From the NCBI GenBank assembly GCA_963717465.1, contig OY970340.1, positions 224,001 through 288,000 of the forward strand: a stretch of DNA of 64,000 nt, given 5' to 3'. The notes beneath the pieces are model-generated. The model was given only the letters and a program-made list of their open reading frames with translations. It was not told the origin of the DNA and did not search any database. This document shows positions 1 through 64,000 of the stretch, piece after piece (position 1 is the stretch's first letter; each line of letters starts with the position of its first letter). The DNA comes from Candidatus Bathyarchaeota archaeon (GTDB lineage: Archaea > Thermoproteota > Bathyarchaeia > Bathyarchaeales > Bathycorpusculaceae). Both the position numbers and the translations under genes were made by a program.

Positions 1-2
1 AT

Positions 3-1088
3 TTGTTTTCTAAGAATGAACACTTAAAGAGAAATGCGACAGGTTATTGGTATGAAGCTGCAATTTATGAATCATTGTTAAAATCGGCTTTTTCAGATCA
101 TAATTACAAAGTGATTGCAAAGTGGGCAGATGTCCCAAAATGGAAAAGAAGGAGTCCAAAACTCGGTCAAAATGGATTATTCTATGATGAAAGTGGTGCT
201 CTTGTGGCAAGAGGAAATGGGCAGGACCTTGGAGAGTTTGACCTCTTAATTGCGAACGGAAAAGAAACGGCATTTGTCGAGGCGTTTACATCCGACTTTA
301 AGCTTGGAAAGATTGTTCAAGAAATTGATTATAAAAGACGTTTAATGAAAGCATTATTTTCTAATAATGTCCAATCTGTCTTAATATCTTGCTTAAATTT
401 AAGAAATAAAACGAGTTTGGCAACTTTCAGAGATGAAAGAAGTAACTTTTTAGTTGTTACTGGCGGATTGAAAGAATTTTTGCTTAATCTTAAACCTCAG
501 GACGTTTTCAAATTTAGTCCAATTAATATTTTTTTTAAGCAACAACTGTTATCAAACTTGGAGACTGTGAGGATCAATTACTTAGATTTGCACAATAAAT
601 TAAGAGAAAATATCGAGATATGCTTGGCAACGAATCAGGAGATATGCTTGGATAATAGTCAATTGCTGGTGAAGCGGGTTATAATTGGCTATTTAGATAA
701 TTCGACTTTAGAAGGATTTCTTCAAAAAGTCGCTCTGATGATAGGAGAGAGAAGAGTCACAAGCGCTAATTTGAAATTCTTTTCAAGGGTTATATTATCT
801 TTAAGCATTCCTACATTTCGCCCTACTCTTTACTTACGAGTACTTGACAGATCTGTTTATCTTAAGATGGGCCCATTTGCTAGTTCTTCGTTTGGTTTTG
901 AAAACAACATTAGACAAAAAAGGACGGCGTTTTTCAATTGGTTGGAATGCGTCGACTACAAAGCCAGCTTCACTTCGTTAAACAAAATATTAAATCGATA
1001 CATGAACGAAAAGAATATAATTAAAAGGAGAAAGAAAAGTGAGAAACCAGACTTGCCTTACTCTTTTTTTACAACTACTAATGCCTAA
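3..1088 (+). CDS. Hypothetical protein, possible PD-(D/E)XK nuclease-fold N-terminus; may be 5'-partial
   Basis: 361-aa ORF at the window edge with GYWYE...GEFDLL...AFVEA resembling an E..D..ExK-type motif (the Lys is not conserved). Confidence 0.45.
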   Translation: MFSKNEHLKRNATGYWYEAAIYESLLKSAFSDHNYKVIAKWADVPKWKRRSPKLGQNGLFYDESGALVARGNGQDLGEFDLLIANGKETAFVEAFTSDFKLGKIVQEIDYKRRLMKALFSNNVQSVLISCLNLRNKTSLATFRDERSNFLVVTGGLKEFLLNLKPQDVFKFSPINIFFKQQLLSNLETVRINYLDLHNKLRENIEICLATNQEICLDNSQLLVKRVIIGYLDNSTLEGFLQKVALMIGERRVTSANLKFFSRVILSLSIPTFRPTLYLRVLDRSVYLKMGPFASSSFGFENNIRQKRTAFFNWLECVDYKASFTSLNKILNRYMNEKNIIKRRKKSEKPDLPYSFFTTTNA

Positions 1089-1359
1089 CTGACAAGATCT
1101 CGGAATTTAGGAAAAATATTTTCAATGCGATGATTTCTTCATTCGTTTAATGGGCTTTCAAATTCGACGGCGTTTTAAAAGCCTGCTTTGATTAGAGCAG
1201 ATTTTTGATGTATTTTTGCGATTTTTGAGATGTCGTCTATTTCTCTCTGAAATAATGCTTCTTCAAGTTGAGACTTAAGGAGGTTCTGCCAAATGATAAC
1301 ATACAGTTTGATGATTCTATAAAGCATAGTGTGCTTTGCAAGGACAAGCAAAGCACGTA

Positions 1360-2349
1360 TTACGAAACGGATGCATCTGTAATGTATTTAATAATTAGGT
1401 TAAGAAAAAGTTTAGGCGGGCTGGCAGATTTTAGAGCGTATATTTTGTTTACACCATAGTTATTAATCGCTTTACGTAATGCTCCTTTAAATTTGGCTTC
1501 TCGTTCATTAAAAGGAAAACTTGAATAAAATTTACGTGAGTACACTTGGAAAGTCTGATATGGGTTTTTTGGATCAAAAGCTTTTTTATCTGATTTAGGA
1601 ACACGTTCTGATCGGTCCGCATGCAACCACTTAATCTCTCGGGGGTCATCTTTATTATTGACAACTAGTACCCAGTCGCCTTTTTTAAAATATTTTTTTG
1701 GAGCAGAAACAAGATCTACATTTTCAATTTGAGCATTCGTAAGTTCATATTCATTTTTCAAGATTTTTTTAACACTTTGAGCGGTAACACACGTTCCATC
1801 GATCAATGCAAGTTTCCATTTTTGTCTCCAAAGTGATTCATACCATTCGCGGTAAGATTGAATTCTGGCATTTCTAAAGATTCTTGGATTTTGCGCGAAG
1901 TATTCTCTTGGTTCAACATCTAATTTTTTGAGATCTTTTTCACTAACCTGACGTATTGGTCGGATTGATTGTATAATTCGGTCAATATCGATGTCTTTTG
2001 ATTCGAGAAGTATGCCTACTTCCTTTAGATTTCCACAGCCTAGAGCATTTGTTGAAAGATTAGCGGAAGTAATGATGGCACCTTGGTCTTCAGTCCAGTA
2101 GACTTTCATGTGGAGTGAATCTGAAAAAAAGACGTTGGCATCATTCTTGATTATCTTTCTAAGCGTGTTGGGATTGGTGCTTCCTGGCTTAGGCCAACAG
2201 TAGATTTCCATCTTCTTTGTTTTTCCAAGGTACACTTCTGCTCCATCACCCACAAATGCACTTACGGCAACTCGTCGTCCTTTGGATGATTCAAAAAGGT
2301 TAACAACAGCTTGGCGCACCTCACCTGATGTATATAGTATTTTTTGCAA
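1360..2349 (-). CDS. Phospholipase D-family (HKD) nuclease-like protein
   Basis: Single LHMKVYWTEDQGAIITSANLS motif (HxK...SANLS) in the N-terminal half; C-terminal domain unrecognised. Confidence 0.75.
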   Translation of the reverse strand: MQKILYTSGEVRQAVVNLFESSKGRRVAVSAFVGDGAEVYLGKTKKMEIYCWPKPGSTNPNTLRKIIKNDANVFFSDSLHMKVYWTEDQGAIITSANLSTNALGCGNLKEVGILLESKDIDIDRIIQSIRPIRQVSEKDLKKLDVEPREYFAQNPRIFRNARIQSYREWYESLWRQKWKLALIDGTCVTAQSVKKILKNEYELTNAQIENVDLVSAPKKYFKKGDWVLVVNNKDDPREIKWLHADRSERVPKSDKKAFDPKNPYQTFQVYSRKFYSSFPFNEREAKFKGALRKAINNYGVNKIYALKSASPPKLFLNLIIKYITDASVS

Positions 2350-2548
2350 TTTTCTAATCCCCCAGATAAATTTTACTATTTTGCAGAGAATAAAAAACTA
2401 TTCATTAGTTGTTTTAGTAGTATTTGATTCGCAAGCAAGATGAGAATCAGGCTATATTTTCATTTCTTCTATGCAAAAAGAGCCTGAGTAGATGATATTC
2501 TAAAAAAGGAGAAAGTAGCTGCGTAGAATTAGGAGAATTGGCGATGTC

Positions 2549-2587
2549 GCCAGCCTGTTGAGGATTCGAATCCCTCCCCGCCCGCCA
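2549..2587 (+). other. tRNA 3'-end fragment (att-like site)
   Basis: GAGGA-TTCGAAT-CCCTC-CCCGCCC-G-CCA: T-arm, acceptor strand and CCA; no matching 5' half (GGGCGGG) upstream; adjacent to integrase remnant. Confidence 0.75.
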
Positions 2588-2624
2588 CGGACAAACTCTC
2601 GTCCGTTTTGGCTCGGATGATAAT

Positions 2625-2852
2625 TATTTTCTTTTTTCTGAAAACCTTGTTGGTTCCGAAGTCGCAAACGAATTCAAAGCTAGCTTCAATTAGTTGACAG
2701 GTCTCCTGTTCTGCATGGGCTATTCTGGCGATATAGTCATCTTCTTTGAAGTCGACAAGCTGAGTGTACGTTAGAGTGCTTCTTATGCTCTTATGGCCTA
2801 ACACTTGCATGACGTGCAGTACATTTTTGGTTTTATGGTATTCCAGGGTGGT
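2625..2852 (-). pseudogene. Tyrosine integrase C-terminal remnant
   Basis: TLEYHKTKNVLHVMQVLGHKSIRSTLTYTQL has the LGH box and catalytic Tyr; the upstream HxxR region is absent. Confidence 0.85.
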
Positions 2853-2984
2853 GATAATATTAAATAAGATTCCTATGTAAATCTATTACAAACCATCAAG
2901 TTGACTCAAGTAATTTGCTAGAAATAGATGAAGAGGAATTGAATTAAAGTGTCATTTTTTCCAAGGATTTATCTCTGTTTTCGT

Positions 2985-3548
2985 TTATTTTTCTATCGCT
3001 ACCAGTAGCCACAATCCGTTCGACTCAACAAGTTGATATCCTTCTGAAGCCATTTTATTATTAATTTCTAAGATATTTTGTCTCACCCCATCACCAAAAA
3101 ACCATTCTGGATTTGCGATTCCACAAGCAATTGCAAAAATCATTTGAGAAGAAATTCTTTTTGGGAATTCCACTTTTTTTATTATTTGATAAATTCTATT
3201 GGATTCCTGTCGCATTGCACGGATAAGGCTCTCGGTTATAGGTGATTTCCCTTCTCCTAGATAATGCAAATTGTAGTACAGCCCTTGTTTGGGATAGAGT
3301 CTTAACATAACTAGATTGTCTGCATTTCGAACTGATATTCTGATTTTGCCAATATCTTGTGTCAGGCTCTCTATAACTTCGAAAACTTCTGGTCTGTCTC
3401 TCGCCAATTCAAGTATAATTTTCTTAATGTTGCAAACATCTAAAAGCTTATAACTTAAGTTATTCTTCAAATTAAGTTCTCCAACCCGGTAAGCTAAAGT
3501 ATCAACATCGACTAGTTCTTGTTCTTCAATGATGTACGGCAGCAGCAA
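2985..3548 (-). CDS. Hypothetical protein
   Basis: 187-aa ORF with no recognised motif. Confidence 0.5.
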   Translation of the reverse strand: MLLPYIIEEQELVDVDTLAYRVGELNLKNNLSYKLLDVCNIKKIILELARDRPEVFEVIESLTQDIGKIRISVRNADNLVMLRLYPKQGLYYNLHYLGEGKSPITESLIRAMRQESNRIYQIIKKVEFPKRISSQMIFAIACGIANPEWFFGDGVRQNILEINNKMASEGYQLVESNGLWLLVAIEK

Positions 3549-3590
3549 TAAGCGTTATAAGGTGAAAAACTAACTTAGTTCTGAGAAGGT

Positions 3591-3785
3591 ATGACAATCG
3601 AAGTTGATTTGAAAGAAATAAAATCGCTACTTTCTGAGGTAAGCAGCAAAATAGATTCTTTACTAGAGCAAAAAGACACCAGTGCTCTCATGGCTCTAGA
3701 AGAGAAGTCTCTTAAAGATTTCCTTGAAGGTGAACCTGATATTTACTCGATTAAAGATATCAAGTCAAAGGTTAAAGGTAATTGA
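3591..3785 (+). CDS. Putative antitoxin
   Basis: 64-aa ORF overlapping the start of a PemK/MazF gene; acidic C-terminus FLEGEPDIYS. Confidence 0.7.
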   Translation: MTIEVDLKEIKSLLSEVSSKIDSLLEQKDTSALMALEEKSLKDFLEGEPDIYSIKDIKSKVKGN

Positions 3786-4108
3786 AAGGGAAAATAGTTC
3801 TTATCCCATTTCCGTTCACTGATTTAACATCAAGTAAGTTAAGGCCCGCGCTTGTGCTGCATGAAGGAGAAAAAGATGTTGTAGTAGCTTTCATTTCATC
3901 CAGAGTAGCAAAAGCAAAACCCCTTGATGTATTAATCAACGAGGCACATTCAGAATTCGAAGGTACAGGGCTCAAATTATCATCAACTATTAAACTCGAC
4001 AAGATAGCGACAGTTTCAAAGGATTTGATTCTTGGAGAAATAGGCAAAGCCGGCCCCAAACTTAAAAAAGAAATAAACAATAAAATCTCAAAAACTCTTT
4101 TGCTCTAA
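3782..4108 (+). CDS. PemK/MazF-family toxin
   Basis: GKIVLIPFPFTDLTSSKLRPALVL...GLKLSSTIKLDKI signature. Confidence 0.9.
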   Translation: MKGKIVLIPFPFTDLTSSKLRPALVLHEGEKDVVVAFISSRVAKAKPLDVLINEAHSEFEGTGLKLSSTIKLDKIATVSKDLILGEIGKAGPKLKKEINNKISKTLLL

Positions 4109-4220
4109 CCATGTGCTTGCTTTTAATGGGGTAAAATTGAGAAGAAATTTGACAAGCTTACGGAATACCTAAAAACGTGTTGCCTCTAACCAAACTATCG
4201 TTTGCATCATATGTGAGGCA

Positions 4221-4910
4221 TTGAGTACAAGCGTTATCAGCATGAACACCTCAAACCAAACCTCACACAACACCAGCGTTTTCCGTGGGGTTGACCGTAT
4301 AGTTAAAGGCGCCCTTCAACCGCCTGACCTGCATAAACAGTATGTATTGGGCGTTGACTTGGCAAAGCTCCATGATTTCACTGTCTTGGTAGTTTTGGAT
4401 TTGGATGGGCATTTGGTTGCTTTTGACCGTTTTAGCCAGTTAGATTGGGTTTTCCAGCGTAAACGAATAGTTCAACTTGCCCAACAATACAACAACGCCC
4501 GCTTACTGATCGATAGCAGTGGAGTTGGTGATCCAGTCTGTGACGAGCTTCAAAGGAAGAACGTGCAACTAGAGGGGCACAAGTTTACCTATGCGTCCAA
4601 GAAGGATTTGATTGAAAACTTAAGTATGATTATTGAGAACCAACAGGTTACCATTCCGCCGATTCCCGAGTTAATCAATGAGCTTAAGCTGTTCGGCTAC
4701 AAAACTTTAGCAAGCGGAAATTTCCATTATGGAGCACCCGAAGGCTACCATGACGACACTGTTATTGCTCTTGCGCTTGCAGCTTGGCAGATTAAACATA
4801 ATAACCAAAAACCATCATCAGGCATAAGCATTGCATTTCCAAGGAAACAAAAATATTATCTACTACATAAAGAGCAAGAGCTTTTCGACAAGGCAATAAT
4901 TACATTATAG
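4221..4910 (+). pseudogene. Phage terminase large subunit, RNase H-like nuclease domain only
   Basis: YVLGVDLAK-HDFTVL, IDSSGVGDPV and HDDTVIALALA motifs; ATPase domain missing. Confidence 0.8.
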
Positions 4911-4961
4911 AACACTACTAATGCACGCTCTCATGTGGGTGCGGTCTCAAAATGCTTTTCT

Positions 4962-7268
4962 TTAGTTCTTTTGATTATTAGGCGGAGTATTGTTTCGGTT
5001 GTCACTAATTGCCATCAGATGTCGCAAAATAATGGTTGCAGCCTTTTTGTCTAATGGTTCGTTTTCATTGCCACATTTTGGTGAATAAATGCATGATGGG
5101 CAGCCGTCTTTGCACTCGCAATTTTCAATTAATTTAAGGGTCTTTTCCCAGAGCGGTTTTACGTTTAAGTAGAGGTTTTCCGATATTCCGATTCCGCCTT
5201 CAAACCCATCATAAACAAAGATGGTTGGTTCTCCCGTGTCTGGGTGAAGAGGTGTCGATAGTCCGCCTATATCCCACCTGTCACACATCGCAAATATTGG
5301 TGACATAGCTATCATTGCGTGTTCAACAGCATGAAGCCCTCCATTAAAATCAAGTTCTTGTGTTTCAATTTCGTCTCTGAGCTCTTCTGGAATTAAGAAC
5401 CACATACCGACTGTTGTGAAAGTCAACGGGGGCAAATTTAGTGGCTGTCTTTTGATAACTTCATCATAAGTTTTTGTAACATAGGTGTGGCAGTTTTCAG
5501 TAATGGCTAATTCTCCCAGTCCAACTTTGACTCCATTTTGCTTCTCTTCAAAGGTTTTCTTTATTGCTACATCGACGGTTTTCAATGCTTCCGTGTAGTA
5601 ATTGACATCTTCTTGCCTGACTCTTGCCGTTAATTGTTCGAGGTCAAGTTCTTCCGATATGTAGGTTTCTCCCTGATGCAGCAAGACTGCTCCTGCATGT
5701 ACTTCTTCATATGCTTTGTTTAGAGTCAGAGTTTCGAGCAGGTTTCCGTTGCAGGAAACCGTAACTGTTTTATCTGAAATGCTTTCAAGACTTACAACTT
5801 CAACAGGTCGTGCAGTCCCCGAATAAACCCATCCTCTGGGTGTTTTGCGGACAAGATGCTGTTGCTCCAATGCTTGAATACTTTCTGAAAAAAGCTCTGG
5901 GAAAAATTGTTTATCACTGTCAGTAATAGGTAGTTCGCTGGCTGCGCACATGATGTGCCCCAGAGAGACATACTGGTTGTGCAAATCGATAATGGCTTGC
6001 TCATGTGGTCTTCCAAAGAAGTCCTGTGGATGTTTCATGAAGTATTGGTCAAGCGGGTTTTGAAAAGCAACAAGAGATACCAGCGAATCTGCGTTGGTTC
6101 TGCCAGCACGTCCTGCTTGCTGCCAAGTGGATATGATTGTTCCGGGATAGCCAGATATTATTACAGAATCAAGAGATCCTATGTCGATTCCAAGCTCCAA
6201 CGCATTAGTAGAGACGACTCCGATCAAGCTCTTACTTTTTAGTCTGTTCTCTATGTCTCTTCTCTCTTGTGGGAGATAGCCTGCCCTATAAGCTGTTACC
6301 GCGTTTGATAGTTTGGCTGATCTTTTTCTAAGCTCTTCTTTAGTCCATCGGGTGATAAGTTCAGCCATTTGTCTGGATGTGGTAAAACAAAGAGTTTGCA
6401 GGTTTTTCAAGACGCTAAGTGTTAGGAGATCTTTGGTTTCTTGGTGGGTAGATCTGCGAATTGTATTATTTGAATCAATGAATGGCGGGTTCCAAAAAAC
6501 GAATGATTTCTTTCCCCTCGGGGCGCCGTCATTTGAGATAATCTCGAAGTCTTTTCCAGTTAATTTCTTGGCATGCTCTTCAGGGTTAGCGATTGTTGCG
6601 GATGAGAGTATGATTTGTGGGTCTGCATGATAATAATTGCATATTCTCATTAGACGTCTAAGGAGCATAGCTACGTTAGAACCGAATACTCCTCGGTAAA
6701 CGTGGGCTTCATCGATTATTATGAATTTGAGATTTTGTAGAAAAGTCCGCCATTTGTAGTGCCATGGAAGGTATTGGTGAAGACCATATGGATTGGTTAA
6801 GATGATTTTTGAGTTTTCCCGTATGCTTGCTCGTTGATGTTGGGGTGTGTCCCCATCGTAAATATTAGGTGATGCTTCAATTCCTATTTCTTTTTCAAAT
6901 TCTTTTAGTACTTTTAGTTGGTCATTTGTTAATGCTTTTGTGGGGTAAAGGTAAAGTGCAGTTGCTTTCTTGTCTTTTGTGAGAGCTTCAAGAACTGGGA
7001 TGTTGAAGGCTAGAGTTTTCCCTGAGGCTGTTGGTGTAACTATAACTACGTTTTTGCCTTGACGGGCTTTATTTATGGCTTCGGCTTGGTGGGAATAAAA
7101 AGTGATTTTCCTGTTCAGCAAGCAAGTTTGGATATTCTCTGGAAGAGAATTCTCAAGCTCGCTAAAGCTTGCTTTTTGGGCGGGAATTTCTTCGATATGT
7201 ACAATTTGTTTTTTGTAAGACTGCATCAGCTTTATGCTTTTGATGAATTCATCGATCAAAGATTCCAT
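4962..7268 (-). CDS. DEAH helicase with C-terminal DUF1998 four-Cys domain (MrfA/YprA/Hrq1 family)
   Basis: TPTASGKT, DEAH, SAT, QQAGRAGR, then CD...CECKDGCPSC. Confidence 0.92.
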   Translation of the reverse strand: MESLIDEFIKSIKLMQSYKKQIVHIEEIPAQKASFSELENSLPENIQTCLLNRKITFYSHQAEAINKARQGKNVVIVTPTASGKTLAFNIPVLEALTKDKKATALYLYPTKALTNDQLKVLKEFEKEIGIEASPNIYDGDTPQHQRASIRENSKIILTNPYGLHQYLPWHYKWRTFLQNLKFIIIDEAHVYRGVFGSNVAMLLRRLMRICNYYHADPQIILSSATIANPEEHAKKLTGKDFEIISNDGAPRGKKSFVFWNPPFIDSNNTIRRSTHQETKDLLTLSVLKNLQTLCFTTSRQMAELITRWTKEELRKRSAKLSNAVTAYRAGYLPQERRDIENRLKSKSLIGVVSTNALELGIDIGSLDSVIISGYPGTIISTWQQAGRAGRTNADSLVSLVAFQNPLDQYFMKHPQDFFGRPHEQAIIDLHNQYVSLGHIMCAASELPITDSDKQFFPELFSESIQALEQQHLVRKTPRGWVYSGTARPVEVVSLESISDKTVTVSCNGNLLETLTLNKAYEEVHAGAVLLHQGETYISEELDLEQLTARVRQEDVNYYTEALKTVDVAIKKTFEEKQNGVKVGLGELAITENCHTYVTKTYDEVIKRQPLNLPPLTFTTVGMWFLIPEELRDEIETQELDFNGGLHAVEHAMIAMSPIFAMCDRWDIGGLSTPLHPDTGEPTIFVYDGFEGGIGISENLYLNVKPLWEKTLKLIENCECKDGCPSCIYSPKCGNENEPLDKKAATIILRHLMAISDNRNNTPPNNQKN

Positions 7269-8485
7269 TCCTCATAAAGCTTAGAAAAAAGCGTTCCAAG
7301 AGTTAGCAAATCTTGTTTGTTGTGTTCAACTATAGGAACAAGTGGTCCTACATTTTTCGTTCTCAAGTATGTATCGTAAAAGTGAGGAACTAATGCTCCA
7401 GGAATATTGATGTCTCTTTTAATGCCAATGTATCTTTCAACCGTGTCAAGCCTGCAATCTGAGAGCTTAGGCTTTAGTGCCCTTCTGGTAAAATGAAGAA
7501 GGTCAAAATGGGGATTATCCAAAGGTGAATCCAATCCATAGTAGGCTAACCTTTGCTTTATGTAGGGAATGTCAAAACTTCTGCCGTTATAAGTTATTAG
7601 TGATAATTTCGGTTCAAGTTCTGAAATAAGTGCCCAGATAGCGCTAGGTTCATCTGGAATATCTCTAAGCAAAAACTGACTTGTACAGATTTTGTCTTTG
7701 TCTGGTTTAGCTAATCCTAGCAGAATTATGGGTCTCTCTGAGAGACCTAAGGTTTCTATGTCTATTATTGCGAAGTCTTGATCTTGACAAAATCCTGCTA
7801 AATAGTGAAGGAGAGGATGGGATTTGGGAAGTCTTTCCAATAACCATTTTTGGGTCGAATCCATTTCTTTTTTGTCTATCATTTTTATGAATTCGCGGGC
7901 TTGTCTTTTCCAGATTGGATGGTTCTCAAGTTCTTCTATTGTATTGTAACCTTGCTGTTTTAGCATCTGTTCACGGAATGGCCCTATTCCAGGAAGCACC
8001 TTAAGGTCGGAAATTATTATCCGCCTACTCTCTTCATAAGAGGCTTTTTTAAAAGTTGATGCGCAAGAAGCAGAGATAGCATAACATTCGCCTTGCTTGT
8101 TTGAAATCACCTTTCCGGGGATGACGTCTTCTAAGTTTTTGCCTTCGTATTTTTGGGTTAACTCTTTTTCGAGTTTTAGCGCTTCATCATACTCAGAACT
8201 CCACATCCAACTTTCAAATGAAGGTCCTTTCGACTGTTCCTTTTCTGTTTCAGATACTACCTCAAACTCTTTTGAGCGACCTATTCTCTGTCTAAGACTT
8301 TCTGCTGCCCTATTTAATGCAAATTTTTCTCTGAAGGAATTACTTCTTGTTTTGGGATCTATGTATTCTTCTTTTTTGAAACTCAAAATCAAGAATAAAC
8401 CGCATGTTCTGCAAAATCTGTCCTGTGCATACTCTTCTTTTGAATAAGTTTTTCCACATTTTCTGCAAGCATAATGAAAGGTCAA
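7256..8485 (-). CDS. YprB/MrfB-like RNase H-fold (DEDD) exonuclease with N-terminal Zn ribbon and HhH
   Basis: IIDIETLGL, TYNGRSFDIP, HFDLLH, HNKQDL; CxxC...CxxC and LPGIGP; overlaps the helicase start. Confidence 0.88.
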   Translation of the reverse strand: MTFHYACRKCGKTYSKEEYAQDRFCRTCGLFLILSFKKEEYIDPKTRSNSFREKFALNRAAESLRQRIGRSKEFEVVSETEKEQSKGPSFESWMWSSEYDEALKLEKELTQKYEGKNLEDVIPGKVISNKQGECYAISASCASTFKKASYEESRRIIISDLKVLPGIGPFREQMLKQQGYNTIEELENHPIWKRQAREFIKMIDKKEMDSTQKWLLERLPKSHPLLHYLAGFCQDQDFAIIDIETLGLSERPIILLGLAKPDKDKICTSQFLLRDIPDEPSAIWALISELEPKLSLITYNGRSFDIPYIKQRLAYYGLDSPLDNPHFDLLHFTRRALKPKLSDCRLDTVERYIGIKRDINIPGALVPHFYDTYLRTKNVGPLVPIVEHNKQDLLTLGTLFSKLYEEWNL

Positions 8486-8977
8486 TTTGCTCTCTAACTA
8501 CAATCTGCTCGGTTGTTATAAAAGGACTACGTCAAGCGCGATGGCTTGTCGAGACTATTTGAAAATTATTTTTCGCTTTGAAAAGTTGCATTGTTTTTCT
8601 GAAAAATTAAGTGTTAGCCGGTATTTTAAACATGAAAGACACAATTTTCAGAAATATTTTTGACTTTTCACACAGTCTCTGTTCCCTAAATAAAAAAGTT
8701 TATTCAAAGAGACGGGATCTCGTATCTTCTACACGTTGTTTATCATTCTTTGTTTGGTTATCAATCTGGAGACAGCCCAAAACATTGGTAAATATGAAAA
8801 GGCAATATCACCAACGCGTTTCAATATCTAATTTGGGGACAAAGCGTCGCGCTAAATACCTCACCTCGGCTACTTCGAAAAAAAGTTGTTTGCAGGTAAC
8901 TTGGTTTTAACATCTTTATATTTCTTTTATTGGTATTTGTAAATCGTTGATGTGATTAAACTTCAGGGATAATTGAG

Positions 8978-9367
8978 ATGCGACTGTCTAAGCCAAATGT
9001 AGAAGAGATGGAAGCTAGAAAGGATATTGAAGGCTTGATAGGGGCTCTGAAGAATGAAGATTCGTTTGTTCGAGAGCAAGCTGTGCTGGCTCTTGGAAGG
9101 GTAGGGGGTGCAAAAGCGGTTGAGCCACTTATTGAGGCATTAAAGGATGAAAATAAATTTGTTCGAGTGAAGGCTGCATATTTTCTTGGAATGTTAGGTG
9201 ATGCTAGAGCGGTTGAACCTCTTATTATGGCACTAAAGGATGAATATGATATTGTTCGAAGGAGAGCTGTAACCGCTCTTGTAAAGATAGGCGATTTAAG
9301 AGCAGTTGACGCCCTCACTCAGACACTGGAGAATAACTCTGATTGTTCGGGTTGTACCGGTTACTGA
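8978..9367 (+). CDS. HEAT-repeat (PBS lyase-type) protein
   Basis: Three repeats of LIxALKDE..VR..A...LG..G...AVEP. Confidence 0.88.
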   Translation: MRLSKPNVEEMEARKDIEGLIGALKNEDSFVREQAVLALGRVGGAKAVEPLIEALKDENKFVRVKAAYFLGMLGDARAVEPLIMALKDEYDIVRRRAVTALVKIGDLRAVDALTQTLENNSDCSGCTGY

Positions 9368-9438
9368 AAAAAGTGTAATAAACCTAAAAGTCTATTTTAT
9401 TACTTATAACAAAGCGCGAGCTTAGTGTAGTAATAGCC

Positions 9439-9900
9439 TTAAAAATTTGTGAGACACTTTTTTTTGAAAATCTTTCCACAACTAAGGCAAATCCAAGAAA
9501 ATCTCCCCTTACTATGAACATTTGTTGATTCGCAGGAAGGGCATTTAATTGAATGGGATATTTCTTTTCTTGTTTCTTCAGCTATTTCTTTCAAGTCATC
9601 TTTTAGAAAATCGGGAATGCTTTCGTAGTTATTAAGCCAACCATCGCAACCATATTCATTATAAAGTGCTTTGGCTGTTTTGTCTAGTAACTTAGCATAC
9701 TTTTCTTCTTTTAATTTAAAAGCGTTAGGGTTCAATTCAAGCATTTTGGGCAATTGCCACTTATAATATGAATATTGTGCTTTGGTTTTTATTTCCCGTG
9801 TTACAGGTTCGCCACTTGAACTACTTATTCCCATTACTAAACATCTTTTATTTTCATTATCTACTTCTATTTTCGCGTCTATCATGTTTTTTAAACCCAA
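9439..9900 (-). CDS. Hypothetical protein with C-terminal Zn ribbon
   Basis: CPSCES...WICLSCG. Confidence 0.55.
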   Translation of the reverse strand: MGLKNMIDAKIEVDNENKRCLVMGISSSSGEPVTREIKTKAQYSYYKWQLPKMLELNPNAFKLKEEKYAKLLDKTAKALYNEYGCDGWLNNYESIPDFLKDDLKEIAEETRKEISHSIKCPSCESTNVHSKGRFSWICLSCGKIFKKKCLTNF

Positions 9901-10175
9901 TTTTCAATTATTTCTGAATTTAATCAGTCAGCAATATCCTCTTCACATATTTCATAGCCTTCAATGGAACATATTTTTATGTAATCTTGACTTATTACAC
10001 ATTTCATTGCATTATTTACAATATCTGTTCGACAATCATATTATTCTCTTCAAGCCAGGGATACCTAACATCGGCTACTTTTCCATAAAGGGGGATTCGC
10101 GGGTGATATCTTGACCTGACTAGAAATTGAAACAAGAGATAAGACTAATCTAGCTTAATAGAGCAACACTAGTCA

Positions 10176-10536
10176 TTAAGGAGCACGTGATGTGCCTGTT
10201 TCTACGGTCCTGAGGATTTCTCTTCTCAAATCTTCCGTAGGTTGGTCTCCTTTTGTTCTACTTATTGTTTCCAGCTAGTGCAACATCTTTAATTGTGTAT
10301 CTTATCCACTTTTCGAAGTCTTTGCGTTGAAAATGGAATGCGATTGATTCCATTGGAATAGTTTGTAGCTTCGCGGCGAACTCGCTGAGATTGGTTGCAG
10401 TTATTCCAGTATAATTCCCAATGGCTGTGTAGAAGTGAAAGCCGTTTTCAAAGGGTACTGTCGTGAGAGACTTTGCACTAGTAGGTTTTGCGACTGATTG
10501 ATTCTTAACCTGAATATTTCTCGACATAGTTTTCAC
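10176..10536 (-). CDS. DUF5752-like protein (frameshift near 10262)
   Basis: GFHFYTAIGNYTGITATNLSEF...FHFQRKDFEKWI; continues in another frame to a stop at 10176. Confidence 0.65.
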
Positions 10537-10783
10537 CTCTTCTCCCAGAAAGACTGCGAAAAATCATGCAATAACTAATCTGACAGGATAAATACTAACT
10601 TGTTCGTCGCTTATAAACGTGGTTAAATAAGGCTAATTTTCTGCTAAATTCCAAATTTAGATTATTATTTTGACTATTTTACGTTTATCGTTAATTTTTC
10701 ACCATATTCTCAGAAAAGCCTTTGAAAAAAGAAGGGTTTTTGCGAAAAAAATACTGCTTCAATGGAGATACATCGCCACTATT

Positions 10784-10813
10784 CGTGGGTTCAAATCCCA
10801 TCCCCTTCTATCA
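10784..10813 (+). other. Degenerate tRNA 3'-end relic
   Basis: CGTGGG-TTCAAAT-CCCAT-CCCC T-arm; acceptor strand decayed. Confidence 0.6.
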
Positions 10814-10907
10814 TGATAAAATATATAGCAAGTTATCTCTAACTTCTAAAATTTATTGCAGGTAATTTTAAGTTGAATTAAAAAAGTACTTTTTCTTACT
10901 TGTATTG

Positions 10908-11117
10908 ATGTGGCCGATGCGATTCAACGAACAATCGGTTAAGGTTTAAGATTGTCAGGAAACGCGGAGTCACATCGTTCTTAAACACGTTAACGGAAGG
11001 ATCACTATTATTGCGGTTCATGCAAAAGAAGAGATAGGTTCTGGGTTGCTTACCAAGATCATTAAAGACTCAGAATTATCAAAAGAAGAATTCATTAAAA
11101 TTTTAGAAACCCTGTAA
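10908..11117 (+). pseudogene. HicA-family toxin, frameshifted, start uncertain (not in ORF track)
   Basis: Manual translation: FKIVRKRG/(S)HIVLKHVNGRITIIAVHAKEEIGSGLLTKIIKDSELSKEEFIKILETL*. Confidence 0.8.
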
Positions 11118-11172
11118 CCTCTCCTTCGAAGGACAATACCTTGTACCCTTGATAAGAATCAATTATCTAATG

Positions 11173-11516
11173 TTATTCGAGCAACAGTTTTTCCTGTTGG
11201 CTTTTTGTTCCTTTTATCAATTGCCCCTTTTTGATTATATTATCTTTAAGTGTTGAAGGGACCTGCCTTATTTCCAACAAATCAACCGGCATTCTTAGCT
11301 CTCCTTCAATCTCTGAGTTCAAACGCAAAAAATCGTCAAAACCAACCTGAGGATCAGTATAAACCGCAACATCAACATCTCGAACAACCGCTCGTCTGGT
11401 TATGCTGCCAAAAAGCCAAGCAAGTTTGACGACTTTCTTCCCATCTAGAAAAACTTCAATCTACTGACTAAACGAGCTTTCTGTTCTACACTTAAATTGT
11501 AATAATAAACGGTCAT
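11173..11516 (-). pseudogene. Minimal nucleotidyltransferase (MNT), one frameshift (not in ORF track)
   Basis: Manual translation: MTVYYYNLSVEQKARL.../KLAWLFGSITRRAVVRDVDVAV...MPVDLLEI (GS-DxD-D motif). Confidence 0.8.
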
Positions 11517-11700
11517 AAACGGGCATTTTTACCAAAATACACTATCTTGAGTTGAGCATATTACTGTTGCTCTAACTTCAATTCGGCGCAATGATGCTAT
11601 TTTCAGTAGCGGTGTCTAACTTATGGATAACCTGAACAGAATGCAACCTGGCAGAGTTTCTCGAAAGAAAAAAGGGAATTTGTGGGTAATGACAACTTGG

Positions 11701-11731
11701 CGTAGATTCAAAACCCCACCTCCCTGCACCA
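11701..11731 (+). other. Degenerate tRNA 3'-end relic (tRNA-Leu-like)
   Basis: CGTAGATTCAAAACCCCACCTCCCTGCACCA resembles ...GTGGGTTCAAATCCCACCCCCCGCACCA and ends in CCA. Confidence 0.55.
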
Positions 11732-11792
11732 CCGTTTCTTGCAGTTTCGTTTAGGCAAAACTTAAGTTCAGAGATTTCGTTATCATCCAAAC

Positions 11793-12134
11793 ATGGAGCT
11801 TGAAATCGAAAACCTGCCTAAATCCCTTCAAAAGCGAGGCTTAAAAGGAAAAATCAGGGAAATCTGTGAGAAAAACGACATTATGTTTATGGCAGTTTTC
11901 GGATCCTTTGCCAGGGGCGAACAGAAAAAAACCAGCGATTTAGACATAGTCATTGAATTCGACAAGACCAAACGGAAAAGCCTTTTAGACTTGATTCATG
12001 CAGAAAACGAGCTGACAAAGACGTTTAAACGGAAAGTTGATCTAGGGCTGCTCCACAGTTTAAACCCCTTAGTCGCGGAAGACGTGAAGAAGGAAATGCG
12101 CATTATCTATGAAAAACGACAGAGCTTATCTTGA
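11793..12134 (+). CDS. MNT (MntA-like) antitoxin nucleotidyltransferase
   Basis: VFGSFARGE...SDLDIV...KVDL. Confidence 0.9.
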
Positions 12135-12468
12135 GCACATTCTGGATACCATTCACAACATAAACCGCTTCATTAAGGGTATGACCGAAAAAGAGTTTCT
12201 GAAAAATACCGAAAAACAATTTGCCGTTCTGAGGGGATTGGAGATTATCGGCGAAGCTGCAAAGAACATAAGCAAAGAATTAAAATCGCAATATCCCGAA
12301 GTTGAATGGGCAGACATCGCTGGGATGAGAGACAAACTAATTCATCAATATTTTGGAGTAGACTTATCACTTGTTTGGGAAACAGTAAAAATCAAGGAAA
12401 CAGTAAAAATCAACCTTTCTAAACTTGAAAAAACTGTTTCACAAATACTTGCAAAGTCTGCCAGTTAA
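12109..12468 (+). CDS. HepT/DUF86 HEPN toxin
   Basis: [26 protein letters not shown] (Rx4H); overlaps the MNT gene. Confidence 0.9.
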
Positions 12469-12544
12469 TGATAGAAAAACCCAGCTAAAGAAAGAAAGAG
12501 CCAAAAATAAGAAAATGTTATGTGCTTTTAACTTCTTAATGGTG

Positions 12545-12745
12545 CTAATGGCCGTGGCCACACTCGCTGCAGCTGCAACCTCCGGATTTTTCAGACGATG
12601 GCTTTTTAACGAATTTAGCGGGACCTTTATCGAACGTTTCTTTGCAGGATTTGGCACAGAAATAGTAGGTTTTGCCGTTGTAGTCGGATTTTAGCTTGGT
12701 CTTTTTCTCGTCAACCATCATGCCGCAGACTGGATCTTTCATCAT
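12545..12745 (-). CDS. YHS-domain small metal-binding protein
   Basis: DPVCGM...YYFCAKSC with a Cys/His tail; downstream of the ATPase. Confidence 0.85.
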   Translation of the reverse strand: MMKDPVCGMMVDEKKTKLKSDYNGKTYYFCAKSCKETFDKGPAKFVKKPSSEKSGGCSCSECGHGH

Positions 12746-12770
12746 GAGTTTTTCACCTCGCTTTACCGAG

Positions 12771-14868
12771 TTATTTGCTTTTGTTGAACTTAAACTTAGC
12801 CAGCTTCAGGGTCGCTGAATTTGTTACAACTGTCAGGCTGCTTATCGCCATGGCTCCAGCCGCGTAAACAGGATTAAGCAATCCTAAGGCAGCAATCGGA
12901 ATCATTACGATGTTGTAACCGAACGCCCAAAACAAATTTGAGTTAATCTTTTGCATAGTTCTTTTACTAAGTTCAATGGCTAAAGCGACATCTTCCAAAT
13001 CATCTTTAATGAGCACAATGCCGCCTGCTTCCTTGGCGATGTCAGTTCCGCTACCAATTGCGATCCCAATGTCAGCTTGAGCTAATGCTGGAGCATCGTT
13101 AATGCCGTCACCAACCATCGCCACAGTCTTGCCCTCAGCTTGCAGCTGCTTGATGACGTCGACTTTTTGCCAAGGCAAGACGTTTGCTATAACCTTTTCA
13201 ATCCCTAGTTGCTTAGCAATCGCTTGTGCAGTTTTCTGATTGTCGCCCGTGAGCATAGCCACTTCAAGATTCATGCTTTTCAACTGGTTCATTGCGGTTG
13301 CTGCGTTTTCTTTCGGGGTATCCATAGCAGCAATTAAACCTACCGCTTGACCGTCAACTGCCAACATCATAACAGTTTTGCCGTTATCCTGCAAAATGGA
13401 CAGGTCATTTTCTAAAACTTCAACGTTGATCTTTTGCTCTTGCATGAGAGCGCGGTTTCCAAGCAGCACTTTTTTGCCGTTCACAGTACACTTTACTCCT
13501 CTGCCGGGCAAGGCTTCAAAGTTGTTGGTCGTGAAAAGCTTCACTTGCTGTTCATTTGCTTTCTTTGTGATGGCGTCTGCCAGCGGATGCTCTGAGCTTT
13601 GTTCCACGGAGCCTGCAAACCGCAATACATCATTTTCGCTGAAGCCTTCGTATGGTTTAATGTCGGTTACTGCGGGTTCGCCTTTAGTTAGTGTTCCAGT
13701 TTTATCGAAAACTACAGTGGTTAGTTTTCTTGCGCGTCCACGTATTCCCCGCTGCGCAGCAAAACTCCATATTCCGCGCCTTTGCCGACACCCGCTAAAA
13801 TGGCAGTGGGAGTTGCAATACCCATTGCACAAGGACAAGAAATTAACAAGACAGCCAACAATGCCAGGAAAGCGGTTGTGAAGCCTCTTGCAAAAAACCA
13901 GTAAGTAAACGAAACAGCGGCGACTGTGAAGATTATTGGTACGAACCATGAAACTATTTTATCAGCGAACTTTTGCACGGGTGCATTGCTGGCTTGTGCT
14001 TCTTCCACTAAATGCACAATTTGCGATAAAGCTGTTTCATCGCCTACTTTGGTAGCTTTAACTGTTAAGGCGCCAGTTTTATTGATGGTTCCGCCGATAA
14101 CAGGGCTGCCTATGGTTTTTTCCACGGGGATGCTTTCGCCGGTGAGCAGCTTTTCATCAACTGACGAGTAGCCCTCAGTTATTTGTCCATCGGTTGGGAT
14201 TTTTTCGCCAGGCTTTACAAGCATGACGATACCAACTTGCACTTCATCGATTGGCACATTGACTTCTTGTCCATCTTTTATAACTCGAGCCATAGTAGGT
14301 TGCAGCTCAAGCAGGGCGCGAATTGAAGCAACTGAACGGCGACGTATGAGCTCTTCGATATATTTACCCAACAAGACAAACGCTAGAATTCCAATCGATA
14401 CTTCAAGATAGCCCGTCCCTGAAGCAAAACGTGGAAAAAAGCTGCTAGTGCCCCATAAGACCAGCCTGCAAGTACACCGGTAGCCACAAGAACATCCATG
14501 TTGACATTGTGATTTCTAAGTGATAGGTAAGCGCCTTTAAGAATGTTAAAGCCAGCATAAAAAACGATTGGAATTGAAATTATAAATATAATAAAATTGT
14601 AAGCTGTTAGTTGCCCGACTAACTCCAAAGCATTTAAAGCTATCAAAAAGCCGAACGCTGAGGCAATTTTTAATCCAGCGGCTGCTATAGCCGCAAGCAG
14701 AGTTAAAGTAACTTTTCTTTGCATCGCTTTTAATTCGCGTTCTGGTGCAGTGTAAACATCAGCGCATTGTTGGCTACAAAAATAGTACGTTCGATCGCCT
14801 ATTTTGCGGCTTATAGCGGTCTCAGTATCCACATCCATGCCGCATACAGGGTCTCGAGCTTTAGCCAT
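12771..14868 (-). CDS. copA: Heavy-metal (Cu-type P1B) P-type ATPase with N-terminal YHS domain; two frameshifts
   Basis: [29 protein letters not shown] and YN motifs across three ORFs. Confidence 0.88.
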
Positions 14869-14969
14869 TCATATTTCCCTTTTTACTTTTAATATACTAG
14901 TTTTAAAGGATATAATATCGATAAGTTAATGATTGAATTACCGATTGAATCGGTCTTTAAAAGATATAT

Positions 14970-14977
14970 TTATTTCG
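14970..14977. repeat. Target-site duplication TTATTTCG (left copy; right copy at 19316-19323)
   Basis: Identical 8-mers abut both terminal inverted repeats. Confidence 0.92.
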
Positions 14978-14982
14978 GGTTC

Positions 14983-15060
14983 TGTTAACTTATTGATGGA
15001 TGGGTTTTTCTGTTAATTGTCGTGGGATAATTTTTCTCCATGTTAACTTTCGTGGGATAA
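14983..15060 (+). repeat. Left subterminal repeat array (TGTTAAnnnTCGTGGGATAA)
   Basis: Copies at 14983 (degenerate, part of the TIR), 15011-15030 and 15041-15060. Confidence 0.9.
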
Positions 15061-15158
15061 ACTAAAGAGCCATTGTAATCAATAGATTAGATTAATATCT
15101 TAATATGAGAAGCCTCAAATAAATATAAAGCAAATAATTGACGTAAGGTTGATTAAAA

Positions 15159-15488
15159 CTGAACCAAGAAGAAGCAATACTTAAAATTTTTACTGATGCT
15201 GAAATAGTTAAACTAAAACAGCATTTAGGTCAAGGTCATTTCATCGATTGCCTTCTTATGCTTGCTTTAAACTGCAATCAATGGGGCACAGCAAAAGAGT
15301 TCGCAGATAAAAACAATTTACCTCTGAGTTTTTATGCTTATAGAGCAAGAATGAAAGAGATTGAAAATCTCGGATATGCAACAAGCAAACCGATTGACCC
15401 TTTAAAAAAATCGTATCAAATAACTGAATCAGGAAAAAAAATCGTTAATTCTCTATTGTTATTTTTTGAGCAATTAAAAAAAGAGTAA
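15159..15488 (+). CDS. Winged-helix DNA-binding protein (start uncertain, about 15149-15258)
   Basis: Frame open from 15153; RARMKEIENLGY...SYQITESGKKI wHTH-type pattern. Confidence 0.7.
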   Translation: MNQEEAILKIFTDAEIVKLKQHLGQGHFIDCLLMLALNCNQWGTAKEFADKNNLPLSFYAYRARMKEIENLGYATSKPIDPLKKSYQITESGKKIVNSLLLFFEQLKKE

Positions 15489-15495
15489 AATAAAA

Positions 15496-16632
15496 TTAAC
15501 TTGATTTTCTGCTTGCATTTTCGATTAGAGTTTTCCACTTGTTTTCTCCTTGAATTTGGATACCGCAAGCTTCGGCGGGAGTTTTTCCTTCTAATGCTTC
15601 ATGGGGTCTGATATAGTTGTGGTAAAGTTGGTAGCCTTTCAAAACTGCCGTTGCATCCATCTTTAAACCCCTCATTGTCTTTTCTCTATCTCTAATTTCA
15701 CCGTTCATGCGTTCCATTTTATTGTTGTTTCTATCGCCTCTAAGTTGGATATGAGCAATATGCTCGGTTCTTGTCTCTTTACATTGTGTCCAAAATTCCT
15801 TTTTGTAAGCATCATGATAAGCTGGAAGACCATCAGTTATGAAGGTCATAGGCTTTTTGCCCATTAATTCTTTAGACATTTTTAGCAAGTTTCTTGCATC
15901 ATGTTTGTCTTTGGTTTCTGCGACTTCTTGGGCAATCCAGAACCTTGTCTCATCATCCATCATAGCAAACAAATATTTCATGTTACCGTTGATTTTGACA
16001 TATAGTTCATCGGCTCTCCAAGTGTCTGAAACATTTGGCTTTATTTTTTCAAGATATTCAGTCATTAAAGCCGTGTACTTAGTTACCCACTTTAAAATTG
16101 ATACGTGACTAATCGTTATTCCTTGAAGCTTTAAGAATTTCTGAACATTTCTAAGACTCTCTCCTGTGAAATATAACTGCATAGCGGAAGTGATAACTTG
16201 CGGCGCAACCCTTGTTTTTTCAAACCCTAAGTTTAATGTAAAGTGTTTTTTGCAATCTTGGCAGAGATAAATTTGGAGATTGCCTTTCTTGTTGTGTCTT
16301 AAGCCGTCTTTGACTATGTTTGATGAACCACATATTTGGCAGTTTTGAAGGTTCAATTCAGGGATAACTTTGTTAACTGCTACTTCAGTTCTCAGTTTAA
16401 TTGAAAGTTCAACAGCAAAAATATGTTTGCATTTTACGTGTCGGTAGGTGTGGTCTGGGCATTCACAGTGCCATTCACTGTCAACCTGATAAATCGCATA
16501 TTCGCCATTTCCCGATTGACTTTTGACTGTGTAAAAGTTCTCTTCAACACGGTTAACTTGACACTCTTTGGCTTTAGCTATTACTAAACCTCTTTCTTCA
16601 CGGATTTGTTCAAGTTTTTCAAGGCTCATCAT
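15496..16632 (-). CDS. IS6-family DDE transposase with N-terminal SWIM finger and Zn ribbon
   Basis: CECPDH...CKH (SWIM), CQICG...CQDC, WRADE / ITDG / NNKMER triad, YHNYIRPH. Confidence 0.92.
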   Translation of the reverse strand: MMSLEKLEQIREERGLVIAKAKECQVNRVEENFYTVKSQSGNGEYAIYQVDSEWHCECPDHTYRHVKCKHIFAVELSIKLRTEVAVNKVIPELNLQNCQICGSSNIVKDGLRHNKKGNLQIYLCQDCKKHFTLNLGFEKTRVAPQVITSAMQLYFTGESLRNVQKFLKLQGITISHVSILKWVTKYTALMTEYLEKIKPNVSDTWRADELYVKINGNMKYLFAMMDDETRFWIAQEVAETKDKHDARNLLKMSKELMGKKPMTFITDGLPAYHDAYKKEFWTQCKETRTEHIAHIQLRGDRNNNKMERMNGEIRDREKTMRGLKMDATAVLKGYQLYHNYIRPHEALEGKTPAEACGIQIQGENKWKTLIENASRKSS

Positions 16633-16635
16633 GTG

Positions 16636-16700
16636 CTTATACCTGTATTGGTATAAGTAGCAACCAAGTATTTAAAGTTATACCATTAAGGGTATAACTT
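16636..16700. promoter_or_regulatory. Twin palindromic operators TTATACC-N6-GGTATAA in the divergent transposase/MTase promoter
   Basis: CTTATACC-tgtatt-GGTATAAG (16636-16657) and AAGTTATACC-attaag-GGTATAACTT (16675-16700) around TATA-like boxes. Confidence 0.8.
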
Positions 16701-16730
16701 ATATACATCTTCTGCTATAATCATAAAATC

Positions 16731-17876
16731 ATGCCAATATCTTACAAAGAAGTAAGCAACACCAAATACATCTATTTTTCTTATTATGATAACGAGCAAA
16801 GAAAAAAAATAGAAATTTACTGTGGAACGGCAAACGACCCTACAGCTATAGAAAAAGCTGAAGCACTTGAAAGCGAACATTTAAAGAAACAAATTTCAAA
16901 TCTCCAACTGCAACTAAAAGAGTACGATACTGGCACAATCAAGAAATCAAGAAAACGAAAGTCCAAAACTGTCAAGCAATCAATACAAGATAATATCGAA
17001 ATGCAAGAATATTTGAGAAATGCAACGCTCTATGACCCTGAAGTTTACTATAAAACAAGCGAACATATGGACGCAGTTCAGGATAATTCAATTCAATTAA
17101 TCGTGACATCGCCGCCATACAACGTAGGAAAAGAATACATTGCTTATGATGATAAAAAAGAGCTTCAAGTTTATCTCGATTTCCTTAACAATGTATGGAT
17201 AGAATGTAAAAAGAAACTATGTAAAGGTGGTCGTATAGCAGTGAACATCGCTGATACTTGGAGAACACCTTACATTCCGTTGCATTGCTACATCACTAAA
17301 CAGCTTGTAGATTTAGGCTTCTTGATGCGTGGTGTTGTCTTTTGGGATAAAGGTGCAAGCGTTGGCATTTCAACAGCATGGGGTTCGTGGCGGTCTGCCT
17401 CTAACCCATGTTTACGAGATGTCGGTGAGTACATACTTATTTTCGCAAAAGATGATTTCAAACTAGAATCAGAAACTAAAATATCAACTATCACAGCAGA
17501 CCAATTCACAACATATACAAAGTCACTATGGACATTTTCAACGGTTCAAAAACCCAAAGATAGTGACCATCCCGCACCATTTCCAGATGAATTACCCAAA
17601 CGTTTGATTTTGCTTTATACCTTTTTAGGTGGAACAGTTCTCGACCCCTTTCTCGGTTCGGGAACAACATGCAAAGTTGCTAAAGCTCTTGGCAGAAAAA
17701 GTATCGGTTACGAGATTGACGAAAGTTATAAGCCTGAGATTGAACTGAAAATTAATAGTGTGAAGTCAATCGGGTTATCACTTGACGCTTTCACTGCAAA
17801 CGGCAAAAAAACACTAAATCAAGATTTGCCTGCTATACCTATTTCCTTAAGGTCAAGTACGAACGATTCAAGCTGA
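16731..17876 (+). CDS. Beta-class amino-DNA methyltransferase (likely N4-cytosine) with an extra N-terminal domain
   Basis: VTSPPY...HPAPFP...LDPFLGSGTT motif order. Confidence 0.92.
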   Translation: MPISYKEVSNTKYIYFSYYDNEQRKKIEIYCGTANDPTAIEKAEALESEHLKKQISNLQLQLKEYDTGTIKKSRKRKSKTVKQSIQDNIEMQEYLRNATLYDPEVYYKTSEHMDAVQDNSIQLIVTSPPYNVGKEYIAYDDKKELQVYLDFLNNVWIECKKKLCKGGRIAVNIADTWRTPYIPLHCYITKQLVDLGFLMRGVVFWDKGASVGISTAWGSWRSASNPCLRDVGEYILIFAKDDFKLESETKISTITADQFTTYTKSLWTFSTVQKPKDSDHPAPFPDELPKRLILLYTFLGGTVLDPFLGSGTTCKVAKALGRKSIGYEIDESYKPEIELKINSVKSIGLSLDAFTANGKKTLNQDLPAIPISLRSSTNDSS

Positions 17877-18514
17877 CTTTTCTTTGTAACATCATAAATT
17901 GCTTTTACAGTAGCATTTCTATAGCCATGCAAGTGGTTTGGTATAGCATTAGTTACGATAAAGAAGTGACCTTTTGGGAAACGTTCATTCCATTTTTTAG
18001 CGTTTGCAAAAGCTTTTTTCTCTGTGTCTGAGCGCATCATTCCAGGTCTGTCTAGATGTGAGTGTGTTCCATCAGGATTTATAATATAGTCTGGTGACCC
18101 CTTTGCTTCTATCACCACATCAGTTTTTATCTCTAAATCATAAAGCCTAGTTACGTCAGAAGTAGGTCGTGCCGTTATCCCAAAATTCTTATTTAGAAGT
18201 AACCAAAATGCCCATTGGAATTCTTCACCAACATATGTGGCACGAGCTTGAAAAGTGGCTACTTCGTAAACATATCTTTCTCCGCATACTGGACAGGTAT
18301 CGGGTTTATCGCCCCACCCATATGAAAATTTTTTTAGTTCCATACATCTAACACAAACCCAACATTTATACAATGCCATAGCTTTGCAAATATTGTTGAA
18401 GCAACTTGTAAAATATCGTGAAAGTGAATCGTTTGTCATACCATTTTTTTCGATAATATCATAATTTTGTTTCGCTACTGTCAAGTATGGTGTAGCTGAT
18501 TCAGGAACTGACAT
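17819..18514 (-). CDS. Putative type II restriction endonuclease (PD-(D/E)XK, Zn ribbon)
   Basis: CVRC...CPVC, GEEF, YDLE...IEAKGS; convergent with and overlapping the MTase. Confidence 0.7.
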   Translation of the reverse strand: MSVPESATPYLTVAKQNYDIIEKNGMTNDSLSRYFTSCFNNICKAMALYKCWVCVRCMELKKFSYGWGDKPDTCPVCGERYVYEVATFQARATYVGEEFQWAFWLLLNKNFGITARPTSDVTRLYDLEIKTDVVIEAKGSPDYIINPDGTHSHLDRPGMMRSDTEKKAFANAKKWNERFPKGHFFIVTNAIPNHLHGYRNATVKAIYDVTKKSQLESFVLDLKEIGIAGKS

Positions 18515-18626
18515 AATTCACTTATTAATGACCTATTGATATTTAAAACTAATCAAATAAAAACAAACGTATAAACATAAGAAACGATAAATAATCAATT
18601 AAATGTAGTTTGGCGAGAGGGTTATC

Positions 18627-18908
18627 TTGTCAGTTTACAAAAGAAAACTTAGACAGAGTGAAGCTGAAAGATATTTTATTTATGTTGAAGCATCAGTTCG
18701 TAAAATGTTTCCTAAACCACTCGTAAAATTTTCCGTTTTAGTTAATGGTAAATCATTCGATGCTAGGATTGACGCTAGATGGCGTATTTGGGCTAACTAT
18801 TTCTGGAATTCACTATCATCATTCAAAGAGGGTGATATGGTCACTATTGAAAAAACTGCCAATCGTGCTTTTACTGTTTCGGTGAATCCTGCTGAGAATG
18901 TTCACTAG
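18627..18908 (+). CDS. Small protein, putative B3/EcoRII-N-like DNA-binding pseudobarrel (paralog 1)
   Basis: KLRQSE..RYFIYV....RKMFP...GKSF...RIW...GDMVTIEK; paralogous to 18871-19176. Confidence 0.6.
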   Translation: MSVYKRKLRQSEAERYFIYVEASVRKMFPKPLVKFSVLVNGKSFDARIDARWRIWANYFWNSLSSFKEGDMVTIEKTANRAFTVSVNPAENVH

Positions 18909-19176
18909 CTAACCCAAGTCTATTTTTGTCTCTTTTTGTAAAAATTACGACTTGGTAAGGCTTCATGTTAATGCAATCCTTTATCATATTGGCATTTATC
19001 CATATTCTTCCATAAGCGTCTAAGTTAGCTTGAAATTCTTTTTTACCAATTATTATCGTAAATTTTTCATTTAAATCAGGAAACATCGAACGGGCAGTAT
19101 CGACAACGTATATGTACCCTCGCGATGATTCCGAGGTTGAAAGTACCTTCCGATAATATTCTAGCATCTTTCTCAA
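18871..19176 (-). CDS. Small protein, putative B3/EcoRII-N-like DNA-binding pseudobarrel (paralog 2)
   Basis: KVLSTSE..RGYIYV....RSMFP...KKEF...RIW; ATG at 19167. Confidence 0.6.
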   Translation of the reverse strand: MRKMLEYYRKVLSTSESSRGYIYVVDTARSMFPDLNEKFTIIIGKKEFQANLDAYGRIWINANMIKDCINMKPYQVVIFTKRDKNRLGLASEHSQQDSPKQ

Positions 19177-19220
19177 GTATTTAACAAAACTAAAATATTA
19201 AATTATTTCATCAAACCCAA

Positions 19221-19310
19221 TTATCCCACGATTGTTAACAGTTAAATCAGGCTATAGTAGCCTATCCCACGACCTTTAACATGAACCCCAAATCCCATGA
19301 CAAGTTAACA
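19221..19310 (-). repeat. Right subterminal repeat array
   Basis: Minus-strand TGTTAACAATCGTGGGATAA (19221-19240), TGTTAAAGGTCGTGGGATAG (19262-19281), TGTTAACTTGTCATGGGATT (19291-19310). Confidence 0.9.
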
Positions 19311-19518
19311 GAACCTTATTTCGGGGCAAAAGCCAAAAATGAAATGAGTAACAGCAAAAAAATTAAACTAAAAACCTGTAATGAGCAAATGCAGAAAAGC
19401 AACAGCTAATTTCACGATTGGTTCCATTTAGAATTACCCCTGCTTAGTGAGTTGCTAAAGCATTTAATTACATGCCTAATGATTGGAATTCAGGCGATTT
19501 TTCTCAGGAATAAAGCCG

Positions 19519-19800
19519 CTATTCTAATCGTTTGATTATGTGGTACCCAAACTGTGTTTTGACAGGATTTGAAGTCTGCCCCTTTTCCAGCTCGAATGCA
19601 CATTTCTCGAACTCTTTAACCATTTTACCCCTAGTAAAAGTGCCAAGGTCTCCACCCTTTTTTCCAGAGGGACAAAGAGAAACCTGCTGAGCGACTGCAC
19701 CAAATTTTTCGCCTTTATCTAACCGGGCTTTAGCTGCTTTAGCTTCAGTTTCCGTTTTAACCAATATATGTGCACAATGTACTTTATCTGGCATGAACAA
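19519..19800 (-). CDS. Parvulin/PpiC peptidyl-prolyl isomerase
   Basis: HILVK, SLCPSGKKGGDLG, GKMVKEFE, TQFGYHII. Confidence 0.93.
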   Translation of the reverse strand: MFMPDKVHCAHILVKTETEAKAAKARLDKGEKFGAVAQQVSLCPSGKKGGDLGTFTRGKMVKEFEKCAFELEKGQTSNPVKTQFGYHIIKRLE

Positions 19801-20127
19801 AACTTAACGTTAGAACAACATATAACTTTTATCTTAAGCTAACCTTCGAAATTGGTCGATACTTATTTTTTTGAAGAATTAAGAACCAACTAGTGCTATG
19901 TCAAAACGTTAGACAAGCAAACAGGATAGGTTAACACGGAAATTTTCTCATATCATCGCGCCTACATCTGCAAATACACTCGACGTTTGGTCAAAAGCTG
20001 TAATATTAAACTCAATATTGGCACTCAAATTCGCTTACTCCAAGTTTTTTAGAAAAAGTGCGCTAAGTAGCTTTTTTATCGAACAACTCAGAATAGAGAC
20101 TTAAGCAACAGTGGGGTTGACTAAATT

Positions 20128-20796
20128 ATGAACAGTCTTAGAAAAGCTAACATCAACAAACTTTATTGGATAGTTATCTTAGGGATTGTTCTGTATGTTC
20201 TTCTCGACATTATAGCTCAGCTTTTGCCGCCACATTATAGTTTAATTAGCCAAGCAGAAAGCGACCTTGCAGTGGGGCAATTTGGATTTATCATGACAAT
20301 CAACTTTCTGAATCGAGGTTTGTTTTCACTTTTGTTTATCTTTGCGTTCCTTGAAACGCTAGATCTGATTGGAGCAGTTCGATCACAGTTTAGAACAGGG
20401 TTATACTTGCTTGGGTTGTGGGGAGTCGGATCTTTGCTGCTTGCATTCTTCCCAACAGATGTTCCTGCCACTCCTATATCCTGGCACGGCGCAATTCATC
20501 TCATAATTGCAATCTTAGCCTTCATTGGTGGAGCATTTGGAACTTTAGCAATATCAACAGAGTTAAGGCAAAAGCGAGAGTTCGAAAGCTTGAGACGTGT
20601 TGCATTGCCATTATCAATTGTAGTTGTTGTAACTTGGGTCATTGAGTTCGGATTGCCTTTCATACTTCCACATTTGAATACTCTTGTAGGAGGCCTCACT
20701 GAACGGTTGTTTCTTGGGTCAGTTCTCCTTTGGTTAGGAGTTACATCGGCTTATTTGGCTACTCGCATGAAAGGGAGGAGCGCGCATGCGTGTTGA
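20128..20796 (+). CDS. DUF998-like membrane protein
   Basis: Multiple TM helices; SDLAVG, FPTD, H..IH, GLTER. Confidence 0.75.
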   Translation: MNSLRKANINKLYWIVILGIVLYVLLDIIAQLLPPHYSLISQAESDLAVGQFGFIMTINFLNRGLFSLLFIFAFLETLDLIGAVRSQFRTGLYLLGLWGVGSLLLAFFPTDVPATPISWHGAIHLIIAILAFIGGAFGTLAISTELRQKREFESLRRVALPLSIVVVVTWVIEFGLPFILPHLNTLVGGLTERLFLGSVLLWLGVTSAYLATRMKGRSAHAC

Positions 20797-20987
20797 GACT
20801 CTGTGTGAAAGCTAATTTCGGCTTCAGAAAATTGCCAAGTTCACGGCAAAGAAGTCCAGATTTATGCTGAAGAACCATAAATATTGAGGAATGTTAGGAT
20901 GGGCGCTTAAAGAAGTGATTAGTATTCAATATTGAGCCGCCACAAGACATTTTTATTTTTGAAACGGCTTTATTTTAGTGGTAGTAA

Positions 20988-22943
20988 GTGAAAAAGCAGC
21001 AGAAATTTGACTTTCCTACAACAGAAATCATATTACCGATGGTAACCAAACCAAAGCCTTCTGAGAATAAACGCTGCCTGCACAATGCGAAAGCGCTCAA
21101 AGCCAGAAAGGCCAAACTAGAAATAGATGAAGGAGAAGCAAAATTCAGCTATTTTTTTGAAAAAATGTTAAACGGTATTGCTTATTGTAAAATAATCTTT
21201 AAGGACGATAAACCAGTTGACTTTATCTATATTAAAGTTAACAATGCTTTTGAAAAACTCACTGGACTAAAAAAAGCTCATGTCGTGGGAAAGAAAGTAA
21301 CCGAAGCAATCCCGGGGATTAAACAAGATCATCCTGAATTATTTGAAATATACGGCAGAGTCGCCAAAACAGGAAAAGAAGAGGACTTTGAATTAGACTT
21401 CAAGCCCCTAAAAATTTGGATACATGTTTTGGTTTACAGTCCTAAAAAGGATTATTTTATTGCTGTATTTGAGAATATTACTGAACGCAAGAAAGCCGAA
21501 GAAGCATTGAGAAGTAGCTCTGAACGGTTCATGACGTTAGCCAATTCTTTACCCGAAATAGTTTTCGAAATAGACTTGAATGGGAGAACAACTTACATTA
21601 ATCAAACGGCATATGAAACTATTGGTTATACGAAAGAAGACTTCAACAAAGGTCGCTTTTAACCAAGATTTTCTTGTTCCAGAAAGCATAGAAAAAGCAA
21701 AAACAAACTTTACAAACGCAATAGCAAAATCCGCAACTATAATCGATGAGTACATCTTGAAGAAAAAGGATGGCAGCACATTTAACGCAATAATAAAAGC
21801 AGCCCCAATTAAATCGGGCGACAAGACCATAGGACTAAGAGGAATTGTTACCGATATCACTGAACAGAAAAAAATAACCGAAACTCTTGTCTTCCAAAGC
21901 CAATTGCTTGAAGCTGTCGGACAGGCATTAATTGCAGTCGATAAGAATAGGATCATTCGTTACTGGAATAGAGGAGCAGAAAATCTTTACGGATACACAG
22001 CGGAGGAAGCTCTTGGAAAAAGTATTGATGAGGTTTTTCCGACCGAACATTCTGAAGATTTAGTGGATGAGATTTCTAGTCGCTTGGTTTCTGGTGAAAG
22101 CTGGGTCAACGAAACTCAAGTAAAAAGCCGCAATGGAAAAATGGTGCCCGTAATCGTTACTCGCCATCCTGTTCTTAACAAAGCAAGAGAGTTCATCGGC
22201 GCGATAAGTGTCTATACCGATATAACTGATCAAAAAAGCATGCAGAATGAAATTGCGAAGTACGCAGCCGATTTTAAGGAAAGTTCAGAAAAAGTCAAGG
22301 ACTTAAATGAAAAACTCCGAGTTATCGGCGGCTTAACAAGACACGATGTTCGAAACAAACTGGCTGTTTTCAACGGGTATGTGTACTTATTAAGGAAGAA
22401 AATTGGCGATACCCAAGCAGCGCTACAATATTTAACCAAAATGGATGAAGCCTCAAATCAGATGCTTGCTATTTTAGATTTTGAAAAAGTTTACGAACAA
22501 GTGGGCTCGGAACAACTCGTTTTTGTTAATGTTGGTAAATTTTTTGCTGAGGCATGTGGGCTTATATCTGATTTTAAAGGCATAAATCAAAAATGTGAAT
22601 GTGATGGGTTAGAAGTGTTAGCCGACTCATTGTTACGTCAGCTATTTATAATCTGATGGATAACACATTGAAATACGGTGAGAAAACCACTTTAATCAGG
22701 CTTTATTATAAGGAAAATGAAAACGGGATTTCGCTCGTTTATGAGGACAACGGTGTAGGAATGACAGAGGCAGTTAGGGCACATCTTTTTGAGAAGGGTT
22801 TTGGTAAAGGAACTGGATTTGGCCTTTATATGACAAAGCGCATAATTGACGCTTACGGCTGGACCATAGAAGAAAATGGTGAATTAGGAGCTTGTGCTCG
22901 ATTCACAATGAAAATACCACAAAGCAAATTCAAACTGAAATAG
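20988..22943 (+). CDS. Multi-PAS sensor histidine kinase (two frameshifts)
   Basis: PAS repeats, RHDVRN H-box, NTLKYG, EDNGVG, GFGKGTGFGL. Confidence 0.88.
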
Positions 22944-23126
22944 ATTAACTATGGCACGCATGGTTGTTCCCAAAATAGCTGGAAGGATGTTTTTGGTTAA
23001 CTTTTTCGTGATAACGTTTGATTTAGAAACCTGTTGATGATGCAAAAGCCAAAAATCACAGGAAAGAATTATGCATCTCAAAAAGAATTTAGGAACACGC
23101 ATGCTCACTAATTTTAGGCGTAATAA

Positions 23127-23731
23127 TTATTGTTGCTTGTGATTATTTCCGTGCCTTTCATGATTCAATTGTTTTTGGACTGAAACAGAATTCCAATTTT
23201 TTAAATGAGAAAGGTATTTTGAGGCGGTTTGCATCGTAGGAAAAATAAAGATATGCCTTTCATAATGTGGATAGGTATATCGTTTTGGATGTACGGAAAG
23301 CAATTCTTCGCGCATTCTCTTAGATAGTTCCATGAATTCATCATAATTCCTATGAACGGTTATGGCAAACCAGCTTGTTCCTACATGACTTTGGTCCTCA
23401 AGGAGACAAAGTACTTCGGGATGCTTGTTTGTAAATTCATGGGCTTCTTCAAGTTGAACAGATGTTAAAACGTCAGGAGTTGATGAGAAATGGAAAACAA
23501 CGACATCAAGTCCCATGCCGTGTAAGTCAGGTATTATGATGTATTCTCTTACGTACCCTCTTGCTCAAGCTTCCTTCTTCGTTTAGATAATAGTGTATTA
23601 CTTATCCCCAAAACTTTAGCAATAGCCCTATCGCTTTTATTACTTTGTGCCATTAGAGCAAACAAAACTCTCAAGTCTTGCAAATTCAATTGTGAATATG
23701 AATCTTGTTTGTCCGAAGATTTATGGCTCAT
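23127..23731 (-). CDS. Lrp/AsnC-type regulator (frameshift near 23550)
   Basis: SDRAIAKVLGISNTLLSKRRRKLEQEG, then REYIIIPDL in another frame. Confidence 0.75.
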
Positions 23732-23797
23732 AAATTATAGTACCAGCAACCTGTTTCAATGTTTTTTCGAGTCGCGCTGAAATATGATGCTTGGCAC

Positions 23798-24187
23798 TTA
23801 TTTTTCAGTTGGCCATAGTTTTGCGTCGTAACTTGTGATTAACCAAACACCATTTTTTCGTTTTAAGCCAAGCAAACTGTATCCCCAAGTGAACGCTCCT
23901 TCCCCACTACCATCAGCATAATAACGAACCCTCGCATGTGCCTCGTCACCAACTACATTGTCAACAATAGCAGAGTACGCAATATGCTTCATATGGGGAT
24001 TTGCTTCAAGGAGAACTGTGTAAAATTCTCTGATTGCAGTTAATCCCTCAAGCAAACTATCAAGAAAATTAACCACAGCACCATCGTGAAAACAAGCCAT
24101 TACTCCATCTATATTCTTCATATCGATTTGCCAAAAATAATTCATCACAGCATCCTTGATCTGTTCATATGCCAACGGGTCTTCCAA
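23798..24187 (-). CDS. SnoaL/NTF2-like protein
   Basis: YFWQID...FHDGA...GLTAIREF...GVWLIT. Confidence 0.75.
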   Translation of the reverse strand: MEDPLAYEQIKDAVMNYFWQIDMKNIDGVMACFHDGAVVNFLDSLLEGLTAIREFYTVLLEANPHMKHIAYSAIVDNVVGDEAHARVRYYADGSGEGAFTWGYSLLGLKRKNGVWLITSYDAKLWPTEK

Positions 24188-24277
24188 TTCTCATCCCAAC
24201 TTATCTTAATTGATGATAATTAAGGGCTATTACGTTATATGTTTTTTCAGAAGCGCACATGCCTTCCTATAGCGCTC

Positions 24278-24683
24278 TTATCCGCGGCGTTCTTCAATAA
24301 CTTCTGGGAAATCAATGTCGAACCAGCTAACTGTAGAAGGCGGGTTAATTACTAGACACTCTAGTATCTAATCCACAGCCTAGATTCAACACCACAACAT
24401 TTGGGTTTGATCTAAGAAATTCTTTGACCCATTCATCCAGTTGCCTAGCTCTGACAACCAGAACATTGCCATTTCCAAAGTGTTCAAGCTTCTCATAATC
24501 ATAATCAATCATCTTAACTATTCCATCGGCTTTTTCATCGTGCAGAATGGAGTGTTTAGAGCGGCTGTCTAAGGCTTTCGCGTAAAGAGGCATAAGAAGC
24601 GTTGCTTTTTCGCCTGTTAAACGCGCCTTGTGTTTTTGATTAAGATTAGATTCATTTTCATTTTTAGACGGCGAACTCATCAA
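24278..24683 (-). pseudogene. Class I SAM methyltransferase (leucine carboxyl MTase/TcmP-like), truncated
   Basis: TLLMPLYAKA, NLGCGLDTR, then WFDIDFPEVIEERR*; C-terminal half missing. Confidence 0.75.
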
Positions 24684-24826
24684 CTAACCAGTCCCCGCGT
24701 CAATTATTTCTTAAAGCTAAAAAATGTAGTGGATTATTGAAGAAAGACTTTCTCTTTCCGTAAAATGCAAAATTCAGAGTAACCGCGCGGCGCGCATTTG
24801 GAGCTGTTTCGATAGCTCGTAAGCCC

Positions 24827-25159
24827 TTATATTTTCTCTTCTTCAAAGCCTTTAATCGATTTCTTTAATGCCTCAAGTGTTTCCTGAACTGTTTGATTAT
24901 CGATCATGTTTATGTTCAATTCTGTTGGTTTGTTGCTTCTCATAAAGTGGTCTGTTGCGAAGTCTATAACAACCATAGTGAACACTTTCCAGAGCTTTGA
25001 CATTTGCATGTTGTAGATTTCATCATCAGTGAATCCTTCTTCACGCATTCTTCCTAACAGTTCATTTCCTAAATCGATTTCCAAGAACCCTTGCTTTTTC
25101 GTTTCTTCTAAGAATTCCCTGAAAGTCATGTCGTAAACGTTCTTGCTTAAGCTAGACAT
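24827..25159 (-). CDS. Hypothetical protein
   Basis: 110-aa ORF. Confidence 0.5.
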   Translation of the reverse strand: MSSLSKNVYDMTFREFLEETKKQGFLEIDLGNELLGRMREEGFTDDEIYNMQMSKLWKVFTMVVIDFATDHFMRSNKPTELNINMIDNQTVQETLEALKKSIKGFEEEKI

Positions 25160-25537
25160 GTTATTCTTGTTTGTTTGGTTGCTTTCTTAACAATTATTGC
25201 ATACCAAAAAATATGCACATTTAACATTTAAATGGACTTTTATCCGATAATCGTCATTTAGTTGTCTTATTTTAGGAAACCTAAGTATAATGTGTACCAT
25301 ACTAATTTCAATTTCAAGAGAAATTCTTCCGCCTAAAGTTAGTAATGCTTGACTATCGTTAGCTAAACCGCTTTATCGTGGACTATATAGAGAAATAAGT
25401 GGAAATAGTTTGAATTGGGAAATAACGCACACGTTAAAAAACTAGATATGACTAGTTCTGATTAATGCTAAAAATTAATTTGCAATCCAGAAACTGGCTT
25501 CATAATATTTAATATCCATAGCACAGCAAATGAGATC

Positions 25538-25954
25538 ATGAACTCGGCGCAAACAGAAGACGCCCTAAGAATCGAAACTAGCTCTCAAACCATCGACCAG
25601 AAGAAAACATGCTCGAAAAACTGTTTGCGCATTTTACATGTTGATGATGATTTGTGTTTTATGGAAGTCTCAAAGCAGATACTAACAGTGGAAAATAACT
25701 TTGATATTGATACAGTTGTTTCAGTTGATGAAGCCTTTAAAAAAATGGAAAAACAATCCTATGATGCGATTGTTTCCGATTATGAAATGCCTCTTAAGAA
25801 TGGCTTGGACTTTCTAAGAGAACTTAGAAAAAAGAAAAATGAAATGCCCTTTATTTTGTTTACGGGAAAAAGCAGAGAAGATGTTGCCGTTAAAGCTTTG
25901 AATTTAGGCGCCGACCGCTACATCAATAAAAATGGTTCTCTTGCAGTAAGTTAG
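25538..25954 (+). CDS. Response-regulator receiver domain protein
   Basis: LHVDDD, VSDYEMP..NG, FTGK, YINK. Confidence 0.88.
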   Translation: MNSAQTEDALRIETSSQTIDQKKTCSKNCLRILHVDDDLCFMEVSKQILTVENNFDIDTVVSVDEAFKKMEKQSYDAIVSDYEMPLKNGLDFLRELRKKKNEMPFILFTGKSREDVAVKALNLGADRYINKNGSLAVS

Positions 25955-26134
25955 TACGGTGAGCAAGAGGATAGAAGAAGAATAAGAAGACGTAGACGTA
26001 GTTGAAAAAGGAGAGAGAGGATTAAATTTTAATCCCACACTTTCCGCCGTTTATGCTTATGTTCTAAATTGCATTTTTCTAAAGCCTTAAATTCCGTTTC
26101 TGTCAAATGGTAACTGAACATAAGGAGGAAAATT

Positions 26135-26467
26135 ATGCAATCTAACTATGTTAAAGTTGCTGTGACAACAGAGATTCCAGTTGGAAAAATGAAAGCTGTA
26201 AAGCTGGAAAGCAAAGAGATTCTAATAGTCAATGTAAACGGAAACTATTTTGCAATCGGTTCGAAGTGCACGCATGCAGGCGGAGACCTATCCAAAGGTA
26301 CTTTGGAAGGGAACATTGTTACTTGCCCAAAGCATAATGCAAAATTCGACGTAACAACGGGCAAAGTTGTTTCGCACCCAAAAGTGGCACTCTTTCACCC
26401 CAAAGCAAACGACGAACCCACTTATCAAGTCAAAGTTGAAAACGAAAACATCTTGGTCAAACTCTGA
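26135..26467 (+). CDS. Rieske [2Fe-2S] ferredoxin
   Basis: CTHAG...CPKH. Confidence 0.92.
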   Translation: MQSNYVKVAVTTEIPVGKMKAVKLESKEILIVNVNGNYFAIGSKCTHAGGDLSKGTLEGNIVTCPKHNAKFDVTTGKVVSHPKVALFHPKANDEPTYQVKVENENILVKL

Positions 26468-26489
26468 ACAAAAAAAGATACGATTGGTT

Positions 26490-26660
26490 GAGAGAGAGGG
26501 AGAGGGGGATAATTGCAGACTTGAACGAGGCTGGTTTACAAATGTTCAAGTGTACCAGGGATGTGGTTGGGCAGGGCTTCTTCAGACATTCGGCTCAAAA
26601 GAAACTCACCGCCTGAGCGTCTAAGTTTAGCGTTTGCCTGATGGGTTTTTTACTCAATAC
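26490..26660 (-). ncRNA. Candidate structured RNA or short-ORF element (unassigned)
   Basis: GC-richer intergenic block with nested stems, an upstream TATA-like box and a downstream pyrimidine tract on the minus strand. Confidence 0.35.
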
Positions 26661-26736
26661 TTCAACTCTTACCAAAATATATTTAATAATAACTCCTTAG
26701 CTTTTAGTAGCAATAAAAACAGTCTTTGAAACAAAG

Positions 26737-26949
26737 GTGCAAGAAATGAGCGATAAATCAGCTGGGTACTGGGTGAAGTTAGCACAGAGGATAATTGGTT
26801 TGGTCGTACTGATTTTCGGGGCATTGCTAATTTATTTCACTTTAACAAGCCTTAATAACCTTGGAATTTTCAGTTGGCTGTTTGGAGCCTTAAGCCTAGT
26901 TTTGATTATCTTAGGCATATTCATCATGATAATCAAATCGCCGGAATAA
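26737..26949 (+). CDS. Small two-TM membrane protein
   Basis: Two hydrophobic helices. Confidence 0.65.
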   Translation: MQEMSDKSAGYWVKLAQRIIGLVVLIFGALLIYFTLTSLNNLGIFSWLFGALSLVLIILGIFIMIIKSPE

Positions 26950-27170
26950 AAAAAATCAATTAAACTTGGCAGAGTAAATTAATTTAACGGGTTCACATCT
27001 CATTTTTTGACTGCACAGAAAAGCAAGGAAAAGCAATGGTTGCCATCAACGCCATTTTGCTCTATGATACTTAGTTTGAAAGGAGCCAAAGATACTAGGA
27101 ACAGCTCCTAGGAAAACTCTAATAAAAAAATTAATTAGCAAACAAATCAATAAGAACATGGCGACTTTAG

Positions 27171-27479
27171 ATGAGCAAATCTGGTTTTCAAGCATTTCAA
27201 CAAGAATCGCCCGAAGTGGCGGCTGCATTCAACAGTTTAATAGAAAAACTCGCCAAGCCTTCAGCCCTTGATACAAAAACAAAACAGTTACTCTACATCG
27301 CCATGAATGTTGTAACTGGAAATCAAGGCGCGGTCCTTGCTCACGTGCCTATGGCTAAAAATCTTGGAGTAACTCGTGACGAAATCAAAGAAACCATAAT
27401 CTTAACCATAACTGTAGTGGGCTTAAAAGGCATAAATCAATGTTTAGCAAGCGTACTTGAAGCGTACGATAAAACTTGA
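27171..27479 (+). CDS. Carboxymuconolactone decarboxylase family protein
   Basis: LDTKTKQLLYIA...HVPMAKNLGVTRDEI. Confidence 0.85.
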   Translation: MSKSGFQAFQQESPEVAAAFNSLIEKLAKPSALDTKTKQLLYIAMNVVTGNQGAVLAHVPMAKNLGVTRDEIKETIILTITVVGLKGINQCLASVLEAYDKT

Positions 27480-27555
27480 TTTAATTCATACATTGATTTA
27501 TTAGGCGTCAACTTATTATTCACCAGATTATTTCGAAAATAGTGGAGACAGGAAA

Positions 27556-29337
27556 ATGCCTATACGACAACCAATTGTTTGCGTTCTCGGACACGTTGAC
27601 GCAGGCAAGACGTCCCTTTTGGATGAACTGCGAAAAACAAGCGTCCAAGCTCGAGAAGCGGGTGGAATGACACAGCACATTGGTGCCAGCTTTTTCCCGG
27701 TTGAAACCCTTAAACAATTAATCGGTCCATTACTGTCAACCTTTAAAAGCGGAATAGAAATTCCAGGCTTACTCATCGTAGATACACCTGGACACGAAGC
27801 ATTCACTAACCTGCGACGCAGAGGCGGAAGCGTAGCAGATATCGCTATTCTCGTAGTTGATATTCAAAAAGGGTTTGAAGCACAAACTTTTGAATGCATA
27901 GAAATACTGAAAGCCCGCAAAACACCGTTCATAGTTGCAGTTAACAAGATTGACCGAGTGCCCGGATGGAAAACTGAAAAATCAATGCCATTCTTAAAGT
28001 CTTATTCGTTGCAGGCAAGTTTTGTTAAGGAAGACTTTGATAACCGATTATACAAAGTTATGGGGGACTTTTCACGCTTAGGCTTCAAAACAGACCGTTT
28101 CGACCACATCAAGGATTTCACTTCAAACGTGGCGTTAGTACCGACCAGCGCAAAAACCGGTGAAGGTTTACCTGAGCTAATCATGGTTTTGGTGGGTTTA
28201 ACCCAGCAGTACCTAAAGAAGCGTTTGATGACAACTGAAGGTCCAGCTAAAGGCTCCGTTTTAGAGGTTAAGGAGGAGCCAGGTTTAGGATTGACGTTAA
28301 ACGCGATTATTTATGATGGTATTCTCTCGAAGGATGATTTAATAGTGGTTGGTGGAAAAGAAAAACCGATCACGACAAGAATCAGAGCAATACTTGTTCC
28401 AAAACCGTTAGATGAAATCCGTGATCCAAGAGACAAATTTTCATCCGTAGACAGCGTTTATGCTTCTGCAGGAATAAAGATTGTTGCACCAGACTTGGAT
28501 GGCGCATTGTCTGGATCGCCGCTATTTGCTGTTCCAGCAGGTGAAGAACCTGAAAATTACGCAAAGCTAGTAACTGAAGAAGTCGGCAGGATTAGGATTG
28601 CAACTGAAATTGCTGGAGTTATTGTTAAGGCTGACACTTTGGGTTCTCTAGAGGCTATGGCAGAAATTTTGAAGACAAATAATGTGCAAGTGCGGATAGC
28701 TGATGTTGGGGACATTTCGAAACGCGATGTAATAGAAGCCTCAGTTGTGAAGACAAATGCACCGTTATCGGGAGCAATTTTAGCTTTCGGAGTAAAAACT
28801 TTGCCCGATGCTCAGGAAGAGGCAGAAAAAAATAATATTCCAATTTTCAAAGAACCCATCATTTACAATTTGATTGATAAGTATCTTGAATGGGCAAAGA
28901 TGAAGCGTGAAGCAAAAAGCGAACAGGAATTTGAAGCGTTAGTTAAGCCTGGAAAAGTCCATATTATGCCAAACTGCATTTTCCGCCGTGCTAAACCCGC
29001 GATCTTCGGAGTTGAAGTTTTAGGCGGCAGGCTAAAGCCTAAGGTCAGTTTGATTAAGGCAGACGGCAATGATGTTGGCGAAGTAGAGCAGATTCAGGAG
29101 GAAGGCAAACCTGTGGCTGAAGCTAAACAGGGCATGCAAGTGGCAATTTCTATGGATAAACCGATTGTTGGCAGACACCTGTTTGAGAGAGACGTACTTT
29201 ACGTAAAGGTTCCTGAAGACGATGTCAAGACATTGTTAACTAAGCACACAGATGATTTAACGTCTGAAGAACAGGAAGTTCTAAAAGAATACATTGCTCT
29301 TATGCGGAAAAAAACACTGTTTTGGGGCGGAGTCTAA
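27556..29337 (+). CDS. infB: Translation initiation factor aIF5B/IF-2
   Basis: RQPIVCVLGHVDAGKT, DTPGHEAF, NKID, KADTLGSLEA. Confidence 0.97.
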   Translation: MPIRQPIVCVLGHVDAGKTSLLDELRKTSVQAREAGGMTQHIGASFFPVETLKQLIGPLLSTFKSGIEIPGLLIVDTPGHEAFTNLRRRGGSVADIAILVVDIQKGFEAQTFECIEILKARKTPFIVAVNKIDRVPGWKTEKSMPFLKSYSLQASFVKEDFDNRLYKVMGDFSRLGFKTDRFDHIKDFTSNVALVPTSAKTGEGLPELIMVLVGLTQQYLKKRLMTTEGPAKGSVLEVKEEPGLGLTLNAIIYDGILSKDDLIVVGGKEKPITTRIRAILVPKPLDEIRDPRDKFSSVDSVYASAGIKIVAPDLDGALSGSPLFAVPAGEEPENYAKLVTEEVGRIRIATEIAGVIVKADTLGSLEAMAEILKTNNVQVRIADVGDISKRDVIEASVVKTNAPLSGAILAFGVKTLPDAQEEAEKNNIPIFKEPIIYNLIDKYLEWAKMKREAKSEQEFEALVKPGKVHIMPNCIFRRAKPAIFGVEVLGGRLKPKVSLIKADGNDVGEVEQIQEEGKPVAEAKQGMQVAISMDKPIVGRHLFERDVLYVKVPEDDVKTLLTKHTDDLTSEEQEVLKEYIALMRKKTLFWGGV

Positions 29338-29418
29338 ATTTCTCTTTTCGCCTTTGAGGCAAAGACATTAGCAATTACTCATGTAACAAGTAGCCTAATA
29401 GGCAGAAGGCTAAAATGA

Positions 29419-30187
29419 ATGCAGTTAAGTTTGTCTAATGGAATTTTTAGCAAGTTAAGTTTAGAAGAAAACCTTGCCACTGTTAAAGCATTGGGTTTTA
29501 ATAACTTAGAGTTTAACATGAAAACGGTAAGTACTGAAAGTGACATTGCCGTTTACAAGGCCCAAAAACTCATGTCTACTAATGGATTAAAGTGCCTTAC
29601 CCTTCACTCTGCAACCTTACATGTTAAGGATGAAGTCGAAGATTCACCGAGCAATCTATTACGGAAAAATCTCACTTGAATTTGCTCAACAGACTGTCTG
29701 CGCCGATTATGACAGTTCACTCAAGCATCTCTAAAAAACTCCCTCAAAACATGAGACAAAAATGCTTAAGCGCAATCTTTGGTGAACTTAATAAATTTGC
29801 AAAAGAGTTAGGCATCAAGTTAGCATTGGAGAACCTATCTTACACTTCTTCAGGTTTTGCCAAAAACGTTGATCAACTTGAAGAAGTCCTAAGCATTATT
29901 GATGCAGGGGACATGGGTATAACTTTGGATTTTTGTCATGCTTTAGAGACAAAGCAAACTGCTGATTTGCTGGAAAAATACCATAAACGTCTCTGCAACG
30001 TTCACATGGCAGAACAAGAATCATATGCCTTTCATTCAAGAAAAACCAGAGTTGACATCGTTTCCTTACTAAACTGCATGAATACGGCTATACTGGACCA
30101 ATAACACTGGAGTTAAATCATAAAACTTCCATGGAGGATATCCTTAAAACTAAAGGCTTATTTGAAAGGTTACTTGATGGTCTTTAG
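29419..30187 (+). CDS. Sugar-phosphate isomerase/epimerase (xylose isomerase-like TIM barrel), frameshifted
   Basis: LALENL, TLDFCH, NVH, ITLE motifs across three frames. Confidence 0.75.
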
Positions 30188-30480
30188 CCGCCGCCTACTG
30201 GTGGAAGAATTGCGAGAACATCGCCATCATGAAGCACCGTTTTTAAGCCTTCACCTGTAGCAGCGCTTTTTCCATTAACAAGAAATTGGAGAAAACTCTT
30301 CACATTCCCGGTTGCCTGCGTCAAAAACATAGTCAACAAAAACTTTGCCGTACTGCTTTGAAAGTGTTCCCTAAAACAAGTGTCTATGGTAACTTTTTGA
30401 TTTTCAGTGAAACTTAGGGTTTCTTCTTTCTTGTTCACTATTTCTCGCAGTGAAGTGAAGAATCGAATTGAAACCTGCAA
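30184..30480 (-). CDS. MoaD/ThiS/SAMP ubiquitin-like protein
   Basis: LVNG...LHDGDVLAILPPVGGG. Confidence 0.9.
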   Translation of the reverse strand: MQVSIRFFTSLREIVNKKEETLSFTENQKVTIDTCFREHFQSSTAKFLLTMFLTQATGNVKSFLQFLVNGKSAATGEGLKTVLHDGDVLAILPPVGGG

Positions 30481-30786
30481 CTAAGGCACCTTATTGGTAT
30501 TTACTTTAACAGCAGGATTAAACTGTTATGCCTCAAATTATGATTAATTTGGATCTGGAACTTTTAGAGCCATTTAAGAATTTTAATAAAGAATATTGCA
30601 AAAATGACGAATTATGTACAAGTAATCCAAGATATCAAGTTTTCAAAAGACATTAGTATGTAGTTTTATTCGGTTTTAACCGTTTTTCTTATAAGACTCA
30701 AAGTAGACTATTCTAGCAAAGGTTAACGGGGGGCTTCGCTGGAAAAAGGGATTTTAGAAGCCGTTCTCGAGAGCTTCGAAACTCCA

Positions 30787-32228
30787 GTGTTCTCAGTTGA
30801 CGCAAATTATTGCTATACAAGTTTCAACAAATGCCACGCTGAAGTTATGAAGGCTTTGTTCGGTGCAGACATTGCACTAGGACATAGCATGCTTGAGTAT
30901 CATACTAATCTTAAAAATCGAAAAGATGCTAAGGCGAATATTGATAGGGCTTTAGGCGGCGAGAAGGTTACGATTGAAGCCATTGCGGGGGAGAAATCTC
31001 GGATGCAACGGTACTTCAAAATAACACATACTCCGCTTGAGAAACTTGCAAGGGAAGATTTATGGAGTGGCTGTTTTCGCAATTGACATTACTGAAAGCA
31101 AAAAGAGTGAAATGAGGTATCGTAGGCTTTATGAAACCTCTCAAGACGGAATTATGGCCAGAGACCTTCAGGGTAAAATGATTAACTGCAATCAAGCTTA
31201 CATAAAGATGCTGGGTTACAGCAAGAGAGAGCTTGAAAATTTGACTCCTCAGCAAATTTTGCCTGAGAAGTGGCATAAACAAAGAGAACAAGTCATAAAG
31301 GAAGTTATCGATACTGGGCGTTCAATTGTTTTCGAGAGGGAGTACAAAAGAAAAGATGGCTCGATTTTTCCTGCTTCTGTTAGAACTTGGCGATTGAGGG
31401 ATGATAATGGGAAAACTGTTGGAATATGGTCTATTGTTCGAGATATAACTGAGCAGAAGAAAATGCAGGATGAGCTGAAAAAATACAATGATTATTTGAA
31501 GGAAATTGTTGAAGAAAAAACAAAGCAGCTTAAAGACTCAGAGCGTATGGCGGCAGTTGGTCAGACTGCTGGTATGGTTGGGCATGATATTCGAAATCCC
31601 TTGCAAGCTATAATAAGCGATGTTTATCTTGCGAATTCTGATTTGTTAGCAATGCCTGAATGCCCTGAAAAACAGGGTTTACAGGAAAGTTTGAGTGTCA
31701 ATTCAACATAACGCTGAATACATAAACAAGATTGTGGCGGACCTTCAAGATTTTGCTAGACCGCTTAACCCCATGATGGAGGATGCTGATCTTAAGCGAA
31801 TAATTGATGAGTTGCTAATCAAGAATGGTTTGCTTGAAAATATTGAAGCGAAAATTAGAGTTGAAGAAGAAGCAAGAAATTTAAGGGCTGATTCAACTTA
31901 CCTTAATCGCATTATAGGTAATTTGGTTAATAATGCGGTTCAGGCAATGCCGAAAGGCGGCAAATTAAGGGTGCATGCTTTCGCAGATAAACAGAATAAA
32001 GATGTCATCATAAAAATCGAAGATAACGGCGTGGGCATACCTGAAGATGTTAAGTGCAAATTGTTTACACCAATGTTTACTACGAAGTCTAAAGGGCAGG
32101 GTTTTGGTTTAGCAGTAGTTAAACGTATGACTGAGGCTTTGGGTGGCACTGTGACTTTTGAAAGCGAACTTGGCAAGGGCACAACCTTTACAGTACGATT
32201 GCCAGCCAAAAAAATGAAGGCAGCTTAA
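30787..32228 (+). CDS. PAS sensor histidine kinase (two frameshifts)
   Basis: GHDIRNPL, NLVNNAVQA, DNGVGI, FTTK..GQGFGL. Confidence 0.88.
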
Positions 32229-32245
32229 AGGTTTCTGGGGTCGTT

Positions 32246-34546
32246 TTAGCTTAAGTAATTAAGCAGAGTGTTGAATGCATATCCATTAACCGCATCAAAA
32301 ATTGATTTTGTGGTATACCCCTTAAAACTAAGCAAACTTGCTGCTGAAGAATAAAGTAAAAGCAAATACTTTCTTGTATCAGTATTAATGCCTTTTTCAA
32401 TTAATTGTTCCGCTACAACTCTGCGTTCATATCTTTTATTTTCTGAATGCGTAAAAAGGAAAGCGACATTTTTTCCCGCATGAATTTCAATGACCTTCTT
32501 TTGCCAACTGTTCTGCTGCAATCACTTGGCTTACATGCTGCTTGTAACTTTTAGGATTCTTCGACAAATGTTTAGTAACAATCAAATCCCCAATCGGCAC
32601 TTCACCATCAATTAGCTTTTGACGATAAGTCTTCACTACTTGTAGTGCCTCTGGAATCCTTTGAATAAACTCCTCAGAGTTATTTGCTTTAGAAAACACA
32701 TTAATCATTTCCATTTGAGCATTGTAAATGAAACGAGGTGTATCTCGCCTGCGCACCTCTATGCCTCTTACTTTTAGTTTTCCGCTTTCCATAACTCCAT
32801 AGTAACGGTTCAAAACGCCGATGTTCGGATGCATTTTTGAAGGCAAGAATACTATCCACTTATAACGTCCCTCAAAATTTAACGGAACACCGATATCATC
32901 ACTTACTTGCTTGCATAAGCCAGTATAATCTTGAAGGCTGGCATTTTCTTTTTTAAGCCACAGTGAATCTACTATTCCATGGAGAACCTCAAACCCTCGG
33001 CTTTCAGAGATGCGAGCAGCCCTTAGAAATGCGTCTCTGCCAAAAGCGCAAACACCAATGTGACCGTCTACTGTTCCGAATTTAGCGTTTTTGTAGCCTA
33101 AATATCCAAAGCAAGTTACAAGAATCCATTTTAGGGCATTTTGCCTTCTATCATAAATTTCCTTGAGTCTAGCGTCTTTAGCTTCGGTCATTAACCGTTT
33201 GTATTTTAATCTTTTATCGACAACAAGTTTCAAGGCTTTAGGAACGATACCTTTTCTTTTCTCACAAATATTATAGTTAAGTTCTGGGATGCGTAAGCTT
33301 GAATCAGGGCAGCATTTGCAGAGAACAGTTTCAGCGGAAATATTGTTTTTAACCATTAAACTGGGGTACATTGAAGAAAAATCAACTTCGCCTATGCCGT
33401 CGTGGAGTCCAACTTTCGGTTCGTATACAAAGCCGCCTCTGTCTCCAACAAGCAATTCATAAGCTGACTTGAAAGCTTCAGGTATGTACTCTTGTTTCTT
33501 GGAAGCAAGAAATCGTCTTTTATAGCTTGGTAGAACTGCAAGGAAGACATGCTTGAACCTATCGAGGAGCGTGCAGCAGTATGCAAAGGCACTCGGCAGG
33601 TTCTTGCTATTTCAAATAAGCCTTCAAAACTGCTTTCGTTTAAAACGAAAGTATTTGTTTCATCAACATGGATTCTTCCGTGTAGCCTAATTGTTGGAGC
33701 TTTATAGAATGTGCGACCATAAGAAAAAAAAGTTTTACCCTGCGAATGATTTAGGAACAAAAGGAACATTATCTCTGCTTAAAGTAAACTTGTCCAGTAC
33801 GTTATTGAGTGTTGCCCGCTGGATTAGGTAAGAAAAAAGATAAGAGTCGCCGCCGCTGGTTACGATGATGTCTGGGTCAAGCTCTTTCACTGTTTTAGTT
33901 AACTGTACAAGCTTGTCGCCTTCTTCCCCTGAATCCATGATTACTTGTTTTTCTGCTTGAGTTATGCATAGGCTGCCTATTGCGTCGTTTAGGCTTGCTA
34001 TTTTTCCCGTCTTATTTATTTCCAAGCTGATTTGCATGATTCTGAAGGGTGGAAGAGAATAATCTGTGCTTTCAACTGAATCTAAAAGTTGATAGTTTAA
34101 GCTTGAGTTGTTAGCTTCAACCTCTAAAAAGGCAAGTGGAAACAAGTTATGACTAAAAAGGTAGCCTCTGTCTCCATGCAAATCGCAATTGTGAACCCTA
34201 TAGCGTAGATAATCGCCTAACTTTAATATCTCGTTAGTGAAGGAACGGAGATGTCTGCAATCCTTAAGCGTTACCGCTAAAACTTTTGATTTATCGGAAT
34301 CTGTGGGATGTTCATACTTGTAAACGAAACTCCATGAAGCAACAGTCCTTGTTTGCAGAAAAACCTGTTGATTAAACGCTCTAAGTCTTCTTGTTTGCCT
34401 GAGACATAGACTTCAGGTTGAAACTTGTCTGTTAATCTTATTCTTTGCCCGTTTTCGCTTATTATCCAAACTGCCATTTCTCCAAAGTTAGAAGGGTAAA
34501 CATCAAACAGCCAGCCTCTAATTCGCCTTTGATTGCTTGATTGCAT
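32246..34546 (-). CDS. Family B DNA polymerase, PolB2 subgroup (several frameshifts)
   Basis: GWLFDVY, DFSSMYPS, KWILVTCFGY, HGIVDS in place of YGDTD, RGIEVRRRD. Confidence 0.88.
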
Positions 34547-34784
34547 CTAAAGCCTTCTCTAACCGCATTATCTTTCTTTGCTGTGATAGCAGAATCGAGA
34601 TTATCATAGGTTCGAAAAGGATAGGTTGCGTAGCGTTGCTTCCAGCCGAAGCATAACTTCTGCAAGCATCCATCAATGCTTCAAAGGCTTCTCTATCTTC
34701 AATTCGCAATGCTTTTGCAAAACCGTTCCAACGGTGTATTTCATCTTCTAAAGCCATACGGTAAGATTCCACTGTTTTTCCCAT
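34518..34784 (-). CDS. Small alpha-helical PolB2-associated protein
   Basis: MGKTVESYR...FAKALR.EDREAF; overlaps the polB2 start. Confidence 0.75.
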   Translation of the reverse strand: MGKTVESYRMALEDEIHRWNGFAKALRIEDREAFEALMDACRSYASAGSNATQPILFEPMIISILLSQQRKIMRLEKALDAIKQSKAN

Positions 34785-35039
34785 GCTCTCACATCTCCCC
34801 TGATGCTGGAGATAAGCAGAAGCGTTTTTGATTTTTAAAACATCTCTCTAAAAGACACAGCGACTCCTGAGAGGGCAAGATTAAAGTGAACGATATTCAG
34901 GAGAACCACGCTAATTCTCCCATCATATTATGGAGAACATGTTTCTTAGGGCAACAGAGTTAAGTTTGACCCTTTATTTTTAAAAGGTAACCTTTATAAC
35001 TTTATTTTCTTATTCCATAAGCCGCGAAGCTGAAGTACA

Positions 35040-36054
35040 ATGGGACATCGTAAAACTCATGCTCCAAGACATGGTTCATTAGCCTATTTACCTAGACATC
35101 GCGCTAAAAAACCAGTAGCGCGAATTCGTTTCTGGCCAACAATAAAGTCAGAAAACCCGAGGCTTTTAGGTTTCACAGGGTACAAAGCAGGCATGACATA
35201 CGTCTTCACCATCGAAGACAGGAAACGTTCACCCCACTTTGGGAAAGAAGTCATGCGTGCAGCCACCATTCTTGAAACACCTCCAATCATCGTGGTTGGT
35301 TTTAGAACTTACACCAAAACACCATACGGACTTCAAAACATCACTGAAGTCTGGATGAAAAATCCACCAGCCATTCTCAACCGAGCAATGGTTCTTCCAG
35401 AAAACTTTAACACTGAACAAATGCTTGAAAAAGCAACCAAAAACCTTGAACAGACAGCCATAATCCGAGTTGTCACGGCTACACAGCCCACTTTAACCAG
35501 TCTTTCAAAAAAGAAGCCAGAAATATCAGAAATCCAACTCGGCGGAGGAACAATTCCACAGCAGTTTGAATATGCCAAGCAACTTTTAGGCAAAACAGTA
35601 ACGCCTGAAGAAGTATTCAAAGATGGACAATACATCGATATAGCTGGAATAACAGCGGGCAAAGGCTTTCAAGGTCCAGTTAAACGTTGGGGAGTAACCA
35701 TCCTTCAACATAAAGGAAGAAAAACCAAACGAGGAATCGCCACAAACGGTCCATGGAACCCTCACCACATCATGTATTCTGTTCCGCGAGCTGGACAAAT
35801 GGGTTATCACCAACGCATAGAATTTAACAAGCGCATACTTAAAATCGGAAAAGACGGAAAAGAAGTAACTGTGAAAGGTGGATTCATCAGGTACGGCGAT
35901 AGTAAAAGGACCATACATACTCATTGAAGGAAGCGTGCCAGGAACCGAAAAACGCCAAATACGCTTACGTGTACCCGCAAGACCACCACGCGAAGCCGCA
36001 GAAGCTCCACCCCAAGTAACACATATTTCATTGGATTCGCCACAAGGAAAGTAA
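35040..36054 (+). CDS. rpl3: 50S ribosomal protein L3 (frameshift near 35900)
   Basis: PRHGSLAYLPR, GYKAGMT, GKGFQGPVKRWG; C-terminus GSVPGTEKRQIRLR in another frame. Confidence 0.96.
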
Positions 36055-36068
36055 GGGGAACATAAGCA

Positions 36069-36851
36069 ATGTCAGAACAGAAAAACGTAGATATCTTTGA
36101 CCTTCAAGGCAATGCAACAGGAAAAATCACGCTTCCAAAAGTTTTCTCTACACCTCTACGGCCAGATGTAATAAAACGTGCTGTATTGGCGATTCAATCT
36201 AACCGTATTCAACCTCAAGGCAGAGACCCCATGGCTGGAAAAAGAACATCCGCAGAATCACGCGGCACAGGCATGGCAATAGCAAGAATCCCACGAATTA
36301 AAGGTGGAAGCGGAAGAGGCGCTTTTGCACCAAGCACAGTTGGCGGAAGACAACCTCATCCACCACGAGCTGAAAAAATTATTGTTAAACGAATTCCAAA
36401 GAAAGAAGCTAAATTAGCTCTTCTTTCAGCTATTGCGGCCACAGCGCAGAAAGAAACTGTAGCTTCCCGTGGACATGCAATCGAAAATGTTCCTCAAATT
36501 CCGCTCATTGTAGATAACGCAATTGAAGCTTTAACTAAAGCAAAAGATGTTAAAGAGGCGTTAGCAAAGCTGGGTGTTTTACCCGATGTTACAAGGGTAA
36601 AGGACAGCAGAAAAATCCGCGCTGGAAAAGGCAAACACAGAGGAAGAAAAATGAAGCAAGCTGTTGGCCCGCTCATTGTGATAGCTGCTGACAAAGGTTT
36701 AGCGTCTGCCGCAAGCAACATTCCAGGTGTCCAAGTTACTACTTTGGCTAATATTAATACTGAAATGTTGGCGCCGGGAACTCATCCAGGCAGACTAACA
36801 CTTTGGACTAACGGCGTAATTGAATGTTTAGACAAGCTTTATGGAGAATGA
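36069..36851 (+). CDS. rpl4: 50S ribosomal protein L4
   Basis: RPDVIKRA, AGKRTSAES, LAPGTHPGRL. Confidence 0.96.
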   Translation: MSEQKNVDIFDLQGNATGKITLPKVFSTPLRPDVIKRAVLAIQSNRIQPQGRDPMAGKRTSAESRGTGMAIARIPRIKGGSGRGAFAPSTVGGRQPHPPRAEKIIVKRIPKKEAKLALLSAIAATAQKETVASRGHAIENVPQIPLIVDNAIEALTKAKDVKEALAKLGVLPDVTRVKDSRKIRAGKGKHRGRKMKQAVGPLIVIAADKGLASAASNIPGVQVTTLANINTEMLAPGTHPGRLTLWTNGVIECLDKLYGE

Positions 36852-36857
36852 AAGTAA

Positions 36858-37118
36858 ATGGAACTTAATGAGATTATTTCTTACCCTTTGATGACTGAGT
36901 CAGCAAGCGTCATGGTTGAAAGAGACAACAAGCTATTATTCATCGTTAATTTGAAAGCTGGAAAAGCTGACGTGAAACGTGCAGTTGAAGAACTCTACGA
37001 AGTTAAAGTTAGCAAGGTAAACCTGCTAATTACGCCACAAGGCATAAAAAAAGCCTTTGTAAGGCTTACTCCGGAATACAAGGCTTCTGACGTTGCAATT
37101 AAACTTGGAATACTATAA
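36858..37118 (+). CDS. rpl23: 50S ribosomal protein L23
   Basis: PLMTES, KKAFVRL, SDVAIKLG. Confidence 0.95.
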   Translation: MELNEIISYPLMTESASVMVERDNKLLFIVNLKAGKADVKRAVEELYEVKVSKVNLLITPQGIKKAFVRLTPEYKASDVAIKLGIL

Positions 37119-37151
37119 ATTAATTGAATTGATTTAATGAAGGCATGACAT

Positions 37152-37895
37152 ATGGGAAAACGTATTCGTGTACAAAGACGCGGTCGCGGTGGCAGAAACT
37201 GGCGAGCTTCAACACACAAGCGAGTTGCTCCTGCGAAGTATCCAACAATCACACCAAAAGAAGCATTCGACACTTTGCTTAAAGGGTTTGTTGACTCACT
37301 CGTTCATGATCCCGGTCGTGGTGCACCCTTAGCATTAATAAAATTTGACAATGGATTATCATGTTACATTTCAACGCCTGAAGGCATTTACTCTGGACAA
37401 CCAATCAGTTTAGGAGGAAAGGCAACAGCAGAAATTGGCAACATGATCCCCTTAGGCAAGGTGCCTGAAGGAACATTGGTTTGCAACCTTGAGCTTCGTC
37501 CAGGCGATGGAGGAAAAATGGCAAAGTCTTCAGGTGCTTACGCCACGGTTGTTGGTCACACTCCTCAAGGCACGATGATTCGGTTGCCTTCTGGCAGAAC
37601 AAGGTATGTTGATGATTACTGCCTGTCGACTGTCGGTGTAATTGCTGCTTCTGGAAGAACAGAGAAGCCGTTTTTGAAGGCAGGCGAAAAATTCCATTTA
37701 ATGAAAGCAAAAGGCCATAAGTATCCAAGAACCAGTGGACGAAAAATGGTTCCAGCCGTTCACCCCTATGGCAGCAGCAAACGAAGCGCTCGAAGAACAA
37801 CAACGACTTCACATGGTGCCCCACCAGGACAAAAAGTCGGCTTGATCGCTGCTCGTGGCCCCGGACAAAAGAAGAAACGTGCAATACACGAATAA
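37152..37895 (+). CDS. rpl2: 50S ribosomal protein L2
   Basis: MGKRIRVQRRG, HDPGRGAP, PGQKVGLIAAR. Confidence 0.96.
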   Translation: MGKRIRVQRRGRGGRNWRASTHKRVAPAKYPTITPKEAFDTLLKGFVDSLVHDPGRGAPLALIKFDNGLSCYISTPEGIYSGQPISLGGKATAEIGNMIPLGKVPEGTLVCNLELRPGDGGKMAKSSGAYATVVGHTPQGTMIRLPSGRTRYVDDYCLSTVGVIAASGRTEKPFLKAGEKFHLMKAKGHKYPRTSGRKMVPAVHPYGSSKRSARRTTTTSHGAPPGQKVGLIAARGPGQKKKRAIHE

Positions 37896-37946
37896 TCAAG
37901 ATAAGGTTTATAGCATTTAATGGGAAAATTAAGGATGGAATAAAAA

Positions 37947-38351
37947 ATGCCGAAAGAATTTGCGTATCGCGGACATAATCTTAACAGTTTAGTAGCTATG
38001 TCAATGGATGAATTCATAAATTTGCTTCCTGCACGACAAAGAAGAAGCCTCCAGCGCGGCCTAACTCCAGAACAGCGAATTTTGCTTGAGAAGCTACGGG
38101 AAGCCAAGGAATCAAAAAAACAGGGCAAAGAAGTTAGCCTAAAGACTCATGTACGCGACTTAATTATTCTGCCCGAGATGGTTGGCACGAAGATTCAGGT
38201 GCACAATGGCAAAGAATTCGTCAGCATAGATATTAAGCCTGAAATGATTGGTCATTACCTTGGCGAGTTTGCTATAACCAACAAGCCTGTTAGGCATGGA
38301 ACCCCAGGTATCGGTGCATCACGATCATCGATGTACGTACCATTAAAATAA
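37947..38351 (+). CDS. rps19: 30S ribosomal protein S19
   Basis: [23 protein letters not shown]. Confidence 0.96.
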
Positions 38352-38379
38352 GCTTGTTTTCTAATTTCCACCATTCCCC

Positions 38380-38703
38380 TTAACAGCCTGTTCTTTTTTC
38401 AAGTTCTTCTGGATAGCGATCCCCAGCAATTGTAATATTCGAGAGCGCGGAATTTATATTGCGCAATTCTTCGGATGCAAGCTCAATGTTTACTGCTTCT
38501 AAATTTTCATCTAAGCGTGTTAACTTCCGTGTTCCTGGTATCGGAACAATCCAAGGCTTTTGAGCAAGCAACCATGCAAGTGCAATTTGAGCAGGCGTCG
38601 CATTTTTCTCTGCAGCGATCTTTTTGATTAAATCTACAAAAACCTGATTTGCATCAATATTCTTCGAGGTAAATCGAGAAACAATGCTACGGAAGTCTGA
38701 TAT
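38380..38703 (-). pseudogene. Aldo/keto reductase C-terminal fragment
   Basis: DFRSIVSRF...TPAQIALAWLLAQKPWIVPIPGT...RLDEN; no start, abuts the cupin stop. Confidence 0.88.
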
Positions 38704-38705
38704 TC

Positions 38706-39083
38706 TTATATTATTTTCATTTCATTTGGCTGGCCGATTATTGATAAATGGGCAAAGGATGAGTCTTTGATGGCTCCATGCCAATGTTTCTCCCCCGGAG
38801 AAACAAAAGCTATCATTCCAGGAGTAACTATATGCTCCTGATTCTTGGTAGCTACAATCCCTTTGCCTTCGGTAACAATTAGAATTTGCTCTGTCGAGTG
38901 AGTATGAAGTTTATTACGGGCTCCAGGTGCAAACTTAACCATTACAACCTGAAATTTCTGGACTTTGTGCTCTTCTTCCAGAACAAACTGGGTACAGACC
39001 CTTCCGCCAAAGAATAATGGGTCATTCGATACTTCCCTGGCCTCAACATTATCAAGGTTTATTATTTTCATAATTAACTTCAT
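38706..39083 (-). CDS. Cupin domain protein
   Basis: FAPGARNKLHTH..EQIL.VTEG, PGEKHWHGA. Confidence 0.9.
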   Translation of the reverse strand: MKLIMKIINLDNVEAREVSNDPLFFGGRVCTQFVLEEEHKVQKFQVVMVKFAPGARNKLHTHSTEQILIVTEGKGIVATKNQEHIVTPGMIAFVSPGEKHWHGAIKDSSFAHLSIIGQPNEMKII

Positions 39084-39093
39084 CCTGCCAATT

Positions 39094-39696
39094 TTAAATT
39101 GAGTTTTCTATGGCACGCTTTCTATTTTTTAACATAATCACAGTTCTTAATTGTTTTTTTGCGTCATTTCTTAGCTCGTTCAGCCATTTGGATATCTCAT
39201 TCTTAGCTTTTTTCACGTCTTTGCCTCTTACTGCTAGACCATGTAGAATAGTTGACTGAGCACAAAGTTCGTTAATGTTCGTAACGCTTCGCCCTAGACC
39301 GCTTCCCTCATGTGTACAAAATGGCACAATTGTTTTTCCTGAAAAATCGTACGCGGACAAAAACGTGGCAACCGGCATAGGTATCGTACCACACCAAGTT
39401 GGATAACCAACGAAAATAACATTGTACGATTCCATGTTCTCAGCTTTTGTTTTCAGTTCAGGTCTGCATTGCTCTCTGAATTCCTTCTTTGCCTGCTCCA
39501 CAACTTCGTCGTAATCTTTAGGATATGCCTTTACAGTTACAATTTCAAAGATATCGCCGCCGGCACCTTCGTGTATTTGATTAGCAATTGCGCGCGTGTT
39601 GCCAGAATGGGAAAAATAAGCCACAAGAATATTGTTTTGTTTGCTTTCTTTCTTTTTCATCCCTGCAAGTCTCCTTTTCTCTTGTTCACGAGTCAA
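39094..39696 (-). CDS. Flavodoxin-like protein
   Basis: YFSHSGNT, GYPTW, PFCTHEGSG. Confidence 0.9.
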   Translation of the reverse strand: MTREQEKRRLAGMKKKESKQNNILVAYFSHSGNTRAIANQIHEGAGGDIFEIVTVKAYPKDYDEVVEQAKKEFREQCRPELKTKAENMESYNVIFVGYPTWCGTIPMPVATFLSAYDFSGKTIVPFCTHEGSGLGRSVTNINELCAQSTILHGLAVRGKDVKKAKNEISKWLNELRNDAKKQLRTVIMLKNRKRAIENSI

Positions 39697-40802
39697 TTTG
39701 GTTTTTTAAGGCTTGACATGTCTATTACAAAGCGGTACTTCACATCAGCCTTAATTGTGCGCTCGAAAGCCTCGTTTACCTTCTGTATAGGGATCAACTC
39801 TATCTCTGCATGTATGCCATGTTCAGCGCAATAGTCAAGCATCTCTTGAGTCTCTTTTATACCACCAACAAGCGATCCAGCGATTGATCGTCTTTTGAAA
39901 ATGAGTTGGAAAGGAATTAAGCTCGGTATCTCTGAAGGCAAACCTACAAGCACTAGATGACCATCTCTCTTAAGCATTCCAAGTAGAGCATTAAGATCAT
40001 GCTTCGCACTCACTGTATCTAAAATAAAATCAAATGTTCCTGCGTGCTTCTTCATCTGCTCCTGATCTGTTGATAATATCACCTCATCAGCGCCCAGCTT
40101 CTTGGCATCCTGCACTTTACTTGGTGATGTCGTGAACTGGACAGTGTGTGCACCAAATGAGTGTGCAAATTTTAATGCCATATGACCTAGCCCGCCGAGC
40201 CCAACTATACCCACCTTTTGCCCTTTTCCAACCTTCCAGTGTTTTAATGGTGAATATGTGGTGATTCCAGCGCACATGAGCGGAGCAGCGGTTGCAGGGT
40301 TTAATTTGGGCGATATCTTAAGGACAAAATCCTGATCTACAACGATGTTGTTTGAAAATCCGCCTTTAGTTACATCGCCGTATTTATCTTTGGAATTAAA
40401 TGTTATTGTAGCCCCATTTTCACAATATTGCTCAAGACCTTCTTTGCATGTATCGCACTTTCTGCAAGAGTCTACAAAACAGCCAACTCCCACAGTATCG
40501 CCAACTTTAAATTTCTTTACTGCTGAACCAACTTTGAAGACTTTACCGATGATTTCATGACCAGGAACCATAGGATACACTGAATGGCCCATTTCATTTC
40601 TTGCATTATGAATATCCGAGTGGCATATTCCACAGTATTGAATATCAATCAGTACATCAAGCTTGCCAACATTTCTTCTTTGAAATGCAAATGGTACAAG
40701 TTTGTCGGTTGCACTTTTTGCAGCATAACCATAACTCGGTATCGTGTTTAATTCAGGAGACGATTTTTCAATGCCGTTGTTTCCTAATTTTCGATTTGTC
40801 AT
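39693..40802 (-). CDS. Zn-dependent NAD(P) alcohol dehydrogenase (YahK/cinnamyl type)
   Basis: CGICHSD, GHE, GLGGLG, YRFVID; likely ATG at 40802. Confidence 0.93.
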   Translation of the reverse strand: MTNRKLGNNGIEKSSPELNTIPSYGYAAKSATDKLVPFAFQRRNVGKLDVLIDIQYCGICHSDIHNARNEMGHSVYPMVPGHEIIGKVFKVGSAVKKFKVGDTVGVGCFVDSCRKCDTCKEGLEQYCENGATITFNSKDKYGDVTKGGFSNNIVVDQDFVLKISPKLNPATAAPLMCAGITTYSPLKHWKVGKGQKVGIVGLGGLGHMALKFAHSFGAHTVQFTTSPSKVQDAKKLGADEVILSTDQEQMKKHAGTFDFILDTVSAKHDLNALLGMLKRDGHLVLVGLPSEIPSLIPFQLIFKRRSIAGSLVGGIKETQEMLDYCAEHGIHAEIELIPIQKVNEAFERTIKADVKYRFVIDMSSLKKPN

Positions 40803-41061
40803 TTTATTATTCCCCGAATGTTTTTGGATAATGTTAAGTACACAATAAGAACAAAGTGTATAGTGTATATAGGTCGTACGCTCACTGCTGTAACACAATA
40901 TCAAAATTGATACTCAAATAGTTGAAGCGAGTGTTTTCGAAATGCTTCAGAAAAAACAACTAACCTTTAAGAAAGAACGATGAGTTGAACTATGCCTTAA
41001 GTCAGCCAGTCACCCTCCGTCAACAGGCTAAACATAAATTAGCAAATGACTTGTTAGTCAT

Positions 41062-41487
41062 TTATTGGCTGTAGTCTCTTCCTTCAGGTTTTGCGCTTGG
41101 CTGTTTGCCTGGCTCAGGAATTTGGGGTAATGGCACCGGCGGCGGAATGTTCAATGTTTTGGCTATGATTATTGATTCAATAAAAACAACGTTTGATATT
41201 GATTGGATGATTATTTGTGCTGGCGGTTTTTTCTGTTCATAGTCTTTGAGGATTTTTTCAATTTCGTCTTTTTCGCCGGTTACGTAAGCATTTCCTTTGA
41301 GGCTAAGTTGAGCAATTGATGGATTATAAACAATGGATAAAATGAATGGGACATCAATTGTTTCATCCACTTTCTTCATTTCTACAACGTTAATGTTAGT
41401 GTTAATTTGAATGGGTGGAATAGGTTTTTTAATGTCCCAGAAACGTTCTGCTGAAATGCTTGTTATGGCTACATTAACTCTAATCAT
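41062..41487 (-). CDS. Conserved archaeal hypothetical protein
   Basis: 141-aa ORF at the end of the ribosomal/RNAP cluster; LNIPPPVP tail. Confidence 0.7.
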   Translation of the reverse strand: MIRVNVAITSISAERFWDIKKPIPPIQINTNINVVEMKKVDETIDVPFILSIVYNPSIAQLSLKGNAYVTGEKDEIEKILKDYEQKKPPAQIIIQSISNVVFIESIIIAKTLNIPPPVPLPQIPEPGKQPSAKPEGRDYSQ

Positions 41488-41533
41488 TACCGGTCAAACA
41501 TCAATAGCTTACTGCAAATTTAAACGTGATTGG

Positions 41534-41848
41534 TTACTTTTGCTTATAACGCGTAAATCCGCAATGGCCGCAAGTGTACCTGTTATTATGATCAGCCATA
41601 AAGTAACCTGGTCCACATCTCTCACAAGTCGGACGCAACCTGGTAACCTTGCTGCCTTCTACCTTGAAAACTGCATGAATTCCCTTTTCCTTTTTCTTCT
41701 TCTTTTCAGCTTTAGGTTTTTCAGCCGCTTTAGGTGCTGCTTTAGGTGCCGCGGCTGCTTCGGGTTTTGCTTCTTCTTTCTTTGCCGTTGCAGGAGCTTC
41801 TTTCTTTACGGGTGCTTCTTCTTTTTTAGGTGCTGCTTTCTTTGACAT
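41534..41848 (-). CDS. rps27ae: 30S ribosomal protein S27ae
   Basis: CERCGPGYFMADH..RYTCGHCG. Confidence 0.93.
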   Translation of the reverse strand: MSKKAAPKKEEAPVKKEAPATAKKEEAKPEAAAAPKAAPKAAEKPKAEKKKKKEKGIHAVFKVEGSKVTRLRPTCERCGPGYFMADHNNRYTCGHCGFTRYKQK

Positions 41849-42159
41849 TATTTAGCTGCCTCTTCTTTGGGTTTTTCAGGTGGACTGTTGCGTTTCCTAA
41901 TGTACTCAGGCTCGACAAGATTAGCTTGCTCAACATTTTGGTAAACGTTAGCGATACCCTGAGTAAGGTTTGTTCCAGTTTTTGTGCGCATTCTTTTAAT
42001 GAAAACTACACCGTCGGCCACTTTCATTTCAATGGCGACAGCTTTCTTAACTTCTAGTCTTTGCGGCGTTTTCTCTTTTGGACCTTGAATTATTGTGAAA
42101 CCTACTTCTTTTCGCTTAAGAAGCGGGTTATCCTTGGTAGTTACTATTTTGATTTCCAT
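41848..42159 (-). CDS. rps24e: 30S ribosomal protein S24e
   Basis: NPLLKRKEV, TP.R, EPEYI. Confidence 0.93.
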   Translation of the reverse strand: MEIKIVTTKDNPLLKRKEVGFTIIQGPKEKTPQRLEVKKAVAIEMKVADGVVFIKRMRTKTGTNLTQGIANVYQNVEQANLVEPEYIRKRNSPPEKPKEEAAK

Positions 42160-42208
42160 CGAAATTCACTTGCTTAGAGTGTTCAAGTTCATACAGTCTT
42201 CTTCTTAT

Positions 42209-42741
42209 TTAGCTTTTCGAAGCAGTTTCCATAGCTTTAAGCAAATTCGAGGCTTCAAACTTTTTTTTCGACGTAACTTTGACTATCACTATGCCTTCGC
42301 AGGGCTGCCCATAAACAACAATAGCTTTTTCAGGCGCATATAAAACAGCTATTAGAGTCAACAAGTCTTCTTCCCCATCCACGATTATCTGGGCGGGATC
42401 CTTGCTTTCTAATGCTTCTTTTACTGTTGCTATCGCTTGCTTGGTGATTGTTCCTTGGGGATTTTCAACATAAAACTTCTTTTCTACAGGTATCTTAAAG
42501 GGCTGAATCTTTTTCCTCATGCACTTAAAATCAATGATTGAAAGTTGAGGGATAATTTTGTGTTCAAAAAGATTCTGGGAAACTGTATCTCCAACCGCTA
42601 TTATTACGTGGCGGTTTCTCTTTATCGGCGAACGCTTTCATTTTACTCATGGTTTCATCAGGTGTGCCATGAATTAAGTCTCCGAAAGGCTCCTTGAATT
42701 TCATCGCGAAGCTCCGGCGTAACACGGTAAGCGATAGCCAT
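42209..42741 (-). CDS. GTP-dependent dephospho-CoA kinase (DUF359), frameshifted
   Basis: VGDTV, NPQGTIT, VDGEEDLL, VYGQP; conserved operon position. Confidence 0.85.
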
Positions 42742-42805
42742 TAACATCAACATTCTAACTACGAATAGAAAAACGATATTTTCGTTAAGAACTTGCCGAT
42801 GGGGC

Positions 42806-42991
42806 TTATCTAACCTTTAACGCGTAACGCCCTTTATCCTTAATGTTCATAGCCTTCGCAATAGCAGAATCTTCAGGCTCAAACATAATGACTAATCCGC
42901 TATAATCTTCGCTTGAACTAGCCGACTTGCATTTGGGGCAAACGTTTTCTTTAGTTATAAAATGGCAATTTGCACATGCTCTTTCACTCAT
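42806..42991 (-). CDS. spt4: Transcription elongation factor Spt4 (RpoE'')
   Basis: ACANC...CPKC, SAIAK, YALKVR. Confidence 0.93.
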   Translation of the reverse strand: MSERACANCHFITKENVCPKCKSASSSEDYSGLVIMFEPEDSAIAKAMNIKDKGRYALKVR

Positions 42992-42996
42992 TCAAA

Positions 42997-43602
42997 TCAC
43001 TTCGCTTTTTCTTCAGCACTTTCTTTCTTGCTTTCTGCTGGTTTCTTTTCCGATGAGTCCTTTGCTCTATCCTGGCTAAGCCATTCTAACTTGCCAAGGA
43101 ACGGCTGCCTTGCAGTGACACCGATCTTTCCTGTGCTTCCAGCTCTACCAAGAGAAACCGCTGTTATCCTTACACGAACATGATCGCCCGTTGTTAGTTT
43201 TCTTTTGGTTTCTTTGCCTAACAAAACACCCTGTTTTTCATCATACGAGATGTAATCATCCATAAGTTGTGAAACATGCAGCAAAGCATCTACTGGTCCA
43301 ATGCGTAGAAAAGCGCCGAAATCAGCAATTTCAACAACGTCTCCTTCAACTATTTCCTGAATTAAAGGATAGAACGTTAACAATGAAAAGTTCACTTTGT
43401 GAAAAGTTGCTCCGTCACCGGGAATAATTTTCCCAATAGGGCTAACTTGAATGCTCGTTACTGCTATGACGTAGCCTAGCTCTTCATCTACTACGCCTTC
43501 ATATTTTGCTTTAACCTGTTCACGCCCGACCTTTTCAAGAGGATTTCCAAAAGTTTCAGGCGGAATGCGGATAGTATCCTGAAGTGTTATGAGTTTAAAC
43601 AT
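42997..43602 (-). CDS. rpo7: RNA polymerase subunit E' (Rpo7)
   Basis: IRIPP, GKIIPGDG, FGAF.RIGP.DALLHVSQ. Confidence 0.95.
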   Translation of the reverse strand: MFKLITLQDTIRIPPETFGNPLEKVGREQVKAKYEGVVDEELGYVIAVTSIQVSPIGKIIPGDGATFHKVNFSLLTFYPLIQEIVEGDVVEIADFGAFLRIGPVDALLHVSQLMDDYISYDEKQGVLLGKETKRKLTTGDHVRVRITAVSLGRAGSTGKIGVTARQPFLGKLEWLSQDRAKDSSEKKPAESKKESAEEKAK

Positions 43603-43606
43603 TGAG

Positions 43607-44024
43607 TTATATCAACCCGTCAATCTCTAGACGCGATTTTTGCCTGACATAAATCACTGGCACACTTATATCTCTTAGCCTCTTCCTTAAATTTATATCA
43701 TTTGTAAAAACAGGCATAATTCCAGTCCTTAGCAACTTTCAAAATCACATCATCAGTTGGCAAATGTTCAGTATTGCTTACTTCAACAAACATGCATTTT
43801 TCGGCAAGTTTTAGAGCATAAAGGGCGTTTTTACGCGTTTTAGGAGAACCTTTTTTTGCAAGCAGCTCAAGTTCACGCTTGACAGGTGAAAGCAAAATGA
43901 ACTCGACATTCCTATTCAACAAGCGTGAAACTTCCTCGAAAACGTCGATTTTGAATTGAAATGGCACAAAGAGAGCATTTGAATCTAATATTACTTTTAG
44001 CGATTCTTTTTTACTAGTAGTCAT
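43607..44024 (-). CDS. PIN-domain protein (Fcf1/Utp24-like), frameshifted
   Basis: VILDSN, REL, TDD, then FTND in another frame. Confidence 0.85.
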
Positions 44025-44197
44025 TTATCGTTCTTCCATAGACTTGCAATATTTTCTAAGTGTGTTCGTAAAGTTCGCATTTAAACCATTTGGTTTTGAT
44101 TTGAGTATAAGCTTTTTCAATGGTGAATTACGTGTTGAGTCCAATTAATTTACTTATAATTTATATATGCTATAATAACAATTGGATTAAAGCATAA

Positions 44198-44638
44198 GTG
44201 ATAAATGTGCTTTACGAAAAATCCTGTGGAGCAGTAGTGTACGCCAGAAATGAAAACAACATTAGTTTCTTACTTCTCCATTATGAGGCAGGCCACTGGG
44301 AATTCGTAAAAGGCAATGTTGAACCTAACGAGAACGAAAAAGAAACTGTTGTCCGTGAACTTAGAGAAGAAACAGGAATAACTGAAGCTCAATTTATTGA
44401 TGGTTTCAAAGAAAGAATCGAATACTTCTACAGGCGACAAGGTGACACGGTTCGTAAAGAAGTAGTTTTCTTTTTAATTGAATCAAGCACGCAAAAAGTC
44501 ACTTTATCATTTGAACATATTGGTTACATTTGGCTGGATTACCAGCATGCATTAGAAAAACTGACGTTTAAAAACGCCAGAGACGTGCTGCAGAAAGTTC
44601 ATGTTTTCCTAAAGACGCAGGGAATAATAAATCCCTAA
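44198..44638 (+). CDS. NUDIX hydrolase (Ap4A hydrolase-like)
   Basis: KGNVEPNENEKETVVRELREETG Nudix box, SFEH. Confidence 0.9.
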   Translation: MINVLYEKSCGAVVYARNENNISFLLLHYEAGHWEFVKGNVEPNENEKETVVRELREETGITEAQFIDGFKERIEYFYRRQGDTVRKEVVFFLIESSTQKVTLSFEHIGYIWLDYQHALEKLTFKNARDVLQKVHVFLKTQGIINP

Positions 44639-44649
44639 AAAACGGCGTT

Positions 44650-45914
44650 TTATTTTACTATTCCAAATCCGATAAGTCTCCATCGAGAAACAATTTTCCT
44701 GCTTATAGCAACTCTGGATCCTGGCAAAGCGCAGATAGGCCTAGTTAACTTTACTTTAATATGGTTTTGTTTATTGAAGTGACTTTTCCAACATTCACTG
44801 CGGCTCCGACATGAAGTAGCAATTGTTCGTCAGGGTTAATTTTTTCAACTTTTAAGAGTTCTTTGGTGCCAACTGCCCGTTCTAAAACATGTGTTTCCAA
44901 AGTAAGCTCCGTTACGGTTGGAGGAAGCATTCCTGTTTTACCTGCAATGCTGCCTGTTAAGCCGTCTGCTTTTGAGTAAGATGGGTCTAGCAAGGTTCCC
45001 ACTCCGATTAAGCCGCCGCATGTTGCTTCTTTTACGGTTTTTTCGCCAGAGTGCAAGCTGACTATTTCGCTGACTAAGCGGATGGTATAGCTGTTTTTCC
45101 TTCTTTTTCAATTGCTATTCCAGGGCTGATTTCTATTTCTTCACCTACTGCGAATTTGCCTTGAGCAATTGTTCCGCCGATTATGCCTCCTTCTAAATCT
45201 TCAATAGAAGTGCCAGGTTTGTTAACGTCGAAAGAACGAATGATGTACATGAGCGGTGGTTTAGTTATATCTCTTTTAGGCGTTGGAATAATGTCCTCAA
45301 TAGCATTCAGCAACACGTCAATGTTTATTCCGCGTTGAGCTGAAAGAGGAATAATAGGAGCATTCTCCGCTACGGTTCCTTTAACAAAGCTCTTGATTTC
45401 CTCATAGCTTTTTAGGGCTCTTTTTTCATCAACTATGTCAATTTTGTTCTGAACGATAATTAAGTTCTTTATACCGCTAACTTCAGCTGCTGCCAAGTGT
45501 TCTCGTGTTTGCGGTTGAGGACACGGTTCATCTGCAGCTATAACGAGAATTGCCCCATCCATTATGGCTGCTCCAGAAAGCATCGTAGCCATTAAAGCTT
45601 CATGTCCTGGTGCGTCAACAAAACTTATCGCGCGTTCAAAAACCGTTCGTGAATTGCAGCTTTCGCAGAACTGGTTTAATCGTATAGTTTTTAGGCGGCG
45701 GACAATTTGGGCACTTGTAAATCGGCATATCGGCATAACCGAGTTTTATTGTGATGCCTCTTTTCAATTCTTCACTATGCCTAGAAGCCCACGTGCCCGT
45801 TAAGGCTTTTACAAGCGTTGTTTTACCATGATCAACATGACCAATAGTTCCAACATTAACTTCAGGCTGCTTCGGCAAACCTTTGCCAGCGCCACTTGGA
45901 TTATTCTTTTCCAT
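44650..45914 (-). CDS. eif2g: Translation initiation factor aIF2 gamma (frameshifts)
   Basis: [33 protein letters not shown]. Confidence 0.95.
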
Positions 45915-45981
45915 AACTAAATCTCTCACGAATTAACAAAAAGAGTTAATTATGGAAGTTAATAAGTTTTAACATGAAACT

Positions 45982-46374
45982 CTAAGCTTTTGGGGCTGCT
46001 TCAACTTTAGCCTCGGAAGCTTTTGCGGGTCTCTCGATAATTTTCAGATTGAGTTGAACAATTTCATCAGTGATTACGTTCCCACGAACTGCTTTGCGCT
46101 TTCTTTCACCCTTCTTTTTAGGATTAAATCCTGATCCACCGCTTAACACGACATTTCGACGGACTCCACCGTGAACATTGCTTCTCATCGGGACACCATC
46201 CTTATCTGATCCACCTAAAATCTGCACTTTGTGCGCGGGTAAATCTACAATTGATCCATCTAAGGATTCGCCCATTTTGCGACCGATAAATGGAGCAGCG
46301 CGTGCTTCTTCAACTTCAACCACTTTGGATGTCCCATTTTCTGGATCTGACACGATTATCTTGAATTTTGCCAC
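45982..46374 (-). CDS. rps6e: 30S ribosomal protein S6e
   Basis: GGSDKDGVPM, RKAVRGN, VQLN. Confidence 0.95.
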   Translation of the reverse strand: MAKFKIIVSDPENGTSKVVEVEEARAAPFIGRKMGESLDGSIVDLPAHKVQILGGSDKDGVPMRSNVHGGVRRNVVLSGGSGFNPKKKGERKRKAVRGNVITDEIVQLNLKIIERPAKASEAKVEAAPKA

Positions 46375-46840
46375 TGATAATTAACTCTCCAGCGGAGTAT
46401 GAAGTTAACTCACTCTCTATTAAGCATTTATCTCCATTGCTTTATCTTCACTGAAGAGATGCTTTTTGCCACTAAATCAGTATGGTTTGCGGTGAATTGC
46501 ATTCGATCGCCCTTAAAAGTCGTTTCATTATGCTTTATCCAGCCAGCTTTGCCTGGTTTATTTTGAGAGCGTAGTTGTTGGTTTTTTGGGTAACCATCGG
46601 ACTGTTTTAATGGCGATTAGATTTGAAGCTAATTGTTGGTTGAGTTTAATGCAGTTGCATTAGTCGTTTTTCAAAAAAACCTAAATTAACTGTAAAAAAA
46701 CTATGCTAAGATGAATGTGGTTAATATTTATTTCAAATATTTATTCATAATATTTATTATATAGTAAGTATTAATACTCAATACTTTACGTGTGAAGAAA
46801 GAAATGATGAACGCGTGAAGAATTGAACGAGGGATAGAGA

Positions 46841-47101
46841 TTGAAAAAAGAACCATCAAAAGCGATTGAGAGGAGTTTTAATACAAATTCAACCGAACCA
46901 TACTTTTATATGGCATTCGTGCTTAAAGGCTCGGAAAAACAATATCTAAACCTTTTAAAGTATGTAAACAATCGCAATGGAGCACAAATAATCTACCAAT
47001 GCAAGTCGCTAACATATTTGAGGGTAAGCAGAGAGGACCACTCTCAGATACGTTCAATCGCCCCTGAAACTGTTAGGCTAGAAGCAGAGGAGGCGAAGTA
47101 A
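46841..47101 (+). CDS. Hypothetical protein
   Basis: 86-aa ORF abutting the pilin-like gene. Confidence 0.5.
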   Translation: MKKEPSKAIERSFNTNSTEPYFYMAFVLKGSEKQYLNLLKYVNNRNGAQIIYQCKSLTYLRVSREDHSQIRSIAPETVRLEAEEAK

Positions 47102-47717
47102 ATGAGAAACTTTAGTTTTCAAAGGCTTTTACGAAACAGGCATGGGCTGAGTACAGTGGTTAGCACCTTGATTATCTTGGTGGTGGCGGTTTTGCTTTCA
47201 GCGGTCGTGGCAGCCTACGCTACAAACATAGCTGCCTAGCCAAGTTCAAAAGGAAAACTTGTTCGTTGCATCATGTCACGTATGGTATTGGAATAGCACA
47301 ACAACCGTAGCGGGGATGGCGATTTCAAATATAGGACCTGTAGACAGTGTAATAAACAAAATTAGTGTCAACGGATACCAATGTACCTGGAATAGCTCGA
47401 CCTGCTATGTGACTTACTGCATGATCAAGGGCTCTTTACCAGGCGAATTAACGTGCAGTTCAACCTATGATTTTAGCCCCTGGACCAGTACAACAATTCC
47501 TCTTGGTGATAACTTATATGATTTTAACACTGCAAATGAAAGCATACACGTCCAAACTGGTTACACTTTGGCATTTTACGTCGTCATCAACACATCTGAC
47601 ACAAATTCCACCAATGCGATAATGGCTCAAGATGTTTCCATGCCAGTAAATGTCATTCTTACCACAACGCAAGCCGTATACTGCACCGAACCAATAGTAG
47701 AAGAAGTGAGCCAATAA
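47102..47717 (+). CDS. Type IV pilin/archaellin-like protein with class III signal peptide (frameshift near 47235)
   Basis: Manual translation MRNFSFQRLLRNRHG|LSTVVSTLIILVVAVLL, followed by a Ser/Thr/Asn-rich beta domain. Confidence 0.75.
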
Positions 47718-47896
47718 ACAGCCCCTTCTATCTTTTATTTTATTTACGATCTTTTTAAAAAAATTAAGATAGTCGTCTGCGGAAATGTGAATAATGAAGG
47801 TTCATCCGGGAAAAAGTGCTGCTTCACTTAGTGTTTTTAGATGCGTCCTTATTTTTGGGTGATTATTTTATATTCACGTGCCGACAAGTAGATTCT

Positions 47897-48850
47897 ATGA
47901 TCAAGTTTGGTTTACAGCATCCATGTTACTCATACGATGGAAAGGATACAGAGATTTTTCAGACTTTGAAGAAAACAATCTTGTACGCTGAGGAAAAGGG
48001 TTTTGATAGTTTTTGGGTGATGGATCATTTTTTTCAAATACCTATGGTGGGTAAGCTTGAAGAACCGATGCTTGAAGGATGGTCCACCATTTCGGCTATG
48101 GCGGCTGTGACGAGAAAGATACGAGTGGGTACAATGGTCACGGGTAACATTTACCGTAACCCAGCTGTTCTTGCTAAGATGGGCGCTACTGTTGACGTAC
48201 TTAGCAATGGAAGATTATTCATGGGCGTAGGCGCCGGTTGGTTCGAGACTGAAGCCGCGGCTTACGGTATTCCATTCTACACGATTCCAGAGAGATTGAA
48301 GAGGTTGGAGGAGGCTGTTCAAATCATAAAGGGTATGTGGACTGTTGACCATTTCTCTTTTCAAGGCAAGTATTACAGAGTAAGCAACGCCTTGTGTTTT
48401 CCAAAGCCTATACAGAAGCCGTGTCCACCTGTACTTATCGGCGGAGGCGGCGAAAAAGTCACGCTGAAGCTAGTTGCAAAGTACGGTGACGCGTGTAATC
48501 TTTTCGGCGGACCAAAAACAGTGAAAGCCAAACTTGTAAAGCTAAAAGAACACTGCAAGGCTGCCGGCAGAGACTATGACGACATTCTAAAAACTAAATT
48601 GGGGCACCTAATGATCGGCGAGGACAACAAAGAGGTTTCCCAAATGGTTAAGCACAATCGCCAACCTGACTTAACCGACGAGCAGTACAATGAAAGGGTA
48701 ATCTTTGGAACACCAAAGCAGGTAGTCCACAAAATTCAAGAGTTAATCGATGCCGGCGTGCAGTACTTAATCTTCAACGTTGCCTACGGACACGAAGAAA
48801 AAGTATTGAAGCTATTCGTTGAAGAAGTAATGCCTAACATTAACTCTTGA
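47897..48850 (+). CDS. LLM-class F420-dependent oxidoreductase
   Basis: WVMDH, YRNPAVLAK, GAGW, LIGGGGEK. Confidence 0.9.
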   Translation: MIKFGLQHPCYSYDGKDTEIFQTLKKTILYAEEKGFDSFWVMDHFFQIPMVGKLEEPMLEGWSTISAMAAVTRKIRVGTMVTGNIYRNPAVLAKMGATVDVLSNGRLFMGVGAGWFETEAAAYGIPFYTIPERLKRLEEAVQIIKGMWTVDHFSFQGKYYRVSNALCFPKPIQKPCPPVLIGGGGEKVTLKLVAKYGDACNLFGGPKTVKAKLVKLKEHCKAAGRDYDDILKTKLGHLMIGEDNKEVSQMVKHNRQPDLTDEQYNERVIFGTPKQVVHKIQELIDAGVQYLIFNVAYGHEEKVLKLFVEEVMPNINS

Positions 48851-49069
48851 TTCATTATGAAACCCGAACTCAATCCCTGATTAACTGCACCTGACAAATC
48901 GTCTTTTGCACGAAAACGCGCCTGTTTCATAAATATTTTTAACGTTAACTAATCTTGCCTTTAGTCTTTTTGCCCGAATTCCCTCGCTCATTGGTTTTTT
49001 GGAGGGTTAATGACCAGTTCGTGAAGCAGTCCCAGAGCAGGCTTGACTTTTCATCGTTTTGATTCTTGC

Positions 49070-49876
49070 TCATTTTGTCGCCTTGAGGTACCTGTTGAAG
49101 AAGGCTAAAGTCATTGCCCATGCGTCTTCAGCTGCCTCCTTGTTGTATGAGTGCCTAGTCTCATTAAAGAAGGCATGCTGCGTACCCTGATAGATCTTCA
49201 TTTGAAAAGTCTTCTTATTCGCAATCATGCTTTCAACCAATCCTGGAACTCCGCCGGTTATTCTCAAGTCCTCGCCAGCATAGATTCCAAATACGGCGCC
49301 GGTGATTTTCGCTACCGCCTCAAGCGGTTTAGGGTTGGCGCCGTAAAATGGAACAACAGCTTTGAACGGGTATTCAGTTGCAAGCTGATAAGCTAAGCCG
49401 CCGCCGAGACAGAAACCTGTAATCCCAAGTCTTTTAGCGTCCACATTTTCTAAAGTTTTAGCGTAGTTCACGCAACTTAGAAGATCTTGTGTCATGGTTT
49501 TTTCAGCGGCCTCTCGCCCACTGTGAAAGAAATTAACTATTTTCCGGTCATCCTCTGATAAGCTCGCCATAAGCGCTTGTATAGTGGCTGGGTCGTTGCG
49601 TTTTTCAGGCGGAATTTGCCACATGTGCATCATTGCTTTCTCGATTGCTTTTTCGGTTAAGTCTTTATTACGGCTGAACAGGTGTGGAGCCACAGCTACA
49701 AAGCCTTGCTGAGCGTATCTATCTGCGACACTTTTGATCTGATCGTTAAGACCCCAAGCTTCATGGACTACAATTATTGCAGGATGCCTGCCTTCAATTT
49801 TAGGTGACGCCACACACGCTGTCATTTCTACGCCATCAGAACACTTGTAAGTTACAGTTACGCTTGAAATATTCAT
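49070..49876 (-). CDS. Dienelactone hydrolase family protein
   Basis: HEAWGL, GFCLGG, HAF. Confidence 0.92.
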   Translation of the reverse strand: MNISSVTVTYKCSDGVEMTACVASPKIEGRHPAIIVVHEAWGLNDQIKSVADRYAQQGFVAVAPHLFSRNKDLTEKAIEKAMMHMWQIPPEKRNDPATIQALMASLSEDDRKIVNFFHSGREAAEKTMTQDLLSCVNYAKTLENVDAKRLGITGFCLGGGLAYQLATEYPFKAVVPFYGANPKPLEAVAKITGAVFGIYAGEDLRITGGVPGLVESMIANKKTFQMKIYQGTQHAFFNETRHSYNKEAAEDAWAMTLAFFNRYLKATK

Positions 49877-50031
49877 AAGAAGGTCACGTTAAACTTTACC
49901 AAAACGATATTTAAATGTTAAGTCCGCGACTAATCTATTTTCGCTGGACACTAATCAAGATAAAGAATGATTGTTGCGCTCTAATAAGTAAGCAGTAAAG
50001 TCCCATGTAGTAGGAAAAAAATAACTACTAG

Positions 50032-50508
50032 TTGCCACTATATCGTTCTTTCAATTTATGGTGGGCTTGGAAGATGGATAAGGAAGAAAATGCTACTGAA
50101 AAGAAGCCGTATGATGTTTACGGACGCGGAAAGGAATGTATTCCTTTTAAGGTTGTGGTTAAACCGCGGTCGGTGATGGGAGATTACATTGCGCTTCACG
50201 GGCTGTGTCCACAAAACGAATTGCCAGAGAACATGCGGGGCAAGATTCCAGAGGATGAAATCTGGATGCGCAAGGACGTTTTTGATAATCCGAAAAGAAG
50301 GGAACGCATTCTTCAAGGACACGAAAAATATGAGCTCTCTTTGATGGAGACTGAAGGCCTAACGTACAAGCAGGCGCATCACAAAGCTGAATTGCATGAA
50401 AAGTTTTACCTTTTTGAAAAAGAGATTGACATGCTAGAGAAGAATTTGAAGATTAAACATCACCTTGATGCAGTAAAAATTGTAGAGCCAAGAAGAAAGA
50501 AACAATAA
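50032..50508 (+). CDS. Hypothetical protein
   Basis: 158-aa ORF with HE..E and AH..A motifs; real start probably near 50073. Confidence 0.55.
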   Translation: MPLYRSFNLWWAWKMDKEENATEKKPYDVYGRGKECIPFKVVVKPRSVMGDYIALHGLCPQNELPENMRGKIPEDEIWMRKDVFDNPKRRERILQGHEKYELSLMETEGLTYKQAHHKAELHEKFYLFEKEIDMLEKNLKIKHHLDAVKIVEPRRKKQ

Positions 50509-50624
50509 CTAAAAACGAAACTTAGAAGACATACATATCGGCCATCCTAAATTTCAACATTTTTAAGTCCTATATGATCACTCACATGGAACATTTTTAA
50601 TACAGTATTCAGGACCAACAGTAT

Positions 50625-51740
50625 TCAGGACCCTTTGGCAGGCAAGTTTGCGTCAGGTATATTTGCACTTGATTTTTTTCTAGAGCGCAAGAAAAGTAGG
50701 CTAGAAGATGTTTTTGCTATTTGAGGCAAACCAGCTAGATCTTCGAAGATCAATAAGCCGCGTGAAAGAAGAGCGAATGCTGTAGCTGGAGCGGACGCTA
50801 CACCTAACAGCAAAGTGAAGATTCCAATGATACCGAATTCCTGGACTCCGATTCCTGCGGGTGTAATAGGCACAAATGCTAAAGCAGTAGCTAGTGGTTG
50901 GATTAAGAAGAAGCCTATCCAAGGTATCTGAGTTATTCCTAAAGCTTGACCCAAGAAAAACCATTCAAAGCCCTTCAGAGTCCAACAAGTAGCTGTTATG
51001 AGTATTATTACGGGGATTGCATGTCTAGTTTTTTTACCGCTCTCTTTGTATTCATCAAGTTTGCCCATTATGCCTCCTGCAAACGGTTTTAGGAAGCGCG
51101 AGTTGGCGATGCGGTCAAAAAGAGAAATGGCTCGTTTGGACCATGTGAAAGCAGCCATTAAAATTACTCCTACAAGCATCAGGATTATGCCGAGAGCAGC
51201 TATCAGCAAACCAATATTTACTCCTGCAAAGGTTCCAAATTGAGTCCAATTCTTTGCTGGGACAGTACTAATTAGATACATAACGCAACTGACGCTTCCG
51301 ATTACTTTGATGAGAAACTCTATTGTTTGTATGCCTAAAATACCATTTAGACTTTTTGATGATGGCACATTTTGGTCTCTCAGATAAATCGGAGTTAGAA
51401 TATATCCTGAACGCCCTGGAGTAACATCGCTACTTAACATGCCTGCATACTGGGCGAGGAGAGTTCTGCCGAATGTTGTTTTTATTCCATCTCTACCAAG
51501 AATATATCTTAATCGTACAGTGAACAATATGTTTATTGTAAAATATACCAGAAAAGATAAGGCAAGGTATTCTAACTTTATATTAAGTAAATCGTTGTAT
51601 AGTGGGATAAATCCAACGTAATGTTCAACGTACCATAGTAAAGCTGCTAGGATAGCTATCATAAGGATTAGCTGGACTGCATATCTCATGATTTTTCTCG
51701 ATTTTGAATTCTTTTGTTCGACCGATTCGATGGAAGGCAT
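50625..51740 (-). CDS. Lysylphosphatidylglycerol synthase TM / flippase-like protein
   Basis: Multi-TM; TPGRSG, PITPAGIGVQE. Confidence 0.85.
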   Translation of the reverse strand: MPSIESVEQKNSKSRKIMRYAVQLILMIAILAALLWYVEHYVGFIPLYNDLLNIKLEYLALSFLVYFTINILFTVRLRYILGRDGIKTTFGRTLLAQYAGMLSSDVTPGRSGYILTPIYLRDQNVPSSKSLNGILGIQTIEFLIKVIGSVSCVMYLISTVPAKNWTQFGTFAGVNIGLLIAALGIILMLVGVILMAAFTWSKRAISLFDRIANSRFLKPFAGGIMGKLDEYKESGKKTRHAIPVIILITATCWTLKGFEWFFLGQALGITQIPWIGFFLIQPLATALAFVPITPAGIGVQEFGIIGIFTLLLGVASAPATAFALLSRGLLIFEDLAGLPQIAKTSSSLLFLRSRKKSSANIPDANLPAKGS

Positions 51741-51822
51741 ATTCAGTCACTCTTCACGCTAACGATTAAAAAGGTTTAGGTTAACTTCTAGTCATATAGA
51801 CACAACGTTCTGATGACTACTT

Positions 51823-52617
51823 TTATTTACTTGTTGACTTTCGCTTGATATCTTGTCTTCTTTTAATAAGAAAAACTACTACTAACGCTGCTATTATTAT
51901 CACAACTACCGCAATCAGGTAGTTTGAGAATCCTGCTGCTTGCTGCCAATTGGCGCCTAAAATCATTCCTGCATAAACGAGAACAACATCCCAAACTAGG
52001 CATCCGGCTGTTGTATACAGTACGAACCTTGAAATGGACATTTTAGCTGCTCCCGCAGGGAAAGATATCAGCGTTCTGCAACCTGGGGCCAATCTGCTAA
52101 AAAAAACTGCAAAGGCGCCGTACTTGTTAAACCAGCCCTCTACTCTTTGAATATTTGAATCGTTTACTATGATTTTTTTTAATTTTTTGTTTTTAACTAG
52201 GATGTCCAGTCCTTCCATTCCTATGCAGTAGTCGACAAGACTGCCTAATACTCCAGCAATCGTTGAAATAGCTATTGTTAACCAAAAATCTAGTTGACCA
52301 AGATACACAAGGTATCCTGCAAACGGAAGAATTACTTCGCTTGGAATAGGCAGACTGATGGATTCAAGAAGCATTAGCCCAAAAACTCCTGCATAACCCA
52401 ATGATGCAACTGTAGCTGTAAAGTTCTGCGTAAACAAGATTGTAGTATGCAGGATAGCATAGAAGAGTGTGCCACTGAAAGGCTGACCATCGATTAAGAC
52501 ATCTTCAAGCGCATCCCCTATTACAATCAAAAAGCCAAAGGCTAATATGGCGACTGCTATTAACTGAGGTGCTTTTTTCTTAAGTTCATTAAAATTTTTG
52601 GGAAATATAGGTAACAA
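51823..52617 (-). CDS. DedA family membrane protein
   Basis: LES..LPIPSE, FSRLAPG.RT.IS.PAG. Confidence 0.92.
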   Translation of the reverse strand: MLPIFPKNFNELKKKAPQLIAVAILAFGFLIVIGDALEDVLIDGQPFSGTLFYAILHTTILFTQNFTATVASLGYAGVFGLMLLESISLPIPSEVILPFAGYLVYLGQLDFWLTIAISTIAGVLGSLVDYCIGMEGLDILVKNKKLKKIIVNDSNIQRVEGWFNKYGAFAVFFSRLAPGCRTLISFPAGAAKMSISRFVLYTTAGCLVWDVVLVYAGMILGANWQQAAGFSNYLIAVVVIIIAALVVVFLIKRRQDIKRKSTSK

Positions 52618-52684
52618 CAGTTCATGCTCTGCTTAGCTAATATTTAGACTTTTGTGCAAATCCAATAATTATAGACTTTCGTGA

Positions 52685-53812
52685 TTATTCGTTAATTCTA
52701 AATTTATTCGCAGGAATTTTTATAGTGAACCGTAGACCCTTGTTAGGTTTCCCGTTTTCCTCGATGGACCAGCCAAAAGAATCAATTATGCACATAGCTA
52801 AATACAGATTATTCTCATTTGCTTTTGCAATGTCTTTTTCAAAGAAATGATTTCTGCTTTGAGTTGTAATTTCTTTTACGTTATCTTCATAAATTAATGA
52901 TAAATCATTTCCGTCAGTTTTATAATAAAATCTTACTTGCGCTTTTCCTCCAGCGTATTTCAAGGTGCAATTAATTAAGTTGTAAATAACTTGACGGAAA
53001 AGTGGATTCGCCAAAACTTCTAATCCTTTAACTTTACAATCTATTTTAACGTTATTTATGCCACTTATTAATTTTGTTGCTTCAACAAATAAGCCATCCA
53101 CATCTACGAAGGATAATGCATCTTTATCTATCTGATGATAGACTGTTTCAAAATTAATAACCGACATGAGATCTCTTGAAGACTCATGCATCATATCTAA
53201 TATCTTTAAAGCTTCTTGATTATCGCTAATTTTTTTCCTTAATAAATAGATATAGCCGTTGTAAACTGCAAGCGTATTTCTGACGTTATATCTAGTCAAG
53301 CTACTAAGTACACGAATTTGGTCAACCAACTTTTCGATTCGTTCTTTTGAAGTTGAAATTGCTTCCACGTAACCAGCAAGTTCAGCCTCTAAATACTTTT
53401 GTTCGGTCAAATCGGTGAAAACAGTGACAGCTCCATTGAATTTACCATCTTTTTTAATTAAAGGATGGATCGTGGCAATGACAGGCACTTCTTGACCATC
53501 AAAGCTATTAACTTTCATTTCAAAAGATAAGCTCCCACCATTACTTATCTCATTGAGAATGTCGCTTGCTTGCTTTTCGGAAATTCCAGGCGATAAGAAT
53601 TCTTCAACACGATGCCCCATGATTTGTGATGCTGATAATCCGAATAATTTCTCTGCACCTTTATTCCAATAGTTTATTATGCCGTCTTTATCAGTTGCAA
53701 CTAATGCTTGCCCTATCGCCTCAAGTAACCGCATTCTATATGGTGAAAGAGTTCTAGCTCGTTTTTGCACTTGATCCTGTATCGCAGGCAAATCAGCTTC
53801 AGCTTCTTGCAT
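52685..53812 (-). CDS. PAS plus degenerate histidine-kinase-like protein
   Basis: Paralog of 21580-22943, but the H-box reads RYNVRN and the G boxes are lost. Confidence 0.8.
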   Translation of the reverse strand: MQEAEADLPAIQDQVQKRARTLSPYRMRLLEAIGQALVATDKDGIINYWNKGAEKLFGLSASQIMGHRVEEFLSPGISEKQASDILNEISNGGSLSFEMKVNSFDGQEVPVIATIHPLIKKDGKFNGAVTVFTDLTEQKYLEAELAGYVEAISTSKERIEKLVDQIRVLSSLTRYNVRNTLAVYNGYIYLLRKKISDNQEALKILDMMHESSRDLMSVINFETVYHQIDKDALSFVDVDGLFVEATKLISGINNVKIDCKVKGLEVLANPLFRQVIYNLINCTLKYAGGKAQVRFYYKTDGNDLSLIYEDNVKEITTQSRNHFFEKDIAKANENNLYLAMCIIDSFGWSIEENGKPNKGLRFTIKIPANKFRINE

Positions 53813-54403
53813 AATAGTGCGTCCAATTGGAAATACTATTTAATTCCAATAAATAGATATTATGAACAGTGGATATTAATTCATAATCAACGGTTTTAAG
53901 AATAATTGATTACGTTTTTATCAAAGTTCTATATAGTAAACATAACATGTTTTACTATTAAGTTAAAAAAATTTCGGGATTAAATTAGCAATTAAGTAAA
54001 TGCTAATCATTTGCTTCAATTTGTTTTAGACTGCTACCTATAATTGATTCAATTTCTTGAAAGCTTTCTGGCAAGATGAATCACTGAAGAACCAGTTATA
54101 ACCCATTTATGATAGCCCTTGTTTCAGAGACAACAAAAACTAAGCTACAGAATAAACAACAATAGCTCTACGCGAGGTTGAAAGTTCACACTCCACCATA
54201 TATCTATATTTACGCTCTTCCAAAGACCAGTAACCAAAAAAATGCGTCTTCAGTCATTCAGTCCAAGAACTGGCAGTTCTAATTACTTTAAAACGTTTGA
54301 TTTCCTTTTTAGATTTTGTTTTGCCGTTATTTGAAGGAAGCGTAAACTATTTTAGTTTACTGGGTATCAAGCATTTCAAATTAAGACTAATAGTGGCGTT
54401 TTT

Positions 54404-55255
54404 ATGACCCGACTGGAAGAAAATGAAAGACAAATTGATGATTACAGAAAGCAAGTTTTGGAACAAGATCAGCAGCTTAAAGTAAGAATGAGCAAAATCA
54501 AGCATAAGATTGCTATCATAAGTGGAAAAGGCGGTGTTGGAAAAAGCACTGTCACAGTCAATCTTGCTGTTACTTTTGCTCTTACCCATAAAGTCGGGAT
54601 TTTAGATGCAGATATTCATGGTCCAAGCATTCCCAAACTTCTCGGTTTAGAGGGTCAACTGGTTAAAGTTGGTCCTCCAGGGGCTTTTCCTGTGAAGGGT
54701 CCATCAGGCATAAAAGTCATGTCCATCGACTTTTTTTTAGCTGAACAAATGCCCGCCATCTGGCGTGGTCCTCTTAAGATGAGAGCTATTAAGCAGTTTT
54801 TGTCAGAAATTGTATGGGGCGAACTTGATTTTCTTTTTATTGATCTTCCGCCAGGAACAGGTGATGAACCGCTAAGCATCGCTCAGTTTTTGCCTGAAAT
54901 GGACGGAGTGATCATTGTCACAATGCCTTCCGAGCTTTCAAGTTCAATCGTTATAAAAGCCATCAAATTCGCTCAAAAATTAAACTTATCAATCATAGGC
55001 GTTGTAGAAAATATGAGCGGCTTCATTTGTCCCTTTTGCGGTGAAAAAACAGATATTTTCCGATCTGGCGGCGGAAAAGCAATGGCTGAGCAAGCAGGAG
55101 TACCATTCCTGGGAAGTATACCGATTGATCCCAAAGTAACTCTTGACTCAGATAAGGGTAAACCATTCGTCATTGAACATGAGGATTCCCCTGCAGCAAA
55201 AGCCATGGTGGAAATAGCCAAAAAAGTTGAAACAATTCTAAACAAAGCAAAATAA
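54404..55255 (+). CDS. Mrp/NBP35 (ApbC) Fe-S cluster carrier ATPase
   Basis: SGKGGVGKST, WRGP, DLPPGTGD, ENMS..CPFC. Confidence 0.93.
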   Translation: MTRLEENERQIDDYRKQVLEQDQQLKVRMSKIKHKIAIISGKGGVGKSTVTVNLAVTFALTHKVGILDADIHGPSIPKLLGLEGQLVKVGPPGAFPVKGPSGIKVMSIDFFLAEQMPAIWRGPLKMRAIKQFLSEIVWGELDFLFIDLPPGTGDEPLSIAQFLPEMDGVIIVTMPSELSSSIVIKAIKFAQKLNLSIIGVVENMSGFICPFCGEKTDIFRSGGGKAMAEQAGVPFLGSIPIDPKVTLDSDKGKPFVIEHEDSPAAKAMVEIAKKVETILNKAK

Positions 55256-55309
55256 GGTTTAGACTATCTGAAAGAAAGAAAAAAGATTCTTTGCCACATT
55301 TGTCAAACT

Positions 55310-55594
55310 TTATTTCATTAAAGTTATCTCTATCGTTGAAACCATTCTTGACCGGTTTTCGCCTTCTCGCGGGGGCATCTCCACCGTTCCAATATCGACC
55401 TTGCCAACTTTTAGCTCTTTGATAAATCGGTTCCTAGTTATTTCAGCAACGTCAACTGCCGTCGTAATTGCTTGACCTCTAGCCTTAAGCACAACCTCTT
55501 TTGTCACACCTGACGAGAAAGCAGTTATTATTGCTAGCACATAGCTCATAGGTGGTTTATTCCCAACGAAAATTACATCAGATTTTTCAGCCAT
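55310..55594 (-). CDS. albA: DNA/RNA-binding protein Alba
   Basis: VGNKP.MSYV, KARG.AI..AVDVAE, VSTIEI. Confidence 0.95.
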   Translation of the reverse strand: MAEKSDVIFVGNKPPMSYVLAIITAFSSGVTKEVVLKARGQAITTAVDVAEITRNRFIKELKVGKVDIGTVEMPPREGENRSRMVSTIEITLMK

Positions 55595-55832
55595 TTTATT
55601 TCCTCCTTTAACACTATCCCCATTTGTTCGTAATGTTGATCATCGCCTCATTGAGAGGAATGATATGGCTGATATATTAGGTAAGCTTCCTTATAAATAA
55701 AATGAAAAAGCAAAAAATCTGCGATTTAACAGCGTTTCTTAAACGCTTTTATCATCGTTTTGAATTTTTTAAAAAAACGTTAAACCTTTATACTTCGCTC
55801 GAAAAGAATGAGTGAAAACAGGAAGCGCATAA

Positions 55833-56603
55833 ATGTCTGTTTCACCAAGCATCCGAGAAGTTTTAGCAAGAAGAATCGCTGGAGAGATAATTCTTTCAGG
55901 GAAACCAGGCGCCACGATGCGTAAATGGCGTGAACTTTTTGCTGTTTCACAAATTAATCTTTCAGAAAAAATGGCGCTTTCCTCATCTGTAATTAGTGAC
56001 TACGAAAGCAGCAGAAGAAAAAGCCCGGGAGCAAAATTCATTCGGCGATTTGTGTTAGCTCTTTTGCAAATCGACGAGGAGAAAGGAAGCCGCTTCACAA
56101 GGGAATTTGCGAAACTGACAAGTTCGCCGAGTATGGCCGTTTTGGATTTAAGAGAATTTCCCATTCCTGTGCGGGTTGAATACTTGTGCAAAGCTATCAA
56201 CGGTGAAGTAGTTGCTTGCAAGGAAAAGTCCGTTCGGGAAGTTAACGGGTACACGGTGATTGATAGTAGAAAAGCAGTTGAAGCTCTATCAGGATTAGAA
56301 TATGCGCAACTTTTCGGGGCTACAACCGAACGAGCATTGGTCTTCACTAATGTAGAAACTGGGTGTTTGCCGATGATGATCGTACGGGTAAGCAGCCTAA
56401 AACCTCGCGTCGTAGTTTTTCACCGCACCAAGCCTGATGAAGAAGCATTAAGATTGGCTGAATACGAGCAGATACCTTTGATTTATTCAACATCACCAAG
56501 CGTTGAGCAACTGGTAAAATCGCTCCGAAAACTTTACCGAATTGCTTTGCGTATCAAGCTTGGGAAAAAACGTGTTCGACCACCGCCGAAAATAAGCGCC
56601 TAA
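55833..56603 (+). CDS. Conserved archaeal HTH transcriptional regulator (COG1709-like)
   Basis: IAGEI.LS..PG.TMRKWRE.F, ISDYE, GYTVIDS. Confidence 0.85.
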   Translation: MSVSPSIREVLARRIAGEIILSGKPGATMRKWRELFAVSQINLSEKMALSSSVISDYESSRRKSPGAKFIRRFVLALLQIDEEKGSRFTREFAKLTSSPSMAVLDLREFPIPVRVEYLCKAINGEVVACKEKSVREVNGYTVIDSRKAVEALSGLEYAQLFGATTERALVFTNVETGCLPMMIVRVSSLKPRVVVFHRTKPDEEALRLAEYEQIPLIYSTSPSVEQLVKSLRKLYRIALRIKLGKKRVRPPPKISA

Positions 56604-56665
56604 GAAATAACCAGATAGCAAATGATAAAAGGTTGCTGTGTTAACCTCAAAGTGGTAGACAGGTT

Positions 56666-57190
56666 ATGACTAATCGTGGCCTTTATGTTGGCAGGTTTCA
56701 ACCGTTTCATATGGGACATTTAGAAGCTATAAAAGAGGCGTTAGAAGAAATTGACGAATTAGTAATTGTCATAGGAAGCGCTCAGTACAGCCACAACTTG
56801 AATAACCCGTTTACTGCCGGCGAAAGGTTAGTCATGATTCGTCGTTCTTTAGAGGAAGCAGGTGTTGATTACACAAAAGTTTGGATTGTTCCGGTCCCAG
56901 ATGTTCATTTGCACATGCTTTGGGTGAGTGCACTTGAAGGTTACACGCCACACTTTGACAAAGTTTACTCTAACGAACCTTTAACCCGCAGGCTTTTCAT
57001 GGAAGCAGGTTATGAAGTTAAGAGCTTAAAATTATTTGAAAGAAAAGTGTACATGTCGACTGTCATCCGAGAAAAAATGCTAAAGGATGACAGCTGGGCA
57101 AAACTGGTTCCTAAAAGTGTTGCAGACTTCGTTAGGAAGATTGATGGAATCAATCGGATAAGAGATTTGGTGCGCACGGATAAGGGTTAA
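56666..57190 (+). CDS. nadM: Nicotinamide-nucleotide adenylyltransferase
   Basis: GRFQPFH.GH, IGSAQ, NPFTAGER. Confidence 0.93.
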   Translation: MTNRGLYVGRFQPFHMGHLEAIKEALEEIDELVIVIGSAQYSHNLNNPFTAGERLVMIRRSLEEAGVDYTKVWIVPVPDVHLHMLWVSALEGYTPHFDKVYSNEPLTRRLFMEAGYEVKSLKLFERKVYMSTVIREKMLKDDSWAKLVPKSVADFVRKIDGINRIRDLVRTDKG

Positions 57191-57212
57191 AGCTAAAAAT
57201 TTTTGTTTAGAG

Positions 57213-57776
57213 TTATATTACAACTTTTTCGTCTGAAGCTTTATGATAGAAGTGCCAAGCAAGCAGAAAAGTAGTTATGACAATGATTACTTGCACAAAT
57301 AATCCGAAGAGCAAGAAGCTAGAAAAAGCTACTAAGTTAATTAGCATATGAAGCATTACGGCAAGCAAATAGTAGGGTAGAGCTCTCTTTTTGGAAATTC
57401 CGTATGCAGTTATGCTTGCACTGGAAGCATGAAAGATTACTCCGGGTATCCTGTCGATTATAGGTACGCCTAACACTACAACATATAATACTAGTTCGGT
57501 GATTCCGAAGCCAAGTCCCACCAGGATTCCTAAGGTTACGATTGATCTTTCTGTTTCGCCATGTCTGTAGAATAGCGGGTATACTTTAGCTAATTCTTCT
57601 ATGAAAGGAGCAAATAATACAGCTGACCAAATTACGGGCAGATAAGCGTAGAACTGGGAGAAAAATAAGGCGAATGGAACACTAACTAATAAGCCGGATA
57701 GTAAGAAGAAAGCCTTTTCTTTTATGTCAGGTTTATGAATTGGAATAACGCATGTGCGTTCTTGGTTAGCTGTCAA
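57213..57776 (-). CDS. PrsW-family intramembrane metalloprotease
   Basis: APFIEELAK, GFGITE, H, H motifs. Confidence 0.85.
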   Translation of the reverse strand: MTANQERTCVIPIHKPDIKEKAFFLLSGLLVSVPFALFFSQFYAYLPVIWSAVLFAPFIEELAKVYPLFYRHGETERSIVTLGILVGLGFGITELVLYVVVLGVPIIDRIPGVIFHASSASITAYGISKKRALPYYLLAVMLHMLINLVAFSSFLLFGLFVQVIIVITTFLLAWHFYHKASDEKVVI

Positions 57777-57838
57777 AAGGTCATCTTCAACAAGTAATTA
57801 ACCATCAACTTGTTAATCAATTTTACCGCTTAACGGAA

Positions 57839-59214
57839 TCAAAAACCAGCGTTAATAGGGTTAATAGGCTTCATTAATTCCCTTAAAAATACTGTGGCGT
57901 ATGACCCACGGTGCAGCATGAAACTTAGAACAAGCTCATCGCAATTATCAGCAGTCTCTGAACCAGTCCGCAACTCGAAATTCTTAACTGGAGCAAATTA
58001 TTGCCCGCACTCCACCCCGTAGACTAGCCATTGAGAAACCGTTAACTCGAAAATCAGCCACGCCAACGCATTCTTCTTCAAGAACGTCTTGCTCTATTTT
58101 CCCCATAACACCCTTAGACAGTTTCTGTTTAATGCCATACTATTGGAAGGGCGATTCTCATTCTACCAGTCTTTATAGATTCGTTTGTCTTTGCCAAATC
58201 AAGTGAAGAGACAATTCTTGGAGTTTTAACGATTGGCAGTCCTGAACGCTCAACATCAACTACGTAATCTCCAATTTCAGCCTTGCTTAATGACAAGCCA
58301 TGTTTAATTCGTTCGCTTAGGAAACGGTTAAACAAGTATGATTGATATGCCTGAACAAAAAGCTCTTGAAGCTTAACAGGCAATCTTTTAAATGCACCTA
58401 AATAATCATTCGGATGCTCAACTAAGTAATTAATCATCAACCTTTCAAAACGCAGTTGCTTTGGAAAATCCTTTTGAGCCTTCAGAAAATTCATTGTTAA
58501 ACTTAAGTTCCAAACGTGCTTGCCTGGATGCAGGATGCTCATGAACACTTGGCTTAGCAAGAAAAATCATTACGGCTTCTTCAAATAACCCTTTAGAGAT
58601 GGCTTTTCCAACTAAATGTGTTATAGGACGGGTTGTTCCGAAACGTTGATGCCCAAAAAAATTTGGGATACCCCCACATGCTTCCAACTCCAGCATCGCC
58701 TGCTCAACTCTGTCTTTAATTGTTTGATGCGGATAGTTTTATTGATTTTATTTTAATCGTAAAGTGGTTTCCCAGCAGGTAGTATGATGAAAGTGAATTG
58801 CGAACGTATCCAATAGGATGAATTTCTATGTCTTTGACGTTTATTTTTGATACATCTTCAGGTGAAGCTTCTTCAATAGTAACATGCTGAGCGGTTATGG
58901 CTTTAGCATCTTTTATGCCTGCAATTTGAATTCGTTTTCTGATCAATGTTTAACTGTTTAGAAATGTTTTTAATTGCAATAAACGTGTCCCAGTTACGCT
59001 TGACAAGCACGCAAATTAAATATTGTTGCTTTTGAAGGGTGGAGCCTAAAATGCTTTTTGAAACTTCACCTTGAACATTTGCTTTTGAACCATCAACAAG
59101 AACTTCTTCAACAACGAAATCTTCAACAGATTCACGAATAACTCCACCTAAACCCAATGTTTTAGTGCAGTATACTTCTATTCCGAGTTCCTTGTCAATT
59201 TCTGGTACAGGCAA
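57839..59214 (-). CDS. truD: tRNA pseudouridine(13) synthase, multiple frameshifts
   Basis: EDFVVEE, AGIKDAKAIT.Q, PNFFG.QRFG, AYQSYLFN, GSYAT. Confidence 0.92.
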
Positions 59215-59228
59215 GAATATCTACGCGC

Positions 59229-59591
59229 CTACAATAACGGAAGTTTACCAGTTAGACGATTAATCTTGTCTTCCGGTGCAGGACCAATTCCAAGACACGT
59301 TACTGTACCCGCTGGGATCTCCGTTAACCCCCTATCGACAATCAAAGCGTGAGGCAAACCTAAATCTTTAGCTGCCGCTTCTAACTCACTTAATTCTTTT
59401 TCATCTTTAACCTTAACTGCAATTTTACGTTGACCCTCAAAAAGCCATGCTTCCCACCATTTCTTATGCCGCGCGTAAGCGTCTTGAGCTGCTGAAACAG
59501 CTGCGTGCCCAGCTTGAGCTGCAATTTTGCCTTTGCTCATTTTTAAATCAGCACGAAACACCAGAACTTGCTTATACTCAAATTCACTCAT
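59229..59591 (-). CDS. pth2: Peptidyl-tRNA hydrolase 2
   Basis: KQVLV.R.DLKMSKGK.AAQ.GHA, DRGLTEI, GIGP. Confidence 0.95.
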   Translation of the reverse strand: MSEFEYKQVLVFRADLKMSKGKIAAQAGHAAVSAAQDAYARHKKWWEAWLFEGQRKIAVKVKDEKELSELEAAAKDLGLPHALIVDRGLTEIPAGTVTCLGIGPAPEDKINRLTGKLPLL

Positions 59592-59850
59592 AGCCTTACC
59601 GTTATCTCCTAAACATGACATGTCTTATTTTAAAGTTAACGATAGAGCGATTCAGTTAAAGAATTGCTTTCACGTAATTCAGATTAATGAAAGTATGTTG
59701 CATCGATTTTTCAGGATATTTTTTTAACTTAAGTGCGAGCCTTAACGTCATTTGCCAAGAACAAGGCAGTTTGCATCAAAAAACCGATTGATTGATTTGT
59801 TAAAAATATAAAAGGAAGTTTTTATCTACTTTAATTAAAGGGATTTTGAG

Positions 59851-62271
59851 ATGATTAAACAAATTATCAGCTGAAAAACTAAGAAATGAATGCGACGTTA
59901 ATTTTTTGCATTGTGAATCAACCAAGGATCTCAAACCGCTAAGCGAAATCATTGGTCAAGAAAGAGCAGTGCGCTCTTTAAAGTTTGGTTTAGGAATAAA
60001 AAATCACGGTTTTAACATTTACGTTGCTGGTTACCCTGGCACAGGCAGGAAAACTGCAATTAAGAGTTTTGTTGAACAACTTGCTCAAAAACAGCCAGTA
60101 CCGCCAGACTGGTGTTACGTTAACAATTTTGCTAATCAATATGAGCCAAAAGCTATAAAATTGCCAGCTGGAAAAGGGAAAGAGTTTCAAGAAGATATTA
60201 AAAACTTAATTGAAAACATTCGAAATGCATTGCCTAAAGCTTTTGAAAGCGAAGATTACGCAGCTAGAAGAGAAGCAACTCTTAGAGGGTTAGAGAGCCA
60301 AAGGAAAGAATTAATTGATCAATTAAACGCGAAGGCACAACAAGAGGGTTTTGTTATTCAGGCAACGCAAATTGGAGTGCTTCTCATTCCAGTGCTGGAC
60401 GGTAAACCGTTAAGTGAAGAGGAAATAATGGCGTTGCCGCAGAAGATTAAGGATAAACTTCAAGAAAAACACGATAAACTTGAAGTAGAACTCAGGAATA
60501 CAATGAGACAAATTTTAGATATGGAAAGAAAGATTGTTGATGCAGTTAAGAAGCTTAACAGGGAAATTGCGCTTTTTTCTATTGGGAATCAGATTGAAAA
60601 CATTAGAGAGAAGTATAAGGAAATTCCTGAAATTATCGCTTATCTTAAGGATTTAGAAAACGATATTTTAGATAACTTGCAAAAATTTATCAGAATCGGG
60701 GAACCACAGCAACAGCAATCTCACGCTTTCTATGCCTTGGGCAAGGGAAGACCCCTTCAAGAAATATGCTGTTAACGTGATCATTGATAACTCGAACCTT
60801 AAGGGTGCACCTGTAATAATGGAGTTTAACCCAACTTACCCAAACCTTTTTGGCAGGACAGAAAAGGAAGCCCAGTTTGGAGCCCTTACCACTGATTTCA
60901 CTATGATTCGCGCAGGAGCTTTACACAAAGCTAACGGTGGATATTTGATTATTCCGGTTGAACAGTTGCTCCGTAATCCATACTCTTATGACGCTTTAAA
61001 ACGGGATATTAGAGATAGAAATATTTCTTTAGAAGAACCAGAAGAAAGATACGGCTTCCTCAGCGTGAAAACCCTTAAACCTCAACCAATCCCGTTGAAC
61101 GCGAAAATAATTTTGATTGGGAATCCGCAGATTTATCAGGCATTATTCAGTTTGGACATGGATTTCAGAGAACTCTTTAAGGTTAAAGCTGAATTTGACA
61201 CAACAATGGAGAGAAATGACGAGAACGTAAAGTTGTATGGCGCTTTTGTTTGCACGCTTTGCGAAAAAGAGAACCTTAAACATCTTGACGGTTCAGGCTT
61301 TAGCTAAACTCATCGAATTCAGCTCTAGAATAGCTGAAGACCAATACAAGTTGTCAACGCAATTTTCATTAGTTGCTGATGTTATGCGTGAATCAAACTT
61401 TTATGCTGAACAAGAAAACTCACAATTCATAACTGGTAGTCACATTAAAAAAGCGATAGAAGAGAGACTTTACCGTTCAAAGTTGATTCAAGAAAAAATT
61501 CAAGAAATGATTAAAAGAGGATTCTTCCTAATCGACACTGTTTCTGAAAAAGTCGGGCAAGTTAACGGATTATCAGTTATGGGACTTGGCGATTTCGCTT
61601 TTGGAAACCCATCACGTGTCACCGTAAGCATAGGATTAGGACGAGAAGGAGTTATTGACATTGAACGCGAAGCTAAAATGGGCGGCCCAATTCACACTAA
61701 AGGAGTCTTGATTCTCAGCGGTTACCTAAATGACAAATATGCTAAAGATAAACCGTTAAGCCTTTCTGCACGACTTGTGTTTGAACAAAATTATGAAGGA
61801 ATTGAAGGCGATAGCGCTTCAAGCACAGAATTATACTCGATACTGTCAGCGCTTTCTGGGTTACCCATAAAACAAAACATTGCAGTAACAGGCTCAGTTA
61901 ACCAGAAAGGAGAAGTTCAAGCGATAGGCGGCGTAAACGAGAAAATCGAAGGTTTCTTTGAAGTCTGCAAAGTGAAAGGATTCAATGGCAATGAAGGCGT
62001 AATGATACCGGACAGCAACGTCCAAAATCTGATGCTGAAAGAAGAAATAGTTGACGCGGTGAAAGCAGGAAAATTCAACATTTACTCGGTTAAGACTATT
62101 GATGAGGGTATTGAAGTTCTTACTGGAGTAAAAGCAGGAGACCGACGTGCCGACGGAACCTTTGAGGCTGGAACAGTGAATTACAGAGTAAATAAAGAGC
62201 TTGAGAACATGGCTAATAAACTCAGAGAATACCCATTAATTCCAGCGCAAGAGAAAAAAGATGAAAGCTAA
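59851..62271 (+). CDS. Lon-like S16 protease (AAA + coiled coil + Lon_C), frameshifted
   Basis: IGQERA, GALHKANGG, EQNY..IEGDSAS, GGVNEK (Ser-Lys dyad). Confidence 0.9.
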
Positions 62272-62900
62272 ATTTCATTTTTAATTGGCACAATTTTCTA
62301 TTTTTTTTAATATGTATTTCAAATACTTATTCTAAGCAAACAAAGCTTATTTCGTCAAAATCTTTGAAGTGTATTCGGTGCAAACATTTGGCGAAAAATA
62401 AGGGCAAACCGAGACGACGAAAAATGCTTTTCTTACTTTTCCCACTTCTTGCTATAATCTTCTTGATCGGATGGACATTGTACATGCTCGGTGAAGAACA
62501 ATGCAAAACAATCGAATAAGAAGAGAACGATTGCTCCACCTAAAAAAGATAACGTTCACTTTATGCCCAATATATCCAGCGATGAAAAGGAAGTAATAGC
62601 AGAATAAAAAATTTTTCTTTTTTCGTTATTTGCTTTGTTGTTGCCTTTGCACAACCACAACTCCATTTATAGCCGAAAAAGATTTTGTTAATGTTGCGAG
62701 AGAAATAGCCATCCAAGAGATACACCCAACAGCTTGGCGGGTCAGCAGTTCCCAAGATGAGGATTCAGGGATCGCTTTCGGGGCTGTTTTTTCGATCCTC
62801 ATCTATGGGAACAGTTGCGATCCGCTAAGCCTTACTTTTGGAAAAGAATTGTTAACATTATTAGGGATTAAATAGTAATTCTGTTTTTTGTGAGTTAGCG

Positions 62901-63251
62901 TTGGGTTACAAAAATCGCATGCATCCTAAAGTCAGCAATGCCGAAATTGAATTATTCAAAGCGTTAAGTGCTGCAGACTTAACTGGAGGCATGGTTACAC
63001 AAAAAACAATTATCCTTAAGTCAACTATTCCAGACTTCTGTTGGCTTAACAAGAAAAAAGCCGTTTACTTAGATGGACTGCAAGTTCATTCAAAAGAAAA
63101 AACGGAAAAAAGAGATAAAGAAATTGACGGCTTACTGAAAGCGAATGGTTGGGAAGTACTCAGAATCCCATACGATCCGCCTTTGACTGCCGATTCTTTG
63201 AAAGAGATTGTTGAGTCAATAAAACGATTTGTCGGATTCGACGAGGAATGA
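62901..63251 (+). CDS. Vsr/DUF559-like endonuclease domain protein
   Basis: SNAE, PDF, LDG..H, RD...L...GW.VLRI. Confidence 0.75.
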   Translation: MGYKNRMHPKVSNAEIELFKALSAADLTGGMVTQKTIILKSTIPDFCWLNKKKAVYLDGLQVHSKEKTEKRDKEIDGLLKANGWEVLRIPYDPPLTADSLKEIVESIKRFVGFDEE

Positions 63252-63313
63252 GAATAGAATCCAAGATATCACTAAAAGCAAGTTGCTTAAGATTTGAATA
63301 ATATTTGAATTAT

Positions 63314-63973
63314 TTACTTTCGTTTATTTTGAAGGCGCTTTATTGTTCTTTCAAAGTTTAGTTTGAATGGCACTGGTTTGCCGTAAGCTGTGCATTTTTT
63401 GTTGAGGATTGCTTTAGTTATGGCTTCAAGGTTTGGCTCGGCTTCGATGACAGTGTACCCGCAGCCGATGGCTGGTCCGTAATGAGCGTCAGTGCCGCCG
63501 ACTGTTGGAAGACCAAGTTTTTCTGCGACTTCAGTTGCTTTCCTCTTGCTGTAGTTAAATGGGAAGGCTGAAGCGTTTATGGTTTCGATTGCATCAAATT
63601 TGCTTGTTACATGTTTGTTAAGGCTTCCTTTGAACAGAGCGTAAGGGTGACAGGCAACGGCTAATCCGCCTGCTTCATGTATTCTGTCCACTGTTTCTTG
63701 CGCAGTTAAGCCTCGTGGAATTAATGTTTCAAGGTTAAGAGCAACTATATGTCCGTCTGCGCTTGAAACCTCCATGCCTGGAATAACGAGAAAATCTGTT
63801 TCCTTAGCAATCTTAAGCGCGCCCTCAATTGTATTGTGGTCTGTTACTGCTACTGCGTTTAACCCGTTCTTTTTCGCGTAAAAAATTAGTTCTTTCGGCG
63901 TGATTAGTGAATCTGAAGAATAATTCGTGTGCACATGGAGGTCGGCGACGACGGGCAATGTTTTTAGCCTCAT
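63314..63973 (-). CDS. PHP domain metal-dependent phosphoesterase
   Basis: DLHVHT..S.D, VTDHN, GME, GTDAH. Confidence 0.92.
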   Translation of the reverse strand: MRLKTLPVVADLHVHTNYSSDSLITPKELIFYAKKNGLNAVAVTDHNTIEGALKIAKETDFLVIPGMEVSSADGHIVALNLETLIPRGLTAQETVDRIHEAGGLAVACHPYALFKGSLNKHVTSKFDAIETINASAFPFNYSKRKATEVAEKLGLPTVGGTDAHYGPAIGCGYTVIEAEPNLEAITKAILNKKCTAYGKPVPFKLNFERTIKRLQNKRK

Positions 63974-64000
63974 TTGTTTATGTTTTTGATGTTTGACCTC

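Follow-up and report, generated by a model that had tools for sequence, protein, structure and literature searches.

A cargo-bearing IS6-related unit transposon with a predicted type II restriction-modification pair in a Bathyarchaeota genome, and candidate promoter-aimed insertion in its archaeal family

Transposases of the IS6 family are mostly 220–250 aa long; the listed archaeal ones have 211–231 aa and reside in elements of 696–778 bp, and one passenger-carrying member, ISDsp3, is named in the review sections covered here (PMC7986276, PMC6807381). The consensus end is given as GGTTCTGTTGCAAA in the covered part of PMC6807381. The window, a stretch of 64,000 nucleotides from a Candidatus Bathyarchaeota genome (contig OY970340.1), contains an element of a related archaeal family. 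Similar to IS6/IS26, this family combines a DDE transposase scoring above the NCBIfam IS6 cut-off, terminal inverted repeats (TIRs) that start with GG and contain a cTGTt core, and a target site duplication (TSD) of 8 bp. The window TIR and the consensus in that part of the source have their first nine bases in common (GGTTCTGTT) and differ at bases 10–14 (PMC6807381). In the same sections, IS6/IS26 elements are short and encode a 220–250 aa transposase of H-HTH and DDE domains, whereas the window transposase has 378 aa with an additional SWIM domain and zinc ribbon, and every intact archaeal unit spans at least 2.15 kb and bears cargo (73 transposase-bearing units, 2,153–12,099 bp, median 3,275). 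The covered sections of the IS6/IS26 accounts mention no additional subterminal sites, no aiming at promoters and no arrays (PMC7986276, PMC6807381). The assignment to IS6 made in the initial annotation thus holds in the broad sense of the NCBIfam cut-off, while size, domain layout and end structure are unlike those of described members, which bears on the question whether IS6 is one family. No description of the archaeal family was found in the literature searched, with subscription papers outside its coverage.

We read the window element as an autonomous unit transposon that inserted recently and belongs to an always-cargo archaeal family related to IS6, with promoter-aimed insertion and arrays that arise from a regenerated target, and assign this reading a probability of roughly 0.8. 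The element comprises the following features:

14970..14977, no strand: left TSD TTATTTCG, 8/8 match to the right TSD
14978..15001, + strand: left TIR (14978–14991) and terminal bipartite site, TGTTAA-N5-octamer
15011..15028, + strand: left subterminal repeat 1 (possible additional site for transposase binding), TGTTAA-N4-CGTGGGAT
15041..15058, + strand: left subterminal repeat 2
15153..15488, + strand: small ORF (~111 codons), 48.6% identical to a host paralog
15496..16632, − strand: transposase, 378 aa; SWIM domain (1–84), Zn ribbon (~95–135), H-HTH (~140–195), DDE core D208/D267/E307
16731..17876, + strand: N4/N6 DNA methyltransferase (MTase), 381 aa, N-terminal extension; SPPY at 127, DPFLGSG at 305
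17819..18514, − strand: predicted PD-(D/E)xK restriction endonuclease (REase), 231 aa; D126, E136, K138, invariant R161 and D163
18627..18908, + strand: small paralog 1, 93 aa, unnamed archaeal family
18871..19176, − strand: small paralog 2, 101 aa, convergent with paralog 1
19223..19240, − strand: right subterminal repeat 2
19264..19281, − strand: right subterminal repeat 1
19292..19315, − strand: right TIR (19302–19315) and terminal bipartite site
19316..19323, no strand: right TSD TTATTTCG, 8/8 match to the left TSD

The TIRs GGTTCTGTTAACTT are identical at 14/14 positions and, together with the perfect TSD, delimit 4,338 bp, exactly as first annotated; the GC content is 35.5% (genome, 40.1%). 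The TIR 14-mer occurs five times in the 3.05-Mb genome, each time at an end of a family member. Six ORFs lie inside; they include the single transposase, the MTase, the putative REase and the two small paralogs named in the initial annotation. The sixth, at 15153..15488, had been labelled a winged HTH gene, a label that found no match in Pfam, NCBIfam or PADLOC. Nor is the earlier description of the internal ORFs as unbroken confirmed for it: its alignment to the host paralog begins at codon 5, yet no ATG, GTG or TTG precedes codon 36. One transposase and passenger genes within a single TIR pair flanked by a TSD define a transporter IS (tIS). A composite transposon was rejected, as was an IS6 pseudo-compound one with cargo between two IS copies in direct repeat: the element has a single transposase and a single end pair, and the next copies, ~70% identical, are found at other places in the genome.

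The transposase matches NF033587 with 131.8 bits (cut-off 125) and PF13610 with 63.5 bits, and D208, D267 and E307 are invariant across 128 sequences. A sequence search found no solved structure for it. The nearest named transposases, ~33% identical across two thirds of the length, belong to the long clostridial IS6-like elements of the ISCpe7 type (clade h), which likewise carry an N-terminal zinc finger. As to the short bacterial clades (IS26, IS257, IS1216, IS6100), a quick tree provisionally set 48 long archaeal transposases apart (support 92) and placed two long ISCpe7-type sequences from bacteria as their sister group (support 89); in its alignment, 17% of the columns were occupied in three short archaeal rows. 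Unlike the archaeal transposase, these two examples lack a SWIM motif; ISCpe7-type ends seldom begin with GG, and the part of the source covered mentions neither cargo nor a promoter rule.

Boundaries of related loci were located by a family-agnostic search for GG...CC ends with an exact k-bp repeat and an inverted repeat of at least 10–11 of 14. Over 79 related public loci, pairs with k=8 occurred in 61, those with k=7 in two and those with k=9 or 10 in none; such specific pairing argues that the boundaries are not due to chance. The 61 loci are TIR and TSD units of 2.15–12 kb, and none consists of a transposase only. The boundaries are thus kept around transposase homologs. Five such units, the window element and four more, reside in this genome. 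Among close held-out loci the pair was found in only 11 of 18, the set of 12 elements being reduced to 11 by removal of L304 with its non-family pair. More distant long transposases (36–41% identity; a group of 445–468 aa) had no pair of GG-TIRs and 8-bp repeats and were kept outside our claims.

For cargo, 74 elements were compared after leaving out six duplicates and L121, a non-family 10/14 pair. DNA methyltransferase genes were present in 18 of them, and siblings with other cargo, which the initial annotation had proposed to look for, were found. In a clustering of all 335 internal ORFs, the commonest cluster unrelated to restriction-modification was an AbrB-like gene of ~60 aa, in 11 elements; no shared helper gene emerged. 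The family differs in this from Tn7-like targeted transposons, which have conserved genes for a helper ATPase and target selectors. The cargo scan covered 150 of the 335 ORFs with Pfam and 69 proteins with PADLOC; outside it stayed three ORFs of at least 120 aa, those containing X and the majority of the shorter ones.

Two units, L098 and L099, are identical over their whole length and occupy two chromosomal sites of one genome, each with a TSD of its own; L281/L282 and L283/L284 are further identical whole-unit pairs within one genome. Boundaries conserved around homologs and whole-unit copies at two sites support the initial view of a transporter-type, IS6-related unit that moves a defence module. 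The sequences show that the family moves as a whole unit, frequently with restriction-modification or toxin-antitoxin genes, with two or three predicted element-specific binding sites per end. It is a widespread, previously unnamed carrier of such genes in archaea. Rather than by simple insertion, the family may move like IS26, with a plasmid or virus as the source of a replicative cointegration and host recombination as the next step, an appreciable possibility though less likely than not. The IS6-type core and 8-bp TSD fit this route, as do the identical copies L281, L282 and L283, which lack matching TSDs in a complete genome, as adjacent deletions would leave them, and a sibling family end in L170 that adjoins a tyrosine-recombinase gene region. 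On the other hand, perfect TSDs are retained in 61/79 loci, the L098/L099 copies have one each, and a search of viral contigs yielded no relative.

In a scan that covered the archaeal elements, the ends are more elaborate than the single inverted repeat of 14–20 bp per end that characterizes IS6/IS26. Two subterminal repeats, missed in the initial annotation, accompany each end of the window element, and extra element-specific bipartite repeats were detected at 116 of 146 family ends as opposed to 4 of 146 interior controls. When ends were scored with the octamer of another element, only about 36/146 were recovered. The subterminal octamers change with the transposase, whereas the target rule described below stays constant. 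A comparable design is found in ISAjo2 of the IS1202 family, where a single large transposase goes together with one more binding site close to either end and insertion takes place at a fixed distance from the site of a host protein; in the sections covered, ISAjo2 has a TnsB-like transposase, TGT ends, a 5-bp TSD and an XerC/dif target entered in fixed orientation (PMC10132070). The archaeal family, in contrast, has GG ends, an 8-bp TSD, either orientation (29 versus 27) and cargo.

Concerning the target, a TATA-like run begins 13–15 bp from the first TSD base at 46 of 73 loci, compared with 9.9% of random non-coding positions; the genomes counted are related, and P values are therefore overstated. 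Simple fixed patterns were scanned at all offsets in place of a promoter matrix: all-A/T hexamers peak at offset 14 (38/136 flanks; background mean 3.6), and TTTAWAWA with up to two mismatches peaks at 13, not 14. A matrix derived by EM from 1,501 upstream regions of this genome had drifted off the TATA motif and gave no peak. A BRE-like signal, which had not been selected for, lies between TSD and TATA, with A at offset 10 in 35/43 TATA flanks versus 37/93 other flanks. The TATA side points to an ORF start in 35/48 cases, mostly 31–125 bp off; of non-TATA flanks, 44/86 face ORF starts. Nine of the 11 held-out elements obey the rule, as do further sites in this genome. A fixed target sequence was rejected because the TSD octamers differ among elements, and a single host gene because only 10 alike pairs of flanking proteins were found among 60 loci. 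At the family level, these motifs show insertion aimed at predicted core promoters. Alternatively, insertion into A/T-rich non-coding DNA could be near-random, with those insertions surviving that spare genes and promoters. Survivors must indeed be harmless, just ~21% of the flanking DNA is non-coding (ORF mask), and some loci lack the motif (27/73 fail the simple TATA test). Selection, however, does not produce a downstream-side peak of only two to three bases, nor the repeated use of an identical 8 bp by unrelated elements, and we regard this reading as very improbable.

The window insertion lies between two host genes:

12771..14868, − strand: host copA (heavy-metal P-type ATPase), three overlapping ORFs; its start lies 109 bp from the insertion and points towards it
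14955..14962, − strand: TATA-like run TTTTAAAG, outside the element and upstream of copA, offset 15 relative to the first TSD base
19519..19800, − strand: host ppiC (parvulin), flanking gene on the opposite side; relatives show synteny with copA

This site matches the family rule only loosely. In relatives, the TATA conserved in copA promoters lies near offset 28, and a palindrome is present at the window insertion point. The gap between ppiC and copA is below 1 kb in 17 of 29 same-genus loci, which leaves no room for an element there. The exact empty site with one TTATTTCG, proposed as a check in the initial annotation, was not seen among the relatives; a shallow read set contributed four short pieces of 100% identity, and no joint among them.

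How the promoter is read can be framed by analogy with the yeast retrotransposon Ty3, whose DDE integrase is placed precisely relative to an initiation complex that contains TBP, so that insertion is harmless (bioRxiv 10.1101/2021.07.27.453949, in the part covered). The likeness is one of working: Ty3 is a retroelement of Pol III genes tethered as seen by cryo-EM, whereas the archaeal family consists of DNA transposons at promoters of protein genes, with tethering inferred. Our tentative proposal, at slightly less than even odds, is that a promoter-bound TBP-TFB complex positions the transpososome, perhaps through the added SWIM domain. A serious though less probable alternative keeps the same unit and target but lets the transposase itself read BRE/TATA-like DNA, by sequence or bendability, without a host protein. 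Such reading would suit a motif with a consensus at a fixed offset; the TATA-like run at the window site may not be the working promoter, and a casposase alone recognizes the TSD and an adjacent segment of 18 bp (PMC5137440, in the part covered). Against it, the motif shows the degeneracy of natural promoters and bears a BRE and TATA signature, suggestive of TBP-TFB geometry, and the octamers differ from transposase to transposase under one constant target rule. With a one-protein DNA transposase that inserts at a fixed distance from a TATA box and leaves it unbroken, the idea that mobile elements can read the basal transcription machinery becomes directly testable. Insertion sites of the family could mark promoters in uncultured archaea, and safe-harbour integration is a possible use.

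The rule extends to tandem arrays; neither promoter targeting nor arrays had been noticed in the initial annotation. Of 146 flanks, 14 have a neighbouring family end at a spacing of exactly 8 bp, and three other positions within 1 kb were seen. Sixteen polarised arrays were recorded, in which different elements re-use an identical 8 bp. A full-length unit adjoins host DNA in all 16, with a TATA run on that side in 13, although location via intact transposases biases which unit appears young. Insertion would duplicate 8 bp and so leave the promoter whole and regenerate the target; later elements would then insert into these 8 bp as well and displace their predecessors from the promoter, giving polarised arrays. 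Casposon arrays and CRISPR spacer acquisition also involve repeated insertion at a regenerated target, TSD-separated units and polarised growth, but rely on Cas1 chemistry and one fixed target sequence instead of DDE chemistry and many promoters (PMC5137440, in the part covered). Alternatively, arrays could stem from new elements aiming at resident ends, as IS911 and IS30 do, independently of promoters: all 14 adjacent ends are exactly one TSD apart, and the attacked bond would equal the scissile bond of the resident end. We consider this improbable, since solo elements already obey the promoter rule and no array (0/16) has a decayed unit between the intact unit and the host promoter side. Promoter-aimed insertion into a regenerated target would also explain the growth of defence islands, one cassette per step, at a promoter. 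A further reading, again at slightly less than even odds, is that a prokaryotic DNA transposon family co-opted the archaeal TBP-TFB pre-initiation complex as a Ty3-like landing pad, in the one domain whose machinery of this kind is shared with eukaryotes, and used the regenerated site to stack defence cassettes into polarised, CRISPR-like arrays in front of core genes in Bathyarchaeia, Nitrososphaerota and Asgard archaea.

The window element itself carries a predicted defence cassette. The MTase matches PF01555 (154 bits) and PADLOC MTase_II (281 bits), and its gene is convergent with that of the REase, with an overlap of 58 bp. The REase had no match in Pfam, NCBIfam or PADLOC and none in Foldseek at E ≤ 0.001. 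Its fold model (pLDDT 93.8) has type II REases as its top seven structural matches and is nearest to PspGI, AgeI, PfoI and Cfr10I (PspGI: Z 11.2, rmsd 5.2 over 181 residues). REase homologs are fused to N6_N4_Mtase in 6 of 12 scanned, and the two genes also lie side by side in L170. The cargo nuclease therefore resembles the CCGG-family type II REases (PspGI, AgeI, PfoI, Cfr10I, Ecl18kI) in its top structural matches and in the fusion of its homologs to N4/N6 MTases, but differs in the lack of a sequence-family match, an identity of at most 16% and an extra zinc ribbon. Sequence matches and the fold model together identify the pair as a predicted type II restriction-modification system of an N4/N6 MTase and an endonuclease with the CCGG-family fold; restriction-site counts gave no informative signal. 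By analogy with restriction-modification systems in general, the pair probably defends the host and stabilizes the element by addiction. A sequence search found no solved structure for the two small paralogs. The nearest named family of paralog 1 is EcoRII-N/B3 (score 0.84), a lead only, and the two are 42% identical over 57 aa.

The window's element is a real transposon of 4,338 bp, flanked at either end by the target site duplication (TSD) TTATTTCG, and the claim of the initial annotation that TIRs and TSDs bound a unit with one transposase and restriction-modification (RM) cargo is borne out. It encodes a 378-aa transposase, a 381-aa methyltransferase, a convergent 231-aa ORF, two small paralogs and an ORF of ~111 codons. 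The latter matches no family, and its first 35 codons include no standard start, which leaves its earlier description as 'wHTH' and 'unbroken' unconfirmed. The GC content of the element is 35.5% vs 40.1% for the genome, and inner repeats TGTTAA-N4-CGTGGGAT occur twice per end.

Features of the window's element and its site
14978-14991 and 19302-19315: TIRs, 14/14 match
12771-14868, (-) strand: copA, three overlapping ORFs with two frame changes; relatives' matches collinear
14929-14969, (-) strand: copA upstream region with palindrome AAAGATATATCTTT, common to relatives and located ahead of their TATA

The methyltransferase is clearly an N4/N6 enzyme. The fold of the 231-aa protein was predicted with confidence, and its best structural matches were PspGI, AgeI, PfoI, Cfr10I, Bse634I, Ecl18kI and NgoMIV (Z 11.2 to 8.4); residues D126, E136 and K138 are retained, R161 and D163 are invariant, and six of 12 homologs scanned are fused to the same methyltransferase family. 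Of 119 other genomes of the genus, only two contain a match to this nuclease. In locus L170 the same RM pair (76% DNA identity) lies directly against another type of family end, with the small paralogs missing, and hence cassettes move between elements. Next to that end and RM pair (L170, 257-5848) is a series of genes like those of an integrative element, with a tyrosine recombinase-like gene and genes for membrane proteins and a glycosyltransferase. The resemblance of the small paralogs to EcoRII-N/B3 domains is only a lead.

Three further transposases with ~70% identity are encoded in the same genome, each inside its own TIR pair and perfect 8-bp TSD; these are siblings with different cargo, as sought on the suggestion of the initial annotation.

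Further units in the window's genome
Sibling 1, 7,477 bp: N6 methyltransferase, specificity subunit, EVE-like gene, RelE-like gene
Sibling 2, 3,629 bp: N4/N6 methyltransferase and BsaWI-like nuclease
Sibling 3, 4,084 bp: transposase interrupted by a stop
Non-autonomous unit, 684 bp

Genes for proteasome beta subunit-like products adjoin two of the five units of this genome (flanks of L002 and L004).

Of 36 genomes from the same genus, 26 gave transposase matches, weak ones among them, and 5,530 proteins matched at E<=0.001, distant IS6 proteins included. The search for units required GG...CC ends together with an inverted repeat and an exact repeat of k bp, and assumed nothing else. Pairs with k=8 were recovered at 14/14 close loci from relatives and 61/79 public loci, and thus the TIR/TSD boundaries, on whose conservation around transposase homologs the earlier reading depended, are conserved; at 12 of the 18 loci without such a pair the contig extends <3 kb on one side. 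Removal of six duplicates and one false pair left 74 elements. Leaving out the 684-bp unit, the remaining 73 span 2,153-12,099 bp (median 3,275), and therefore none consists of a transposase only. Their hosts include Bathyarchaeia, Nitrososphaerota and Atabeyarchaeia, with a few records bearing bacterial labels as deposited. Bathyarchaeia hold the best-labelled homologs, and the host of the window's element is thus probably one of them.

DNA methyltransferase genes are carried by 18/74 elements and by 15 of the 21 elements of at least 4.3 kb. Further cargo comprises Panacea, Fic, HEPN, GNAT, NYN, proteasome-like and TBP genes; the majority of cargo ORFs had no match. Many elements contain remnant family ends, which suggests nesting as a route of cargo gain. 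The cargo of a 7.6-kb element includes a divergent TBP gene (L067, 2961-3521), whose identity to the host-type TBP is 31%. Three elements (L046, L130, L138) carry proteasome-subunit-like genes, which we take to be possibly of the Anbu type. A two-gene cassette (~275 aa and ~98 aa) without family match recurs in L064, L068, L071 and L085, whose elements also hold RM genes.

The transposase scores above the NCBIfam IS6 cut-off and additionally has a SWIM domain and a zinc ribbon. In a quick tree, short bacterial IS6 transposases were separate from the long archaeal ones, whose neighbours were long proteins of clostridial type. Related SWIM transposases of 445-468 aa (L288-L295, L298-L306) have other ends (GATTC... 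or TTTAC...); this group is represented by several copies in one genome, and in another its length is 4,976 bp. An IS6 review, in its accessible part, names a single passenger-carrying member (PMC7986276); archaeal members of 696-778 bp are listed in the accessible part of another article, whose authors make the case that IS6 may not be the right family for long and archaeal elements (PMC6807381). IS-like elements of one or two genes appear in the available sections of a thaumarchaeal mobile-element survey (PMC6563490). The Atabeyarchaeia paper, as far as accessible, has five IS-like elements and leaves IS6 unnamed in the main text; its supplement has IS605 rows, and Table S1 may list our locus L114 (PMC11529989). 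No description of this archaeal cargo-carrying family was found in the literature searched.

At 116/146 ends the terminal octamer of the element itself was matched at additional sites, usually 28-29 or 37-39 bp away from the first one, compared with 4/146 in the interior control and ~36/146 when scored with another element's octamer.

A gene start faces the element in 52/60 closed loci. Counted outward from the first TSD base (offset), hexamers made up of A/T only and including TA are most frequent at offset 14, in 38/136 flanks (background mean 3.6, maximum 10), and lie at offsets 13-15 in 46/73 loci vs 9.9% of random non-coding positions of the same loci; 27/73 loci failed this simple TATA test. 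The intervening bases, which were not selected for, include a purine at offset 7, A at offsets 9 and 10, and a pyrimidine at offset 13, with A at offset 10 in 35/43 TATA flanks vs 37/93 others. The pattern fits a BRE, with the consensus cRnaANt, directly upstream of a TWTATATA-type box. Such a promoter layout is given in the accessible part of PMC2699501. The rule was obeyed by 9/11 held-out elements and by further sites in the window's genome, including a decayed stack at a tfb promoter. Speaking against it are the 27 failing loci, a learnt promoter matrix whose scan gave no target peak, the relatedness of the genomes and the loose fit of the window's own site. Independent insertions hit the same promoters in different genomes, e.g. 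a single gene, at 78 bp in one instance and 74 bp in the other. The decayed mini-elements lie directly upstream of the tfb promoter (L005, 4618-5193; G000 C1:2316617-2317192), and a second, frameshifted tfb copy is located ~800 bp off on the opposite strand.

The window's element is solo, outside any array, and its site follows the rule only loosely: TTTTAAAG is at offset 15, and in relatives the conserved copA TATA is near offset 28. The insertion sits at the outer edge of the palindrome upstream of copA, likely a copper-regulator site in relatives; another palindrome, ACCGATTCAATCGGT, is present in the window. The ppiC-copA gap is ~300 bp once the element is subtracted, and <1 kb in 17/29 same-genus loci; no exact unoccupied version of the insertion site was recovered. 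The copA frame changes may reflect a pseudogene or assembly indels; other split genes occur in this single-contig, 88%-complete genome.

Several family elements can be stacked at one 8-bp target. A neighbouring family end starts exactly 8 bp from the element end at 14/146 flanks, other positions within 1 kb accounting for only 3, and a single 8-mer can be shared by different elements, as many as three or more, lying in either orientation (L068, L075, L079). A full-length unit borders host DNA in 16/16 of the arrays that were examined, with a TATA run on that side in 13, and distal units are often truncated with a mutated outer TSD, a layout that is the prediction of promoter-anchored re-insertion. 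Array growth works alike in casposons, and targeting in Ty3 and IS1202, although the archaeal family belongs to none of them.

Comparison of sequences thus demonstrates unit movement, multi-site ends, a fixed geometry to BRE/TATA and target re-use. Identical whole units occupy two sites of one genome in L098/L099, with different TSDs, and likewise in L281/L282 and L283/L284. Such movement could take the form of simple insertion or of cointegration like that of IS26; the TSDs are mostly intact, but a TIR and TSD pair was present in just 11/18 close held-out loci and some identical copies are without TSDs. As to positioning, that TBP-TFB directs insertion has a probability of roughly 45%; that promoter DNA itself does so is a possible but less probable account. 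A palindrome GAGTAG-N-TACTC, probably a regulator site, adjoins four insertions (L052 left, L075 right, L077 left and L081 right flanks), and a TATA run comes after it at around offset 36.

Follow-up and report, generated by a model that had tools for sequence, protein, structure and literature searches.

The locus presented here raises the question of why a transposon with an IS6-like core should carry an array of repeats at each of its ends, and which protein reads them. IS6/IS26 elements are described with one short TIR and one HTH, whereas the lineage examined here joins an IS6-like core to multi-site ends in the style of IS21 and Tn7 and has no helper ATPase. The element is an IS6-like cargo transposon at positions 14978-19315 (4338 bp) of the window, the whole stretch of 64,000 nucleotides of archaeal DNA that was analysed. 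It is flanked by an exact 8-bp target duplication, and the same 14-base tip opens and closes it. The left end lies downstream and the right end upstream of the transposase gene. The limits and end repeats are:

14970..14977, plus strand: left copy of the target-site duplication, 8 bp, identical to 19316-19323
14978..15003, plus strand: left tip, with the GG terminus and the tip site (A box 14983-14988, 4-nt gap, worn B box from 14993)
15011..15030, plus strand: left site 2 (A box, 3-nt gap, B box), 28 bp inside the tip site
15041..15060, plus strand: left site 3, 30 bp inside site 2
19221..19240, minus strand: right site 3, 41 bp inside site 2
19262..19281, minus strand: right site 2, 29 bp inside the tip site
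19290..19315, minus strand: right tip, with the GG terminus and the tip site (A box 19310-19305, 4-nt gap, B box)
19316..19323, plus strand: right copy of the target-site duplication, identical to 14970-14977

Each end holds two strong two-part internal sites, in which 3 nt separate an A box from a B box, and a degenerate copy at the tip, where the gap is 4 nt. An earlier note on this DNA had proposed three copies of one consensus per end, the outermost being part of the TIR. That consensus recurs without mismatch at 15011 and 15041 (plus strand) and at 19221-19240 (minus strand), and with one mismatch at 19262-19281 (minus strand). A scan of the window allowing up to three mismatches returned five matches where 0.17 are expected by chance, and the fifth, at 63704 with three mismatches, is probably a chance match. 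The outermost copies did not match the consensus at three mismatches, because their gap has four nucleotides and their second half is worn; read from the sequence, 6 of 11 letters of the tip B box agree at the left end and 8 of 11 at the right. The claim of three copies per end thus holds for the four internal copies and for the reality of both tip copies, but not for the fit of the tips to the consensus, and the proposed spacings, 28 and 30 bp at the left and 29 and 41 bp at the right, were borne out. The note had also called for a genome scan; in the whole 3.05-Mb genome, the 19-nt form of the motif has exact matches only at the four internal sites of the element.

The genes carried between the ends are:

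15153..15488, plus strand: winged-HTH-like (wHTH-like) passenger frame of uncertain start; the ATG at 15258 gives 76 aa
15496..16632, minus strand: transposase, 378 aa (PF13610, E 2.9e-17, and a weak SWIM match)
16731..17876, plus strand: passenger N4C/N6A DNA methyltransferase (PF01555, E 5.8e-45; PADLOC MTase_II, E 3.4e-84)
17819..18514, minus strand: passenger of 231 aa, converging on the methyltransferase
18627..18908, plus strand: passenger of 93 aa (Atlas: unnamed archaeal clusters at 0.92, EcoRII-N clusters at 0.84)
18871..19176, minus strand: passenger of 101 aa, B3-like according to the earlier note

The wHTH, the 231-aa nuclease-like protein and the two small proteins are each found in a single one of 111 elements of the family. 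The wHTH-like frame had no Pfam match; in the Atlas it resembles archaeal hxlR/ArnR1-like wHTH clusters at 0.95. For the 231-aa and 101-aa passengers, neither Pfam nor PADLOC gave a significant match. Judged from position only, the 231-aa protein is possibly the restriction nuclease of the methyltransferase, and the apparent B3/EcoRII-N likeness of the 93-aa passenger is a lead only. The methyltransferase and transposase genes are arranged head-to-head, the methyltransferase taking the place that a small AbrB/MazE-like gene occupies in other elements, and the N-terminal extension of the methyltransferase (16731-16950) also matches a separate small frame in the relative L295 (38%, 61 aa). Outside the element, a heavy-metal P-type ATPase-like gene (12771-14868, minus strand; motifs recognized by eye) has its start some 110 bp outside the left end and is broken up into three frames, through either sequencing error or decay after the insertion.

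Relatives of the element were collected in three sets. The first comprised 79 genome loci and four copies from this genome, of which 53 had a TIR pair with an 8-bp duplication; the other 30 of the 83 were dropped for want of such a pair, and 23 of these still show a two-site end. A second batch gave 17 elements from 40 regions of relatives, with 23 dropped (two duplicates, the rest with no pairs or spurious ones). The resulting 70 related elements measure 2.1-12.1 kb and encode transposases 34-80% identical to that of the window, and the exact 8-bp duplication is present in 69 of the 70, which had been selected on it. The third, a metagenome and viral set, contributed 43 loci with full ends out of 84 (41 dropped). 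The family is hosted by Bathyarchaeia, Nitrososphaeria and Asgard-type archaea. Full-length family transposases also occur on viral contigs (L389-L394), two of which, L391 and L392, are complete elements with arrays.

Internal sites are a property of these ends. When the tip of each element was used as a probe for internal copies with a 3-nt gap, 98 matches were found in 106 ends against 3 in 103 flanks. By the shared-site score, 68 of the 70 elements, all but L295 and L299, lay above the 99th percentile of shuffles, with 0 inverted matches and 3 flank matches, and the 43 elements of the third set passed the site test without exception. The motif is therefore kept at the ends of homologous elements, as the earlier note had required of it, and the same note was right that canonical IS6 ends lack such arrays, in so far as internal sites above the shuffle threshold were found in 0 of 14 bacterial IS6 end pairs. 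These controls were 12 end pairs from 11 loci (IS1216, IS257, IS6100, ISS1, IS240-like, rhizobial and one long clostridial) and two more long ones; they are all bacterial, and L310, among the short Sulfolobales-type and halophile IS6 ends tried, gave no clear ends. A scan of the viral collection with the published 14-base IS6 consensus returned 120 stretches, the 80 listed holding a single match each, and did not serve as a control. The distant relatives L300, L301, L307, L299 and L309 (frames of 360-470 aa) have longer TIRs and repeated sites at a spacing of about 20 bp; in the 450-aa members L300, L301 and L307 the repeats at shorter spacing were seen by eye, with only L307 above the threshold. 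These are possibly a sister family with another array geometry.

A site consists of an A box (TG and four partly variable bases), a free gap and a B box that is specific to the element. Sites in the family face inward only, and the two ends of one element agree at the A and B boxes and much less in the gap. Whole ends measure 50-130 bp and contain 2-4 sites. Two sites per end is the family rule and three is a trait of the clade of the window element: in a count of 109 elements, two sites per end were found in 95, at least three at both ends in 13, and a mixed state in one. As a general feature, the three copies of the earlier note accordingly shrink to a clade trait (13/109). Ten of the three-site elements, including that of the window, form one clade (SH-aLRT 97 in a quick tree), with L250 outside it. 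The 4-nt gap at the tip site is likewise a family rule (202 of 212 ends).

The spacings of the sites fall in steps of about one helical turn. Over 210 ends the distance from the tip to the second site was 26-29 bp (148 ends), 37-39 bp (54) or 46-49 bp (8), with none between; these classes step by 9-10 bp and not by 10.5, and 14 of 105 elements have a different class at each end. From the second to the third site the distances were 30-32, 40-42 and 51-53 bp, with a resultant of 0.95 at 10.5 bp (29 intervals).

Which protein could read such sites is suggested by the gene content, since the transposase is the only protein common to all 53 clustered elements. From a model and the family alignment, the transposase appears to be laid out as a SWIM zinc finger (residues ~24-88), a C4 zinc ribbon with a three-strand sheet (96-136), a tri-helical HTH (140-194) and a DDE core (D208/D267/E307); the AlphaFold2 model has a pLDDT of 86. 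All 61 aligned members match PF13610, 53 match SWIM and 9 match Zn_ribbon_InsA. Of the ribbon cysteines, C98, C101 and C124 are invariant in the family alignment and C127 is nearly so. D267 and E307 are 40 residues apart and the core aligns to integrase cores without insertion; E307 is followed by R314 without DH, so that the strict IS26 signature E-DH--K is absent. The top Foldseek match of the transposase was the solved ISCth4 (VIA Z 12.7, rmsd 7.2, 245 aligned), and in a fold search with the ribbon-plus-HTH model the matches listed cover the HTH only (residues 51-106 of the piece), none of those listed falling on the ribbon.

Further evidence comes from co-change between transposase residues and site bases. 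In a blind scan, 378 transposase columns were compared with 18 motif positions against a branch-rate-aware null, with changes mapped on the transposase tree; four of 66-70 elements were dropped (score under 31) and the rules were fixed on 66. Ten pairs passed a per-position family-wise threshold of p<0.05, each of them in the domain that fits: the A box paired with the HTH (A4-Q164, A5-S175, A6-V177/Q164/K181) and the B box with the zinc ribbon (B3-R112, B4-T132/I121, B5-H130, B7-D109). The scan gave no partner for the three spacer or the two flanking positions, and no significant partner for B1, B2, B6, B8, B9 and A3. Residue 121 is R with G and K, V or I with T in 103 of 104 elements, and Q at residue 177 goes with A or C in 99 of 100.

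These rules also predict. In 39 held-out elements, one-residue rules gave 546 of 624 bases correctly, against 439 for the nearest relative, judged outside the ribbon and HTH domains, and 426 for the majority base, the sites not being independent of each other; L313, L315, L325 and L372 were dropped. The rule failed at B6, with 36 of 78 against 43 for the nearest relative. On a tree built without ribbon and HTH, independent pairs gave R121 with G 10:0 (p 0.002), Q177 with A/C 14:0 (p 0.0001), Y130 with C about 10:0, K177 with C about 7:0 and a fifth at 5:0, while H109-B7 reached only p 0.06; the choice of these pairs came from the training scan, and training elements are among those counted, with the truncated L056 left out. 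Simple linkage would be an unlikely cause of the co-change, as the ends lie up to kilobases from the transposase gene. We conclude that the repeats are very probably binding sites for the transposase of the element itself, with the A box predicted to be read by the HTH and the B box by the zinc ribbon. As site bases track transposase residues across about 100 relatives, each element would carry a matched lock and key.

The genome itself holds three intact elements, with three different B boxes. The two further intact elements (G000:C1:1246698-1250326 and 2805162-2812638; 3.6 and 7.5 kb) both carry methyltransferase or restriction-modification cargo. A non-autonomous derivative of 684 bp (G000:C1:30324-31007) has the same B-box type as the window element and an exact 8-bp duplication; one of its ends has the tip site only, followed by a C-terminal fragment of the transposase, and the other has two sites. 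Orphan, decaying family ends lie at G000:C1:2317115, 828450 and 829114 (all minus strand), and a transposase copy with an internal stop and without paired ends at G000:C1:2012799-2013914.

The inner sites are the better matched ones. The core of the second site fits the code of its own transposase at 6.7-6.8 of 7, better than the tip sites, and the B core of the tip scores 4.5 of 7 where there are three sites and 5.9 of 7 where there are two. As the three-site elements are one clade plus one, this link to a weak tip is a single evolutionary observation. Nine transposase residues are candidates for being typical of the three-site clade, all from that one clade. Regional identities of L250 (to L043, 0.76 in the ribbon and 0.80 in the HTH; to L254, 0.70 in the core) suggest a swap of the binding module, which was not established, because the three-site state needs two changes on both the binding-domain and the core trees.

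With the transposase as the reader of the sites, a multi-protomer complex, such as the earlier note had proposed, would be a reasonable reading by analogy. One protomer would occupy each site with the HTH outward and the ribbon inward, so that two protomers (three in the clade of the window element) would load per end, phased by about one helical turn. The transpososome would then have four or more subunits, as in IS21; cleavage would fall to the protomers at the tips, and the inner protomers would hold the ends. The tetramer is an analogy to IS21 only, because ISCth4, the nearest solved relative, acts as a dimer and has one bipartite site per end. At the tip, the additional base of the gap may permit a bend like that near the TGT in ISCth4. 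With less certainty, the third site may make up for the weakened tip site, and the differing site codes may keep co-resident elements off each other's ends. The single insertions flanked by target duplications fit either resolved cointegrates or simple insertion.

Binding by the transposase leaves more than one role for the inner sites. They could serve control, as operators or sinks in self-repression, block of read-through or immunity, with a tip dimer doing the chemistry; the co-change tells who reads the sites and not why, and a dimer with one bipartite site is all that ISCth4 needs (PMC7780238). We consider this unlikely, given that the sites are kept equally at both ends, next to any neighbour gene and up to 9.7 kb from the transposase start, that their spacing is quantised, that three-site elements have their weakest site in the tip B box, and that IS21 integration needs both repeats (PMC10122671). 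The reason offered in the earlier note, that extra sites evolved to pair ends across long cargo, appears no more probable. Three-site elements are indeed longer (median 5375 against 3206 bp, n 13 and 95), and methyltransferase or type IIG-like restriction-modification cargo is found in 11 of the 13 against 23 of 111 overall. Yet 13 two-site elements reach at least 5 kb, among them the longest (12.1, 8.1 and 7.6 kb), one three-site element has only 2.5 kb, two sites per end are present even in the smallest elements (2.1 kb), and supported branches offer one independent pair (p 1), so the proposal is unsupported. At the level of the family, an association of arrays with cargo is possible, because all elements found carry passengers and exceed 2.1 kb and the cargo-free bacterial IS6 elements tested have no arrays.

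Other readings deny the transposase its part. The earlier note had named the wHTH and B3-like proteins as possible binders, and a passenger of this kind, an AbrB/MazE-like protein or a host factor might bind the repeats; small AbrB/MazE-like genes do lie upstream of the transposase in some elements (F2 in 7 of 53, F7 in 3 of 53) and the spacers are mildly T-rich (0.33). This is very improbable, since the genes for the wHTH and both B3-like proteins occur in one of 111 elements, the motif varies among elements within one genome, which a host factor would not follow, and its bases track transposase residues. Still less credit is due to the repeats being relics of nested insertion or end duplication with no present role, the co-change coming from shared ancestry. 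Lone foreign-type sites do lie behind some ends (L007, L009 and L025), and a complete end of a different family member is found inside 15 of 111 elements, often within 70-150 bp of their own end (L008, L009, L011, L017, L020, L036, L077, L079, L252, L313, L320, L335, L339, L341 and L367); insertion of one element next to or into another may thus be a way for them to grow. The relic reading is nevertheless largely refuted: inner sites fit the code of their own transposase better than the tips do, A and B boxes agree between ends where the gap does not, positions are fixed, and the residue-base link survives independent pairs.

Binding by the transposase hence remains the preferred reading. A wider proposal, which we find plausible and put forward tentatively, is a separate and widespread family of archaeal transposons that would work without an ATPase, through a transpososome of four to six subunits on phased arrays, and that would have diversified, through a code of nearly one residue per base in HTH and ribbon, into many pairs of transposase and ends that are blind to one another. 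The SWIM domain is a candidate for target choice. In the rebuilt empty sites, a TATA-like hexamer lies 9-15 bp from the start of the duplication in 29 of 109, with a peak at 13 bp, against 3-7 in other 7-bp windows; the flank of the window element (14950-14977) is among the 29.

A published description of the end arrays or of the residue-base code was not found; ISfinder entries, supplements and subscription papers were outside the search and may hold members or their ends. The word "subterminal" has 0 occurrences in both IS6 reviews (PMC6807381, PMC7986276), and "IS6" is absent from the main text of PMC11529989 and PMC13343696, where italic spelling may hide matches. Composite-type cargo transposons were listed by Krupovic 2019 (PMC6563490) as so far unseen in archaea. 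A residue-base code would give exact and cheap predictions of how a DDE transposase changes its end specificity, a question that comparison can seldom address, the available relatives usually being too scarce or too similar. The family offers candidate natural transposase-end pairs that do not cross-react and that move 2-12 kb, often with restriction-modification genes; if true, the code would be readable from sequence and rewritable, opening the way to orthogonal cargo-delivery transposases.

Among known systems, the IS6/IS26 family is the closest in its core. The first nine bases of the element equal the published IS6 consensus, and the PF13610 DDE core, the tri-helical HTH, the GG tip, TGT at positions 6-8 and the 8-bp duplication are shared (PMC7986276, PMC6807381). 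By the broad description of IS6 in Varani 2021 (PMC7986276), the element has the DDE_Tnp_IS240-type core with HTH, the GG tip with cTGTt and the 8-bp duplication, but it lacks a short 15-20 bp IR as the whole end and the caaa motif, and positions 9-14 differ. It falls outside the strict IS26 family of Harmer and Hall 2019 (PMC6807381), who aligned only the first 20 nt of each end, as it has no E-DH--K, A and not G at position 10, and a long transposase. The HTH of IS26 recognises the TIR (Pong 2021, PMC8477213). Compared with IS26, IS257, IS1216, IS6100, ISS1 and IS240, the transposase here is longer (378 aa against about 230 aa) and has SWIM and zinc ribbon, one end pair encloses 2-12 kb including passengers, and 2-4 bipartite sites stand in place of one 14-bp TIR. 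Passengers inside one end pair with a single transposase are also what defines a tIS, of which Varani 2021 lists one in IS6, ISDsp3 (PMC7986276).

The best plasmid matches (29-34% identity) belong to the ISCpe7 group, long clostridial IS6-like elements of clade h of Varani, which have a CxxC zinc finger N-terminal to the HTH, a similar tip core and, in L407 and L408, an exact 8-bp duplication. They differ in being cargo-free elements of about 1.27 kb, and the alignment stops short of the SWIM region; internal site copies were absent from the three of three tested (scores 24-26). The clade is characterized by 340-350 aa, 1.2-1.5 kb and outermost bases that are rarely complementary, against SWIM, 2.1-12.1 kb and GG tips here.

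For the binding modules, ISCth4 (IS256) offers the same order of N-terminal module, second DNA-binding domain, HTH and DDE; its HTH contacts bp 7-11 and its N-terminal domain bp 14-25 (Kosek 2020, PMC7780238, PDB 6XG8), near the A box at bp 6-11 and the B box at about 16-24 here. It differs in one bipartite site per end, a dimer, and a helical insertion domain, with 107 residues from the second D to E against 40 here (PMC7780238). The insertion domain with CxxH between second D and E that marks IS256 is absent, and the second binding domain here is a zinc ribbon, unlike that of ISCth4. IS1, whose transposase is made by frameshifting, is short and free of cargo, has no SWIM domain and belongs to a different catalytic family. 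Its InsAB' needs zinc finger and HTH for end binding (PMC12903888), and Zn_ribbon_InsA is the domain matched by 9 of 61 members here.

The arrays themselves recall IS21 (IstA/IstB), Tn7/TnsB, Tn5053 and Mu, where several direct repeats per end each serve a two-domain binding module; here, binding by the transposase is suggested by co-change. IstA of IS21 needs two repeats and forms a tetramer (Spinola-Amilibia 2023, PMC10122671). Those systems have an AAA+ ATPase partner, CA-3' ends and two HTHs in a different transposase family, whereas the present elements have GG...CC ends and an HTH with a zinc ribbon, and an ATPase partner common to the elements was not found among the 53 clustered. The array would work like the ends of IS21, Tn7 and Mu, with binding modules apparently built like those of ISCth4 and IS1, on an IS6-like core.

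Follow-up and report, generated by a model that had tools for sequence, protein, structure and literature searches.

Convergent genes for two small predicted B3-fold proteins, carried with a restriction–modification pair on an archaeal IS6-type transposon, as candidate portable regulators

The window, that is, the whole 64,000-nucleotide stretch of bathyarchaeal DNA analyzed here, contains two small open reading frames, ORF A (18627..18908, plus strand) and ORF B (18871..19167, minus strand), that run toward each other and share 38 bp tail-to-tail (18871–18908), as the preliminary description had read from the sequence. ORF A encodes 93 aa from a TTG start with an SD-like GAGAGGG immediately 5′, the N-terminus of its relatives being M-S-V-Y. 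For ORF B, the 98-aa ATG start is preferred over an alternative TTG at 19176 (101 aa; 18871–19176, minus strand), because it agrees with the starts of the orthologues; the public gene call of the same genome (P0159) likewise starts at this ATG (19167) and gives a 98-aa protein. The previously given length range of 93–101 aa is thus retained for A, but its upper value should probably be replaced by 98 aa for B. Paralogy of the two proteins, claimed before on the basis of a shared motif, is evident by BLASTP (57 aa aligned, 40% identity, E 2e-14), and the motif is seen in the alignment.

Divergent from ORF A, as also described before, and separated from it by 112 bp, lies the gene for a putative Type II restriction endonuclease (17819..18514, minus strand; 231 aa) with a PD-(D/E)XK-like motif and a four-cysteine insert, which is common to this protein and L069:1489-2163 and absent from four more distant aligned homologs. 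Modeling predicts a PspGI/Cfr10I/EcoRII-C-like fold, and the protein is of the kind (PspGI/EcoRII-C or MvaI type) that constitutes the catalytic part of Type IIE enzymes. The nuclease gene is convergent, with an overlap of 58 bp, with that of an N4/N6 DNA methyltransferase (16731..17876, plus strand; 381 aa, SPPY motif; PF01555, E 5.8e-45; PADLOC MTase_II, E 3.4e-84), whose 100-aa N-terminal extension (16731–17030), giving no Pfam match and no second copy in the genome, is possibly another DNA-binding cap.

The whole block of restriction–modification (RM) and B3 genes is cargo of an intact IS6-type element of 4,338 bp (14978–19315); the earlier placement of A and B beside the RM genes was correct in that the RM pair adjoins, but had missed the single transposon that encloses the block. 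The element is bounded by the terminal inverted repeat GGTTCTGTTAACTT (14978..14991, plus strand) and its perfect 14-bp match (19302..19315, minus strand), with subterminal repeats at 15012 and 15042 on the one side and at 19222 and 19263 on the other, these four being all exact copies of the subterminal repeat in the genome. The target duplication TTATTTCG stands directly before the first terminal repeat (14970–14977) and directly after the second (19316–19323). The IS6-family DDE transposase (15496..16632, minus strand; 378 aa) has a SWIM and zinc-ribbon N-terminus and matches PF13610 (E 2.9e-17) and the NCBIfam IS6 model NF033587 (131.8 bits, above the cut-off of 125). A 76-aa ORF (15258..15488, plus strand), winged-helix-like by eye, with no match in Pfam or NCBIfam and one 52% homolog at another place in the genome, is a candidate regulator of the element. 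Between the divergent starts of the transposase and methyltransferase genes are two palindromic boxes, TTATACC-N6-GGTATAA (16637–16656 and 16678–16697), 41 bp apart and with no further exact copy anywhere in the 3.05-Mb genome. In the same place upstream of other transposase copies, palindromic boxes of different sequence are seen by eye, and the boxes at 16637–16697 are likely to be operators of an element regulator. The element is like IS6/IS26 in its transposase type and in having terminal inverted repeats of 14 bp and a target duplication of 8 bp, whereas simple IS6 elements (~700–1,760 bp) hold the transposase alone and this one carries five passenger ORFs. According to the available text of PMC7986276, members of the family have 14-bp repeats and 8-bp duplications and are mostly 700–890 bp long, the longest being ~1,760 bp, with one passenger-carrying member, ISDsp3, listed there.

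Same-ended elements with their own 8-bp duplications occur elsewhere in the genome, at C1:2805162-2812638 (7.5 kb; by eye, EVE-like, Type I/IIG-like RM, and toxin–antitoxin-like cargo) and at C1:30324-31007 (684 bp; a single small ORF besides the remnant of a transposase), and a solo element end at C1:2317115 is flanked by two TFB-like genes. In two loci from the survey described below (L112 and L114), an IS6-type transposase is likewise divergent from an RM operon whose last gene is B3, and no matching element ends were found in these two. On either side of the element in the window, a heavy-metal P-type ATPase spread over three frames (12771–14868) and a fragmented PAS/histidine-kinase gene, found as several parts (20988–22943), represent pseudogenes or assembly errors.

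The preliminary description had proposed a B3 pseudobarrel fold for both proteins, with AbrB named as an example of a fold that would speak against it. The predicted structure of A (pLDDT 92.3) consists of strands at residues 2–7, 17–19, 34–39, 42–48, 53–55, 71–76, and 81–87 with helices at 10–15 and 22–27, and fits the B3 pseudobarrel core of seven strands with interspersed helices as defined in the available text of PMC12065111. In a structural search with this model, the best 13 matches were all B3 domains, with AbrB-type barrels ranking below them, and the model aligns over its full length with solved B3 domains, ahead of other folds. The proposal is hence borne out for A, which is predicted to have the B3 fold, and for B the same fold would follow from family membership (E 3.5e-23 against the family profile). 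Identity with AbrB/MazE antitoxins was considered and rejected, A being a 90-residue single-chain barrel rather than a ~50-residue swapped hairpin, and no toxin gene being adjacent; AbrB similarity is confined to a half-domain, in that the C-terminal half of A/B-type barrels aligns with AbrB antitoxins.

None of the Pfam, NCBIfam, and PADLOC models matches A or B, and PF02362 (B3) and PF09217 (EcoRII-N) gave no match at E ≤ 1 for A, B, or nine seed members; the Atlas returns EcoRII-N clusters at 0.83–0.84, which we take as a lead only. The family is unnamed and mainly archaeal, with at least 282 clusters, and 129 of 153 of its proteins are 80–119 aa long. In a FastTree phylogeny (102 rows, 91 columns), A and B fall into separate clades of five rows each, with supports of 97 and 100, respectively. 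Both proteins are basic, with conserved E12, R15, D49, R53, and K76, and this basic character together with the modeled B3 fold suggests that they bind DNA; B3 domains do so in the major groove, by their N- and C-arms. In the A model, the C-arm hairpin (residues 42–55) seems short next to the arms of BfiI, NgoAVII, and EcoRII, which comprise 21–33 residues in the available text of PMC4267654, and this could mean low specificity.

The same convergent pair is found at a metagenome locus, L075, with identities of 59% (A) and 52% (B). Relative to this pair, pN is 0.22 for A and 0.33 for B against a saturated pS of 0.77, and, judged from this comparison, both genes are under purifying selection. 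The L075 proteins are 87 and 90 aa long, and their stop codons overlap by 2 nt; since this overlap is so short and both L075 proteins end earlier, the 38-bp overlap in the window is likely to be derived, the extra C-terminal tails seemingly reflecting stop-codon drift rather than a functional feature. On the B side of the L075 pair lie a ribbon-helix-helix-like ORF (by eye) and then an N4/N6 methyltransferase different from that of the present element; the pair sits at the other flank of the methyltransferase as compared with this element, and the gene upstream of A is no nuclease homolog. Upstream of the L075 A gene, two divergent ORFs enclose CA-rich and GT-rich tracts in inverted orientation (L075:608-813). 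Further pairs are probable, as deduced from matching contig sizes only: P0163 (A-type) and P0015 (B-type) each have a record on a single contig of 2,036 bp, with a common source, and the paralogues P0009 and P0014 each on four contigs, all ≤4,124 bp; no matching partner was found for the other A- and B-type proteins listed. The convergent A/B pair is a conserved unit while its neighbors change.

Family members were detected in 8 of 401, 43 of 401, 19 of 401, and 23 of 201 genomes in overlapping samples that included the genome of the window. At 14 of 18 loci with stand-alone B3 genes outside the window, a DNA methyltransferase gene confirmed by Pfam is found within 1.2 kb, and at eight of these within 80 bp; for comparison, the sequence within 2 kb of the eight PF01555/PF00145 matches in the genome of the window makes up ~1.2% of that genome. 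Individual loci are not independent, and grouping by kinship leaves nine contexts with a methyltransferase and four without. The 18 loci are those left after setting aside the fusions, a subfamily with a CxC..HxH insert, four AbrB-like loci, L006 (which stops inside the match), and about ten further matches; no RM gene is nearby at four of them (L101, L107, and the fragments L113 and L116). Nuclease partners of the free copies include LlaMI, MvaI/BcnI, MjaI, and BglII types and unassigned ones. At L108–L112, a conserved free B3 gene is located right behind C5 methyltransferases (two with LlaMI nucleases) or an MvaI/BcnI nuclease, so that a UbaLAI-like system in split form is best sought among these loci. 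Broken copies also occur (L105, split; L114, truncated; L113, a fragment). These neighborhoods, together with the fusions considered next, bear out the expectation that homologs would be tied to methyltransferases or nucleases.

The CxC..HxH subfamily accounts for 26 of the 153 proteins and is common in one family of the class; no RM gene was noticed by eye in the eight loci examined out of 24. Its insert, a possible zinc site, lies in the C-arm region (L007 and L019–L042, at about 1480–1810 in each), its members are present in most sampled genomes of that family, often beside a metallo-beta-lactamase-like gene, and one (P0112) is fused to a MOSC domain. By eye, L013:1279-2268 (G000:C1 near 378700), in the same genome, has a BfiI/NgoAVII-like layout with a PLD-like nuclease, a probable C-terminal B3, a Vsr-like gene, and a C5 methyltransferase.

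B3 is fused to the N-terminus of 21 N4/N6 Type II methyltransferases (fusion loci L052, L055, L058, L059, L061, L065, L066, L079–L096, and L100), the nuclease partners of which are of BsaWI (5), ThaI (3), HNH (3), MvaI (2), and PLD (1) types, unassigned (5), or not visible (2). Other fusions, among 19 long representatives, are to Mrr-like, McrB-like AAA, NOV_C, and MOSC domains. In the methyltransferase fusions, the methyltransferase tree largely tracks the nuclease partner, whereas the B3 tree does not: identity is 50% in B3 and 34% in the methyltransferase part for the 148 pairs with different partners, as against 55% and 78% for the 23 pairs with the same partner, and the two identities are uncorrelated (Spearman −0.02; 210 pairs, which are not independent of one another). 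A single B3 clade (support 100/99) caps methyltransferases from four separate regions of their tree, and in one fusion clade an upstream promoter segment travels with B3; by eye, conservation upstream of the 21 fusions is only TATA- and SD-like. In the fusions, the B3 cap has hence been grafted onto incoming methyltransferases regardless of their target, which is at odds with a role in target recognition there. The fused B3 domains belong to a subclade different from A and B, so the extension of this argument to the free pair may fail.

We tentatively favor, with a confidence somewhat short of even, the view that A and B regulate RM genes as optional, portable DNA-binding proteins and do not choose the cut site, because a small basic domain that is found free beside many unrelated RM pairs and also fused to methyltransferases is distributed like the C proteins and fused repressors of bacterial RM systems. 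In the predicted mechanism, A would bind within or close to the promoter region lying between its own gene and the divergent nuclease gene, and would thereby lower or postpone nuclease expression; B, as a diverged second copy, would recognize another site or serve as a partner. The control would presumably be transcriptional and come into play upon entry of the element into a new host, after transposition, and the function of A and B would then be independent of the RM target site. The regions upstream of the orthologous A and B genes, in which only two orthologous pairs can be compared, showed no shared motif above 12 shuffles, and no operator for A or B was found in the upstream regions examined. 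The regulator option of the preliminary description is, tentatively, a better fit than its subunit option. The ribbon-helix-helix-like gene of L075 or the winged-helix-like ORF of this element could instead be the regulator. Counting against this function are also the solved prokaryotic B3 domains among the structural matches, all of which are target readers of nucleases, the fusions to Mrr-, McrB-, and NOV_C-type proteins, the four free copies that have no RM gene, and the seemingly RM-unlinked CxC..HxH subfamily. A bolder form of the regulatory view, which we regard as doubtful, is that Archaea have a B3 transcription-factor family of their own, in which free and methyltransferase-fused B3 proteins are RM controllers without a helix-turn-helix, A and B form a switch of two parts by which the nuclease is timed following a jump, and the minimal barrels are living AbrB–B3 intermediates and a prokaryotic precedent for B3 regulation in plants.

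The other function suggested at the outset, in which the two proteins would belong to this RM system as subunits for specificity or as effectors, now seems unlikely. A split Type IIE enzyme, in which the recognition site would be bound in a second copy by A, B, or both, and these, as separate effectors, would stimulate the nuclease or tether it in the manner of the fused EcoRII-N and UbaLAI-N, is kept in play by the PspGI/EcoRII-C-like prediction for the neighboring nuclease. However, none of six nuclease homologs has a B3 gene near it (loci extending ~1.5 kb to either side), including a 45% identical one with no B3 match on its entire 6.55-kb contig; A and the nuclease are not co-transcribed; the L075 pair adjoins a methyltransferase on its B side and no nuclease homolog upstream of A; and the fused copies are shuffled across specificities. 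Moreover, competition with the nuclease would be anticipated if an untethered B3 protein were bound at the target.

That A and B are a two-gene module of their own, such as a sensor of virus DNA or another regulator, which merely shares mobile defense elements with RM genes, is also improbable in our estimation. The persistence of the pair amid changing neighbors (in the window, at L075, and probably as P0163 with P0015), the mixed defense cargo of the IS6-type elements in this genome, and the use of B3 domains as sensors in the Menshen system, as given in the available text of PMC12065111, would suit such a module, but the operon-tight spacing to methyltransferases and the repeated fusions point to a functional tie across the family, and no effector gene accompanies the pair.

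As the strongest tie of the family is to methyltransferases, both in the spacing of the linked free genes and in the N-terminal fusions, one may also imagine that a free B3 protein binds unmethylated host DNA, at target sites or generally, and protects the chromosome or aids the methyltransferase until methylation has caught up after transposition, as small basic proteins of possibly low specificity might do. We consider this quite improbable: a site-specific shield requires B3 to track target specificity, which it does not in the fusions, general coating would protect invading DNA too, and no precedent was found in the parts of the literature available. The proposal that A and B are functionless, decaying leftovers of B3–nuclease or B3–methyltransferase fusions, to which the broken copies and the drifted C-termini of A and B might be attributed, is scarcely tenable and already largely refuted by conservation, in view of the uniform lengths in the family, a pN that in both genes is much lower than the saturated pS, and the old, well-supported A and B clades.

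The regulatory role favored here for A and B is worth comparing with known systems. In the available parts of the papers concerned, prokaryotic B3 domains are described only as fused readers of nucleases and defense ATPases, namely those of EcoRII, BfiI, NgoAVII, UbaLAI, LlaJI, and Menshen NsnA (PMC12065111, PMC6563490, PMC4267654, PMC7986276, PMC5766183, PMC12707154, PMC7680126), whereas B3 here either stands alone as a protein or caps methyltransferases in an exchangeable way; no free or methyltransferase-fused archaeal B3 protein was found in the literature searched. As compared with LlaJI.R1-N (6c5d), BfiI-C (3zi5), UbaLAI-N (5o63), R.NgoAVII-C (4rd5), and EcoRII-N (3hqf), A and B are complete genes in their own right (~90 aa) with 10–15% identity, and the methyltransferase fusion seen in their family is not described for the B3 domains of restriction enzymes in those texts. 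The effector and catalytic domains of the Type IIE enzymes EcoRII and UbaLAI are in one polypeptide, whereas B3 and nuclease are here separate, divergent genes. The plant B3 domains (FUS3, 6j9b; ARF1, 4ldx; RAV1, 1wid; VRN1, 4i1k) show 9–18% identity with A and B, which are archaeal and set in an RM and transposon context, and the whole A chain fits B3 far better than the swapped-hairpin AbrB/SpoVT/MazE proteins (MraZ, 1n0e; PHS018, 2glw). These minimal 90-residue scaffolds may be useful for the study of DNA recognition and possibly link AbrB barrels, the B3 domains of restriction enzymes, and plant B3 factors.

The closest functional parallels are the C proteins and the fused repressor domains of M.Ecl18kI, M.SsoII, and M.EcoRII, which, in the available text of PMC12707154, are small DNA-binding domains, free or methyltransferase-fused, with many RM partners; the B3 family likewise stands free beside Type II RM genes or is fused to the methyltransferase, with varied partners. 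However, C proteins are helix-turn-helix dimers, whereas A and B are predicted to be β-barrels, and C genes usually lie upstream of the nuclease gene and share a transcript with it, whereas A is divergent, B is distal, and the placement within the family is variable. B3 is also a swappable defense module in Menshen, where PS-B3-1, PS-B3-2, and EcoRII-N are N-terminal sensors of NsnA (PMC12065111, available text); these are fused, whereas A and B are free, and on this comparison by description the Menshen domains may overlap with the present family. Among the systems compared, the new features here are the conserved convergent pair, the intact transposon setting next to a PspGI-like nuclease, and the B3 domains shuffled across methyltransferases. 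The family is a candidate for the control of archaeal RM genes upon entry into a new host, and one intact transposon here holds an RM pair and both B3 genes together.
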